From positions 1 through 46,543 of IMG/VR virus record IMGVR_UViG_3300044711_000162: DNA of 46,543 bases; one strand, written 5' to 3'. The position numbers and the translations under genes were made by a program. The notes beneath the pieces are model-generated. The model searched no databases. It saw only the letters and a list, made by a program, of their open reading frames with translations, and had not been told where the DNA came from. Positions 1 through 46,543 of the stretch are shown piece after piece. Every line of letters begins with the position of its first letter. Position 1 is the first letter of the stretch. This DNA is from a virus (taxonomy: Duplodnaviria; Caudoviricetes).

Positions 1-127
1 GGCGGTCGAGCGTCATCAAGGGCTATGGCAGTTTCCACACCTTCGTCATCGACAATGGCGCGACGTCGGTCATCTCGCTGTACCGCAACAACGTCTCGCA
101 CCTGAGTTTTCAGGAATCGAACAAGAC
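1..127. repeat. Terminal direct repeat, copy 1 (circular-contig overlap)
   Basis: 1-127 is identical to 46417-46543 and the reading frame continues across the join. Confidence 0.97.
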
Positions 128-1022
128 CGGCGGCAAATGCTTCCGCGCGTTCGGGTTCGCCGAGGCGCGGTTTCACGACCTGAGCTTCGATCAGCCGTAC
201 GACGGCGCGGAGTTCAACTGGTACAACGACGTCACCGCCACGAACATCATCTTTCAGGGGCCGTTGCGGTGCGAGAATTCGCAGCGGATCCTGCTCACCA
301 GTCCGCTCCACACGACGTCCGACGTGTTCACGATGAAGGATATCGGCATCGGCGGGCAGTCGGCCTATTCCGGACCGCCGGGCCCGCACGCCGCGCACGG
401 GATCGTGATCGACGGCTGGTGCAACACCGTCTCGATCCAGAAAGCCTATTGCGTGCGGGTCGAGGGAAACGGCTACTGGATCCGCAACGCGATCGGCGCC
501 GACCAGCCCCCGAGCTATATCGAGATGGAGGGCGTCGAGACCGACTTCTGCGGCGGCACCGGCATCTATCTCCAGCACTGCACCGGGTGCCACATCTCCA
601 TCCCGCAGCTCGGCAACAGCTATAACGCGCGCGGCATCATCGTCGCGGCGGGCGTGCTGAACGTCACGATCACGGGCGGCCAGATCAGCGACAACGGCAA
701 CGAAGGCCTGGTGATCGCCGGCTCGCGCGTGACGGTGACCGGCGTGCACCTCTATTCGAACGGGACCTCCGCGCGTGGCGGCGCCGCGCACAGCTATGCC
801 GGGGTCTATCTGCAGAGCACCGCGAACAACGTGGTGCTGAACGGCGTGTCGAGCGGCCCCGGATCGGCCGGCAGCACGCAGGCGTACGGCCTGATCATCG
901 ACGCCGCCGCCGATTATTTCGCGGTGTGCGGGGGGAATTTCCTGGCCGGCAATCAGGACGGAACGATCGCCAATGCGGCAGGCACGGGCGCGACGAAAGT
1001 GGTGGCGAACAATGTTGCTTAG
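1..1022 (+). CDS. Tailspike 3' part, parallel beta-helix depolymerase domain
   Basis: Same frame as the 45633 ORF across the join; repeated NVTITGG/GLVIAG/NNVVLNG beta-helix rungs. Confidence 0.88.
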   Translation, partial: RSSVIKGYGSFHTFVIDNGATSVISLYRNNVSHLSFQESNKTGGKCFRAFGFAEARFHDLSFDQPYDGAEFNWYNDVTATNIIFQGPLRCENSQRILLTSPLHTTSDVFTMKDIGIGGQSAYSGPPGPHAAHGIVIDGWCNTVSIQKAYCVRVEGNGYWIRNAIGADQPPSYIEMEGVETDFCGGTGIYLQHCTGCHISIPQLGNSYNARGIIVAAGVLNVTITGGQISDNGNEGLVIAGSRVTVTGVHLYSNGTSARGGAAHSYAGVYLQSTANNVVLNGVSSGPGSAGSTQAYGLIIDAAADYFAVCGGNFLAGNQDGTIANAAGTGATKVVANNVA

Positions 1023-1034
1023 GGAGGTTCTCGC

Positions 1035-1367
1035 ATGACCGCCGCGGCGATCGCACAGGCAATGCCGAACGCCGGCGGCGTGCTGGTGCTGCTGCTCGCA
1101 TTCGGCGCGGTTTTCCGCGTCTGGCTGCAGGGCTTTTCGACATTGGTGACATCGCTGCAGGCGGCGATCGACCGCGCGCTGGCGGCGCATGCGAGCTGCG
1201 AGGATCGGCTGGCCAAGCTGGAAGGCGAACTGGCGGGGCTGCGCCGGCAGACGATCGAGCGATCGCTGCACGAGGCGGTGCCGATCGGCAGGATGTCGCC
1301 CGAAGTGACGGCCGCGGCGATGCGGGTGAAGGAAATCATGGAACGCCAGAAAGGCGATGAGTCATGA
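1035..1367 (+). CDS. Small membrane protein with coiled coil (holin/antiholin-like)
   Basis: GGGAGG RBS; N-terminal hydrophobic segment; overlaps endolysin start (ATGA). Confidence 0.6.
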   Translation: MTAAAIAQAMPNAGGVLVLLLAFGAVFRVWLQGFSTLVTSLQAAIDRALAAHASCEDRLAKLEGELAGLRRQTIERSLHEAVPIGRMSPEVTAAAMRVKEIMERQKGDES

Positions 1368-1918
1368 GCCGCGAGCAGCTGTTCGCCGCGATCCGGCCCT
1401 TTGCGCCGGGCCAGCAATTCACGCCCGAGCATGTCGCGGCGATCGATGCGCTGGCCGACAGCTTCGGCATATCGCGCGGCGGCGAACGGACGCTCGGCGC
1501 GGCCGGGCTGCAGATCATCAAGGATGCGGAGGGGCTGCGGCTGTCGGCCTATCAGGACACCGGCGGCGTGTGGACGATCGGATATGGGCACACCGGCGCC
1601 GACGTCCACCCGAAGCTGACGATCAGCGAAGTCACCGCGGAGGCACTGCTGCGCCGGGACGTGGCCGACGCCGAGGTGGCGGTGCGGCGGCTGTTCCCGA
1701 AGACGACGCAAAACCAGTTCGACGCGCTGGTTTCGTTCACGTTCAACGAAGGCGCGGGCCAGGTCGAGGCGAGCAGTTTGCGCCGGCTGCACAACGACGG
1801 CGACTATGCCGGTGCGCAGTCGCAGTTCGCGCGCTGGATCTATGACGATCACAAGGCGCTGCCCGGGCTGGTGAAACGCCGCCGCGCCGAGGCCGATCTG
1901 TACGGGCGGGCGGCATGA
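1364..1918 (+). CDS. Endolysin, GH24 phage lysozyme
   Basis: EGLRLSAYQDTGGVWTIGYGHT catalytic motif; QNQFDALVSFTFN; GLVKRRRAE. Confidence 0.95.
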   Translation: MSREQLFAAIRPFAPGQQFTPEHVAAIDALADSFGISRGGERTLGAAGLQIIKDAEGLRLSAYQDTGGVWTIGYGHTGADVHPKLTISEVTAEALLRRDVADAEVAVRRLFPKTTQNQFDALVSFTFNEGAGQVEASSLRRLHNDGDYAGAQSQFARWIYDDHKALPGLVKRRRAEADLYGRAA

Positions 1919-2145
1919 AGCACGAGCAGCTCATCGCCTATCTCGCCACGCTGGCCGCGCTGGTCTTCGTGATCGTGGCGGCGATGATCGTCGCGGCATG
2001 GGTGCCGGCGGTGATGGGCAAGTTCGAGGCGTTCGGGCTGGGCACCGTCACCGGCGGGCTGATCGGCGTGCTGCGCATTCCCGCCGCGCGCGGATCGGTA
2101 TCGAACGTCGAGCAGGCCGACACCGTCAATCAGGGTGGCGGCTGA
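1915..2145 (+). CDS. Putative holin (2 TM segments)
   Basis: 76 aa, two hydrophobic helices, directly after endolysin. Confidence 0.65.
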   Translation: MKHEQLIAYLATLAALVFVIVAAMIVAAWVPAVMGKFEAFGLGTVTGGLIGVLRIPAARGSVSNVEQADTVNQGGG

Positions 2146-2387
2146 TGCTGCGCGACCCTTCGCTTCCGCCACGGCGGCGCCGCCCCGAGCAAGTGGCGGC
2201 GCGGGCGCAGCTGCAGCGCGCGCATGCGACGGTGCAGCAGGTGGCGAGCGACGTCGCGACGATCGAGGCCGGCACGGTTTCGACCGGCGAACTGACCAAC
2301 GCGGACCTGCCCACCGACAATACCGCGCTCGCGCTCGCGCTGGCGCAGATCAACACCCGCCTCGAAGCACTGGAGCCGCCGCCATGA
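2145..2387 (+). CDS. Hypothetical protein (80 aa)
   Basis: TGATG coupling upstream and ATGA coupling downstream; MLRDPSLPPRRRR start. Confidence 0.6.
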   Translation: MLRDPSLPPRRRRPEQVAARAQLQRAHATVQQVASDVATIEAGTVSTGELTNADLPTDNTALALALAQINTRLEALEPPP

Positions 2388-2734
2388 TCGCATTCTTCAT
2401 CGCCATTGCGGCGCGCTGGGGGCTCACGGGAGGCGCGGCGAAGCTGGCGGGGTGGTTGCTGGCCATCGCCGCCGCGATCGCGCTGCTGGGCGCCCTGTGG
2501 GGCGCGTGGAAGGCATTCGACTGGCTGAACGACCGGCAGGCCGTTCGCCGCGATATCGACAGGACCAACGTGGACGTGCTCGGCCGCCAGATCGGCGCCG
2601 AGCGAAAGGCCGGCGCCGAACTGGGCAACGCGATCGACGCGGCCGGCAATCAGCAACAGCAAGCGGAGGAACGGGCCCATGCGGCGCGCAGGAATCGCCA
2701 TAGTGCTCTCGATGATCTGGCTAACGGCATGTAG
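2384..2734 (+). CDS. Rz-like inner-membrane spanin
   Basis: N-terminal TM segment (MIAFFIAIAARWGLTGGAAKLAGWLLAI) followed by helical region; overlaps a lipoprotein gene. Confidence 0.7.
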   Translation: MIAFFIAIAARWGLTGGAAKLAGWLLAIAAAIALLGALWGAWKAFDWLNDRQAVRRDIDRTNVDVLGRQIGAERKAGAELGNAIDAAGNQQQQAEERAHAARRNRHSALDDLANGM

Positions 2735-3005
2735 CGCGCCGACGCGCCACATGGTGGTGACGGCGGATCCGGCACGCGATGCCGAATGCCCGGCGACGTT
2801 CCCGGGACTCGAGGGGCTGAAGCCGCTCGCGGCGAGCACGCTGGTGCTGCCGGACGGCGCCGAAGTGGTGCCGCTGGATGCCGTGCTCGACCGCGATGAA
2901 ATCACGGCGGTGGCGATCGGCCGCATGCGCGAGGCGTGGCAGCGATGCCGCGCGGTGGTGGACTATCGCGCGCGCTTCGACGCGCTGATGCGGGAGGGCA
3001 AGTAG
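2679..3005 (+). CDS. Rz1-like outer-membrane lipoprotein spanin
   Basis: Signal peptide with lipobox LTAC; overlaps the 3' end of the Rz-like gene. Confidence 0.72.
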   Translation: MRRAGIAIVLSMIWLTACSAPTRHMVVTADPARDAECPATFPGLEGLKPLAASTLVLPDGAEVVPLDAVLDRDEITAVAIGRMREAWQRCRAVVDYRARFDALMREGK

Positions 3006-3530
3006 ATGGCCGCGGGCGATGTGACGATCGGCAACCATGGGTCGACCAACGAAGTGCGCCAGGTCGCGCTGGCGCTGGGCGTGCCGGGCGACGCGGCGGT
3101 GGCGGTTTCGGACAGCGACCCGCTGCCGATGTCCGACGACGCCGCGCAGACGCTGTTGCAGGATATCAACAATCAGCTGGCGTCGACGCCGACGGCGCTG
3201 CCGCCGGTGCCGCTGCTGACGACGGACGGCCTGACGCGGACCCTGTTCGATTTCACCTCCACCGCCGATCAGGATCTGGTCGCGGCGGTGGCGGGGCAGA
3301 CGACGCGCGTGCACCAGCTAATCCTGACGTGCCCGAGCGCGGTCAATTTGAGCGTCTATAGCGGCGGATCTGGCGGGACGCTGCTGGGCTTCTACCAGCT
3401 GCAGGTCGGCCTGGTCCTCGATTTCAATTCGTTCCCCCACTGGAAGACGGCGGCAAACGCGAAGCTGACGTTCAAGGCGAGCGCGGCGGTGCGGATGTCC
3501 GGCACCATCGCGACGGTGACGTCGGCATGA
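3006..3530 (+). CDS. Hypothetical beta-rich protein, possibly virion-associated
   Basis: Starts immediately after spanin; typical codon usage; beta-strand-rich C-terminal half. Confidence 0.7.
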   Translation: MAAGDVTIGNHGSTNEVRQVALALGVPGDAAVAVSDSDPLPMSDDAAQTLLQDINNQLASTPTALPPVPLLTTDGLTRTLFDFTSTADQDLVAAVAGQTTRVHQLILTCPSAVNLSVYSGGSGGTLLGFYQLQVGLVLDFNSFPHWKTAANAKLTFKASAAVRMSGTIATVTSA

Positions 3531-4339
3531 GCGGCTTCCTCCCCTCGGCCGGGGGCGTGATCGGCATCCCCAACACGACCTATGAATTTCTGGGCCGCGG
3601 CACATATGGCGCGGGGACTTCGGTCACTTCCGGCTCTCCCAATGTGCTGGGCAGCTACACGACGATCGGCACCACGACGGCGGCATGGTCTGAGTTCGAA
3701 CTCGAGTTCGGCAACGTCGGGCTGGCTTCGGCGCGGTGGCTGGTGTCGGTGCGCCTGGCCGGCACCACGGTTGTGCTGCAGGAATATTTCTACACAGGCG
3801 CGAACGTCACAACGCAGGGCGCGCAGCGCGTGCGCATCCCGGTGGCGGTGCCGGCAGGAACGTTGATCGAGATCGCGGCCCGCGCGAGCTCGGGGTCTCA
3901 GTCATTCAATGTCGGCATCATCGGGACCGTGGCCAGCGCCAACATGTTCGCCGGCTTTTCGAGTTTCGCGGCACTGACTTCGGATACGTTAAATTCGCGC
4001 GCGTCGTCGATCGATGTGCCGTTGGACGGCACCTGGACCCAGCTGGTCGCAACGACGGCGGCGAATTACAGTGCCTTGCTCGCGTCGATCGGCGACAATG
4101 GCAGCGCGCTGGCGACGGCGCAGATGGTCGACGTGTCGATCGGCATCGGCGGCGCCGGCTCCGAAGTTCCGATCTATCAGTTCTCCGCGCAGGCGGGCAC
4201 AACGGCGCCCTATTTCCTGCGCGCGAATTCGCGGCCGATTTTCCGCGGCATCCCCGCCGGAACGCGGCTGTCCGCGCGCGTGCTGGCGCTGACGCCGGGC
4301 ACCGACAAGGGCCGCGTCGGAATCTGGGCCGCGCCATGA
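3527..4339 (+). CDS. Beta-sandwich-like protein with internal duplication
   Basis: ATGA coupling; two similar halves ending IPVAVPAGTLIEIAAR and IFRGIPAGTRLSAR. Confidence 0.72.
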   Translation: MSGFLPSAGGVIGIPNTTYEFLGRGTYGAGTSVTSGSPNVLGSYTTIGTTTAAWSEFELEFGNVGLASARWLVSVRLAGTTVVLQEYFYTGANVTTQGAQRVRIPVAVPAGTLIEIAARASSGSQSFNVGIIGTVASANMFAGFSSFAALTSDTLNSRASSIDVPLDGTWTQLVATTAANYSALLASIGDNGSALATAQMVDVSIGIGGAGSEVPIYQFSAQAGTTAPYFLRANSRPIFRGIPAGTRLSARVLALTPGTDKGRVGIWAAP

Positions 4340-6444
4340 CGGTTGCGTGCACGTTCGCCTATATCATCCGGATGGCGTGCGGCCGCGGCGGGCCGCCGCC
4401 ACCGACGCCGCCGCCTCCGCCACCCCCTCCGCCGCCGTCGCCGACGCCGACGCCGACCCCCACGCCGACGCCAACCCCGACACCTACGCCCACGCCTTCG
4501 CCGACGCCCACGCCGTCGCCGGTTCCGTCGCCGCCGGCGGTCACGCCGGGCGCAGGGTATAAGCTGGGCGTCAACAGCCTGAACCTGACCCAGGGCACGC
4601 CGCAGGCGCCGTTCCGCGACCTGTGGCAGAATTCCGCGTGGCGCGGCGAGAACCTCGAAAAGACCGACCTGGCGATCGAGCAGATGCAGCTCGACAATTT
4701 CGGGCGAGCGCACAGCTATCTGCCCGGACAGTCGTCGCTGAAGCTGCGACTGCAGGATTATTATTATTCGGGGCAGGAGGGCGAATATACCGTCACCGGG
4801 CCGACGGGCTTTACCGGCGTGATCACGGTCGACGGCGCGACGGTAACGCAGGCGTGGAACGGCACCAGCTGCAAATTCACGGTGCCGCTGTCGCCCGATG
4901 GCGGGAACCAGATCTTCGTCAACTTCTCCGGCGCGATCCCGGCGGCCGGGCTCTACTGTTCGATCCTGCGCACGAGCGACAGCAGCGGGCTAAGGGTCAA
5001 CGACCTGTTCGTGAACAATCTCGCGCTGGTCGCGAGCCTGTTCCGATCGATGCAATGGAGCCGCACGTTCGACAATTACGGTGTCAACGCGGGCGGGCTG
5101 GGCCTGATCCCGCGCACCCTGGCGAAGCGCTGGCAAGGGCCGGCGACGATGGGCCCGGTGATGATCGAAATACTGGTCGAGCTGTGCAATCGCGCCAATT
5201 GCGACCTGTGGTTCAACTGGAGCGAGATCGACAGCGACGATCTGTTGAGCTGGACGTTCGACTATATCGCCGCGAACCTCAATTCAGGCCTCAAGCTGCA
5301 CTGCGAAATGTCGGACGAGATCTGGAACGGGGCGGTGCCGTATCTGGCGGCGGAACGCAACGTCCGCTACCTCGGCCTGTGCGCGGGCTATGCGATCGAC
5401 AGCGCCACCTATGGCACGGCGATACCGCACACGATTCGCTATAATTTCTCGGAGAAGCCCGGGACGAACGATCCGGCGGCATCGGCCGTCACGCTGGTCG
5501 ACTGCGCGGCCGGCGACCTGATCTTCATGTATCTGACCGGCGTCGGCTTCTGGACGATGCAGGCGATGGTGGACGTGCCGGCGGGCACGACGATGCAGGT
5601 GCCGAACACGTCGGAAGCGGCGCGCACCTGGATCGAAGGCAGCACGGTGACGCCCGACGGCAAGTTCAAGCTGGTCTGGGGCACCGGGAGTTGCAAGACG
5701 GCGGGCTATCGCTGGGTCGCGCAGCGCACGTTGGATGTGCGCACGCTCGCGCGGGCGTCGTTCGCGGCGGCGGGACGTGCGATGCCGTTTTTCCATATCG
5801 GCCATCAGGCGGGTGCGCTGAACATCAACCCGATCAGCCTGGCGCTCGACTGGAACAACGCAGGGGCGACGATCGAATATGTGTGCACGGGCCCCTATTG
5901 GGGCAACGGCCCGGGGATGACCGACGGGCCCAACAAGCTGGGACCGTACACGACGAACATGTACCCGGTGATCGCCAACGTGACGTATCGCCAGCACCCC
6001 TGGACGGCGACGCAAAAGGTGCTGATCACGACGGATATTCCGGCGTGGCGCAACTCGTTCTGGGCGGTGGCGATCGACGCCATCACGTCGGTCTCGCTCA
6101 AGATCGTGCAGATGAAGGCCGACCTGGCGGCGAAATATCCGTCGATCAAGCTGAGCTTCTACGAGTTCGGATGGCACGTCATCTTCAGCGGAACGCAGCC
6201 CGACCAGCTCGTGACCGAATACCCGGTGCTGGTGCGCAGCCAGGCCTATGCCGATGTGCTGGCCTATTATCTGACGGTGATGAGCGAACATGGCGGGCCG
6301 CAGTGCCTGTTCGTGCTGGGCCCGTCCAAGGTCCTGTCGAATTCCTACGTCAAAGGCTATTGGTCGATGTTCGAATCCGAAGCGGATGTCGGCACCGACA
6401 ATCTGCGCTGGACCAAGCTCAAAGCGTACAAGGCCGCGCACTGA
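4336..6444 (+). CDS. Pro/Thr-linker protein with clan GH-A-like glycoside hydrolase domain (702 aa)
   Basis: True start is probably ATG 4336 (ATGA overlap), not 3736; motifs LFRSMQW, LVELCNRANCDLWFN, EMSDEIWN, FYEFGWH. Confidence 0.65.
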   Translation: MTVACTFAYIIRMACGRGGPPPPTPPPPPPPPPPSPTPTPTPTPTPTPTPTPTPSPTPTPSPVPSPPAVTPGAGYKLGVNSLNLTQGTPQAPFRDLWQNSAWRGENLEKTDLAIEQMQLDNFGRAHSYLPGQSSLKLRLQDYYYSGQEGEYTVTGPTGFTGVITVDGATVTQAWNGTSCKFTVPLSPDGGNQIFVNFSGAIPAAGLYCSILRTSDSSGLRVNDLFVNNLALVASLFRSMQWSRTFDNYGVNAGGLGLIPRTLAKRWQGPATMGPVMIEILVELCNRANCDLWFNWSEIDSDDLLSWTFDYIAANLNSGLKLHCEMSDEIWNGAVPYLAAERNVRYLGLCAGYAIDSATYGTAIPHTIRYNFSEKPGTNDPAASAVTLVDCAAGDLIFMYLTGVGFWTMQAMVDVPAGTTMQVPNTSEAARTWIEGSTVTPDGKFKLVWGTGSCKTAGYRWVAQRTLDVRTLARASFAAAGRAMPFFHIGHQAGALNINPISLALDWNNAGATIEYVCTGPYWGNGPGMTDGPNKLGPYTTNMYPVIANVTYRQHPWTATQKVLITTDIPAWRNSFWAVAIDAITSVSLKIVQMKADLAAKYPSIKLSFYEFGWHVIFSGTQPDQLVTEYPVLVRSQAYADVLAYYLTVMSEHGGPQCLFVLGPSKVLSNSYVKGYWSMFESEADVGTDNLRWTKLKAYKAAH
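4393..4540 (+). repeat. Low-complexity coding repeat (poly-Pro, PT/PS linker)
   Basis: ccgacg/ccgccg hexamer repeats encoding PPPPTPPPP..PTPTPTPT. Confidence 0.95.
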
Positions 6445-6976
6445 CGCGCCGACGAAGCGATACGCCGGCGAGTGCGAAGCCGGCGAGGAGCATCGCCCAG
6501 GTCGAAGGCTCGGGCACGGTGAGCCATGTGACCGGCGCATGCGCGAGGCCCGGCGCGTTGAATTCTCCGGCCTGGCCGGGCATCAATATGTTGGAATCGA
6601 ATACCGGCCACGGATCGCTGGCAAAGTAGCGAATCGTCGAGAAGTCGATGCTGGGGCCGGTGCCCGTGAGGCTCACCCATGGCGACGTCAGCCCGTCGTC
6701 CTTGTGGTAGGTGATGGTGAAGAAACCGGCATAGTCCGTCGTGCTGCCGCCGGCAGGCGTGAGATGCAGCGCGCCCGTGAACGTCCAATAGAATGTAAAC
6801 GGATCGATGATGTAGGTGCCGGTGAAGTCGCGCGGGGCGAGCACCGAGCCGGTGTAGATCGTGCCGCCGGCGCCGTCGTCGAGCGCCCACGAACGGCCGA
6901 GCGGTTGGGCGGTGGCGCTCGCCGCGATCGGGGCGAGCAACAGGGCAAGTGACGCTAAGATCCGAAACAGTTTCAT
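6419..6976 (-). CDS. PEP-CTERM (PEPxxWA-type) exosortase-target surface protein; moron
   Basis: N-terminal signal peptide; C-terminal VPEPSTWAMLLAGFALAGVSLRRR; AGAGGGGA RBS. Confidence 0.92.
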   Translation of the reverse strand: MKLFRILASLALLLAPIAASATAQPLGRSWALDDGAGGTIYTGSVLAPRDFTGTYIIDPFTFYWTFTGALHLTPAGGSTTDYAGFFTITYHKDDGLTSPWVSLTGTGPSIDFSTIRYFASDPWPVFDSNILMPGQAGEFNAPGLAHAPVTWLTVPEPSTWAMLLAGFALAGVSLRRRVSARPCTL

Positions 6977-7003
6977 GGCAGATCCCCTCTGTTAGGACTG
7001 AGG

Positions 7004-7032
7004 AGTCTGCCACTCTAAACCACTAGCGGCAA
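7004..7032 (-). promoter_or_regulatory. Sigma70-like promoter for the PEP-CTERM gene
   Basis: TTGCCG-17 nt-CAGACT on the minus strand. Confidence 0.55.
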
Positions 7033-7120
7033 TGACGTGCATGTTTCAGATCGGGAATGGATCAATCGGCGCTGCGACAAAGCCCCGGAAAAAGCACAAA
7101 CTGGCGCAATCGCGACAGGC

Positions 7121-7133
7121 TAAGTTGTTGATT
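7121..7133 (-). promoter_or_regulatory. IHF binding site
   Basis: Minus strand AATCAACAACTTA matches WATCAANNNNTTR. Confidence 0.7.
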
Positions 7134-7152
7134 TAGCTTGGTCGTCGCTTAA

Positions 7153-7174
7153 CTTACCATTAGACGACAGGGCA
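7153..7174 (-). other. 5' fragment of a tRNA (Gln-like): acceptor stem strand and D-arm; att core
   Basis: TGCCCTGTCGTCTAATGGTAAG, after which tRNA similarity stops; not a full tRNA. Confidence 0.75.
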
Positions 7175-7185
7175 CCGGGAGGGGC

Positions 7186-7214
7186 GCTCTAAACCGCAGA
7201 TTTCTGCGGGTCAA
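7186..7214 (-). promoter_or_regulatory. Stable-RNA-type promoter pointing into the tRNA fragment
   Basis: TTGACC-17 nt-TAGAGC followed by GC-rich discriminator GCCCCTCCCGG. Confidence 0.65.
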
Positions 7215-7340
7215 GGCGGTTTTCGCTGCGACGCTGCGACGACATTTGCCGTCGCACTGCGACAAAAATTCGCGACTCGGCGATTCGCGAGCGGCGCCCG
7301 AGCCGCCTTTCGAGCGATTCGGGCGCCGTCCAAAGGTCGC

Positions 7341-7369
7341 AAAGGGTATGCAGATTGTGCATACCCTTT
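7341..7369. terminator. 12-bp inverted repeat at the end of the antirepressor operon (terminator and/or operator)
   Basis: AAAGGGTATGCA-GATTG-TGCATACCCTTT; nearly identical to the palindrome within the BRO gene. Confidence 0.7.
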
Positions 7370-7595
7370 AGGCGCGCCGATTGTCGTTGCTGGCGCAGGG
7401 CATGTGGGCGGCGCGCATGAGGCGGCGGCGGGCATGCCACCACGCGTTCTCGTAGAGGCGCCGGACCTCGCGATCGGGCTCGCCCTGGCGGGCCGCCCTT
7501 TGCGCCTGGCGATGATCGGCATCGAGCAGCTCGCGAATCTTGCGGAACTGGAACCGTGCCGTGTCGACGCCGTAGCTGAGGCTGATGCCGGTCAT
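7368..7595 (-). CDS. Hypothetical protein (75 aa)
   Basis: ATG at 7595 overlaps the BRO stop (ATGA); MTGISLSYGVD start. Confidence 0.6.
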   Translation of the reverse strand: MTGISLSYGVDTARFQFRKIRELLDADHRQAQRAARQGEPDREVRRLYENAWWHARRRLMRAAHMPCASNDNRRA

Positions 7596-8317
7596 AGCGA
7601 CTGCTCGACCAACGTCGCGGCAGCGGTCCTGCGCCAGATCCAGCGAGGTATCCCCTGAAGCCGCTGGCGCGTCTTCTCCCATCCGAGGGCTCGCATCACT
7701 TCGCCGAGCCGGAGCGCATTCCGCGCGTCGGCCTGCAGGCCGAGCGCGGCACTCAACTCCCCCACTTCGATCATATCCTTGCCCGCGAGAGCATCGGTTA
7801 CGCTGTGAGCGAAGCCGGTGTCGCTGAGCGCATCGGCGATCGGCGCCGGTAGGCCGATGCGAATCCAGATGTGGCGGCACTCCTCACGGCTCCAGATCTG
7901 GCGTGCTTCGCGCATGATGCCGATCGCGGCATTGAGGCGCGGCATTTCGGCGTCCTCGATCGCCGGCGAAGGCAGTTTAGGCACATCGGAAAGCATGTCG
8001 TAGCGGCCAGTCTTGCGCAGCGATGGCAGCACTTCGCCCGTCACCCAGCGGCGGAAGCGCTTGGCTTCGGGCCGCCGCGACTTGAGGATCGCCGCGAACA
8101 GGCCGGATTCGGAGATGATCGTCATCTCCTGCTGGCCTCCAAGGGTCTGCACAATCTGCAGACCCTTTTCGTCGTCGTCGAGGCTGCGCGTCATTGCCGC
8201 CGCCTCGCTATAGCCGAGGACGGCGGACACGTCGCCGGCTACCCACCAAGGTTCGTCGTCTTGCATGACGACGCGGACCATTTCGGTTTCGAATGTGAAA
8301 TTGACTAAGGCATTCAT
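7592..8317 (-). CDS. BRO-N domain antirepressor-like protein (241 aa)
   Basis: MNALVNF.FE..VRVV..DDEPWWVAGDV..LGY; ISESGLFAAILKSRRPEAKRFRRWVTGEVLPSLRKTGRY. Confidence 0.93.
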   Translation of the reverse strand: MNALVNFTFETEMVRVVMQDDEPWWVAGDVSAVLGYSEAAAMTRSLDDDEKGLQIVQTLGGQQEMTIISESGLFAAILKSRRPEAKRFRRWVTGEVLPSLRKTGRYDMLSDVPKLPSPAIEDAEMPRLNAAIGIMREARQIWSREECRHIWIRIGLPAPIADALSDTGFAHSVTDALAGKDMIEVGELSAALGLQADARNALRLGEVMRALGWEKTRQRLQGIPRWIWRRTAAATLVEQSL

Positions 8318-8325
8318 GGTCAGTC

Positions 8326-8356
8326 CCCAAAGTTGGTCCGACCGCCGCAGGCTAAT
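8326..8356 (-). promoter_or_regulatory. a2/b2-type target sites of c4-like RNA A, overlapping the ant RBS
   Basis: Transcript ATTAGCCT and CTTTGGG are complementary to loops AGGCTAAT and CCCAAAG of the RNA at 8360-8442. Confidence 0.85.
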
Positions 8357-8359
8357 GCG

Positions 8360-8442
8360 GGTGGCCGGACGTGCCACGATTAGCCTTACCGCCCTTTGGG
8401 AAGCGGCGCACCCGAAGGTGCTCGCGACACGCCCGACCATAG
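8360..8442 (-). ncRNA. c4-like antisense RNA, copy A
   Basis: CTATGGTCGGGCGTG..GCACCTTCGGGTGC GCCGC..GGCGG..CACGTCCGGCCACC multi-stem fold; complementary targets on both sides; upstream of an antirepressor. Confidence 0.85.
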
Positions 8443-8477
8443 AAAACCGCGCTCGAGCGGTTAGCTGGCGCGGGGCG

Positions 8478-8526
8478 CCCAAAGAGTTGGTGGGAGGCTA
8501 ATCCCTTGCCCGGATTTTGCCGGGCA
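8478..8526 (-). promoter_or_regulatory. a1/b1-type leader (hairpin plus target sites)
   Basis: TGCCCGG-CAAAAT-CCGGGCA hairpin followed by GATTAGCCT and CTTTGGG. Confidence 0.8.
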
Positions 8527-8532
8527 GGCGGG

Positions 8533-8561
8533 AATATGACACCGCGCGCCGCGCTTGGCAA
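8533..8561 (-). promoter_or_regulatory. Promoter of the c4-A/ant operon
   Basis: TTGCCA-17 nt-CATATT with extended TG. Confidence 0.7.
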
Positions 8562-8586
8562 TTGTCATGGGTTCTCCTTCCAGGTT

Positions 8587-8669
8587 GGTGGCCGGACGTG
8601 CCTCGTTTGGAGTCACCGCCTGAACGCGAGCGGCGCACCCGAAGGTGCCCGTGGCACGCCCGACCATAG
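8587..8669 (-). ncRNA. c4-like antisense RNA, copy B (different loop sequences)
   Basis: Same 83-nt scaffold as copy A; the two guide segments are replaced. Confidence 0.8.
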
Positions 8670-8691
8670 GACCGCCGTCAGGCGGTATTGC

Positions 8692-9960
8692 TCACGCCTG
8701 TTCCTCCCGTTCCCGTTGCGCCTCGAGGTGCGCGACGCCGGCGGCGACGCATGCGCAGGCCGCGGCGGTGTCACCCGGCATGTAGGTATCGAGGATGGTT
8801 TTCTTGCCGAGGATCATGTGACCGCTGAGGGCGGTGATCCAGGGCATTTTGGCGCCGCAATCGCGGTAGAACATCATGCCGGTGCGGCGGAGATCGCGGA
8901 ACTGGCAGCGTTCGATCGCGTCGGCCAGATCGGGCTGATCGCGCATGATGGCGACGGCCCAGGCGGCGGCGCGCGCGGCGGCGAAGCGGCGCTGAAAGGT
9001 CTTTTCGTGGAGCGGCTCGTCCGGCTTTTCGGGCTTTGGGAACAGCCATTCGCTGGTGCTGTCGCGCCAGTGCGCGTCGATCGTCGCGTGCAGCGCAGGC
9101 GGGACGGGCGCGTCGACCCATGTGCCGGTCTTTTGCTGGCAGAGGCGGAAGCCGAACACGCGGCCCTGCGCATTGGCGAGCACGGCGCGATCGCGCGGCT
9201 CGACATCGTGCAGCTCGCGCCAGGCAAAGCGATTGAAGTGCCGAATATCGGCCTGGCGCTGGACGATCCAGAAGCCGAGGTCGATCGCGAGCGCGAGCCA
9301 GATCTCGCCGAGTTCGGCCGCGGCCTCCGCGATGGCGGCGCGCGCGGCGGTGGGCATGGTGACCTTGCGCGCGGGCGGGACCGGCACGTCGGCGCGGCTG
9401 GCGGGGTTCGAGTTCTTGGGGATGATCCCCTCTGCCTCCGCCCATTCGAGCAGCAGGTGCAGCACGCGCATCATCGCCGCGGCCTTGTGCGCGCTGCCCT
9501 TCACCAGTTCGTTGCGGAGCGCGCGGACGAGTTCGGCGTCGATATCGCGCACGGGCAGTTCGCCGTCGAGCGCCCAATGGGTGAGCGCCTTGAGGCGGCT
9601 TTTGTATTCGCGCTGGGTGCTGTCGCGGTTGGTAGTGTAGGCATCGCTCGCCATGTAGCGGAGCACGAGCTCGCCGAAGCGCACCACGCGGGGGAGCGGG
9701 CGCGCCGGCGCGTCGTTGGCGGCCTTTGCCTGGTTCTTCTCCCAGGCATCGACGCGCTCGTTCAGTTCGATGGCCAGGTCGGCGATGTGCTTTGGCGCCT
9801 TGCTGTATTTGAGGACCTTGGCGGGCGTGCCGCCGGTGCCGAGGCGCTGGTTGACGAAGGCGGCGGCGCGCAGCCGCGGCGAGGGTTTCCAGTGCCAGAC
9901 CAGCGTGCCATCGGCGAGCAGGGCGGGCGTGAGGAACTGGATCTGGCGCTGCTTGGGCAT
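8692..9960 (-). CDS. int: Tyrosine integrase
   Basis: QRQADI (R), QQKT (K), FRDLRRT, SGH, ILDTY catalytic motifs; 422 aa. Confidence 0.92.
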   Translation of the reverse strand: MPKQRQIQFLTPALLADGTLVWHWKPSPRLRAAAFVNQRLGTGGTPAKVLKYSKAPKHIADLAIELNERVDAWEKNQAKAANDAPARPLPRVVRFGELVLRYMASDAYTTNRDSTQREYKSRLKALTHWALDGELPVRDIDAELVRALRNELVKGSAHKAAAMMRVLHLLLEWAEAEGIIPKNSNPASRADVPVPPARKVTMPTAARAAIAEAAAELGEIWLALAIDLGFWIVQRQADIRHFNRFAWRELHDVEPRDRAVLANAQGRVFGFRLCQQKTGTWVDAPVPPALHATIDAHWRDSTSEWLFPKPEKPDEPLHEKTFQRRFAAARAAAWAVAIMRDQPDLADAIERCQFRDLRRTGMMFYRDCGAKMPWITALSGHMILGKKTILDTYMPGDTAAACACVAAGVAHLEAQREREEQA

Positions 9961-9963
9961 GGC

Positions 9964-10314
9964 CTATAGCCCCGCCATGGTGGCGATGCGATCGCGATCG
10001 AGCGCGGCGTGTTCCGCGAGGCTGTGGCGGAGCCGCTCGACCGTGTCGGCGCGGAGGACCGTGGGCAGTCCGCGCGCGTTCAGTTCGGCGCGGAAGGGAT
10101 CGGGCATGCCGCCGTCCCACAGCGCCTGGGCGATATCGTGCAGGCCATCGTCCCATGCGATGAGCGCGAATTGCGGCAACAGCCGCGTCGGCACCGGGCG
10201 CGCGCCGGAATACATGCGCTGCCAGCTGCGCTCCGATATGCCGAACTGCCGAAGCGCGGCCGCGAGATCGGGGCGGCTGCGCGAGAAGGCGCGGAATGCT
10301 TCGTGGGTGGACAA
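9964..10314 (-). CDS. HTH-like DNA-binding protein upstream of int
   Basis: AGGAGG RBS before TTG at 10314; AAALRQFGISERSWQRMYSG helix-turn-helix. Confidence 0.6.
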   Translation of the reverse strand: MSTHEAFRAFSRSRPDLAAALRQFGISERSWQRMYSGARPVPTRLLPQFALIAWDDGLHDIAQALWDGGMPDPFRAELNARGLPTVLRADTVERLRHSLAEHAALDRDRIATMAGL

Positions 10315-10375
10315 ATCGGCCTCCTTTTGCCGGTGAGGCGCGGCGATGGTGACTCGCCGCGGGGGGAAGGTCAAA

Positions 10376-10558
10376 TTATGGGGTGACGAGTATGTGCGGC
10401 TCCGGACGCTCCAGAAACCGCGAAGGCCAGAAATCGCAGGACGTGAACCCGCGGCGAATCGCGCCGAACAACGCGTTGCAGCGCAGCCCGTGATGGCAAT
10501 TCGCGCACGTCTTGCCGGCGGGAAGGCGCATCTCAGCGGCGTAGTTGGGTTCAGCCAC
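10376..10558 (-). CDS. Small Cys-rich hypothetical protein
   Basis: CANCHH..RC..CDFWPSRF; coupled to the upstream gene. Confidence 0.7.
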   Translation of the reverse strand: MAEPNYAAEMRLPAGKTCANCHHGLRCNALFGAIRRGFTSCDFWPSRFLERPEPHILVTP

Positions 10559-10727
10559 GGCGGGCCTCCCGAACGATCGCGGCGACCCAAACGTGTCCGT
10601 CTTCGGTGAGCTCGTCCCATTCGCACGACGCGAATTGGCCGATCACCGGCGGACTGTTCACGATGCGCTCGGCCGCCGCCATTTCTTCGGCATTGGGCAA
10701 AACGACATGGTTGTCGTTGTCAGCCAT
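10551..10727 (-). CDS. Hypothetical protein (58 aa)
   Basis: GGAGG RBS; MADNDNHVV start; overlaps both neighbours. Confidence 0.65.
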   Translation of the reverse strand: MADNDNHVVLPNAEEMAAAERIVNSPPVIGQFASCEWDELTEDGHVWVAAIVREARRG

Positions 10728-11127
10728 GGTCCGCCACCTCCACCACCGGAGCGGACGCGGGAGCGGCGGAGAGCATGGCGCGGTACACGCAGCGTGCGCC
10801 CTCATGCGTCAATCCGGACACCTGATAGGCTCCCGCACGTACCTGTGCATCGACTGGCTCTCGCGGTACCAGAACCAACCCATCCACAGGAGCGGGTATG
10901 GCGAGGATGGCTGCAATTGTTGCGTCGAGAACAAGCCACGACGGGACGTTGACCGCCTCCGCGTCGCGGACAGCATCGGCAATGCCGTTTAGCCAAGCAC
11001 GATCGCCGGAAGTGCTGTCAGCCGCCTTTCGAATCGCCGATACGATGATCGCCCGCGCACGGTCCACGACGTTTACGGCCACGCCGAAAGCGGGATCGAT
11101 CGGCACCTCTATAAGCTCCTTGCTCAT
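10720..11127 (-). CDS. Hypothetical protein (135 aa)
   Basis: MSKELIEV start, ATGA coupled. Confidence 0.6.
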   Translation of the reverse strand: MSKELIEVPIDPAFGVAVNVVDRARAIIVSAIRKAADSTSGDRAWLNGIADAVRDAEAVNVPSWLVLDATIAAILAIPAPVDGLVLVPREPVDAQVRAGAYQVSGLTHEGARCVYRAMLSAAPASAPVVEVADHG

Positions 11128-11351
11128 GGTTGTTCCCCGAATTGGCGTACAAGTTCGTCTAGCGTGATCCGATTGCCATCTCGGTCCTCGATGCCGTAGG
11201 CTCCCGCCCGCGTATCGATCTTGAGCGTGACGTATTTGCAGGCACTGTTCCGGAGCCACGTCCACCGACCTTCCGAGACGGCATTGAGCCATTCCAACAT
11301 CTGCGGGAACGTGGCCTGCGTCGTGCAGTTCGGACGCGGTTGGAGGCTCAT
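11124..11351 (-). CDS. Hypothetical protein (75 aa)
   Basis: ATGA overlaps on both sides. Confidence 0.65.
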   Translation of the reverse strand: MSLQPRPNCTTQATFPQMLEWLNAVSEGRWTWLRNSACKYVTLKIDTRAGAYGIEDRDGNRITLDELVRQFGEQP

Positions 11352-11563
11352 GACTGTTCCTCGATTTCCGCCTCCACATCATCGCCCTCAACCGCTTGGG
11401 CTTTGGTGAGGGCGTTGTAGGCGTCGCGCAGCCGGCGAATGTCACCCAGCGTCACGTGGACGGAATGAGTATCATCGGGCTTGCGGGCGTATCGCCTTTC
11501 TACTGTGCGGACCAAGTGCGCAAACGGCTCCAGCGCCGTCATAACCTCTTGCGTTGGGGTCAT
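11348..11563 (-). CDS. Hypothetical protein (71 aa)
   Basis: ATGA overlaps on both sides. Confidence 0.6.
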   Translation of the reverse strand: MTPTQEVMTALEPFAHLVRTVERRYARKPDDTHSVHVTLGDIRRLRDAYNALTKAQAVEGDDVEAEIEEQS

Positions 11564-12063
11564 GGCTGCACCTGTGGGGGTTGAGAGGTGGTTTGGGCGA
11601 TGCCTTCGGCTCGCGCTGTCGTGCTGCGCATCGAGCCCGTTCCGGTCTCGCCGGCTTCGCCGCTTCCATCGCTATCGCGCGACAACGCTGCGCCGAGGAC
11701 GCGCTCACCGAAATCGGTGATACCCCAATAGCGCCGCAGATCGTATCCGGCTTCCCACGAAACGCACGCCAACGGGGCTTGGATTCCTCGTTCGCCCCGG
11801 CGGAAATCATTTAGCGACCAAAGCGTACTTGGCGCCAAACCATTTTCTCGCGTATCGCCTCCACAAGCGCGTTCATACGATGCCAGCACCTTCAGGGCCT
11901 CTAGTTGCTTCACCGTCAATCGCTCGGCAACCCACTCGCATGCACCGGGGTCGCCCGGATCGCTGCGCGAGGGATCGAAACGCGGAGCGCCAAGATGCGA
12001 AGCAGCTTGGTCCGAAGGATGAGAGCCCGTTGCCTCTGGCACGCGCACAAATGCAGTCGTCAT
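11560..12063 (-). CDS. Hypothetical protein (about 167 aa)
   Basis: GGGAG RBS before ATG 12063; coupled overlaps. Confidence 0.5.
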   Translation of the reverse strand: MTTAFVRVPEATGSHPSDQAASHLGAPRFDPSRSDPGDPGACEWVAERLTVKQLEALKVLASYERACGGDTRENGLAPSTLWSLNDFRRGERGIQAPLACVSWEAGYDLRRYWGITDFGERVLGAALSRDSDGSGEAGETGTGSMRSTTARAEGIAQTTSQPPQVQP

Positions 12064-12338
12064 ACTCCCGTTCCCTCGCATGCAATCCCCCGATCCATTC
12101 TGTCGATCGCATCGATCAGTCGGGCGGCCGCCTCGACTGCGAGTTGACGGCGCAGCTGGGGATCGTGCCCCAGGTGGCTGGCGTAGCCGGCGCTGGTGCA
12201 GGCGTGCTGCAACTGCTGCTCGACGGTGTGGAGATGGGCCCAGGTTACGTGAAACTCGAGCATGTCGAGCACGGCGTGGCCGCCTTGGGTGACGCCCTGG
12301 CGGAGATCGTCGATATCGTCGATCATGCTCTCAACCAT
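12060..12338 (-). CDS. Hypothetical protein (about 92 aa)
   Basis: Member of the tightly packed leftward early operon. Confidence 0.6.
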   Translation of the reverse strand: MVESMIDDIDDLRQGVTQGGHAVLDMLEFHVTWAHLHTVEQQLQHACTSAGYASHLGHDPQLRRQLAVEAAARLIDAIDRMDRGIACEGTGV

Positions 12339-12582
12339 GAAGCACCCCACGCTTCGCGAGCACGGCGTCGATGAACAATTGCCGGTTCTGGTTGGTGCGG
12401 ATCAGGTGATAGTCGTCGATGCAGGTCTCTGGCTCGCGATTGACCCCGCCGGGATGGAGGTGTGGCGCCGGGCTGTCACAACGCGGACAGTTGTGACCGG
12501 GGTGAGACTCATACTCGTGCTCGTCGAACCCTTCGAAGCTGTACTCGCTCGGGTCGGCGTATGCCGTGACGTCAGCCATCAT
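12331..12582 (-). CDS. Hypothetical Cys/His-containing protein
   Basis: GAGGA RBS; CPRCDSPAPHLHP motif. Confidence 0.7.
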   Translation of the reverse strand: MMADVTAYADPSEYSFEGFDEHEYESHPGHNCPRCDSPAPHLHPGGVNREPETCIDDYHLIRTNQNRQLFIDAVLAKRGVLHG

Positions 12583-12626
12583 ACGTTTTCCTCATATATG
12601 CGCGCCCTGCGCCTCGAGCTCGAACA

Positions 12627-12899
12627 TCATGCTGCCTCGTCGCGCTCGCCGAGCATACGGGCGGTGCGCTCGTAAACCGTTTCGGGCGCCACGCCGGGTT
12701 GGCCGGCGTTAACCCCGTCGAGATGTGCGCGGGCGCGCCGGCGGAAGGCGCTGTACGCCTTTTTGTTGGTGCGGAACGTTTCCTTGATCCCGGTGCGGAT
12801 ATCGCCGGGGAGCATGCTGAAGCATGAGTCGCACAGGCGCTGCCAGCTGCACCGCGAGCGGGTGCAGCCGGGGACATCGCAGATGTGGCTGCGGCTCAC
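12627..12899 (-). CDS. Putative Zn-binding hypothetical protein (90 aa)
   Basis: GTG start overlapping upstream stop; CDVPGC..LCDSCF. Confidence 0.65.
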   Translation of the reverse strand: MSRSHICDVPGCTRSRCSWQRLCDSCFSMLPGDIRTGIKETFRTNKKAYSAFRRRARAHLDGVNAGQPGVAPETVYERTARMLGERDEAA

Positions 12900-13141
12900 G
12901 CGGGCTCCCCGAGCGTCATCATGCGCAAGGCGGCGAGCGCGCCGGTGTATGCCGCCGCGCGCGCCTCGCGCCGGTAATTCCGTGGGTGAAGCTGCGCAGC
13001 CACTTTGCGGGCGGCGCGCTGGCGCCACCGATAATCCGCGACCAACAGGCTTTCGAGCAGTTGCTCCTGGCCGGGATCGCGCTGTTTGCACGGGATGGCG
13101 CGCAGGTGCGCGATCGCGGCGGAGCGCTCGGCGGGCTTCAT
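12896..13141 (-). CDS. Hypothetical protein (81 aa)
   Basis: Coupled overlaps. Confidence 0.6.
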   Translation of the reverse strand: MKPAERSAAIAHLRAIPCKQRDPGQEQLLESLLVADYRWRQRAARKVAAQLHPRNYRREARAAAYTGALAALRMMTLGEPA

Positions 13142-13332
13142 GCGGGCTTCCCGGCGGCGCCGGACATCTCGTTGGCGAGATGTGGCACGCTGTGCGCGAC
13201 GTTGAGCGAGGCGATCAGGCCGGGGACCTGGTCGAACGGCACGGCGAAGGTTTCGCCATCGGGGCGCAGCAGGAGCACGTCGTTGTGCTTCGGCCGGTAG
13301 ATCCCATAGGTTCCCTCGGCAGACGCGCTCAC
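13138..13332 (-). CDS. Hypothetical protein (64 aa)
   Basis: GTG start overlapping upstream stop. Confidence 0.55.
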   Translation of the reverse strand: MSASAEGTYGIYRPKHNDVLLLRPDGETFAVPFDQVPGLIASLNVAHSVPHLANEMSGAAGKPA

Positions 13333-13460
13333 CGGAAGCGCTCCCGCGTGAGATCGGCCAGATGCCGCGCGACGATGTGGGCGGCGCGGGCGACGTAGCG
13401 GGCGGACATCGGCAGCGCGAACACGAGCGCGACGGCGAAGGGCGCGTATTGCCAGCTCAT
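13329..13460 (-). CDS. Small membrane peptide (43 aa)
   Basis: MSWQYAPFAVALVFALPM; ATGA coupled. Confidence 0.5.
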   Translation of the reverse strand: MSWQYAPFAVALVFALPMSARYVARAAHIVARHLADLTRERFR

Positions 13461-13894
13461 GCCGCGATTTCCTGTGCTCGCCGCGCCATTTCCGCGCGGA
13501 GGGGTGGCGGAAGCTCGATGCGCAGCGCGCCGGCGCCGCCGGGCGTGGTGCGGCCATCGAGCCATGCGTCGATCTCACCCGCGTCCCAGCGGCTGTGGAG
13601 ATGGATGCTGCCCGGGCCGTCGACGACCTTTCCGGCGTGCACGCGCGGCGTGCGGGGGAGCGGCATGCCCTTGTGCCTGGCGAGGGCGCGCAGCGCGTCG
13701 ATGATCCGGCGCCGTTCCCGATAGTGGGTCAGGCGCAGTTCGCGGGCGAGATCCCCGATCGCATATTCCCCTCGCCGCCCGCCCGTGACGGGCAGCGAGG
13801 GGAGAGCGGGCGACGCCGTTTGGGGGGGACTAACGTCGCCTGCCGGGTGGTCGAGAAAGACGGCGCCGATCCTGCGCCGCGCGAGGGTACCCAT
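13457..13894 (-). CDS. First gene of the leftward early operon, hypothetical DNA-binding protein
   Basis: GGAGG RBS before ATG 13894; IGDLARELRL helix. Confidence 0.65.
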   Translation of the reverse strand: MGTLARRRIGAVFLDHPAGDVSPPQTASPALPSLPVTGGRRGEYAIGDLARELRLTHYRERRRIIDALRALARHKGMPLPRTPRVHAGKVVDGPGSIHLHSRWDAGEIDAWLDGRTTPGGAGALRIELPPPLRAEMARRAQEIAA

Positions 13895-13935
13895 GGTAAC
13901 CAGCCTCCGTGGGATTTCGTTGCGGAGCCTGAATA

Positions 13936-13982
13936 TCCCAATATGGGAGGTTCGTGCAAGAACTAAAAATCCCAAAATGGGA
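13936..13982. promoter_or_regulatory. Operator pair at the leftward early promoter
   Basis: TCCCAATATGGGA (13936-13948) and TCCCAAAATGGGA (13970-13982) flanking a minus-strand TTGCAC. Confidence 0.8.
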
Positions 13983-14001
13983 GGTTGATTGTTGCAGATG
14001 C

Positions 14002-14029
14002 GAAAAAGGGCGGCATGGGCCGCCCTTTC
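14002..14029 (-). terminator. Rho-independent terminator after the repressor gene
   Basis: AAAGGGCGGC-loop-GCCGCCCTTT hairpin with a T-run on the minus strand. Confidence 0.8.
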
Positions 14030-14053
14030 AGCTTGTCGGAGATGCGGGGAGCG

Positions 14054-14464
14054 CTAGGCGCGCTTGCGCGGGGCGATCGGTTCGTCGTCGATGCCGTCGG
14101 CGCGATAGGCGCGCTGCGCCTCGGCGACGCGGGCGATGCTTTCGGCGGCGCGTTCGTCGATGCGCATGGCCTCAAGCACGGCCTGTTCGTCGTAGTTGCG
14201 CGGGGCGCCGGGATTATCCTCCGCATTGAGGAGCTCGCCCACGGAGCAGTCGAGCGCGCGGGCGATGCGCTGGAGCCAGGGGAGGTCGATCACGCGCTCG
14301 CCGGTTTCGAAGCGGCCGATGGTGTGGGGCTTGACGCTCTCCCCCATGCGCGCGGCCAGTTGCGGCAACGTCATGGGTTTGCCGGTGCCGGGCACGATGA
14401 ACGCCATGCGGCGTTCCCGGATGCGGTTCGGCGGATTGTCGAGCTTCTTGACCATCTGGGACAT
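14054..14464 (-). CDS. XRE-family HTH repressor (CI-like, no S24 peptidase domain)
   Basis: NRIRERR..MTLPQLAARM..TIGRFETGER..LQRIARALDCSVGELL; divergent from the Cro-like gene. Confidence 0.88.
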   Translation of the reverse strand: MSQMVKKLDNPPNRIRERRMAFIVPGTGKPMTLPQLAARMGESVKPHTIGRFETGERVIDLPWLQRIARALDCSVGELLNAEDNPGAPRNYDEQAVLEAMRIDERAAESIARVAEAQRAYRADGIDDEPIAPRKRA

Positions 14465-14524
14465 TTGAATCACTTCGCCCACAGCTTGAAACTCCTTTTC
14501 CGGGATTTTTTCGGGATGCGACTC

Positions 14525-14554
14525 TTGCCATAAAAATCCCAATATGGGAAGAAT
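14525..14554 (+). promoter_or_regulatory. Rightward early promoter with operator in the spacer
   Basis: TTGCCA..TCCCAATATGGGA (14537-14549)..AAGAAT just before ATG 14560. Confidence 0.75.
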
Positions 14555-14559
14555 GGCGA

Positions 14560-14883
14560 ATGACGACGCTTGCAGGCAGGAAAATCCGGGAGTTTCGCGA
14601 GGCACAGAACCCGCGGATCACGCGCGATCAGTTCGCCCGCGCACACTGCGGCCTGACGGCCGCATCGCGCATGAGCACGGTGCAGGGATGGGAGGAGGAG
14701 GGCAAACGCCCGACCGATGCCCGGATCGTGAACGCGCTGGCGCGGGCGGGGATCTGTACCCACGCCGAATGGTACATGCCGGCGGTATGCCCCCGGTGCG
14801 AGCTGCGCAGCGACGCGGCCGACGTGGCGGGATGCGCGCGCGCGGGGTGCCCGCTGGCGCATTCGCGGGAGGAGGCGGCGTGA
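14560..14883 (+). CDS. Cro-like HTH protein with C-terminal Cys cluster
   Basis: IREFREAQ..TRDQFAR..STVQGWEEEGKRP; CPRC..CARAGC. Confidence 0.75.
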   Translation: MTTLAGRKIREFREAQNPRITRDQFARAHCGLTAASRMSTVQGWEEEGKRPTDARIVNALARAGICTHAEWYMPAVCPRCELRSDAADVAGCARAGCPLAHSREEAA

Positions 14884-15062
14884 AGCCCGATCCGCTGCGC
14901 GATGCGTGCCAGGAGCGCTGCGCCCAGTTCGGCGATCCGCCGTGCTTCGATGTGGTCGCCGACTGGGGCGATCAGTGCTGGTGCGACGACTGCAAGCGGG
15001 AAGCGGGTGTCGAGGTTTTCGAGCCGCTGGATCCGGCGGCGGTGATCGGGCCGTTGTTGTGA
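14880..15062 (+). CDS. Small Cys-rich hypothetical protein (60 aa)
   Basis: GGAGG RBS, GTG start, CQERCAQFGDPPC..CWCDDC. Confidence 0.6.
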   Translation: MKPDPLRDACQERCAQFGDPPCFDVVADWGDQCWCDDCKREAGVEVFEPLDPAAVIGPLL

Positions 15063-16138
15063 TGAACGCGGGCGATCTTGCCGAGCTTCATCGCCGGGCC
15101 GATCGCGTGCGCAGTCAGACGCGCCTGTCGACCGTGATCGGCGGCGACGTGAAGCTGCGGCCGGTGGGCAAGGAATGGGAGGGGCTGTGCCCGTTCCATA
15201 GCGACAAGCGCGTCGGCGCCTTCATGGTGAACGACGCCAAGGGCATCTTCAAATGCTTCTCTTGCGGTGCAGGCGGCGACGTCTTCAAATACCTCGAGCT
15301 CCGCAAGGAAATGAGCTTCATGCAAGCGCTGCGCGCGCTGGAAGCCGACGCTGGAATCGATTTTCGCAATGCCAAGGCGAAGGCGGAATATGATCGTCAC
15401 GCCGAGCGGCGCGCGATGGCCGATGCGGACGATCTGGAGAAGCGCCGGCGCAAGGCTGAGGGCCTGTGGCATTTCGCGTCGAAGCTGGAAGGTTCGCCGG
15501 CGCAGCTGTATCTGGAAGGGCGCGGGATCGACTTTCTCGCGATCGGGCGTTTCCCCGGCGCGATCCGGTACAAGCACGATTGCTGGAACAGCGAACTGCA
15601 TCGCCCGATGCCCGCGATGGTGACGGCGATGCTGAGCCTGGCGCCGATCGCCGGCGCGCGGCGGCCGACGCATCATCTGGCGACGCACCGCACCTATCTG
15701 GAGTTCGTTCGCGGGCGCTGGATCAAGGCGCGCGTCGAAAAGCCCAAGATGGTGCTGGGCAGCTTCGCCGGCGCGCATATTCCGATCTCGAAAGGCGCAG
15801 GGCCGCGCGGAACGCTGGCGGACGTGCCGGCGGGTACGGTGCCGTTCGTTTCCGAAGGGATCGAGGACGCTTTGACCATTGCCATGGCTTGGCCGGACGC
15901 GCGCGTGCTGGCGGCGGCGACGCTGGGCAACATCGGTGCGATGCAGCTGCCCACGGCGGTGAGTGAACTGGTAATCGTGGGCCAGCACGACAAGCCCGGA
16001 AGCGCGGCCGATGCGAGCCTGGAGAAGCAGATCGCGCTGCATCAGGAGGCGGGGCGGAAGGTGCGGTGCATCTGGCCGGACCCGCTGTTCAAGGATTTCA
16101 ACGACCAGCTGCGCGGTGTGCGCATGGAGGGGGTATGA
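15062..16138 (+). CDS. DNA primase (CHC2 Zn finger plus Toprim)
   Basis: GLCPFHSD..FKCFSCGAGGDV; VSEGIEDAL; KDFND; start ATG 15062. Confidence 0.92.
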   Translation: MNAGDLAELHRRADRVRSQTRLSTVIGGDVKLRPVGKEWEGLCPFHSDKRVGAFMVNDAKGIFKCFSCGAGGDVFKYLELRKEMSFMQALRALEADAGIDFRNAKAKAEYDRHAERRAMADADDLEKRRRKAEGLWHFASKLEGSPAQLYLEGRGIDFLAIGRFPGAIRYKHDCWNSELHRPMPAMVTAMLSLAPIAGARRPTHHLATHRTYLEFVRGRWIKARVEKPKMVLGSFAGAHIPISKGAGPRGTLADVPAGTVPFVSEGIEDALTIAMAWPDARVLAAATLGNIGAMQLPTAVSELVIVGQHDKPGSAADASLEKQIALHQEAGRKVRCIWPDPLFKDFNDQLRGVRMEGV

Positions 16139-16671
16139 CCCGGAGCGTTTTGCAGAATTGGGTGCAGGGGCTGAGCTTCATGCAGCAGACGGTGTTGATG
16201 ACGGCGATCCGGGGACCTGACGGAACGCCGAAATATGGGCCCGCGAAGCTTCTGTTGCGTTGGTACCGCCGCTGCGTCTTGCTGAGCGCCATGGACGGCA
16301 AGGTGCTCGAAACGCCGTACGAATCTGGTGGCGGGAGTTTTACCGGGCCTAGCTTTTCCATCGATCCGATCGCGCAGCTGTGGTGCGCGCACAAGATCGA
16401 TTGGCCAGGCATGATGGACAAGGTGGTCAACGAGTATTTGCGCGAGATCGACGCGCTGCCGCACCATTTCCAACTGCACCTGCTCCATGCCGCTGAGATC
16501 CTGGGCTACAAGCATCCTTCGCCGTCGGTGCGGATCTGGTGGAATCGAACCTATTCGCGCCTCGTGCACGACATGCACCTATGGCCGGAAACGGAAGATC
16601 AGATGGACCGGCGCCTGGGCGACAACCGCGAGCAATGGCTTGAGCGGAACGATCCGGCGACCGTGGACTGA
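16135..16671 (+). CDS. Hypothetical phage protein (178 aa)
   Basis: GGAGG RBS; ATGA coupled; MTRSVLQNWV start. Confidence 0.8.
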   Translation: MTRSVLQNWVQGLSFMQQTVLMTAIRGPDGTPKYGPAKLLLRWYRRCVLLSAMDGKVLETPYESGGGSFTGPSFSIDPIAQLWCAHKIDWPGMMDKVVNEYLREIDALPHHFQLHLLHAAEILGYKHPSPSVRIWWNRTYSRLVHDMHLWPETEDQMDRRLGDNREQWLERNDPATVD

Positions 16672-16676
16672 CGCGC

Positions 16677-17045
16677 GTGGTAGATCTCTGTCTCAATGGC
16701 GTTTCTCGCGTAGTGGTGCTCGTGGGCCCCTGGGCGATCAAGGTGCCCCGATTTGGCTATGGCTGGGCCATGGGCCTGCGCGGACTGCTGGCGAACATGC
16801 AGGAAGCGGTCTTCTCGCGTGCCCGCTGGCCGGAGCTTTGCCCGGTCGTGTTCGCGCTGTGGGGCGGCTGGCTGATCGTCATGCGGCGCGCGCGGCCGAT
16901 GACCGATGTTGAATGGGAAACCTTCAATGTGGAGGCCTTTCGCTACCCGAACGACGACTATTCGCGCGTGATCCCGGTGGAGGAGAAGCGCGACAGCTTC
17001 GGCTGGCTGGATGGGCGCGTGGTAGCCGTCGATTACGGATCCTAG
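16677..17045 (+). CDS. Minimal protein-kinase-like fold protein
   Basis: G.SRVV..AIKVP, N..E, VEEKRDSFG..GRVVAVDYG resemble kinase subdomains I-III, VIb and VII. Confidence 0.55.
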   Translation: MVDLCLNGVSRVVVLVGPWAIKVPRFGYGWAMGLRGLLANMQEAVFSRARWPELCPVVFALWGGWLIVMRRARPMTDVEWETFNVEAFRYPNDDYSRVIPVEEKRDSFGWLDGRVVAVDYGS

Positions 17046-17048
17046 TTC

Positions 17049-18926
17049 ATGGCCGGGGGCGGAAACATCGACAGCATCAAGGCGCGGGTGCAAAAGCCCG
17101 TCGACGCGCCGGATCTGCGCCGGCAGCAACCCGGACCCGGCGACCAGCTCGACTTGCCGATGATGCCGCCGGACTGCCCGGTTACCGCGCTGGGCATTCA
17201 GGGCCTGAAGCTGTGGTTGTTGGACGCGGCCAACCAGATCCAGCAGCTGAACACCGATTGCCGCAAGGGCGACATGACGTTGGTGTTCGGCGGCGACGGC
17301 TGGCTGATCGACAATTTCCCGCAGTTTTCGAATTTCGAGCGCGAGCACGAACTGCCGGCGAGCAAGTTCGACCAGAACAGGGTGCAGACCGCGCTGATCA
17401 CCGCGTGCTGGGCGAAAGGAATATTCGACCCGCAGGGCCGCGTGTTCGGCCGCGGGGCACACCGTGCCGGCGAGGATGACGACAAGCTGGTGCTCCATAT
17501 GGGGCGCAACGTCCTGATCGCCGGCGAGAGCGACAAGAAGGGCAAGCTGGGGCCGCTTAGCGAGCATCCGGCGGGCCAGATCGACGGGAAATTCTATCCC
17601 GCGCTGGGCGCATTGCCGCCGCCGGACAGCAAGGCGAGCACGATCGCGGACGCGGAATCGCTGATGGAGCTGTTTCGGCAGTGGAACTGGCTGGACAAGG
17701 ATGCCGCGCCGCTGCTGCTGCTCGGCATGAGCGCGCAGATGCATATCTGCGGCGCGCTGGTGTGGCGATCGCACATGTGGCTGGCGGCGCAGACCACCGC
17801 CGGCAAGAGCTCGCTGCAGAAGCTGCTGCGCGCGATCCATGGCGGATGGTGCCTGCATACCGAGGATGCGAGCGAAGCGGCCGTGCGGCAGACGCTGGGC
17901 GACGATACGCTGCCGGTGCTAATCGACGAAGCCGAGGCGGACGACAATCCGGAGCGGCAGAAGGCGATCCTGAACCTGCTGAAAAAGGCGAGCAGCGGCG
18001 CCAAGATGCACCGCGGATCGTCGGACCATCGCGCGCAGGAATTCACGGCGCAGTCGGCGTTCCTGTTGTCATCGGTGCTGCATAGCCTGGTGAAGGGCGA
18101 GGAGTGGAATCGCGTCGTCGTGCTGCAGCTGCGCCCTGCAGAGCGCGCCGACACGATGTGGCAGGAGCCGCCGCTGAAGCACTGGCGCCAGCTGGGCCGG
18201 AAGATGCATCGGCGCATGATCGAGCAATGGCCGCGGTTCGCGCGGACGTTGGCCGATTACAAGCTCGAGATCTGGCGGCACGGGCTCGGCGGGCGCTGGC
18301 AGGATACCTATGGCACGTTGCTGGCGTGCGCCGACTGCCTGTTGTTCGATTGCGCGCCGAGCATGGAAAGCGAGCTGAACGACGGCTACGGGCGCGAAAA
18401 GCGCTGGGTGCAGATGATGCTGCCCATGATGTATCAGGGCCAGAGCCAGGCCCGCAGCGACGAGGATCGCTGCCTGCTGCACCTGATGAGCACGACGTTG
18501 GCCGGCGAGCATGGGCGGGCTCCGGAGGCCGTGGGGCATTGGGTGAAGCGCGCGATGACGCTTCGCCCGACGGAAGACAACGATCCCACGGGCGGGATGG
18601 ACGCGGCCGCGCGCGACCGCCTGAAATCGAACGGGATGCGCCTGGTGCGGCTGAAGGACAGCGACAAGGGCTGGAAGCTGGATGGCGAGCCGCAGCCGAG
18701 CGAGGATGGGTGGAACGATCCGGCGGCCTATCTGGCCGTAGCCTATCCGACGTGCGTGCCGCTGCGCGATTTGTTCAGGGGCAGCGACTGGGCGGGCGGG
18801 CGCTGGATGCAGTCGCTGGGCCGGATCCCCGGGGCGGTGACGAATCGGCTGAAGATCCGGTTCGCGGGAGAGTTGCCGGATAACGCGATCGCGGTGCCGC
18901 TGCGGGCGTTGAGGGGGGAGCCGTGA
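17049..18926 (+). CDS. Replicative helicase / P-loop NTPase partner of the primase
   Basis: Walker A AQTTAGKS, Walker B VLIDEAE; in the primase operon. Confidence 0.8.
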   Translation: MAGGGNIDSIKARVQKPVDAPDLRRQQPGPGDQLDLPMMPPDCPVTALGIQGLKLWLLDAANQIQQLNTDCRKGDMTLVFGGDGWLIDNFPQFSNFEREHELPASKFDQNRVQTALITACWAKGIFDPQGRVFGRGAHRAGEDDDKLVLHMGRNVLIAGESDKKGKLGPLSEHPAGQIDGKFYPALGALPPPDSKASTIADAESLMELFRQWNWLDKDAAPLLLLGMSAQMHICGALVWRSHMWLAAQTTAGKSSLQKLLRAIHGGWCLHTEDASEAAVRQTLGDDTLPVLIDEAEADDNPERQKAILNLLKKASSGAKMHRGSSDHRAQEFTAQSAFLLSSVLHSLVKGEEWNRVVVLQLRPAERADTMWQEPPLKHWRQLGRKMHRRMIEQWPRFARTLADYKLEIWRHGLGGRWQDTYGTLLACADCLLFDCAPSMESELNDGYGREKRWVQMMLPMMYQGQSQARSDEDRCLLHLMSTTLAGEHGRAPEAVGHWVKRAMTLRPTEDNDPTGGMDAAARDRLKSNGMRLVRLKDSDKGWKLDGEPQPSEDGWNDPAAYLAVAYPTCVPLRDLFRGSDWAGGRWMQSLGRIPGAVTNRLKIRFAGELPDNAIAVPLRALRGEP

Positions 18927-19219
18927 GCGAACGTGTCACCGGCGTACGGGGACGTTTCTGCGCGGCGCACTATAGCCCGGAGGGGGCGCTGCATGGCCAT
19001 AGCTATTTGGTCAGCGTCGCGTTTGCAGAAGCGGAGGACGCAAGGCCTCTCAAGCTGCAGCTTGATCGTGTTTTGTCGACCCTAGATCACTGCGAACTGC
19101 CGAGGATGCTTTCCCGGGCGGAAGACTTGGCGGAACATATCGCTTTAGCATGCCCGGGCGCGATCGAGGTGGTTGTTGATAGGCCGCTCGACGACTTCTT
19201 TGGGCGGTGGCACGCGTGA
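18923..19219 (+). CDS. QueD/PTPS-like T-fold protein (short, lacks the CxxxHGH Cys)
   Basis: FCAAH, LHGHSY, LDH, AEDLA motifs. Confidence 0.82.
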   Translation: MSERVTGVRGRFCAAHYSPEGALHGHSYLVSVAFAEAEDARPLKLQLDRVLSTLDHCELPRMLSRAEDLAEHIALACPGAIEVVVDRPLDDFFGRWHA

Positions 19220-19854
19220 TCGGTTACGCCTCGCGCACCGGCACTCGCCGCAACCTTGCAGCGCTGCGTCGGGAAGATTGGCGGCTGCTGATTTCGTCCG
19301 CCGGCGTGCATCGAGACGAAGGCTTCCGCTTCGCGATCGACAACGGGAAGTGGAGCGCGCACACGACAGGCCAACCGTGGGACGAGGCCGCGTTCGAGCG
19401 CCTTCTGGGTACTCACGGTCCGCGCGCTGACTGGATCGTCGTGCCCGACATCGTTTGCGGTGGCGCCGAATCGCTGGCCTTGTCACGCGCATGGTTGCCG
19501 CGGCTCCAGGCACGCCGCGAGCTCGCCGGCCGAGTGTTCCTGATCGCCGTGCAGGACGGGATGACGCCCGCCGATCTGCACGACTTGGCCGGCCCGAGCG
19601 TGGGGATCTTCGTCGGCGGCTCGACCGAATGGAAAGAGGCCAGCATGACCGCTTGGTGCGCATTCGCGCGCGAGAGGCAAGCCATTGCACATATCGGCCG
19701 CGTGAACTCCGTCCGAAGGATCTTCCTTTGCGCGGCCGCCGGCGCGACCAGCTTTGATGGTTCAAGTGGCTCGATGTACGCGCGCAATATTCCGATGCTC
19801 GCAAACGCGGCGCGACAGACTGATCTCGAGTTGCTAATTCGGCGGGCCGCCTGA
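19216..19854 (+). CDS. TGT/DpdA-like base-exchange transglycosylase
   Basis: AIDNGKW, VPDIV, AVQDG, FVGGS, HIGRVN, SFDGS motifs in TGT-barrel order; GTGA-coupled to the QueD-like gene. Confidence 0.7.
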   Translation: MIGYASRTGTRRNLAALRREDWRLLISSAGVHRDEGFRFAIDNGKWSAHTTGQPWDEAAFERLLGTHGPRADWIVVPDIVCGGAESLALSRAWLPRLQARRELAGRVFLIAVQDGMTPADLHDLAGPSVGIFVGGSTEWKEASMTAWCAFARERQAIAHIGRVNSVRRIFLCAAAGATSFDGSSGSMYARNIPMLANAARQTDLELLIRRAA

Positions 19855-20744
19855 TGGGGCAGAACACGTCAGCCGTGAGCGCTACCCCCCCCTGCAGGCC
19901 TTCACGGCCGCTGTTGCGCTACCTGGGCAGCAAATGGCGCCTGGCGCCGTGGGTGATTGGGCACTTCCCCGATCACGAGATCTACGTCGAGCCGTGCGGC
20001 GGCGCATTTGCGGTGGGCCTGCAAAAGCCGCGATGCCGGACGGAAGTGTGGAACGATATCGATGGCGACCTGGTCAACCTGTTCGAGGTGCTGCGATCGA
20101 GCGCCGCCGGCGAGCTGATCCGGCAAGTTTCCCTGACCCCCTATGCGCGATCAGAATATCTCGAGGCGCATTTGCCGTCGACCGATCCGATCGAGCGTGC
20201 GCGGCGGCTGCTGATCCGGTCGCACATGGGGCATGGCACGCGCGGAACGCGTGTCGATCGCGCCGCGGGCTTTCGGAGCGATGGCAAGACCGGCGGTACG
20301 CGCGTGGCGGGTGAGTGGGCCGACTTTCCGGGGCCGCTGGCGGCGATCGTGGAGCGGGTTCGCGGCGTGTCGCTCGACTGCCGGCCGGCAGCTGAGCTGC
20401 TGACCTATTGGGACGATCCGAAAGTGCTGGTGTATCTGGATCCGCCCTATGTGCCGTCGACGCGCAGCGACAAGGCCAAGCAGGCTGAAGGGTATCACAC
20501 CTATGCATGCGAGATGACGCCGGCGGACCATGTCGAGCTGATCGAGCATGCGCGTGCGTCGCGATCGATGGTGCTGATTTCCGGCTATGAAAGCGAGCTG
20601 TACGACGATGCTCTGCGGGGATGGGAGCGCCGCACGGTCAAGGCGAGGGCGCACCGCAATGCCGAGCGCCTCGAGGTGATTTGGATCAATCCCCTCGCGG
20701 CCGCGCGGCTTCGCGCCGGGCCGTTGTTCGACCTGGCGGCGTGA
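19854..20744 (+). CDS. Dam/D12-class DNA adenine methyltransferase
   Basis: YLGSKW, YVEPCGG, NDID, YLDPPY, LISGY. Confidence 0.93.
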   Translation: MGQNTSAVSATPPCRPSRPLLRYLGSKWRLAPWVIGHFPDHEIYVEPCGGAFAVGLQKPRCRTEVWNDIDGDLVNLFEVLRSSAAGELIRQVSLTPYARSEYLEAHLPSTDPIERARRLLIRSHMGHGTRGTRVDRAAGFRSDGKTGGTRVAGEWADFPGPLAAIVERVRGVSLDCRPAAELLTYWDDPKVLVYLDPPYVPSTRSDKAKQAEGYHTYACEMTPADHVELIEHARASRSMVLISGYESELYDDALRGWERRTVKARAHRNAERLEVIWINPLAAARLRAGPLFDLAA

Positions 20745-21466
20745 TGGGGCAGAATACGTCCACAGCGGTGATGCAGGCCCGCGTTGAAGCGCACGACTCG
20801 CTCGACGACTTCCCTACTCCGCCCTTTGCCACGCGCGCATTGATCCGATTCCTCGTGGAGCTCGGCTATCCGCTCAACCGCCAGAAGGCGTGGGAACCGT
20901 GCTGCAACCGCGGCTTCATGGTCGCGCCGATGCGCGAGATTTTCGCCAGCGTGCGCGCGAGCGACGTCATGCGCTATTCCGACTATGTGCTTGAGGACGT
21001 GCCCGAGCTGATCGACTTCGCGACAACCGGCATGACCGAGCCGGATGTAGATTGGGTGTTCGGCAATCCGCCGTTTCGCCTGGCCGAGGAATTCATTCAC
21101 GTTGCGCGGCGGGTTTCACGCGTGGGCTGTGCGATGCTGGTTCGCGGCGCGTTTACCGAGGGCACAGGTCGGTACGAGCGTCTGTTCGGGCCTCGGCCGC
21201 CGGACTATGAATTGAAGTTCAGCGAGCGCGTCGTGATGCTCAAGGGGCGGCTCATCCGCGCCGGCGCTCCCGATCCGTTCAACCCCACGGAGCCGGGGAA
21301 GCCCGCGTCGACGGCAACCAGCTACGTCTGGCTGGTGTTTCTCCGCGACGGTGACGGGGACACCCGCGCCCGCTGGATCGCTCCATGCCGCTCGCGCCTC
21401 GAGCGCGCCGGCGACTATCCGGACTATGCGCTTGGCGTGGCGCCTGCAGCGGGATCGCTGCTTTAG
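20744..21466 (+). CDS. Second amino-methyltransferase (NPPF type, 240 aa)
   Basis: DDFPTPP, WEPCC.RG, ASDV, GNPPF; start ATG 20744 (TGATG). Confidence 0.85.
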   Translation: MGQNTSTAVMQARVEAHDSLDDFPTPPFATRALIRFLVELGYPLNRQKAWEPCCNRGFMVAPMREIFASVRASDVMRYSDYVLEDVPELIDFATTGMTEPDVDWVFGNPPFRLAEEFIHVARRVSRVGCAMLVRGAFTEGTGRYERLFGPRPPDYELKFSERVVMLKGRLIRAGAPDPFNPTEPGKPASTATSYVWLVFLRDGDGDTRARWIAPCRSRLERAGDYPDYALGVAPAAGSLL

Positions 21467-21678
21467 GTTTTACGGTGCTGGGCTTCGCGCCTGGCGATCG
21501 CGTCCTCGACCGCGGCGCGGAGAAAGTCCGCCTTCTTCACGTCACCGCGCACGGCCTCGATACGCCGTGAGGTGCCATCTTTGGCGAGAAACGATAACTG
21601 CTCGGTGAATTCTTTCGGGCGAGTCACGCGGCGTGATTTAGCCGCCGAAATTCCACTAGTCGAATCTCGCGCTGACAT
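21463..21678 (-). CDS. Ribbon-helix-helix DNA-binding protein
   Basis: RPKEFTEQLSFLA..RIEAVRG..KADFLRAAVEDAI. Confidence 0.7.
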   Translation of the reverse strand: MSARDSTSGISAAKSRRVTRPKEFTEQLSFLAKDGTSRRIEAVRGDVKKADFLRAAVEDAIARREAQHRKT

Positions 21679-21691
21679 GCGGGCGCTCCCT

Positions 21692-21738
21692 TCGATAACC
21701 GCTAGTGGATAAGCGACATATCCACTAGCGGTTATCGA
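21692..21738. repeat. Perfect 20-bp inverted repeat
   Basis: TCGATAACCGCTAGTGGATA-AGCGACA-TATCCACTAGCGGTTATCGA. Confidence 0.95.
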
Positions 21739-21753
21739 GTCCAGCGCGCCGGC

Positions 21754-21975
21754 CTAGTGCTTTTTCTTGCGCTTTCGCTTTCGCGGCTCGGCCTGAAGGA
21801 AGAGGGCGTCGGAAGCACGGGCCAGCTTGCGGACCCGTCGGACGAACGTCATCAGCACGATCGCAGGATAGACCTTGTGGATCGCGATCACGCCGTCGAC
21901 TCGATCGATAATGTGGATTTTGTCATCGACGAGGAAGACCTCCGGCGCGGAAGTCAGGTGGTGTACGCTGCACAT
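21754..21975 (-). CDS. Small hypothetical protein with basic tail (73 aa)
   Basis: GGAG RBS before ATG 21975; ends RKRKRKKKH. Confidence 0.55.
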   Translation of the reverse strand: MCSVHHLTSAPEVFLVDDKIHIIDRVDGVIAIHKVYPAIVLMTFVRRVRKLARASDALFLQAEPRKRKRKKKH

Positions 21976-22090
21976 TTTCTCTCCGTCCCCCCCGTTATGT
22001 TTTTTGGGGACGGAGAAAATCAGCGACACCGCGAAGGGGAGTCAAGGACAATCCACTAGTCGAAATGGGAATCCCGGAGGGGGACGGGCG

Positions 22091-24094
22091 CTATTGTCCG
22101 AGCCCCGGCTGGTTGGCCGCGACCAGGGCACGCGCAACGGGCGGACAGACGCTGTTGCCGATCGCGCTGATCTGCTCGGCGATCGTTAGGGGCTCGAATA
22201 CTTCCTTGCCGCGCTTGATCTTGCGCACGATGGGGTCGAGCACATAGTCGTCGGGAAAGCCCTGCGCGCGCGCCAGCTCGCGCGGCTTGAGCATGCGCAG
22301 GCCGATATCGACGATGACATAGGTGACGGCGTCGATCGTGACGGTGACGACGGCGTAGCGCGCCTGGACGGTGATGACGTCGATCGGCTTGTCGACGCGC
22401 TGGTGCTGGCCGACCTCCGAGCCATAGTACTTCACGAGGAAGGCGGCGACCTGCACCGCGCGCTCCATCATGTCCGCGGGCAGAGCGCCTTCCTCGATCA
22501 TGGTGGTCTCGACGATGCGCTGCGTCGATCCCTTGCCGACGATCGTCGACAGCGGCTTGCGCGGCGTGTGACCGACCATGCCGGTGTTCGCCTGCTCGAT
22601 GTGCGCTGCGACGACGGCATGGTGCTGGCCACCCGCGCGAACGACCTTGTTCGGCTGTGCTGGGTCACCTCCGCCGCCCGTGGTGTTGCTGCCGTAGAAG
22701 CTCGACAGAAAGGCGGTGACTGCGGCATGGCCGCCGCCAGTGTCGATCGTGCGGAGTGGGTCATGCGCGTCGAAAGCGTTGATCGCGTTCGACTGATGCA
22801 TGTCTGTACGGACCATGGTTGCCGCAACCAAACCATGCCTCGTCGCGCCCGACATCGCGGTGTCGAGCGGCTCGGCCGGGTCCTTCCCGACACCGTTCTG
22901 CGCCATCTTGTGGAGGTGAACAGCCGCAAGCGCCTCGTCGCGCGACGCCGTCGGTGTTGGCGCGGGTTCGGCAATGTCATGATGGCCTTTGCCCCGACGT
23001 TTCCCGCTCCTGTCGACTTCGCCATGCCCAGTACGGACCAACGTCGCGCCGACCAGACCAAGCGGCATCGCCCCGGCCGGTCGCTCCGGGTCACCGTTGC
23101 TGGTGACCACCGGCATTTCCTTGTCCATCGGCGATCCGACGCTGCCGCTGTGGAACTTCGTGATGTGCGGCGCGAGCTCGACGTCGACCGCGGCGAACTC
23201 GCCACCATTGGCAGTCGTGATCGTCCGCTTCGGTTCGTCGACCCCATAGACGCGCGCGTCGCCGCTATGCGTCACCGGCACGAGGAATGGCTGCGCGGCG
23301 TTGACGACATAACGCATCACGCCGTGGGCGATTCGGCGAAGCGTCGCATCCTTGAGCGGGCGCTTGCGCGTGAAGATCGACGGGCATTCAATCGACCAGT
23401 CGATGCACTCGGCTGCGGTGGGGTAAGTGGGGAGGTTTTGGAGATCCTTGAGGGTCAGTCCGTGGCCCTTCGCCCAGGCAGTGACGATGCCATGCTTGAA
23501 GCCGGCAGGGCGATGCGTCGGTTTCGGCCAGACGATCGGCCGACCGTCGCGCCGAAGGATGATGTAGAGGCGCCGGCGGCTCGTTGGCGTGCCATAGTCG
23601 CAGGCGCGAAGCGTCCGCCAATCGACCTTGTAGCCGAGCCCGCGCCAGGCGCGCACGAGACGCTTGAAGTCGCGCCCTTTCAGTTCCGGGATCGGCACCC
23701 CGTTCTCATCGAGCGGCGCCGCGTACTCATATTCTTCGACGTTTTCGATGAAAGCGACAAGCGGCTGCACCTCGCGCAGCCAGTAGGTCACCTCGTTCGA
23801 CAGCGCGCGGATGTGGCGGTTCTTGACCGGCCCTCCCTTCGCCTTGCTGTACTCTTTGCAGTCGGGGCTGAACCAGGCCACCGCGACCGGCTGCAGTCTG
23901 GTTGCCGCCTTCGGCCACACGGCGCGGATGTCCTGGCAGAGATGCTCGGTGCCGGGATGGTTCGCTTTGTGGATCGCGATAGCGGATGGGCTGTGGTTGA
24001 TGGCGAGGTCGACGTCGCGGCCGAGCGCCTGCTCGATACCCGTTGACGCGCCGCCGCCTCCGGCGAAGCCGTCGATGATGAGGCCCTGGAACAT
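22091..24094 (-). CDS. C5-cytosine DNA methyltransferase with long repetitive variable region
   Basis: FAGGGG, SPDC, ENVEE, RRRL, RELARAQGFP, IGNSVCP. Confidence 0.94.
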   Translation of the reverse strand: MFQGLIIDGFAGGGGASTGIEQALGRDVDLAINHSPSAIAIHKANHPGTEHLCQDIRAVWPKAATRLQPVAVAWFSPDCKEYSKAKGGPVKNRHIRALSNEVTYWLREVQPLVAFIENVEEYEYAAPLDENGVPIPELKGRDFKRLVRAWRGLGYKVDWRTLRACDYGTPTSRRRLYIILRRDGRPIVWPKPTHRPAGFKHGIVTAWAKGHGLTLKDLQNLPTYPTAAECIDWSIECPSIFTRKRPLKDATLRRIAHGVMRYVVNAAQPFLVPVTHSGDARVYGVDEPKRTITTANGGEFAAVDVELAPHITKFHSGSVGSPMDKEMPVVTSNGDPERPAGAMPLGLVGATLVRTGHGEVDRSGKRRGKGHHDIAEPAPTPTASRDEALAAVHLHKMAQNGVGKDPAEPLDTAMSGATRHGLVAATMVRTDMHQSNAINAFDAHDPLRTIDTGGGHAAVTAFLSSFYGSNTTGGGGDPAQPNKVVRAGGQHHAVVAAHIEQANTGMVGHTPRKPLSTIVGKGSTQRIVETTMIEEGALPADMMERAVQVAAFLVKYYGSEVGQHQRVDKPIDVITVQARYAVVTVTIDAVTYVIVDIGLRMLKPRELARAQGFPDDYVLDPIVRKIKRGKEVFEPLTIAEQISAIGNSVCPPVARALVAANQPGLGQ

Positions 24095-24285
24095 CAGACC
24101 ATGCTCGGTTCGTCAGCCGCTACAAAAAGCGGGCAGCTGCTCGCGTCATGTTGCATCGCGATCGACCGGAGCGGCGAGTTGAGCCGCAGCTTCAGGATCT
24201 CGCGGCCCTGCAGGTGGTAATGTGCCTGCGTGCGCTCCATGCCCGTCTGGTGCTGGATAAGGTCCAGTTGCTCGTCGCGGTTCAT
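24094..24285 (-). CDS. Hypothetical protein (63 aa)
   Basis: GGGAGG RBS; TGATG-coupled to the C5-MTase. Confidence 0.6.
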   Translation of the reverse strand: MNRDEQLDLIQHQTGMERTQAHYHLQGREILKLRLNSPLRSIAMQHDASSCPLFVAADEPSMV

Positions 24286-24339
24286 TGATCGGCCTCCCTT
24301 CCTATGCCGGTTGAGCGCCGACCGCGGCGCGGCGCAACA

Positions 24340-24352
24340 TCCCATATTGGGA
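24340..24352 (-). promoter_or_regulatory. Operator-like box at the C5-MTase operon promoter
   Basis: TCCCAATATGGGA on the minus strand downstream of TTGACG. Confidence 0.75.
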
Positions 24353-24745
24353 TTTTCTTGGTTCGTCAAGCGTGCTTCGTCAACAGCGTGCGCTCCTGCT
24401 AACCACCTGCTTCTATGGGCTTTATCGCCGCGATCCCGGCCGCGCCGGCTCGCCCGGACCCGGTTTAGGCAATCAAAAATCACGCTGAAGTATGGATGCT
24501 GTGTCGGGTCGGGGTGACCTGTTTGTTCTGGTCGCTGGGACGCCATATGTAGTTGATATTCCGTTATTTTAGTGGGTGTTCCGCGTGTTCTGAAATCTCG
24601 ACAGGCTCGCCGGTGCGTGTGCATGCCTGTGCCTCACGGGCGCGCGAGGAAAGTAGAACATTCGGAACGCGGCGGATCTCCTAGCTTTAGCCCGTTCCAG
24701 AAGCAGAACATTTAGAACGAATTGCGCGGGGGCTTGCGGCGATGA

Positions 24746-24758
24746 TCCCAATATGGGA
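24746..24758 (+). promoter_or_regulatory. Operator-like box in a rightward promoter
   Basis: TTGCGG..TCCCAATATGGGA with the same spacing as at 14525. Confidence 0.7.
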
Positions 24759-25492
24759 TTTAGTCGAGCCATGCGCGGGCCAACTTCGATCGATCGGAAT
24801 AAAATAGGGGGCGGATATGCCGTCCCTGCCGCCCGATGGGTGTGGGGGGTGCGTGGGTGCGCGCGGCTGGGGGATTTTTTCGGCCTGGCGGGCTCGATGC
24901 TGGCAGCTGAGGGCGGCCGGGCCGGCGCGGATCGGGGTGTGTTAGGCGCCTCGGTCCGCGCGACTCGGAATGGCGGATTTCTGCGGTTTTTCGGGCTCGG
25001 CCTCGGGCTTGTCGCAGCGCTCCCCGTCGCAGCGCATGGGCATGGCGTTGATTTTGCTTCGGAAAAACGGGGTTGTCGTCAGATCGTCAATCTGACGACT
25101 CCGAGCTCGAGCGAAGGCACCCCCCGGGGGGTGCTCGGCCAGGCCGCGGCGCCGGCAGGGGGGGTGGCCCCCTTTTCGATCGCGCGCCCTGGAGCCGATG
25201 ACCGTCGCGCTCGCGAGGCCGGAAATCGGGAAAACTTCCCGGCAGGCTCGATTTCGGGCCCCTTGGCACTTGACTGCCCTCCCCGGGTCGAGGGGCGCGA
25301 AATTCCACCGATGCAAATGGGGTCGGGGGTTCGGGCCGGGCATGGCCCGACAGGTCTAGGGCTGTACGGCGCGAAGGTCGGACGTGTGGCAGGGGGTCTG
25401 GGTGACGCCTGGGCTCATTCGTCGCTCGATGCTGGCAGGGCGTCGGTTGTGACTCGCCCCGGACTCGGTGTCAACGACCCGTCGCAGAAGGT

Positions 25493-25789
25493 TTGGGGAT
25501 GATTTCGGCGCTCTCCGCCCCCGTTCCGGAAAAGCGGAACAGCGATTTTACCGATCGCGTGGTGCGCGTGCGGACGTTCGAGCGGGCGGCGGAGATGCTG
25601 GGGCAGGATCGGCTGGCGGCCGGGCTCGGGATCTCGGGGCGCATGGTGCGGATGCAGCTCGACGGGACGCGCGGGCTTTCGGATGCGTATCTTGCCGGCG
25701 CCGCGGCTGAGTTGGAACGCGCCGCGGCGGAAATGATCGCGCAGGCGGGGCGGCTTCGTCGGTTGTCGCGAGGCTCCAATGGGCGCTGA
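25493..25789 (+). CDS. HTH-like protein (start uncertain, 25493 or 25499)
   Basis: LGQDRLAAGLGISGRMVR. Confidence 0.65.
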   Translation: MGMISALSAPVPEKRNSDFTDRVVRVRTFERAAEMLGQDRLAAGLGISGRMVRMQLDGTRGLSDAYLAGAAAELERAAAEMIAQAGRLRRLSRGSNGR

Positions 25790-26588
25790 GCCGTCCAGCC
25801 TGGAAAAGGCGTTTACCGCCGAAGCGCCCGAGGATGCGGTGCTCGGCTTTGCGCAGAGCGCCGAGCAGCTCGACCTGCTGCGCGGCGACGACGGGAAGCT
25901 GCCGCAGAACGTGTTCCGGATCGTCCGACAGGAAGGCGATCGTCAGCGCGGCAAGGGCCGCCCGCCAGGTGCGCGCAACAAGCGCAACGACGATCTCGCG
26001 AAACTGATCGTGCACCAGCACGGCGACCCGGTGATGGCGATGGCGAGCCTCTATTCGCGGCCGCTCGACCAGCTGATCGAACTCGTGCTGATCGCCGACT
26101 CGACCGCTGAGCGCGAGGAACGGTTGCTGGCGCTGTGCGAGAGCGCCGAAGGCATGATCAACGCGATGGTGCGCAAGCTCGCCGATGGCGGCTTCGTCGA
26201 TCCGAGCTTGCTCAACGCGGCGACGCACGCGCTCGAACGCGTGTTCGATGCCGCGAAGGCGCTCAAGATGAAGCCTGGCGACCTGGCGATCAAGGCGCTC
26301 AACCTGCAGCTCGCCGCGGCGAAGGCAGTCGCCGAATATGTCCACAGCAAGAAGCCCGTGGAAGCGAACGTCAGCGTCGCAGTCGATGGGGTGATGGTGA
26401 TGGCGGCGGCGCCGGCAGGGTCGACCTTCGATCAACAGGACGCGATCGTCCGACAGGCCGCCGATGGCATCGCCGAGATGTTGCGCGATGGCCAGATCGA
26501 CCCGGCGCGGCTCGCCGACTTCCGGTTTGTCGACGGGCAATTCGTCGAAGCCGAATTCACCGAAGTGCCGGAGGGCGATGATGTCTGA
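25779..26588 (+). CDS. Putative terminase small subunit
   Basis: GRPPGARNKR motif; AAKAVAEYVHSK; upstream of TerL. Confidence 0.7.
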   Translation: MGAEPSSLEKAFTAEAPEDAVLGFAQSAEQLDLLRGDDGKLPQNVFRIVRQEGDRQRGKGRPPGARNKRNDDLAKLIVHQHGDPVMAMASLYSRPLDQLIELVLIADSTAEREERLLALCESAEGMINAMVRKLADGGFVDPSLLNAATHALERVFDAAKALKMKPGDLAIKALNLQLAAAKAVAEYVHSKKPVEANVSVAVDGVMVMAAAPAGSTFDQQDAIVRQAADGIAEMLRDGQIDPARLADFRFVDGQFVEAEFTEVPEGDDV

Positions 26589-26844
26589 CATGCCGAGCAT
26601 TCTGCACGAAGGCTGGCATATGCTTTGCCATCGCCAACACGGGGGCGAGCGGGCGCTACATGTCGATCATCGCGGAACGTGGCGCCTCGCCGACGTTCTG
26701 GGGCGTACGCGCATCGCGACCACTGCTGTGTACCGCCTCTACAGGTACCTCGGTCCGCTGGAGCCGAAGATTACGTCCCGCGCCGGAAGTAAACGGCGCT
26801 TTCATGTCGGGCCCCTGCCCGATGTCAGCGTCAGCCTCCCATGA
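26581..26844 (+). CDS. Hypothetical protein (about 87 aa)
   Basis: GGAGGG RBS; fills the TerS-TerL gap with overlaps. Confidence 0.5.
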   Translation: MSDMPSILHEGWHMLCHRQHGGERALHVDHRGTWRLADVLGRTRIATTAVYRLYRYLGPLEPKITSRAGSKRRFHVGPLPDVSVSLP

Positions 26845-28430
26845 CCGAATCCGCCCGCATCGTCGACTTGATGGCGCCCGTCGGCCCCAAGGCCGAGGGG
26901 TTCGTCGCCGACGAACGGTTCCTCAGCGCGATCATGGGTCCGTATGGTTCGGCGAAAACGACAAGCTGCATTCGGAAAATCTGGAACAGCATCGGGCTGC
27001 AGCCGCTGGTCGGCGGGATGCGCAAGGCGCGGTGGTGCGTGGTGCGCGATACCTATCAGCAGCTCGAGACGAACGTTCTCAACAGCTGGTTCACCTGGTT
27101 TCCCAAGACGAAGGACAATTGGAACGGGCGCGAGATGTGCCATCGGCTGCGCTATCAGGTGCAGTTTCCGTTCGAGCCTGGGCGCGCTCCCGAGATGTGG
27201 GAGCTGGAAATGTATTTCCGCGCGATGGGCGACCAGAAGGCGGAGCAGGTGCTCAAGGGGCTGGAGCTCACGGGCCTGTGGCTGAACGAGGTCGACACGC
27301 TCGACCGATCGGTGCTGCGCTTCGGCTTGCCGCGCACGGGCCGCTATCCGTCGTCGAAGGACGGCGGGTGCGGCTGGTCGGGCGTGATCGCCGATTTCAA
27401 CGCGCCCGATATCGACAACTGGACCTACGACCTGTTCGTCGAGAAGAATATCGGGCTGGATCCCGAGACCGAGGACGAACTGCGGCAGGCGCTCGGCCGG
27501 CGCTTCGGCATCGGCTTCTGGCGGCAACCGGGCGGGCGCTCGGTCGATCCGCCGGCGGAGAACATCCGCAACCTGCCCAAGGGCTATTACGAAACGATGA
27601 TGCTGGGCCTGCAGCCCAACGACGTGCGGCGGTTCGTCGACAATGAGTTCGGCGCGGTGCGCAACGGGCAGCCGGTCTATCCCGAGTATAACGACGATTT
27701 CCACTGCGCGAAGGAACCGCTGAAGCCGGTCCCCGGCGTGCCGGTGTGCGGCGGGCTCGACGGCGGATCGACGCCCGCGCTGGTGTTCGGCCAGCGGCTG
27801 GAGAGCGGCCAGATCCGCACGCTGGCCGAACTGGTCGTGTTTCAGGACGGCGACGACAAGCTGCTGGAGCGCCTGGGCCCCTATTATTTCGGCGAGCTCG
27901 CCGGATCCTATTGGCTCGAACATTTCGGGCGCTCGACGCTGGGGATCATCTGGGGCGACCCGGCGATCTGGTACGGCGATCAGGAAGGCGAGCAGTACAG
28001 CTGGGTCAAGGAATTCGAACGCGGATGGCTGGCCGCGGCGAAATTCCCAGTGAAGGTGAAGCCCGCGCCGGTGCAGGGCAACCGGCTGTCGCCGCGCCTC
28101 GAGGCGGTGCGCACGGGGCTGGTGCACAATGTCGGCGGCGGGCAACCCGGGCAGCTGATCTCACCGACCTGCAAGCGGCTGCGACGCGGGTTCCTGAACG
28201 GCTATGTCATCCTGCGCGTCGCGCTGAGCAACGGACAGGGCCGGTGGAAGGATGAGCCGCTCAAGAACGACTTCAGCCACGTCCACGACGCCAAGCAATA
28301 TCTCGACGTCGGCCTGACCAAGCGCGGCGACACGCTGTTCGCCGAGCAGCGCCCACAGAAGCCGGCGACGCGCCCCAAGGTGCAGTTCGGCGGCGGACCC
28401 TTTGCGCACAAGCAGGGAGCATCCCGATGA
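26841..28430 (+). CDS. terL: Terminase large subunit
   Basis: Walker A GPYGSAKT, Walker B LWLNE, nuclease GLDGG and SHVHDA. Confidence 0.92.
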   Translation: MTESARIVDLMAPVGPKAEGFVADERFLSAIMGPYGSAKTTSCIRKIWNSIGLQPLVGGMRKARWCVVRDTYQQLETNVLNSWFTWFPKTKDNWNGREMCHRLRYQVQFPFEPGRAPEMWELEMYFRAMGDQKAEQVLKGLELTGLWLNEVDTLDRSVLRFGLPRTGRYPSSKDGGCGWSGVIADFNAPDIDNWTYDLFVEKNIGLDPETEDELRQALGRRFGIGFWRQPGGRSVDPPAENIRNLPKGYYETMMLGLQPNDVRRFVDNEFGAVRNGQPVYPEYNDDFHCAKEPLKPVPGVPVCGGLDGGSTPALVFGQRLESGQIRTLAELVVFQDGDDKLLERLGPYYFGELAGSYWLEHFGRSTLGIIWGDPAIWYGDQEGEQYSWVKEFERGWLAAAKFPVKVKPAPVQGNRLSPRLEAVRTGLVHNVGGGQPGQLISPTCKRLRRGFLNGYVILRVALSNGQGRWKDEPLKNDFSHVHDAKQYLDVGLTKRGDTLFAEQRPQKPATRPKVQFGGGPFAHKQGASR

Positions 28431-28672
28431 CCTTCGCAGCAGCATTGCCCTTTCTCGCCGCCGGTTTGGTCGGGGGCGCCGCGATTACGGCGCTGAAAAA
28501 GCCCGCCGCCGCGCCGCGGATGGCGGTGCCGTTGCCGACGGCGACGGCGCGGACGAGTTCGGTGGTTTCGGATGCGCTGTCGCGGCGGACGGGGTCGGCG
28601 GCGAACCGGCGGACGGGGGCGCTGGGCGCGGAGTCGTCGGCGGCGCCCAAGAAAACGTTGATGGGCACGTGA
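28427..28672 (+). CDS. Small putative virion protein
   Basis: Position between TerL and portal; KKTLMG C-terminus. Confidence 0.65.
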   Translation: MTFAAALPFLAAGLVGGAAITALKKPAAAPRMAVPLPTATARTSSVVSDALSRRTGSAANRRTGALGAESSAAPKKTLMGT

Positions 28673-28712
28673 GCGCCCTTCTCCCCTTTTTCGGTTTTGA
28701 ACGGAGGCTGTG

Positions 28713-29423
28713 ATGGCAAACGAAAATTCGGTGGAATTCGACCTGGCGGAGCTGCTGAACGGCAGCGTCGACAGCGTCAAGGCGAAGCTGGGCGACATGC
28801 CTGTCGACCAACTGCGGAAGCTGTTGGAGCTGGAGAGCGGCGACAAGAAACGCGAGACCTTGATTTCGGCAATCAATGCCGAGGGCAAGTCGCGCGACGA
28901 CCTGGTCGCCGACGGGTCCGCGAACGAACCGCTCACCTACACCAAGGCCGAAGTCGACGAACTGCTCGACCGGCAGAAGAAGCGGCTCGGCGATGCGCAT
29001 GCGAAGGTGGTCGAGAAGCTCAAGGCCGAAGTACCGAAGGCGGGCAAGAACGCCGCGGCGGTGAAGCCGCTGGTGCTGTCGCCGAAGGCGCGGGGGATCG
29101 TGGACGAGGTGTTCTCGGGGGTGACCAAGATCATGTTCGTCGACGCCGACAATCGGCCGCTGCCGGGGCTGCCGGCGCTGCCGTTCGAGCCTTACGATTA
29201 TCGCCGCAGCCACGATCGCGCGATTCTCGACGTGGAGGTGCGCTTCCCGCCCGGGTTGGCGGGGCACGATGTGGTGGGCGCGTTCGTGCTCAATGGCGAC
29301 GGGGCGCCGGTCGCGGTGGCGCGGTTGGTCGCGCCGTTCCATGTCGGCGGTGGCATGACGGCTGTGCTGCCGCCGAGCGCGCTGAGCTTCGAGGGCGGCC
29401 CGTCGGCCGCTGCCGCCGCGTGA
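28713..29423 (+). CDS. Hypothetical structural-region protein
   Basis: GGAGG RBS; typical codon usage. Confidence 0.75.
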   Translation: MANENSVEFDLAELLNGSVDSVKAKLGDMPVDQLRKLLELESGDKKRETLISAINAEGKSRDDLVADGSANEPLTYTKAEVDELLDRQKKRLGDAHAKVVEKLKAEVPKAGKNAAAVKPLVLSPKARGIVDEVFSGVTKIMFVDADNRPLPGLPALPFEPYDYRRSHDRAILDVEVRFPPGLAGHDVVGAFVLNGDGAPVAVARLVAPFHVGGGMTAVLPPSALSFEGGPSAAAAA

Positions 29424-29636
29424 GGGGGGGGGCGTCCTTACCCTCGTACCAACGCGCCCAGCGCGCGTCGGTGGCGTGCCGCATGGCGCGGCGGAGCGCA
29501 GGGCTGGCCTATGCCCACGCCTGGCGTGAGCGGATGAAGCCGGCGTTTGACGCGATGTACGGGCCCGAGACCTGCGAGCGCTGTGGCCGGGTCCACAGTT
29601 GAATTCAGCGCTCAATATTCTTCGAGGAGAAGTAAA

Positions 29637-29840
29637 GTGACAATCGGCATCAAAGTCAGTGTCAACGGCAACTACAAATGCCCGGTTACCTTCAAGCAAG
29701 GCGACCGCCAGGAAAACCATGTGGTCTCAGGTTTCGGACGCGACACACCAAACGAACTCTACATTCCGTTTAGCCATGGCGCGGAAGTGATGACGTTGAA
29801 TATTGGGCCGGAAGAGCCGGACAACGGCGAGGCGGAATAA
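29637..29840 (+). CDS. Small lower-GC hypothetical protein (67 aa)
   Basis: GAGGAG RBS, GTG start, MTIGIKVSVNGNYK. Confidence 0.6.
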   Translation: MTIGIKVSVNGNYKCPVTFKQGDRQENHVVSGFGRDTPNELYIPFSHGAEVMTLNIGPEEPDNGEAE

Positions 29841-29861
29841 CCAAGCCGGGGAGGCAGGAGC

Positions 29862-31541
29862 ATGTTGTTCGATAATCGCCAGATCGAAGCCAATCAGGCC
29901 CGTATGGAAAGTGCGCGGTCGGGTTTCGATGCGATGTGCGGCGAAATCGCGCGCATGCTCCTGCCGGATCGCGCGGGCTATTCCAGCGGTTCGTGGTTCG
30001 GGCAGGGGCAGTCCGGCACGAACTACCAGTATGACGAATATGGCGCGATGGCGCTGGCGGACGGCGTTTCGCTGTTCGAGGGTTTCACCATGCCGCGCGG
30101 GCAGGAATGGCAGAAGATCCGCGTATCGAACCAACGCATCATGGACGATGTCGTTTGCGCGCGCTGGCTCGAGGAAAAGACGCGGCGGCTGTTCGAGCTG
30201 CGCAACGATCCGGAGAGCGGCTATGCCGGCGCGGTTCACCAGAGCGCGGAGAATTTGCTGTCGCTTTGGGGGCAGTCGATCTGGATCGACCACCGCTACG
30301 ACGCCAGCGGGCGGCGCGCGGGGCTGAGCTATTGCAGCGAGGACGTGGGCGCGGTGTGGGTCGAGCGCGACGCGGGCGGCAACGTGATGCGCGTGCACCG
30401 CAAGCTGTGCCTGACCGCCGAGCAGGCGCTCGACAAATGGAAGGACAAGGCGCCGCCGAAGGTGGTCGACGCGATGTCGGACCGGCACAAGCCGCCGCGG
30501 CGCGACCAACGGTTCGAGTTCCTGCATGTGATCGAACGCAATCCGAACATGCTGTCGGGCCGGATCGACGCGGCGGGCAAGCCGTGGATCGGCTGCTATT
30601 ATTCGATCGCCGACAAGATGGTTTTCGAGGAAGGCGGCTATCGCACGCTGCGGCGCGTGGTGAGCTGTTTCGCGCGATCGTCGGGCGAGGATTATGGGCG
30701 CTCCCCGGCGATGCGGTTGCTGCCGGCGCTGCGCGCGACGCAGATCATCATGCAGGATCGCGTGCTGGCGACCGAGCAGATGGTGAAGCCGCCGCTGCTG
30801 GCACCGAACGACGAACTGGATCGCGCGGTTATCGACCTGGGGCCGTGGGGCATCACCTATGGCGGGCTCGACGATCGCGGCGCCGAAATGCTCAAGCCGT
30901 TCCTCGACTCGATCGACCTGTCGGGCGCGAAGGATCTCCATGCCGAGATCCGGAGCATGATCGACCGTGGGTATTGGCGCGACCTGCTGCAGATCTTCCG
31001 CGAGCAGAAGACGCATATCACGGCGCTGCGCACGTCGGAGGAAATGTCGGAAAAGGGCGTGCTGCTTTCCCCGCTCGCGCGGCAGGAGCAGGAGTGGCAC
31101 GCGCCGGCGCTGCACGTCGAGCTCGACCTGATGTGGGAGGACGGCGAGTTCGACGACATGCCGGCGATGCTGGTCGATTATTTCGAGGCCGGCGGCGGCG
31201 TGAAGGCGGTGTACGACAATCTGCTGTCGCAGATGATGGACGCGGCCGACGGCGCGAGCTTCCTGCGCATGGTCCAGCAATTCGACGTGGTGGCGCAGCT
31301 GGATCCGCAAGGCGCGGTGCAGGCTTTCAAGCGCGAATATCCGCTGGACAAGGTCATTCCGTTCCTGGGGCAGTCCAATGGCGTGCCGGCGCGGCTGCGC
31401 GCGACGGACGAGGAAAAGGCCGCATACGACAGTCAGGCGCAGCAGGCGGCGATGGCGCAACAGCTGATCGAAGCGGCGCCGGCGCTGTCAGGCGCGGTCA
31501 AGAATTTCGCGCAGGCCGAAGCGGTATCGAGCGGTGCTTGA
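29862..31541 (+). CDS. Portal (head-to-tail connector) protein
   Basis: 559 aa; GEDYGRSPAM..LP, KPPLL, TA..E..EKG.LLSP motifs of podoviral connectors. Confidence 0.92.
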   Translation: MLFDNRQIEANQARMESARSGFDAMCGEIARMLLPDRAGYSSGSWFGQGQSGTNYQYDEYGAMALADGVSLFEGFTMPRGQEWQKIRVSNQRIMDDVVCARWLEEKTRRLFELRNDPESGYAGAVHQSAENLLSLWGQSIWIDHRYDASGRRAGLSYCSEDVGAVWVERDAGGNVMRVHRKLCLTAEQALDKWKDKAPPKVVDAMSDRHKPPRRDQRFEFLHVIERNPNMLSGRIDAAGKPWIGCYYSIADKMVFEEGGYRTLRRVVSCFARSSGEDYGRSPAMRLLPALRATQIIMQDRVLATEQMVKPPLLAPNDELDRAVIDLGPWGITYGGLDDRGAEMLKPFLDSIDLSGAKDLHAEIRSMIDRGYWRDLLQIFREQKTHITALRTSEEMSEKGVLLSPLARQEQEWHAPALHVELDLMWEDGEFDDMPAMLVDYFEAGGGVKAVYDNLLSQMMDAADGASFLRMVQQFDVVAQLDPQGAVQAFKREYPLDKVIPFLGQSNGVPARLRATDEEKAAYDSQAQQAAMAQQLIEAAPALSGAVKNFAQAEAVSSGA

Positions 31542-31881
31542 TCAGGAGATCATGGCGCTCGACGCGCGCCTGCAGGCCGAACGCGCGCACCGGCTTCGCG
31601 CCCGCCTGGCGCTGATTTTCGAGCGCAACACGGTGCTCGCCTATCGCCGGCTGTTCCTCGGCCCCGACGGCGAGCTGACGCCCGACGCGGTGCGCGTGCT
31701 CGGCGACCTGGCGGCGCGCGCGCTGATCGGCGTGTCGGATGCGGCGGCTACCAGCGGTGCCGATCTGCGCGACCGCGCGGGAAAACGTTCGATCGTGCTG
31801 CACCTGATGCGGCGGCTCGATCAGTCGGGCGTGAGACTCAAGGAACTGGCACTCAAACTGCGGGAGACACCAAATGAGTGA
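31534..31881 (+). CDS. Conserved post-portal protein (Bbp19-like)
   Basis: AYRRLF..G..VLGDL..GKRSIVL; synteny. Confidence 0.7.
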   Translation: MLDQEIMALDARLQAERAHRLRARLALIFERNTVLAYRRLFLGPDGELTPDAVRVLGDLAARALIGVSDAAATSGADLRDRAGKRSIVLHLMRRLDQSGVRLKELALKLRETPNE

Positions 31882-32740
31882 TGGAGCGGGCGGCGCGGCC
31901 GCCGATGCGCTGAAGGGCGATCAGGGGCAAGGTGGCGGCGATGCCGGCGCCGGCGCGGGCGCCGGGGGCGAAGGGGGTGGTGGCGATCGGTGGCAGGACA
32001 AGTTCCTTGGCCCCGAACTGCGCGGCAACGAAACGCTGGCGAACTACAAGTCGATCGACGATGTGGGCAAGGCGCTGATCGAGACCCAGGCATTCGCGCG
32101 CGGTCGTGTCGCGGTGCCGAAAGCGGGTGACGCCGATTTCGACACCAAGTTCGCCGAGTTCGCCGGCAAGGTGCGCCCGGAGAAGGCGGAGGATTACAAG
32201 ATCCTCGACGCCGACGGCAAGCCGAGCGAGATGGGCGAAGCGTTTCGCGGGATCTTCTATGAATCGGGGCTGCACCCGGCGCAGGCGGAGAAGCTGACGC
32301 AGGCGTGGAATCAGCACAGCGCCGATACGCTGAGCAAGATCGAGCAAGCCGGCAAGGATGAGGTCCGCGCGATCGAACTGGATCTGGGCACGTCCGCGTT
32401 CAACCAGCGCGTGACGGCGGTGCAGGGCATGCTGAAAGGCGTGGGGATCGAGATCGACGATATCGTTCCGGCGATGTCGACGTTGGGAGGCAGCGCCGGC
32501 AAGGCGGTGCAGGCGCTGTTCAAGCTGGCGGAAAGCACGGGCGAGCTGGCGAAGGTCGACGGCGTCGACGTGCAGATCCGCATGGGCACGATGACGCCGC
32601 AACAGGCGCATGCCGAACTGGACGCGATGCGCGCCCGCGCGGTCAGCGACAAGGAATATGCAGCCAAATTGGGAGATCCGAAAAGCGTGGAAGCACAGCG
32701 GCGCAAGGCCGTGCAGGGCATGGCCGCAAAACAGGCTTGA
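31874..32740 (+). CDS. Capsid scaffolding protein
   Basis: Gly/acidic N-terminus; YKSIDD..KAL; RPEKAEDY; precedes the capsid gene. Confidence 0.8.
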   Translation: MSDGAGGAAADALKGDQGQGGGDAGAGAGAGGEGGGGDRWQDKFLGPELRGNETLANYKSIDDVGKALIETQAFARGRVAVPKAGDADFDTKFAEFAGKVRPEKAEDYKILDADGKPSEMGEAFRGIFYESGLHPAQAEKLTQAWNQHSADTLSKIEQAGKDEVRAIELDLGTSAFNQRVTAVQGMLKGVGIEIDDIVPAMSTLGGSAGKAVQALFKLAESTGELAKVDGVDVQIRMGTMTPQQAHAELDAMRARAVSDKEYAAKLGDPKSVEAQRRKAVQGMAAKQA

Positions 32741-32766
32741 CAAAAACAGCCAATATGGGATTTTTA
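32737..32766 (+). promoter_or_regulatory. Capsid promoter with operator-like box
   Basis: TTGACA followed by GCCAATATGGGA (32749-32760). Confidence 0.75.
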
Positions 32767-32963
32767 TCGCGCGGTCGGGGAGTGGTGCACAGCATTCCCC
32801 GCCCGAATCTTCGGCCTCTCCGGTGTCGAGCCGGACCCGGATGCACCTGGCGAAAGCAGCCACGCGAAAAGGGATGCGAGATTCCCCAGACGGACTCGGA
32901 CAGCGACCCTGAGCCGACCTCTCCAGTCGAAGCCATCGAAACTTCGATCTTGGGAGGCCAATC

Positions 32964-33890
32964 ATGGCACAGTGGGAAACTTCCGAACGCGACATTCAGT
33001 ATCGCGACAACGTCCAGCTCGAGCTCGCGCAGGAGCCGGGCATTCTCTATCAGCTCGCCGCCAAGGGCGGCAATCATGCGGGCGCCACCGAGGCGCGCAT
33101 CGAAACGCGTTTCGACCAGCTGAGCCTGCAGAAGAAGACGGCGCAGAACGGCGACACCAACTACAGCAACGTCAATTCGAAGAACCGTTTCGTCAAGAAG
33201 CCGGGCAGTTCGAACGTCGCGACGCTGATCGACCGCGATGCGGTGAATTCGACCAGCGTCGAACCGAAGTCGCCGCTGATCATGCAGACCGCCAAGGCGG
33301 TGCGCAAATATCGCGACGATCAGTTCCTGATGGGCTTCTGGGGCAACGCCTATGAAGGCGCCGAGAGCAGCAGCACGACGGTCGCGTTTCCCAGCGCGAA
33401 CAAGATCGCGTACAACTTCGGCGGTTCGTCGGGCCTTACGCTGGCCAAGCTGATCGAGCTGCGCCGCCAGATGGACCTGGCCAATGTCGACTTCACCGAA
33501 GAAATGCCGGTGATCCTGCTCGACGCCGATGCGGCGAGCGACCTGCGCAACATCGATAAGTACCAGAGCATCACCTACAACGGCGACAAGCCGCTGATCA
33601 AAGGCGAGCTGGTGCCGTGGATGGGGTTCCGGTTCCTCCAGGCCAATCTGGGCAGCGCGACGGCGTATCCGAACGCCTATGCCTATTTCAAGCCGACCAG
33701 CTACAACCAGCTTCCGGTGATCGTGCCGAGCGCGATGTATCGCGGCACCTGGGTCGAGTTCTTCGGCAAGGCCGGGACGCCGATGCCCGACAAGCAGTGG
33801 AGCGAGCAGATCTACGCCGAGGCGGAGGAGGCGTTCGTTCGCACCGACGAAGCCAAGACGTGGTTCATCGAAACGGTCCCGCTGGGCTGA
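32964..33890 (+). CDS. Major capsid protein
   Basis: 308 aa, strong codon bias, GGGAGG RBS, PLIKGELVPWMGFRF; synteny. Confidence 0.88.
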   Translation: MAQWETSERDIQYRDNVQLELAQEPGILYQLAAKGGNHAGATEARIETRFDQLSLQKKTAQNGDTNYSNVNSKNRFVKKPGSSNVATLIDRDAVNSTSVEPKSPLIMQTAKAVRKYRDDQFLMGFWGNAYEGAESSSTTVAFPSANKIAYNFGGSSGLTLAKLIELRRQMDLANVDFTEEMPVILLDADAASDLRNIDKYQSITYNGDKPLIKGELVPWMGFRFLQANLGSATAYPNAYAYFKPTSYNQLPVIVPSAMYRGTWVEFFGKAGTPMPDKQWSEQIYAEAEEAFVRTDEAKTWFIETVPLG

Positions 33891-33900
33891 TCCACTCGGA

Positions 33901-33925
33901 GCGGGGCTTCGGCCCCGCCCCTTTC
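33901..33925 (+). terminator. Hairpin (UUCG loop) after the capsid gene; weak terminator or stabiliser
   Basis: GCGGGGC-TTCG-GCCCCGC then CCTTT. Confidence 0.6.
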
Positions 33926-33942
33926 AAGGAAGGAAGGACATC

Positions 33943-34377
33943 ATGGCCTATTCTCGTGGCAAACTCTACGCCGGCACCGCGCTGTACAAGCACGGCCGCG
34001 GCTCCGACACGGATGCCGCCCTGCGGCTGTCGCGCAACGTGTTCGACCTGGCGAGCGACAGCGATCCCGCCGGGGGCACGACCAACGGACTGTTTCTGGG
34101 CACGATCCGAGAGGGTTGCGTGCCGCGCGGCTTTCGCATCGCCTGCACGACCAACCTGTCGGGCATCAACTTCACGATCGGCACGATTGCCAGCGTCGCG
34201 AAATATGCCGCCGCGGCGGCCGGACCGGCGGCGAACGCCGAAGTGGCGTACACGATGCCGATCGCGGCGAAGTCGCAGGATCCGCTCACCGCGCCGGAAG
34301 ACATCTACGCCTTCCCGTCCGGCGCGCTGCAGGCCACCGGCACGCTGGTGACGCAGATGGAATACGCCCACCGATAG
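33943..34377 (+). CDS. Putative capsid decoration/cement protein
   Basis: 144 aa, beta-rich, directly after the capsid gene, strong RBS. Confidence 0.65.
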   Translation: MAYSRGKLYAGTALYKHGRGSDTDAALRLSRNVFDLASDSDPAGGTTNGLFLGTIREGCVPRGFRIACTTNLSGINFTIGTIASVAKYAAAAAGPAANAEVAYTMPIAAKSQDPLTAPEDIYAFPSGALQATGTLVTQMEYAHR

Positions 34378-34492
34378 GCGCCGGGCGGGGCCCGCAGTCC
34401 CCGCCTTTCGCCCGCGCCGTCGGGGGATTGTCCGGTACGGATAATCGGAGTGAGGGCTCCTCTCCCGGCGGCGCAACCCTTCTGGAGTGGTT

Positions 34493-35101
34493 ATGCCGCA
34501 GCCGCCAAGTCAGCTGAAGATCGTGAACGCGGCGCTGACGCGGCTGGGCAACAACAGCCAGCTCACGAGCATGGAGCAGGGCGGCAACGTAGCCGCCCGC
34601 TTCGCCGCGACCTGGGATCTCGTCCGGCGCGCGCTGCTGGCGCGGCACCCGTGGAATTTTGCGATCGAGCGCGCGCTGCTGAACGCGTCGGGCGATGCGC
34701 CGGCGTTCGGGTGGGCGCGGCGGTTCCAGTTGCCCGCGGGCTGTCTGCGGTGGCTGCCACCCGCGCAGGGCGACGCCGATTTTTTCGAGGGCGAGCGCGA
34801 GGGCGATTATATCCTCACCGATGCCGAAGCGCCGCTGAAGGTGCGCTTCATCGCCGATCATGACGACGTCACGCGCTGGTCGCCCGGGTTCGTCGAGGCG
34901 ATCACGCATTGCCTGGCCGGATGGGTATCCGAAGGCGTGACGCAAAGCGGCCGGATCTCCGAGCGCGCCGATGCGATCGCGGACGAGGCCGTGCGCATCG
35001 GCAAGCGGCTGGACGGGCTGGAAAGCACGCCGGGCCGGCGCCCGCGCGCGGTGGTGGCATCGAGCTGGCTGCGCGCGCGCAACCGCCCGTGGAACGGCTG
35101 A
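34493..35101 (+). CDS. Tail tubular protein A (adaptor)
   Basis: IVNAAL.RLG..HPWNFA..FQLPAGCLR. Confidence 0.85.
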   Translation: MPQPPSQLKIVNAALTRLGNNSQLTSMEQGGNVAARFAATWDLVRRALLARHPWNFAIERALLNASGDAPAFGWARRFQLPAGCLRWLPPAQGDADFFEGEREGDYILTDAEAPLKVRFIADHDDVTRWSPGFVEAITHCLAGWVSEGVTQSGRISERADAIADEAVRIGKRLDGLESTPGRRPRAVVASSWLRARNRPWNG

Positions 35102-35104
35102 GCG

Positions 35105-37384
35105 ATGCGCGTCTGCCAGACCAAGACGAATTTCAACGGCGGCGAGCTGTCGCGGCGGCTGCACGCGCGCACCGACCTGAGCCTCTACGCGATCGGCTGC
35201 GCCGAGCTGCTGGGATGGGTGCCGCTGGTCGAAGGCGGGATCGAAGCGTGCCCGGGGCTGATCCATGTGGCGCAGGCTGCGGGCGCGTGCCGGCTGATCC
35301 CGTTCGAATTCAACGTGACGCAGGGCTATATCGTCGAACTGAGCGACGGCGTCGCCCGCTTCTACACCAACGACGCGCGGATCGAGGACGGCGACGGCGA
35401 TCCGATCGAAGTCGCGATGCCGTACGACGTCGCGGACCTGGCGGCGCTGGCCTGGGAGCAGAGCTTCGACGGGCTGTACCTGTTCCACCGCGGCTATCAG
35501 TCGCGCCAGCTGGTGCGCACCGGCGCCGACAGCTTCGAACTCGACACGCTGGAATTCGAGAACGGGCCGTTCGAGGCACGCAACAAGGACGAGACGATTC
35601 TGGTGACGGCCGATGCCGTCACCGGCTCGATCACGTTGACGGCGTCGCAGGGCGGTTCGCCCTATGCGCTGTTTGAGGCCGGCGACGTCGGCGGGCTGTT
35701 CCAGTTGGAGGCAGACGATTTCGGGACGATCCCGGCGTGGGAGCCGGGACTGACGGTCAACCTGGGCGACCTGCGCGTGTGGGGCGACCGCGTCTATCGC
35801 AACGTCGGGGGCAGCGGGCGCACGGGCACGCTGGCGCCGGTCCATGCCAAGGGCGTGGAGTGGGACGGCAGCGGCGTCGGCAGCGACGTCAACGACACGC
35901 CCGCCGGCGGCGTCCAGTGGGAGTTTCTGTGCGACCGGCTGGGCGTGGTGAAGATCACGGGCTTCACCGATTCGGACACGGTGACCGGCACGGTGCTGCG
36001 CCGGCTGCCGTTCACTGCCGCCTCGAGCACGTCCTACACGGTGCCCGAGGGCTATTACGATGGCGGTTGGGCGACATGGGAAGTTCCGCCGGACAGCGTC
36101 ACCTATAATTATGGCACCTGGCGCTGGCGGTTCGGCGCGTTCAGCGATCGGCGCGGGTGGCCGAGCAACGGCGTGATCTGGAACGAGCGGCTGGTGCTCG
36201 CCAAGGATTCGACGCTCTATGCCTCGACCGAAGGCGATCTGAACGACTTCTCGACCTATAACGAGCTCGGCGAACTGACCAACGACATGGCGCTGATCCG
36301 CACCGTCAAGGATGCGAACGGGATCCTGGGGTTGATCGCCGACGAAAAGCTGTTGATCCTGACCGCCGGCGGCATGTTCGCGATGGGCGCGGCGAACGCG
36401 GCGCAGGGCGTCGGCCCGCTCAATGCGCGCGTCGACCGGCAGAGCAACGAAGGCGCGGCGCGCGCGATGCCGGTCGAGATCGACGGGCGCTTCGTCTATA
36501 TCGGCAACAGTAGCGCGCGCGTGATCGAGGCCAGCTATGCCGCCGAGCGCAACCGGCAGGATCCCGTCGACCTGACGCGCTATGCGCGCCACATCGGCGC
36601 CAGCGGGTTCACCGCGCTGGCGGCGCAGAAGGATCCGAACCGGCTGATATGGGCGTGCCGCGGCGACGGATCGCTGGCGTGCGCGGTGTATAATCCGGAC
36701 GAACAGGCGCTGGGCTGGGCGCGCCGCGCGCTGGGCGGCGGGCTGCTGGCGCGGTCGATCGCCGGGATTGCCGATCCGACCGGACGATTCGGGCAGTTGT
36801 GGGTCGCGGCGCAATCGGGCGACGACTGGCACGTGTTGCGGCTGGACGGCTTTCGCGAGGAAAGCGACGACACGGTCCCGGCCATGGTCGACATGGCCGT
36901 GCAATATGCCGACGATCCGGCGACGCATTTCGGGCCGGTCGCGTTCTTCGCCAATCGAACGGTGCATGTGAACGCGGACGGCGCGGCGCGCGTCGTGGCG
37001 TGCGACGGCGACGGCGCGTTCGACCTGGAAGTGCCAGCGTCGATCGTGACCGCGGGCTTTCCGTTCGATTGCCGCTTCGCCTCGCTGCCGGCGGACAAGG
37101 GGCAGATGCCGCAGGATGCGATGGTCCGCATGTCACGCATCTCGATCGACATGCTCGAGGCGCAGGGGCTGTCGATCTCCGCGCAGGGCATGGAGGCCAT
37201 TCCGATGGAGCTGCTGACCGGCGCCAGCGTGACCGAGGCCGGCTTCGCACCGTTCACCGGCAAGGCGATCGTCGAGGATAGCGGCACCGACGATCGCTAT
37301 GGCGTGTTCACGATCGAACGCACCCTGCCGCTGCCGGCGACGGTGCGCGCGGCGCATGTCACCCTGGACCTTCGCGAGCGATGA
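35105..37384 (+). CDS. Tail tubular protein B (nozzle)
   Basis: TNFNGGELS N-terminus, GWPS..NERL; 759 aa. Confidence 0.88.
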   Translation: MRVCQTKTNFNGGELSRRLHARTDLSLYAIGCAELLGWVPLVEGGIEACPGLIHVAQAAGACRLIPFEFNVTQGYIVELSDGVARFYTNDARIEDGDGDPIEVAMPYDVADLAALAWEQSFDGLYLFHRGYQSRQLVRTGADSFELDTLEFENGPFEARNKDETILVTADAVTGSITLTASQGGSPYALFEAGDVGGLFQLEADDFGTIPAWEPGLTVNLGDLRVWGDRVYRNVGGSGRTGTLAPVHAKGVEWDGSGVGSDVNDTPAGGVQWEFLCDRLGVVKITGFTDSDTVTGTVLRRLPFTAASSTSYTVPEGYYDGGWATWEVPPDSVTYNYGTWRWRFGAFSDRRGWPSNGVIWNERLVLAKDSTLYASTEGDLNDFSTYNELGELTNDMALIRTVKDANGILGLIADEKLLILTAGGMFAMGAANAAQGVGPLNARVDRQSNEGAARAMPVEIDGRFVYIGNSSARVIEASYAAERNRQDPVDLTRYARHIGASGFTALAAQKDPNRLIWACRGDGSLACAVYNPDEQALGWARRALGGGLLARSIAGIADPTGRFGQLWVAAQSGDDWHVLRLDGFREESDDTVPAMVDMAVQYADDPATHFGPVAFFANRTVHVNADGAARVVACDGDGAFDLEVPASIVTAGFPFDCRFASLPADKGQMPQDAMVRMSRISIDMLEAQGLSISAQGMEAIPMELLTGASVTEAGFAPFTGKAIVEDSGTDDRYGVFTIERTLPLPATVRAAHVTLDLRER

Positions 37385-37833
37385 TCGCGGTCGAGCCCTT
37401 CGACGTCGCGCATTTGGCGAACATGACGGTGCAGCCGGCGCAGATCGAAGCGCGCATGTCGCCGCTGGAGCTGATGCAGCGCGGCATGGCGCTGTCGGCG
37501 ACGGGCGATTGCTTCACGGCGCGGCGCCGCGCGGACGGCAAGGTGCTGATGTGCGGCGGCGCGCTGACCTCACATCCCGGACTCGCAACCCTGTGGGCGG
37601 TGTTTGCGCTGGCGGCGATCGAGGACCGCCGCGCGATGACGGCGATCCGCCATCGTGTGCGGCATTTCCTGACGATGTTGCAGCATCGTCGCATCGATAC
37701 GCTGGTGCGCAGCGATCATCGCGCGGCGCACCGCTTTGCCCTCCGCCTGGGCTTCAAAGCGGAAGCGCGGCTGAACGACTATTTCGAGGATGGGAGCGAC
37801 GCGGTGGTCTATCGCTACAGGGGGCACGCATGA
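37381..37833 (+). CDS. GNAT-fold virion assembly protein (T7 gp13-like position)
   Basis: RFALRLGFKAE; synteny. Confidence 0.7.
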   Translation: MIAVEPFDVAHLANMTVQPAQIEARMSPLELMQRGMALSATGDCFTARRRADGKVLMCGGALTSHPGLATLWAVFALAAIEDRRAMTAIRHRVRHFLTMLQHRRIDTLVRSDHRAAHRFALRLGFKAEARLNDYFEDGSDAVVYRYRGHA

Positions 37834-38345
37834 GCGCCGCCGCGCCGATCGCGCTGGCGCTGATGGTGGCCGGGGGCATCAAGCAGGGTATCGATTCGAA
37901 CAACGAATATCGCGCCGCGGCGAGCGCCGACGACGAAAACGCGCGCCGCACGATCCTGAGCGGGGAGCAGGATGCGTGGCAGACGCGGCTGGATGAGCGC
38001 CGGCAGACCGGCGACATGCTGGCGAGCATGGGCGGGCAGGGCTATGCGCTGGGCAGCGGATCGGCCGGCGATGTGATCGGCGAGGCCGCCTATCAGCGCG
38101 AGCTGGAAATCCTGAACATTCGCACCAAGGCCGCCTATCAGGCGCAGGACCTGCAGGCGCAGGCCGCCGCGAAGCGCAAGGCGGGGCGAAGCGCGCTGTT
38201 CGGATCGCTGTTCGGCGCGGCGGCGACGGCGCTGAGCGGCGCGAGCCAGATCCACAATCAGAGCGCCTATGCGAAGCAGTCCGCAACCGAGCGCTCGACG
38301 GTGCTGGGCGGCGGCACGGTGCCGCGCATGCGAGTGCTGGGCTGA
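37830..38345 (+). CDS. Internal virion (ejection) protein, small
   Basis: ATG 37830; Ala/Gly-rich; GSAGDV; synteny. Confidence 0.75.
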   Translation: MSAAAPIALALMVAGGIKQGIDSNNEYRAAASADDENARRTILSGEQDAWQTRLDERRQTGDMLASMGGQGYALGSGSAGDVIGEAAYQRELEILNIRTKAAYQAQDLQAQAAAKRKAGRSALFGSLFGAAATALSGASQIHNQSAYAKQSATERSTVLGGGTVPRMRVLG

Positions 38346-40222
38346 TGGGCGATCCGTTCCGCAACCGCGTCGCGTCGAACGTCGCGCCGGTCTCGGCGCC
38401 GCTGCGCACGGGTTCGCCGATCGGGCAGGGACTCGAGCAGCTCGGCCGCGCCGGGTTTGAAGCAGCGCGCGACGACGCGCAGCTGCACGAGGCGCTGGCG
38501 CAGAGCAACGTGCGGATCGAGCTCGAGCAGCGCCGGCGCGACGTGTCGGCGAAAATCGCGACCGGCATGGGCGCCTGGGCGGACGTGCAGTCGGGCATCG
38601 AGACCGATCTCGACGCGCTCAAGTCGAAAACGCCGGTCGAGGAATATCAGGCCAAGGCCGAAGCGCTGATTACCGAGCGCACGCGAGGGTTCCTGTCGAC
38701 GCTCGGCGACAATCCGAACGATCCGGTTACGCAGGAACTGACCGAGCGGTTCGCGCCGCTGGTCGCGACGTTCAGTGCCTCGGCGCGCCGATCCGAGGGC
38801 AATTGGGCGGTCGCCGAGAAAGCGCGCGTGCAGAGCGCGGGCGTGGACAGACTGGGCGACGCGACCGCGAACCGGCTGATCGGCAAGCCGGCTGGGCAGG
38901 ATTTCGCCGCCGCGATCGGCGCGGTCGATCCGCTGATCGACGGCATGGACCTGACGCCGTCGCAGAAGCTGCAGGCGTCGGACCGGCTGAAGCAACGTTA
39001 TGCGCGCGCGTTCCTCGACGGGCTGTTGCAGCAGGGCAACCATGAGGGCGTGGCGACGCTGCTGGGATCGGGGAAGTTCGACGCCTGGCTCGATCCCGAG
39101 GCGAAGGTCAATTATCTGCAGCAGGCCGACAACGCCGCGGCGGTGGCCGCGCGCCAGGCCGATCTGGCGGCGAGTCACCAGCGCGACGCGGTGCGCGATT
39201 CGGTGAAGGGGCTGCAAGCCAAGATCGAAGCGGGCATCGTGCCCGCTCCGGCGGAACTGCGCGGCGCGATGGCGAGCGCGCGGGCGGCGGGCCTGAAGGG
39301 CAGCGAGCTGATCGATATCGGGCTGATGTCGGTGCGCGCCGACGTCAACCGCAGTTTCGGGCGGATGGTCGATCAGCCGGGCGGCGCCGACGCGCTGCGC
39401 ACCGCGCGCGACCAGTTGCGCGCGAAGGTGGCGGCCGGCACCGCCAGCGAGACCGAGCAGGTGATGGCGGCGCAGGTGGCGAAGCTGACCGACCTGGCCG
39501 ACGAAAAGGAAAATGCGAAGCTCAAAGCACTAGTGGATAAGGGGCCCGGCGGCCAGTTTCAGGCGCTGCAGGCGATCCCGGGAAGCGCGGCGGCGCGCGC
39601 CGAAAAGGCGGAGAAGCTGAAGCCGGGCCTTGGCTTCGTCGCGAACCTGTCGCCCTATGCGCAGCAGTTTGCGCTGGAAGGCAGCGAGACGCGCAAGGCG
39701 CGGCCGAAGGATTTCGGGACGCAGGACCAAGCACGCGGCGAACTCAACCGCATGCTGGGCGCCTATGCCGGCAGCCTGGGTGGGCAGTATGACGATCTGC
39801 TCAACACCAGTTGGGACATCATGGCGCAGCAGCTCGCGTCGCGCGGGCGTTCCGGGTTCGACGCCGAGGCGTTTCAGGCGAGCGTGCGGCTGGCGACCGG
39901 CGGCGGCAAGGTGCGCCCGGGCGAGAATGTGGTGCGCGGCGGGCTGCAGACGGTGCGCGGCAACCCGGTGCTGTTGCCGTCGTGGTCGACCGCGGGCGAT
40001 TTCGACGCGGCGATGTCGCGGCAGGACTTCGCGGGCGCGGTCTATGCCAATGGCAAGCCGGTCGACAAGGGCGACGTGCTCAAGAACTACCGCCCCGAGC
40101 CGGTGGGCGACCTGCCCGACGGCAGCGCGCGCTATGGCTTCGTCGACGCGGGCGGCGGGTTGCTGATGGGCAAGGATGGCCGGCCCTTCACGATGGCGCT
40201 GCCGCCCGAAGGCCGGCGCTGA
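38345..40222 (+). CDS. Internal virion (ejection) protein, 625 aa
   Basis: Helical, Ala-rich; synteny. Confidence 0.75.
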   Translation: MGDPFRNRVASNVAPVSAPLRTGSPIGQGLEQLGRAGFEAARDDAQLHEALAQSNVRIELEQRRRDVSAKIATGMGAWADVQSGIETDLDALKSKTPVEEYQAKAEALITERTRGFLSTLGDNPNDPVTQELTERFAPLVATFSASARRSEGNWAVAEKARVQSAGVDRLGDATANRLIGKPAGQDFAAAIGAVDPLIDGMDLTPSQKLQASDRLKQRYARAFLDGLLQQGNHEGVATLLGSGKFDAWLDPEAKVNYLQQADNAAAVAARQADLAASHQRDAVRDSVKGLQAKIEAGIVPAPAELRGAMASARAAGLKGSELIDIGLMSVRADVNRSFGRMVDQPGGADALRTARDQLRAKVAAGTASETEQVMAAQVAKLTDLADEKENAKLKALVDKGPGGQFQALQAIPGSAAARAEKAEKLKPGLGFVANLSPYAQQFALEGSETRKARPKDFGTQDQARGELNRMLGAYAGSLGGQYDDLLNTSWDIMAQQLASRGRSGFDAEAFQASVRLATGGGKVRPGENVVRGGLQTVRGNPVLLPSWSTAGDFDAAMSRQDFAGAVYANGKPVDKGDVLKNYRPEPVGDLPDGSARYGFVDAGGGLLMGKDGRPFTMALPPEGRR

Positions 40223-42942
40223 TGGGCAATCCGTTCGGCGGGATCGTGCTGTCGCGCATGCCCGACACGCCGCGCCAGGCCAGCGCGCGGATGGGGCCGG
40301 ACCCGACGTTCCTGCAGGGCGCCTGGGCGAACTATATGGCGTCGCAGAACGTCGACGAAGCGCGGGTGCAGGAGGCGCTGACCAACGGCTATGCACCGAT
40401 CGCCGACGAACTGCGGCACCGCGGCGTGCCGGGGGCGTACAGCAAGCGCGACCCGCGCGACGGCTGGGCGCTGAGCTACGATCCCGATGCGATCTGGAAC
40501 GGCGTTCGCGCGGCGCGCGCGCACGATCCGAAGGCGTTCGCGCAACTGCCGGCGACGCGCGAGGAATATGATGCCCGGCTGACCGCGCCGGTGCAGGCGG
40601 CGCTGGCGCAACAGGGCGATACGGCGTCGCGCGCGGGGGTAGTCGCGCGGCTGACGGGCGGGTTCGCGAGCGGCGCCAGCGAGCCGGAGAATTTGCTGGG
40701 CGCGGTGGGCGCGTCGGCGAGCGCCAGGTCGATCCTGCAGGCGGCGCTGCGCGATGCGGCGATCAATGCGCGGCTGACCGCGATGGATCAGCAGATTCAG
40801 ACGGCGCAGCGCGCGAAGGCGGGAAAACCGACCGACGTGGGCGAGGTCGCGGCGAGCGTGGCGGAATCCTATGCGTTCGGGTTCGCGCTGGGCGGTACCG
40901 TAAAAGGCGGGAGCAAGATCGTCGAGGCGCTGTGGGATCGGTTGCCGGCGGCGGCGCGGCGGCGCTGGGGCAGCCCGGACGCCGTGACCGAAGCCGATCT
41001 GCCCGACCTGGTCGAAATGGTGGGCGGCGACGGATTGACCGAGGCGCAGCGCGATGCGGTGACGGTGATGCGGCGCGAGCAGGAGATTGCCGCGGCGAAT
41101 CCGTTCGAGCCGAACGGCGCGGGCATCGCGGCGCATCGCGCGCGGCTGGGCGATGCGATCGACGCGATGCTCAATCCCGAGGCGCGCGCGACGGGACGCG
41201 CCGCGCTGCGCAGCTCGACCGCGCTGGGGAGCGGCACCGTGCCGAACGTGTCGGCGATCGAGCGAATCGAAACCGGCGGCGGCAGCGCGGCGACGCGGCA
41301 GGCAATGGTATCGCCCAAGGGCGCCGTGGGCGTGATGCAGGTGATGCCCGGCACCGGCCCCGAGGCGGCGAAGCTGGCGGGCCTGCCATGGGACGAGGCG
41401 CGGTTCCACAGCGACGCCGAATATAACCGCGCGCTGGGCCGTGCCTATTACGGCAAGCAGCTCGAGGATTTCGGCGACCCGGCGAAAGCGGCGGCGGCGT
41501 ACAACGCCGGGCCGGGCCGCGTGCGCGCGGCGATCGCCGCTGCGGAAAAGGCAGGCGACAGCTGGGAAGCGCATCTGCCGGCGGAAACGCGCGCCTATGT
41601 CGAGCAGTTCCGGCAACGCGCCGGCGTGGGCGATGCCGTCGACGGCAGCGACCTGGGCGAGGCCGCGCACCGCGAACGGCTGTTCGGCGAGATCGAGCAG
41701 CTGCAGGCGGAGCGTGCGCAGCTGCGGCACGACGCGGCGGCGGGCGACGCGCCGCTGGTCGATCCGGCGACGATCGACAGCGGCGGGGATTTGCGGCTTG
41801 CCGAGCCGCCGCCGATTGCCCCGGGTGAAGCTGCCGCAACCGCCCCCACGTCTGGAGAAGCCGCAGCCCCGCTCGTTTCCAGCGAGGGCCTGCCGGACAT
41901 CCCGCGCACTGTCGATCGGCTTGCGCAGGATGTCGAATGGGGCAAGGCGGTTGCTTCGTTGCGGCAAGGCGAGCCTGTCGCGAACAGCCCCGCGACCGGG
42001 GATGGGCCCGGCGCGATTGGGCCCGCAGCGCTGCTCAGCCCGATCTTCACTCCGCCGAAGGGCGCTCCCGGAATTCATGTGGAGATCGCGGCGGATCATT
42101 CCGATGCAATGGTCGTCTATCGCGACGAAACCGGCGCACCGCGCGCGGCGCTGCACGTACCGACGAACGCCGAGACGCTGCGCAATCATGGCGGGCTCAC
42201 AACCTATGTCGAGCCAGCATTGCGGCGGCAGGGGATCGCGACGCGGCTGTATGCCGCCGCGCGCGAGGCGGGCCTGCCTGTCGACGAACTCAGCGGCCGC
42301 GGCGACCTTACGCCCGAAGGTGCACAATTTGCGCGCGCCCAGCGGGCGGATCCTGCAGCGGGTAGCGACGAACCCGGGCGCCAATCCGGCGATGCGCGCC
42401 GAAGCGCAGCGGACCTTGCGGCTGGCCGGAGCGTCGACCTGGACGCATTCGACGCCGCCTGGGAAGATCCCGCCTATCTGGAATCGCTGGCGAAGCAATT
42501 CGACGACTGGGACAGCCCGGGCGCGAGCGCGCTTAGCGAAAGCCTGGAACACGACCTGGCGATGGAAGCCGATCGCGACGAAGGCCTGGCGCTGGTCGAG
42601 ATGTTGGCGGGCGAGAAGGCGCGCACCCGCTATCCCGGCGACACCACCGCAGCGGGGGCGCGCCAGCGCGACTATATCGCGGGCTATCGCAGCGAGATCT
42701 ACCGCGGCGATCCGCAGCGCAATGCGCCACCCGACACCCCCGAAGGCCGCGCCGGCGCCGAGGAAGCGCGCCAGCTGATCGACGCGCTGTCCGGCGAGCA
42801 TGGCGACGCGACCTATCGGCTGAGCCCCGAAGGCGACGAAGTGACCGCGCGGCAGTTGCTCGCCGAGCTCGACGCCGAATCCAACCACATCGAAGCGCTG
42901 CGCGCCTGTCTGGTGCCCGCCAAGCCGGAGCCTGTTTCATGA
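40222..42942 (+). CDS. Internal virion protein with lytic transglycosylase (SLT) and GNAT-like domains (906 aa)
   Basis: ATG 40222; IETGG..SPKGAVGVMQVMP..AAYNAGPG; YVEPALRRQGIATRLY. Confidence 0.85.
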   Translation: MGNPFGGIVLSRMPDTPRQASARMGPDPTFLQGAWANYMASQNVDEARVQEALTNGYAPIADELRHRGVPGAYSKRDPRDGWALSYDPDAIWNGVRAARAHDPKAFAQLPATREEYDARLTAPVQAALAQQGDTASRAGVVARLTGGFASGASEPENLLGAVGASASARSILQAALRDAAINARLTAMDQQIQTAQRAKAGKPTDVGEVAASVAESYAFGFALGGTVKGGSKIVEALWDRLPAAARRRWGSPDAVTEADLPDLVEMVGGDGLTEAQRDAVTVMRREQEIAAANPFEPNGAGIAAHRARLGDAIDAMLNPEARATGRAALRSSTALGSGTVPNVSAIERIETGGGSAATRQAMVSPKGAVGVMQVMPGTGPEAAKLAGLPWDEARFHSDAEYNRALGRAYYGKQLEDFGDPAKAAAAYNAGPGRVRAAIAAAEKAGDSWEAHLPAETRAYVEQFRQRAGVGDAVDGSDLGEAAHRERLFGEIEQLQAERAQLRHDAAAGDAPLVDPATIDSGGDLRLAEPPPIAPGEAAATAPTSGEAAAPLVSSEGLPDIPRTVDRLAQDVEWGKAVASLRQGEPVANSPATGDGPGAIGPAALLSPIFTPPKGAPGIHVEIAADHSDAMVVYRDETGAPRAALHVPTNAETLRNHGGLTTYVEPALRRQGIATRLYAAAREAGLPVDELSGRGDLTPEGAQFARAQRADPAAGSDEPGRQSGDARRSAADLAAGRSVDLDAFDAAWEDPAYLESLAKQFDDWDSPGASALSESLEHDLAMEADRDEGLALVEMLAGEKARTRYPGDTTAAGARQRDYIAGYRSEIYRGDPQRNAPPDTPEGRAGAEEARQLIDALSGEHGDATYRLSPEGDEVTARQLLAELDAESNHIEALRACLVPAKPEPVS

Positions 42943-45518
42943 GCATGGGGCGTTGCTTCGAGGACCTGCTCGCGGCCGGCGCGATCCCCGCCGCGCGCGT
43001 CGAGAGCATGCGGCAGGTCTATGACGAACTGCTGCAGCAGTACGAACCCAAGTTCGGGCGCGCCGCGGCGGAGAGCATGGCGAGCGAAAAGGCGATGGTG
43101 GCGATCGACCACGACTTTGCGCGGCGCAAGGCGAACGCGCTGCTGCAGGCCAAGGCACAGGCGACGATCGCCGACAACGCCACGCGGCTGTATCGCGGCA
43201 ACACCAGCGGCAAGCCGAGCGCGGACGGGTTGGTGGCGCATCTGGTCGACGATCAGCGCGCGCCGTTCGGCAATGTCGAATATCGCTGGAAGAACCTGCG
43301 CAACACCGCGCACCGCATGATGTATTCGATCCTGTGGAAGCATCGGTCGAACCTGATCGGCGAGGCGCGCAAGCTGTCCGACTTCGACGACGTCGTCGAC
43401 GCGCTCGACGGAATCGACCGTGGGGCGAACGCGCGCGAGATGGCCGACAGCTTCGGCCGCACCGCCGAATGGCTGCGCGGGATGTTCAACGCCGCCGGCG
43501 GCGATATCGGCAAGCTGGAAGGCTGGGCGCTGCCGCACAATTGGGATGGCGTGAAGGTGGGCCTGGCCGGGTTCGACAAGTGGCGCGGCGACATACTGGC
43601 GCAACTCGACCGCGCGAAAATGATCGACCGCAACACCGGCGAGCCGATGGCGGATTTCCGCCTCGAGGATGTTTTGCGCCAGGTCTATGAAACGCAGGTG
43701 AGCGAGGGCGCGGCCGGGCAGGAGGCGAGCAGCATCGCCGGCGGCAAGGCGTTCGCGAACCGCCGCGGCGAGGCGCGCGTGCTGCACTTCAAGCCGGGCG
43801 GGTGGAAGGCGGTCAACGACCTCTATGGTTCTGGCCACGCGCTCGACGCGATGCTGCACCATGTCGACAGCATGTCGCGCGATATCGCCGCGATGCAGAT
43901 CCTGGGGCCCAACCCGACGGCGACGATCCGGTGGATGCAGGATCTGATCGGCAAGACGGCGCTGACCGACAAGAGGCTGATCGCGCGGTTCGGGACGGTG
44001 AAGGGCCAGCGGCAGATCGAGCGGATCTGGGACGAAATCACCGGCATGAATCGCGTCGCGGCGCGGCCCAATGTCGCGCTGTTCTTCTCGACGCTGCGCA
44101 ACTGGCAGAGCGCGACCAAGCTGGGGAGCGCGGCGGTTTCGAGCGTGCCGGACGTGGCGACACAGGCATTGACCACAAGGTTCAACGGGCTGCCCGCGAC
44201 CAAGGCGATCGGCAACATGCTGGCCGAGTTCAACCCGCTCGATGGCAGCCACCGCGAATGGGCGGCGCGCGCGTTTCTGATTCAGGACGAGATGATCGGG
44301 CGCAGCGCCGGATTCGGGCGGCAGCATTTCGAAGGGGAGATGGGCGGATCGCTGACCGCGCCGACGATCGAGGCACTGCGCGACGGACGCATCGGCAAGG
44401 CCGACTATGCCGCGCTGCAGCTGCGCGAGAAGCTGCAGGCGGCGAACGAGTTCAGCCGGCGCGCGAGCAACTTCACGATGCGCGCGGGGCTGCTCAACCA
44501 GTGGACGATGCGGATGCGCGGCGGAACCTATATGGAGTTCTGGAACGCGATCACGAGCTATGCGCCGCAGGAATGGGGCCAGCTGAACGGGCGGTTTCGC
44601 GGCTTCCTCGAACGCTATGGCATCCGCGCGGACGGGTGGGACGCCCTCCGATCGACGCCGCGGGTCGAGCATGGCGGAAGCCAGTGGATCACGCCCGACG
44701 CGATCGCCGACGTGGATCTGCGCAACCGGATTCAGGAAGGGATCATGACCGAGCTGGACTATGCCGTCGCGACCGGCGGCATCCGCCAGCGCGCCGCGAT
44801 GACGGTGGGGCGGCCGGGCGAGTTGACGCACGAGCTGGTGCGATCGGGTGGGCAGTTTCTGTTGTTTCCGATCACGGTGACCTGGCGGCACGCGTCGCGC
44901 GCCTGGGCGATGGAGGGCGTGCGCAACAAGGCGCTGTACGGCGGCGCGTTCCTGATCGCCACGACGCTGATGGGCGCGCTTGCCGAGCAGCTCACGCAGC
45001 TGCGCGACGGCAAGGATCCGCGGCCGATGGGCAATCTGGCGTTCGTGCGCAAGGCGATCAGCCGCGGCGGCGCGCTGGGCTATTATGGCGAGATCCTGGA
45101 TCATGTGACCGCCGAGAACGGCAACACGCTCGACAGCGTCGGCAATGTGCCGGTGGTCGGCAGCCTTTCGAACATCAGCGACCTGCTGGTGCGCCAGCCC
45201 TATCTGGCGGCGACCGGCGCGGCCAACAAGGATGGCACGCCCAAGGCCAACTTCCTGCGCGCCGCGACGCGGGTGGCGCGCTACGAACTGCCCGGCAGCA
45301 ACCTGTGGTACACGAAGCTGGCGTACCAGCGGCTGCTGCTCGACCAGCTCGACGCGATGGCGGACCGGCACCCCGGCGAGGCGCAACGCCGGCTCGAGCG
45401 CCGCGCGCGCGACGAAGGCACGAAATATTGGGCGCCCCCGGGCAGCGGGCCGGCGGACTGGCGCGCGCCGGACTTCGCCAATGCGATGCGCGACAGTTCG
45501 GAAGCGCAGCAGCAATAG
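42939..45518 (+). CDS. Large internal virion (ejection) protein, 859 aa
   Basis: Synteny; hydrophobic segments near the C-terminus; LPGSNLWY. Confidence 0.8.
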   Translation: MSMGRCFEDLLAAGAIPAARVESMRQVYDELLQQYEPKFGRAAAESMASEKAMVAIDHDFARRKANALLQAKAQATIADNATRLYRGNTSGKPSADGLVAHLVDDQRAPFGNVEYRWKNLRNTAHRMMYSILWKHRSNLIGEARKLSDFDDVVDALDGIDRGANAREMADSFGRTAEWLRGMFNAAGGDIGKLEGWALPHNWDGVKVGLAGFDKWRGDILAQLDRAKMIDRNTGEPMADFRLEDVLRQVYETQVSEGAAGQEASSIAGGKAFANRRGEARVLHFKPGGWKAVNDLYGSGHALDAMLHHVDSMSRDIAAMQILGPNPTATIRWMQDLIGKTALTDKRLIARFGTVKGQRQIERIWDEITGMNRVAARPNVALFFSTLRNWQSATKLGSAAVSSVPDVATQALTTRFNGLPATKAIGNMLAEFNPLDGSHREWAARAFLIQDEMIGRSAGFGRQHFEGEMGGSLTAPTIEALRDGRIGKADYAALQLREKLQAANEFSRRASNFTMRAGLLNQWTMRMRGGTYMEFWNAITSYAPQEWGQLNGRFRGFLERYGIRADGWDALRSTPRVEHGGSQWITPDAIADVDLRNRIQEGIMTELDYAVATGGIRQRAAMTVGRPGELTHELVRSGGQFLLFPITVTWRHASRAWAMEGVRNKALYGGAFLIATTLMGALAEQLTQLRDGKDPRPMGNLAFVRKAISRGGALGYYGEILDHVTAENGNTLDSVGNVPVVGSLSNISDLLVRQPYLAATGAANKDGTPKANFLRAATRVARYELPGSNLWYTKLAYQRLLLDQLDAMADRHPGEAQRRLERRARDEGTKYWAPPGSGPADWRAPDFANAMRDSSEAQQQ

Positions 45519-45520
45519 GC

Positions 45521-45548
45521 TTGCAGAACAGCCAATATGGGATTATTG
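45521..45548 (+). promoter_or_regulatory. Tailspike/lysis promoter region with operator-like box
   Basis: TTGCAG followed by GCCAATATGGGA (45531-45542). Confidence 0.7.
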
Positions 45549-45632
45549 ATCCGCTAAACGCCGGACCGTTCCCCTCACTCCGCCCGGCGCCAGCGCAGCC
45601 GTATTGGCTGCTTTGCGCGCGCGGGGTATCGG

Positions 45633-46416
45633 GTGACCGTCAATACCGACAAGGTTTCGCACAGCTACTCGCCGGGTTCGGCGATGGCGGCGGAGTCGAT
45701 CCCCTTCCCCTTCCTGTCGCCCGACGATGTGCAGGTTACGCACATCGCCGACGACACGGGCGCGCGCACGCTGCTGGCGCCGGATAGCGACTATACGATC
45801 GACGGCGACGGGCCGGGCCAGGCCGCGACGATCACGGCGGTGGCCGCGTGGCCCGCCGACGATGTGTTCGAGCTGCTGCGCACGACGGGGCAGTTGCAGC
45901 CGGTGGCGGTGCCGCCGCTGCAGCCGTTCCCGGCGCGCGCGGGCGAACGGGCGCTCGACCGGCTGGCGATGGGCGTGCAGGAGGCGAACGACGGGCTGAG
46001 CCGGGCGATCCTGCTCGCGCCCGGCGACAGCTTCACGGGGCGGTTGCCGTCACGGGCCGATCGCGCGGGGCAGACGTTGGGGTTCGACGCGGACGGCGAG
46101 CCGATCGGGCTGCCGTCGTCGATCGGCGAAACGCTGGCGAGCCTGGCCGAAGCGGACGGCGCGGGCGCGGTCGGGTTTCTGCAGGCGGGCATCGCCGCCG
46201 TCGCGCGCAGCGTGCGCGCCCGGTTGCGCGACACGGTCAGCGTCAAGGACTTCGGCGCGCTGGGCAACGACAGCCACGACGATACCGCGGCATTCAACGC
46301 GGCGATCGCCTATCTCGCGAGCATCGGCGGCGGCGAGCTGTATGTTCCGCCGGGCACGTACAAGACGACGGGCGCGATCGCGGTGAATGCGCCGTGCATT
46401 TCGGTGCGCGGCGACG
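45633..46416 (+). CDS. Tailspike/tail fibre, 5' part (continues at 1..1022; about 601 aa total)
   Basis: GTG at 45633 gives MTVNTDKVSHSY..IPFPFLSPDDVQV (podoviral fibre anchor-like), then RDTVSVKDFGALGNDSHDDTAAFNAAI..GGELYVPPGTY (pectate-lyase-like beta-helix entry). Missed by the ORF track because it runs off the end. Confidence 0.88.
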
Positions 46417-46543
46417 GGCGGTCGAGCGTCATCAAGGGCTATGGCAGTTTCCACACCTTCGTCATCGACAATGGCGCGACGTCGGTCATCTCGCTGTACC
46501 GCAACAACGTCTCGCACCTGAGTTTTCAGGAATCGAACAAGAC
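46417..46543. repeat. Terminal direct repeat, copy 2
   Basis: Exact match to 1-127. Confidence 0.97.

Follow-up and report, generated by a model that had tools for sequence, protein, structure and literature searches.

C4 switches set immunity groups by a two-box RNA code. The C4 class is marked by RNase P processing, which gives a stable RNA of about 77 nt. Among known systems, the closest to the one described here is the immI locus of phages P1 and P7 (RF01695; AF234172), in which a promoter is followed by a1, b1, c4, a2, b2, icd and ant. It holds one C4 and no free-standing second copy. We follow the P1 annotation (AF234172) in naming the upstream box a and the downstream box, which lies over the ribosome binding site (RBS), b. 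In the excerpts of the accounts cited here, RNase P release and stability of P1 c4 are given as established (PMC5320573), and C4 specificity is described as the basis of P1/P7 heteroimmunity, with c4 listed as trans-acting (PMC12197685). The P4 immunity region comprises PLE, seqA, the CI RNA, seqC and eta/kil (PMC10111431, PMC4825925, both in excerpt). There, termination is prevented when eta is translated across the leader (PMC10111431). The same excerpts contain no orphan CI copy for P4 or for Gifsy-1. In Acinetobacter baumannii, Group 1 C4-like sRNAs are abundant and apparently processed, and trans targeting of incoming phage has been proposed for them, so that the action of C4-like RNAs on other phages is a hypothesis already in print (PMC5320573, in excerpt). 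In the literature covered, which was mainly open-access and lay outside the original P1/P4 work, we found no phage C4 described as standing in tandem or without a target.

The stretch of DNA analysed here (the window) is a whole virus record of 46,543 bases with genes for head, tail, endolysin, primase, methyltransferase and integrase. The 46.5-kb window is most likely a temperate soil phage, probably with Sphingomonas as host. The tyrosine integrase (422 aa; 8692–9960, minus strand) matches PHROG 1 integrase with an E of 1.7e-20, and its closest homologue, P0002, is 79% identical; those homologues bearing an organism name come from Sphingomonas. A tRNA gene is often found just after related integrases, and the 15 nt at 7174–7160 are identical to the 5’ end of the post-integrase tRNA in one relative (L070). 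They lie within a candidate attP core, likely the 5’ part of a tRNA gene (7153–7174, minus strand). Taken together, the Sphingomonas homologues and the tRNA match make a temperate sphingomonad phage with a tRNA integration site most likely. Directly 5’ of the integrase lies a small HTH-like gene (about 116 aa; 9964–10314, minus strand), whose Xre-like Pfam match (E 0.03) is below cut-off and whose homologues in the relatives are also located upstream of the integrase. None of the ORFs tested at the gene-direction switch (14900–17050) had a match to a repressor family. One contig from a public run spans 7000–9302 with 0 differences from the window; since that run may be the source sample, it lends no independent support to the sequence. 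The feature under study, a pair of C4 RNAs, is located between int and attP. The order on the minus strand is HTH-like gene, integrase (stop at 8692), hairpin, C4-B, RBS and ATG (8568), promoter (8561–8533), a1, b1, U-tract hairpin, C4-A, a2, b2 and Bro-N gene (ATG at 8317).

Elsewhere in the window, a gene for a PEP-CTERM protein adjoins attP (6419–6976, minus strand; Pfam E 1e-8) and three DNA methyltransferase genes lie within 19854–24094. ARAGORN predicts a 95-nt tRNA-Met at 17016–17110 on the plus strand, overlapping the start of the primase-like gene; Rfam gave no confirmation of this tRNA.

A sequence-only reading of the window had described two 83-nt c4-like copies, A at 8360–8442 and B at 8587–8669. 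Both are present; they are 81% identical, lie 227 nt apart and exceed the gathering score of 45 of the Rfam C4 model (RF01695), C4-A (8444–8357, minus strand) with 65 bits and an E of 1.8e-10, C4-B (8671–8584, minus strand) with 53.3 bits and an E of 1.4e-7. A third copy was not found in the window with filters off. A and B share the C4 three-helix fold with a tetraloop in P2 and exposed a’ and b’ guides. Their folding z-scores are -5.6 and -3.8, respectively, with 0 of 200 shuffles as good, and B ranks 58th in folding among the 92 listed C4s introduced below. An alignment of 8 C4 sequences has 97% of its cells paired and contains 6 pairs with two-sided changes.

From its sequence, A is a complete P1-type C4 switch consisting of promoter, a1-b1, C4, a2-b2 and a Bro-N antirepressor-type gene. 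The predicted promoter (TTGCCA-17-CATATT; 8533–8561, minus strand) is the sole consensus site in 7000–10200 and ranks top on the minus strand of the genome under a family promoter matrix trained on the C4 promoters of 86 relatives. It is followed on the same strand by a seqA/IsrK-like leader (8440–8526), in which a CAAAAUC hairpin, a1 (8503–8495), b1 (8484–8478) and a terminator-like hairpin with U-tract (8462–8443) can be distinguished. C4-A itself, with its b’ loop at 8402–8393 and its a’ junction at 8387–8379, has all four boxes. Its guides are exactly complementary to 8503–8495, 8484–8478, 8356–8349 and 8332–8326, in agreement with the perfect complementarity that had been claimed for four sites. 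The two downstream boxes are a2 (8356–8349, minus strand) and b2 (8332–8324, minus strand), and b2 covers the RBS of the Bro-N gene, whose start codon is the ATG at 8317; the earlier placement of a site on this RBS thus holds. Duplexes of the A guides with a2 and b2 have energies of -10.5 and -12.9 kcal/mol. When both strands are scanned with G-U pairs allowed, leaving aside the strand opposite A itself, the two site pairs of A are its best with scores of 17.5 and 16.5, the next reaching 13.5. The Bro-N gene (241 aa; 7592–8317, minus strand) matches PHROG 130 ‘anti-repressor Ant’ (E 5.7e-50) and Pfam Bro-N (E 3e-23), and its antirepressor role is assigned by family match.

The box order of A, its similar spacing, an a2 starting 3 nt after the RNA, the b2 over the RBS and the antirepressor-type gene are all shared with P1 immI (AF234172), which bears out the a1b1-c4-a2b2 logic proposed earlier. 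Unlike P1 immI, A has no icd and b2 lies directly on the Bro-N gene, so that A works like immI, yet is not the P1 operon. The present phage also differs from P1 in that it integrates and that its host is probably an alphaproteobacterium. Like P4 and Gifsy-1 IsrK, as far as the excerpted accounts describe them, the leader of A ends in a terminator-like hairpin and weakly resembles the isrK/seqA model, scoring 32.6 bits (E 1.7e-4) against Rfam isrK, below the gathering score of 50. By analogy to established P1/P4 biology, the A RNA would be released by RNase P and would pair with a1b1 and a2b2, and this pairing would block translation or cause termination ahead of the antirepressor gene. A is an additional member of an already known, textbook switch.

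An ORF of 35 aa (8461–8568, minus strand) precedes C4-A. It had been described as starting at 8568 and running into the promoter of A; the start is correct, but the ORF does not end there, crossing the promoter, a1 and b1 and stopping at 8461. Its position is like that of P4 eta, with a start 5’ of the promoter and a course through the leader, but unlike eta as described in the excerpt of PMC10111431 its stop precedes C4-A and its frame is not that of Bro-N. A Pfam search of this ORF gave no match. An ATG-started ORF was present in a comparable position in 31 of 87 cassettes. As a separate observation, the frame of the downstream gene is open for at least 100 nt upstream of the C4 in 32 of 77 cassettes, an eta/Ash-like arrangement.

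C4-B (b’ loop 8629–8620, a’ junction 8614–8606) starts with GG(U) and ends with ACCA, read from the sequence as processing ends. It retains all three helices, and most of its guide sequence is predicted to be unpaired. P1 contains one A-A mismatch and has 16 pairs, compared to 17–18 pairs in 81 of the 92 listed C4s. The anti-RBS core found in 90 of these 92 loops is missing from the loop of B. The 16 differences between A and B fall into the P3 loop (7), the 3’ junction (4) and distal P1 (5), so that 11 of 18 guide positions but only 5 of 65 scaffold positions differ (Fisher p 5e-6); the copies thus differ mainly in their two guide segments, as had been noted. This clustering of changes in the guides led us to reject B as a simple decaying duplicate of A, and it fits a co-evolved sister specificity. 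The nearest scaffold to B is A (92%), and A itself has nearer ones elsewhere. The likeness of the two copies reaches about 25 nt further 5’ than the 83-nt repeat.

For B we tentatively favour, with a probability of roughly 0.45, a reading in which it is a sister-cassette C4 that is made on the integrase transcript and serves in trans as a second key to immunity. Recombination with a related phage would have brought in B from a sister cassette with another code, or the arrival of A would have left it there, and both of its sides would then have been trimmed. RNase P would cut the B RNA out of the integrase transcript, and the RNA would target the antirepressor mRNA of a different immunity group, presumably that of a cassette whose a box is TTGGAGT and whose b box is TGAACGC. 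Pairing with such a cassette would render the carrier cell resistant to induction by this second group.

To place B within its family we assembled related C4s. A search for the outer-helix two-arm pattern gave at least 121 viral loci, to which genome samples added few more, and a model built from 8 C4s gave 115 matches among the loci listed. Leaving out 17 rows with an unresolved P3 helix and 6 duplicates yielded 92 C4s including A and B. A box was counted if it formed 6 or more Watson-Crick pairs. Among the 92 listed C4s, 67 have four boxes, 20 have three, 4 have two and one has none; this one is B, the sole C4 lacking all four. Flanks of 900 nt were fetched for 80 loci, of 300 nt for 41 and of 1500 nt for the genome loci; apart from the window, none of the listed loci had a second C4 in them. 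Searches of whole records found two C4s in 6 of 80, the nearest pair being 2.8 kb apart. In the genome samples the pattern matched 1 of 151, 3 of 151, 11 of 401 (3 full C4s) and 17 of 401 (2 full C4s), and none of these four samples (151, 151, 401 and 401) contained tandem C4s. Box counts and the absence of close neighbours indicate that close tandems with a stripped C4 are rare in this C4 subfamily; from the sequences compared, B appears to be a rare target-free second C4 in tandem. In P1, the locus has one C4, and here B adjoins A. A. baumannii Group 1 is similar in that one genome carries several C4 scaffolds whose guide loops vary, but according to the excerpt of PMC5320573 these are many copies in a bacterial genome, as opposed to one box-stripped copy next to a complete cassette on a phage. 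To call A and B an array of reprogrammable antisense RNAs, as had been proposed, claims more than the data show: the units number two and are seen in one genome, no other close C4 tandem occurred among the loci examined, and a CRISPR-like or repeat-spacer array implies at least three repeats with variable guides and recurring acquisition.

The surroundings of B carry traces of a former cassette. On its 5’ side a leader hairpin (8671–8686, minus strand; 6-bp stem, 4-nt loop) is homologous to the terminator hairpin of A without the U-tract. The motif ACCGC-N4..8-GCGGT directly 5’ of the C4 occurs in only 2 of the 92 listed C4s, namely A and B, and the 5’ flank of B has its best match in the 5’ flank of A. 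In the 8 nt before ATGG, B has 2 T residues; 85 of the 92 listed C4s have at least 4. On the 3’ side a strong RBS (8574–8583, minus strand) begins 3 nt after B; it can be aligned with the RBS-start region in other cassettes, that of L157 giving the best match, and the whole resembles the b2/RBS/ATG end of a cassette from which the a2 hairpin has been cut out. The distance from C4 end to start codon is 15 nt at B, compared to at least 35 nt in 80 cassettes. The flanks are thus trimmed to about 20 nt on the side of the integrase stop and to 3 nt on the other side, the RNA being whole. B has neither a promoter of its own nor cognate boxes (0 of 4).

Such flanks are also what a neutral relic would show, i.e. 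the C4 of a previous cassette that lost its promoter, a1b1 and a2 by deletion and had its gene replaced by cassette A; this C4 would perhaps be transcribed and not be under selection. We consider this quite possible without being probable. The loop of B is one insertion and two substitutions away from the complement of the RBS just 3’ of it; this imperfect duplex (-10.6 kcal/mol) is equalled by the B loop on only 2 of 80 foreign RBS regions, but 17 of 91 other loops bind the RBS of B equally well, so that the signal of a former b2 is weak. Also in line with a relic are the single sighting of B, the A-A mismatch in P1 and the mobility of C4 cassettes, 6 of 17 viral integrase relatives having one at another genomic position. 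Among 45 integrase-related loci, none had a C4 nearby in the fetched flanks, many of which were short. A relic does not readily explain why two separate trims left the B RNA exactly intact, why the scaffold is barely altered while the guides differ strongly, or why the guides resemble a working pair, that of the complete cassette L127. A relic or a retained guide silencing the antirepressor of a heteroimmune phage were the two options offered by the sequence-only reading; cassette shuffling fits the flanks of B and a trans role is plausible, but neither is proved and no cognate target was found.

Overlapping the integrase stop, an RBS and a 5-codon GTG ORF (8707–8678, minus strand) end inside the B leader hairpin. 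Relatives begin a full gene at this GTG, which may therefore mark a deletion junction.

The nearest source of a transcript containing B is likely a predicted sigma70 promoter (TTGACC-17-CACCAT; 10346–10374, minus strand) ahead of the HTH-integrase operon. Under the family promoter matrix the site at 10374 is the joint third-best on the minus strand of the genome with a score of 14.5, the training median being 15.6. By eye, a TTGAC/TTGAT hexamer was seen at a similar distance in 10 of 10 tblastn rows (9 distinct; 34 loci searched). No strong promoter site was found between integrase and B, and no terminator-like site on the minus strand in 7000–10200. Lacking its own promoter, with a promoter upstream and no terminator-like site, B would ride on the integrase mRNA; read-through from 10374 would be permitted by the missing U-tract of the B hairpin.

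Targets of B were searched as its complement, TTGGAGT (a) followed about 15 nt later by TGAACGC (b). This genome contains no exact a/b pair for B, and in a scan of both strands with G-U pairs allowed the best non-self pair (14.5) does not stand out, so the description of B as an orphan stands. A 9-nt match to the B loop at 10083–10075 was rejected as a target because it has no partner box. Scans of viral contigs for B-type site pairs gave 40 and at least 120 matches, and 0 of 40 and 0 of 120 listed were near a C4, proximity being judged by the 8-sequence model, which can miss divergent C4s. A pattern search for the guides of B itself gave 0 matches, none of the 92 listed C4s shares them, and no listed cassette fully matches both. 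The nearest guides are those of L127, with 7 of 8 nt in a’ and a 7-nt loop core in common. The guide score between B and L127 is 26, and the family median for nearest neighbours is 26.5; the boxes of L127 pair less strongly with B than with their own C4. However, guide codes are so diverse (86 distinct pairs among the 92 listed C4s, 81 of them seen once, with an estimated chance of 0.88 that a further guide pair is unseen in the sample) that the missing cognate target says little. Such diversity suggests that phages are engaged in a race over the silencing of antirepressors.

Within the genome, the guides of B do pair with the start of the Bro-N gene, a’ with the RBS (8331–8325) and b’ with the start codon (8316–8310). 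B might thus serve in cis as a second lock on this gene. Alternatively, b’ might damp the RBS of the leader ORF, so that read-through from the integrase operon would not turn on the antirepressor. The two Bro-N sites are 15 nt apart, the usual a-b spacing, and fall exactly on RBS and AUG with a joint duplex energy of -16.3 kcal/mol. About 90% of cognate pairs are stronger (median -21.5). The pairing is at chance level with null fractions of 0.08–0.2: it is equalled by 8 of 90 foreign guide pairs, by shuffled B guides in 23 of 300 cases and by B itself on 18 of 89 foreign cassettes. For the leader ORF, control of its translation would matter if it prevented termination as eta does in P4 (excerpt of PMC10111431); its RBS offers a b site alone and no a site. 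Altogether we regard a role in cis as unlikely.

That B has been retargeted, whether to an mRNA of the host, a satellite or a plasmid, is very improbable. The idea has been put forward for host-borne C4-like RNAs in Acinetobacter (PMC5320573, in excerpt), and the loop of B is atypical for the family. Blastn of the region gave no match in phages, and in plasmids it gave one weak match with an E of 0.8, which argues against a plasmid target.

We also looked at C4s in P1-like elements, where places like P1 c4 are frequent (684 in 576 plasmid records). Ten P1-like records chosen for several copies contained 35 Rfam C4 matches, of which 32 were read; 8 rows flagged by the script for guide parsing or G-U pairs were settled by eye. 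Several guide codes per P1-like element are common. Most C4s in these records are complete cassettes mixing few a boxes with few b boxes. None of the 32 C4s read in these ten multi-copy records was without any box, and no orphan C4 with a foreign match was found among them. P1-like phage-plasmids hence also carry several guide codes, but every C4 read there keeps its own boxes, and B has none. Taken record by record, the ten contain 2–6 C4 matches each, and the P1-type records draw on two a boxes and five b boxes, which are combined in a modular code.

These records bear on a wider proposal, that temperate phages capture C4 guides of rivals, trim them to minimal RNase P substrates free of decoy boxes and park them in the integrase 3’ UTR, B being one of them. 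If true, such guides would form an expandable, protein-free RNA collection silencing foreign antirepressors. The 32 C4s contain no box-free copy and this class-level test gives the idea no support; we consider it doubtful. For B alone, the intact RNA, the natural-looking guides, the exact trimming and the likely transcript make a trans-acting guide plausible. Counted against it are the lack of a cognate target, the single occurrence, the weaker pairing with L127, the atypical loop, the 16-pair P1 and the absence of box-free C4s from the P1-like records. Loss of a constitutive promoter runs counter to the simplest outcome expected of selection for lysogen immunity. A target-free second C4 would be a simple protein-free way to broaden immunity, and B, if it is a relic, still records the shuffling of C4 cassettes.

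Other unusual cassettes were noticed in the comparison set. In three compact C4s (L104: 897–989; L144: 897–990; L176: 898–977) the upstream a1 and b1 are close to the RNA, at distances of only about 30 and 15 nt. Two of them, L104 and L144, are without downstream a2/b2 and may likewise have no gene to control. Four further loci (L107, L116, L170 and L213) carry a palindromic insert of about 30 nt between C4 and a2. In the window, a 31-nt inverted repeat (90%) connects an imperfect palindrome near attP (7338–7368) with the Bro-N coding sequence (8141–8171), and some of the inserts resemble this palindrome and a stretch inside Bro-N genes. The palindromic insert is possibly an operator of the Bro protein.
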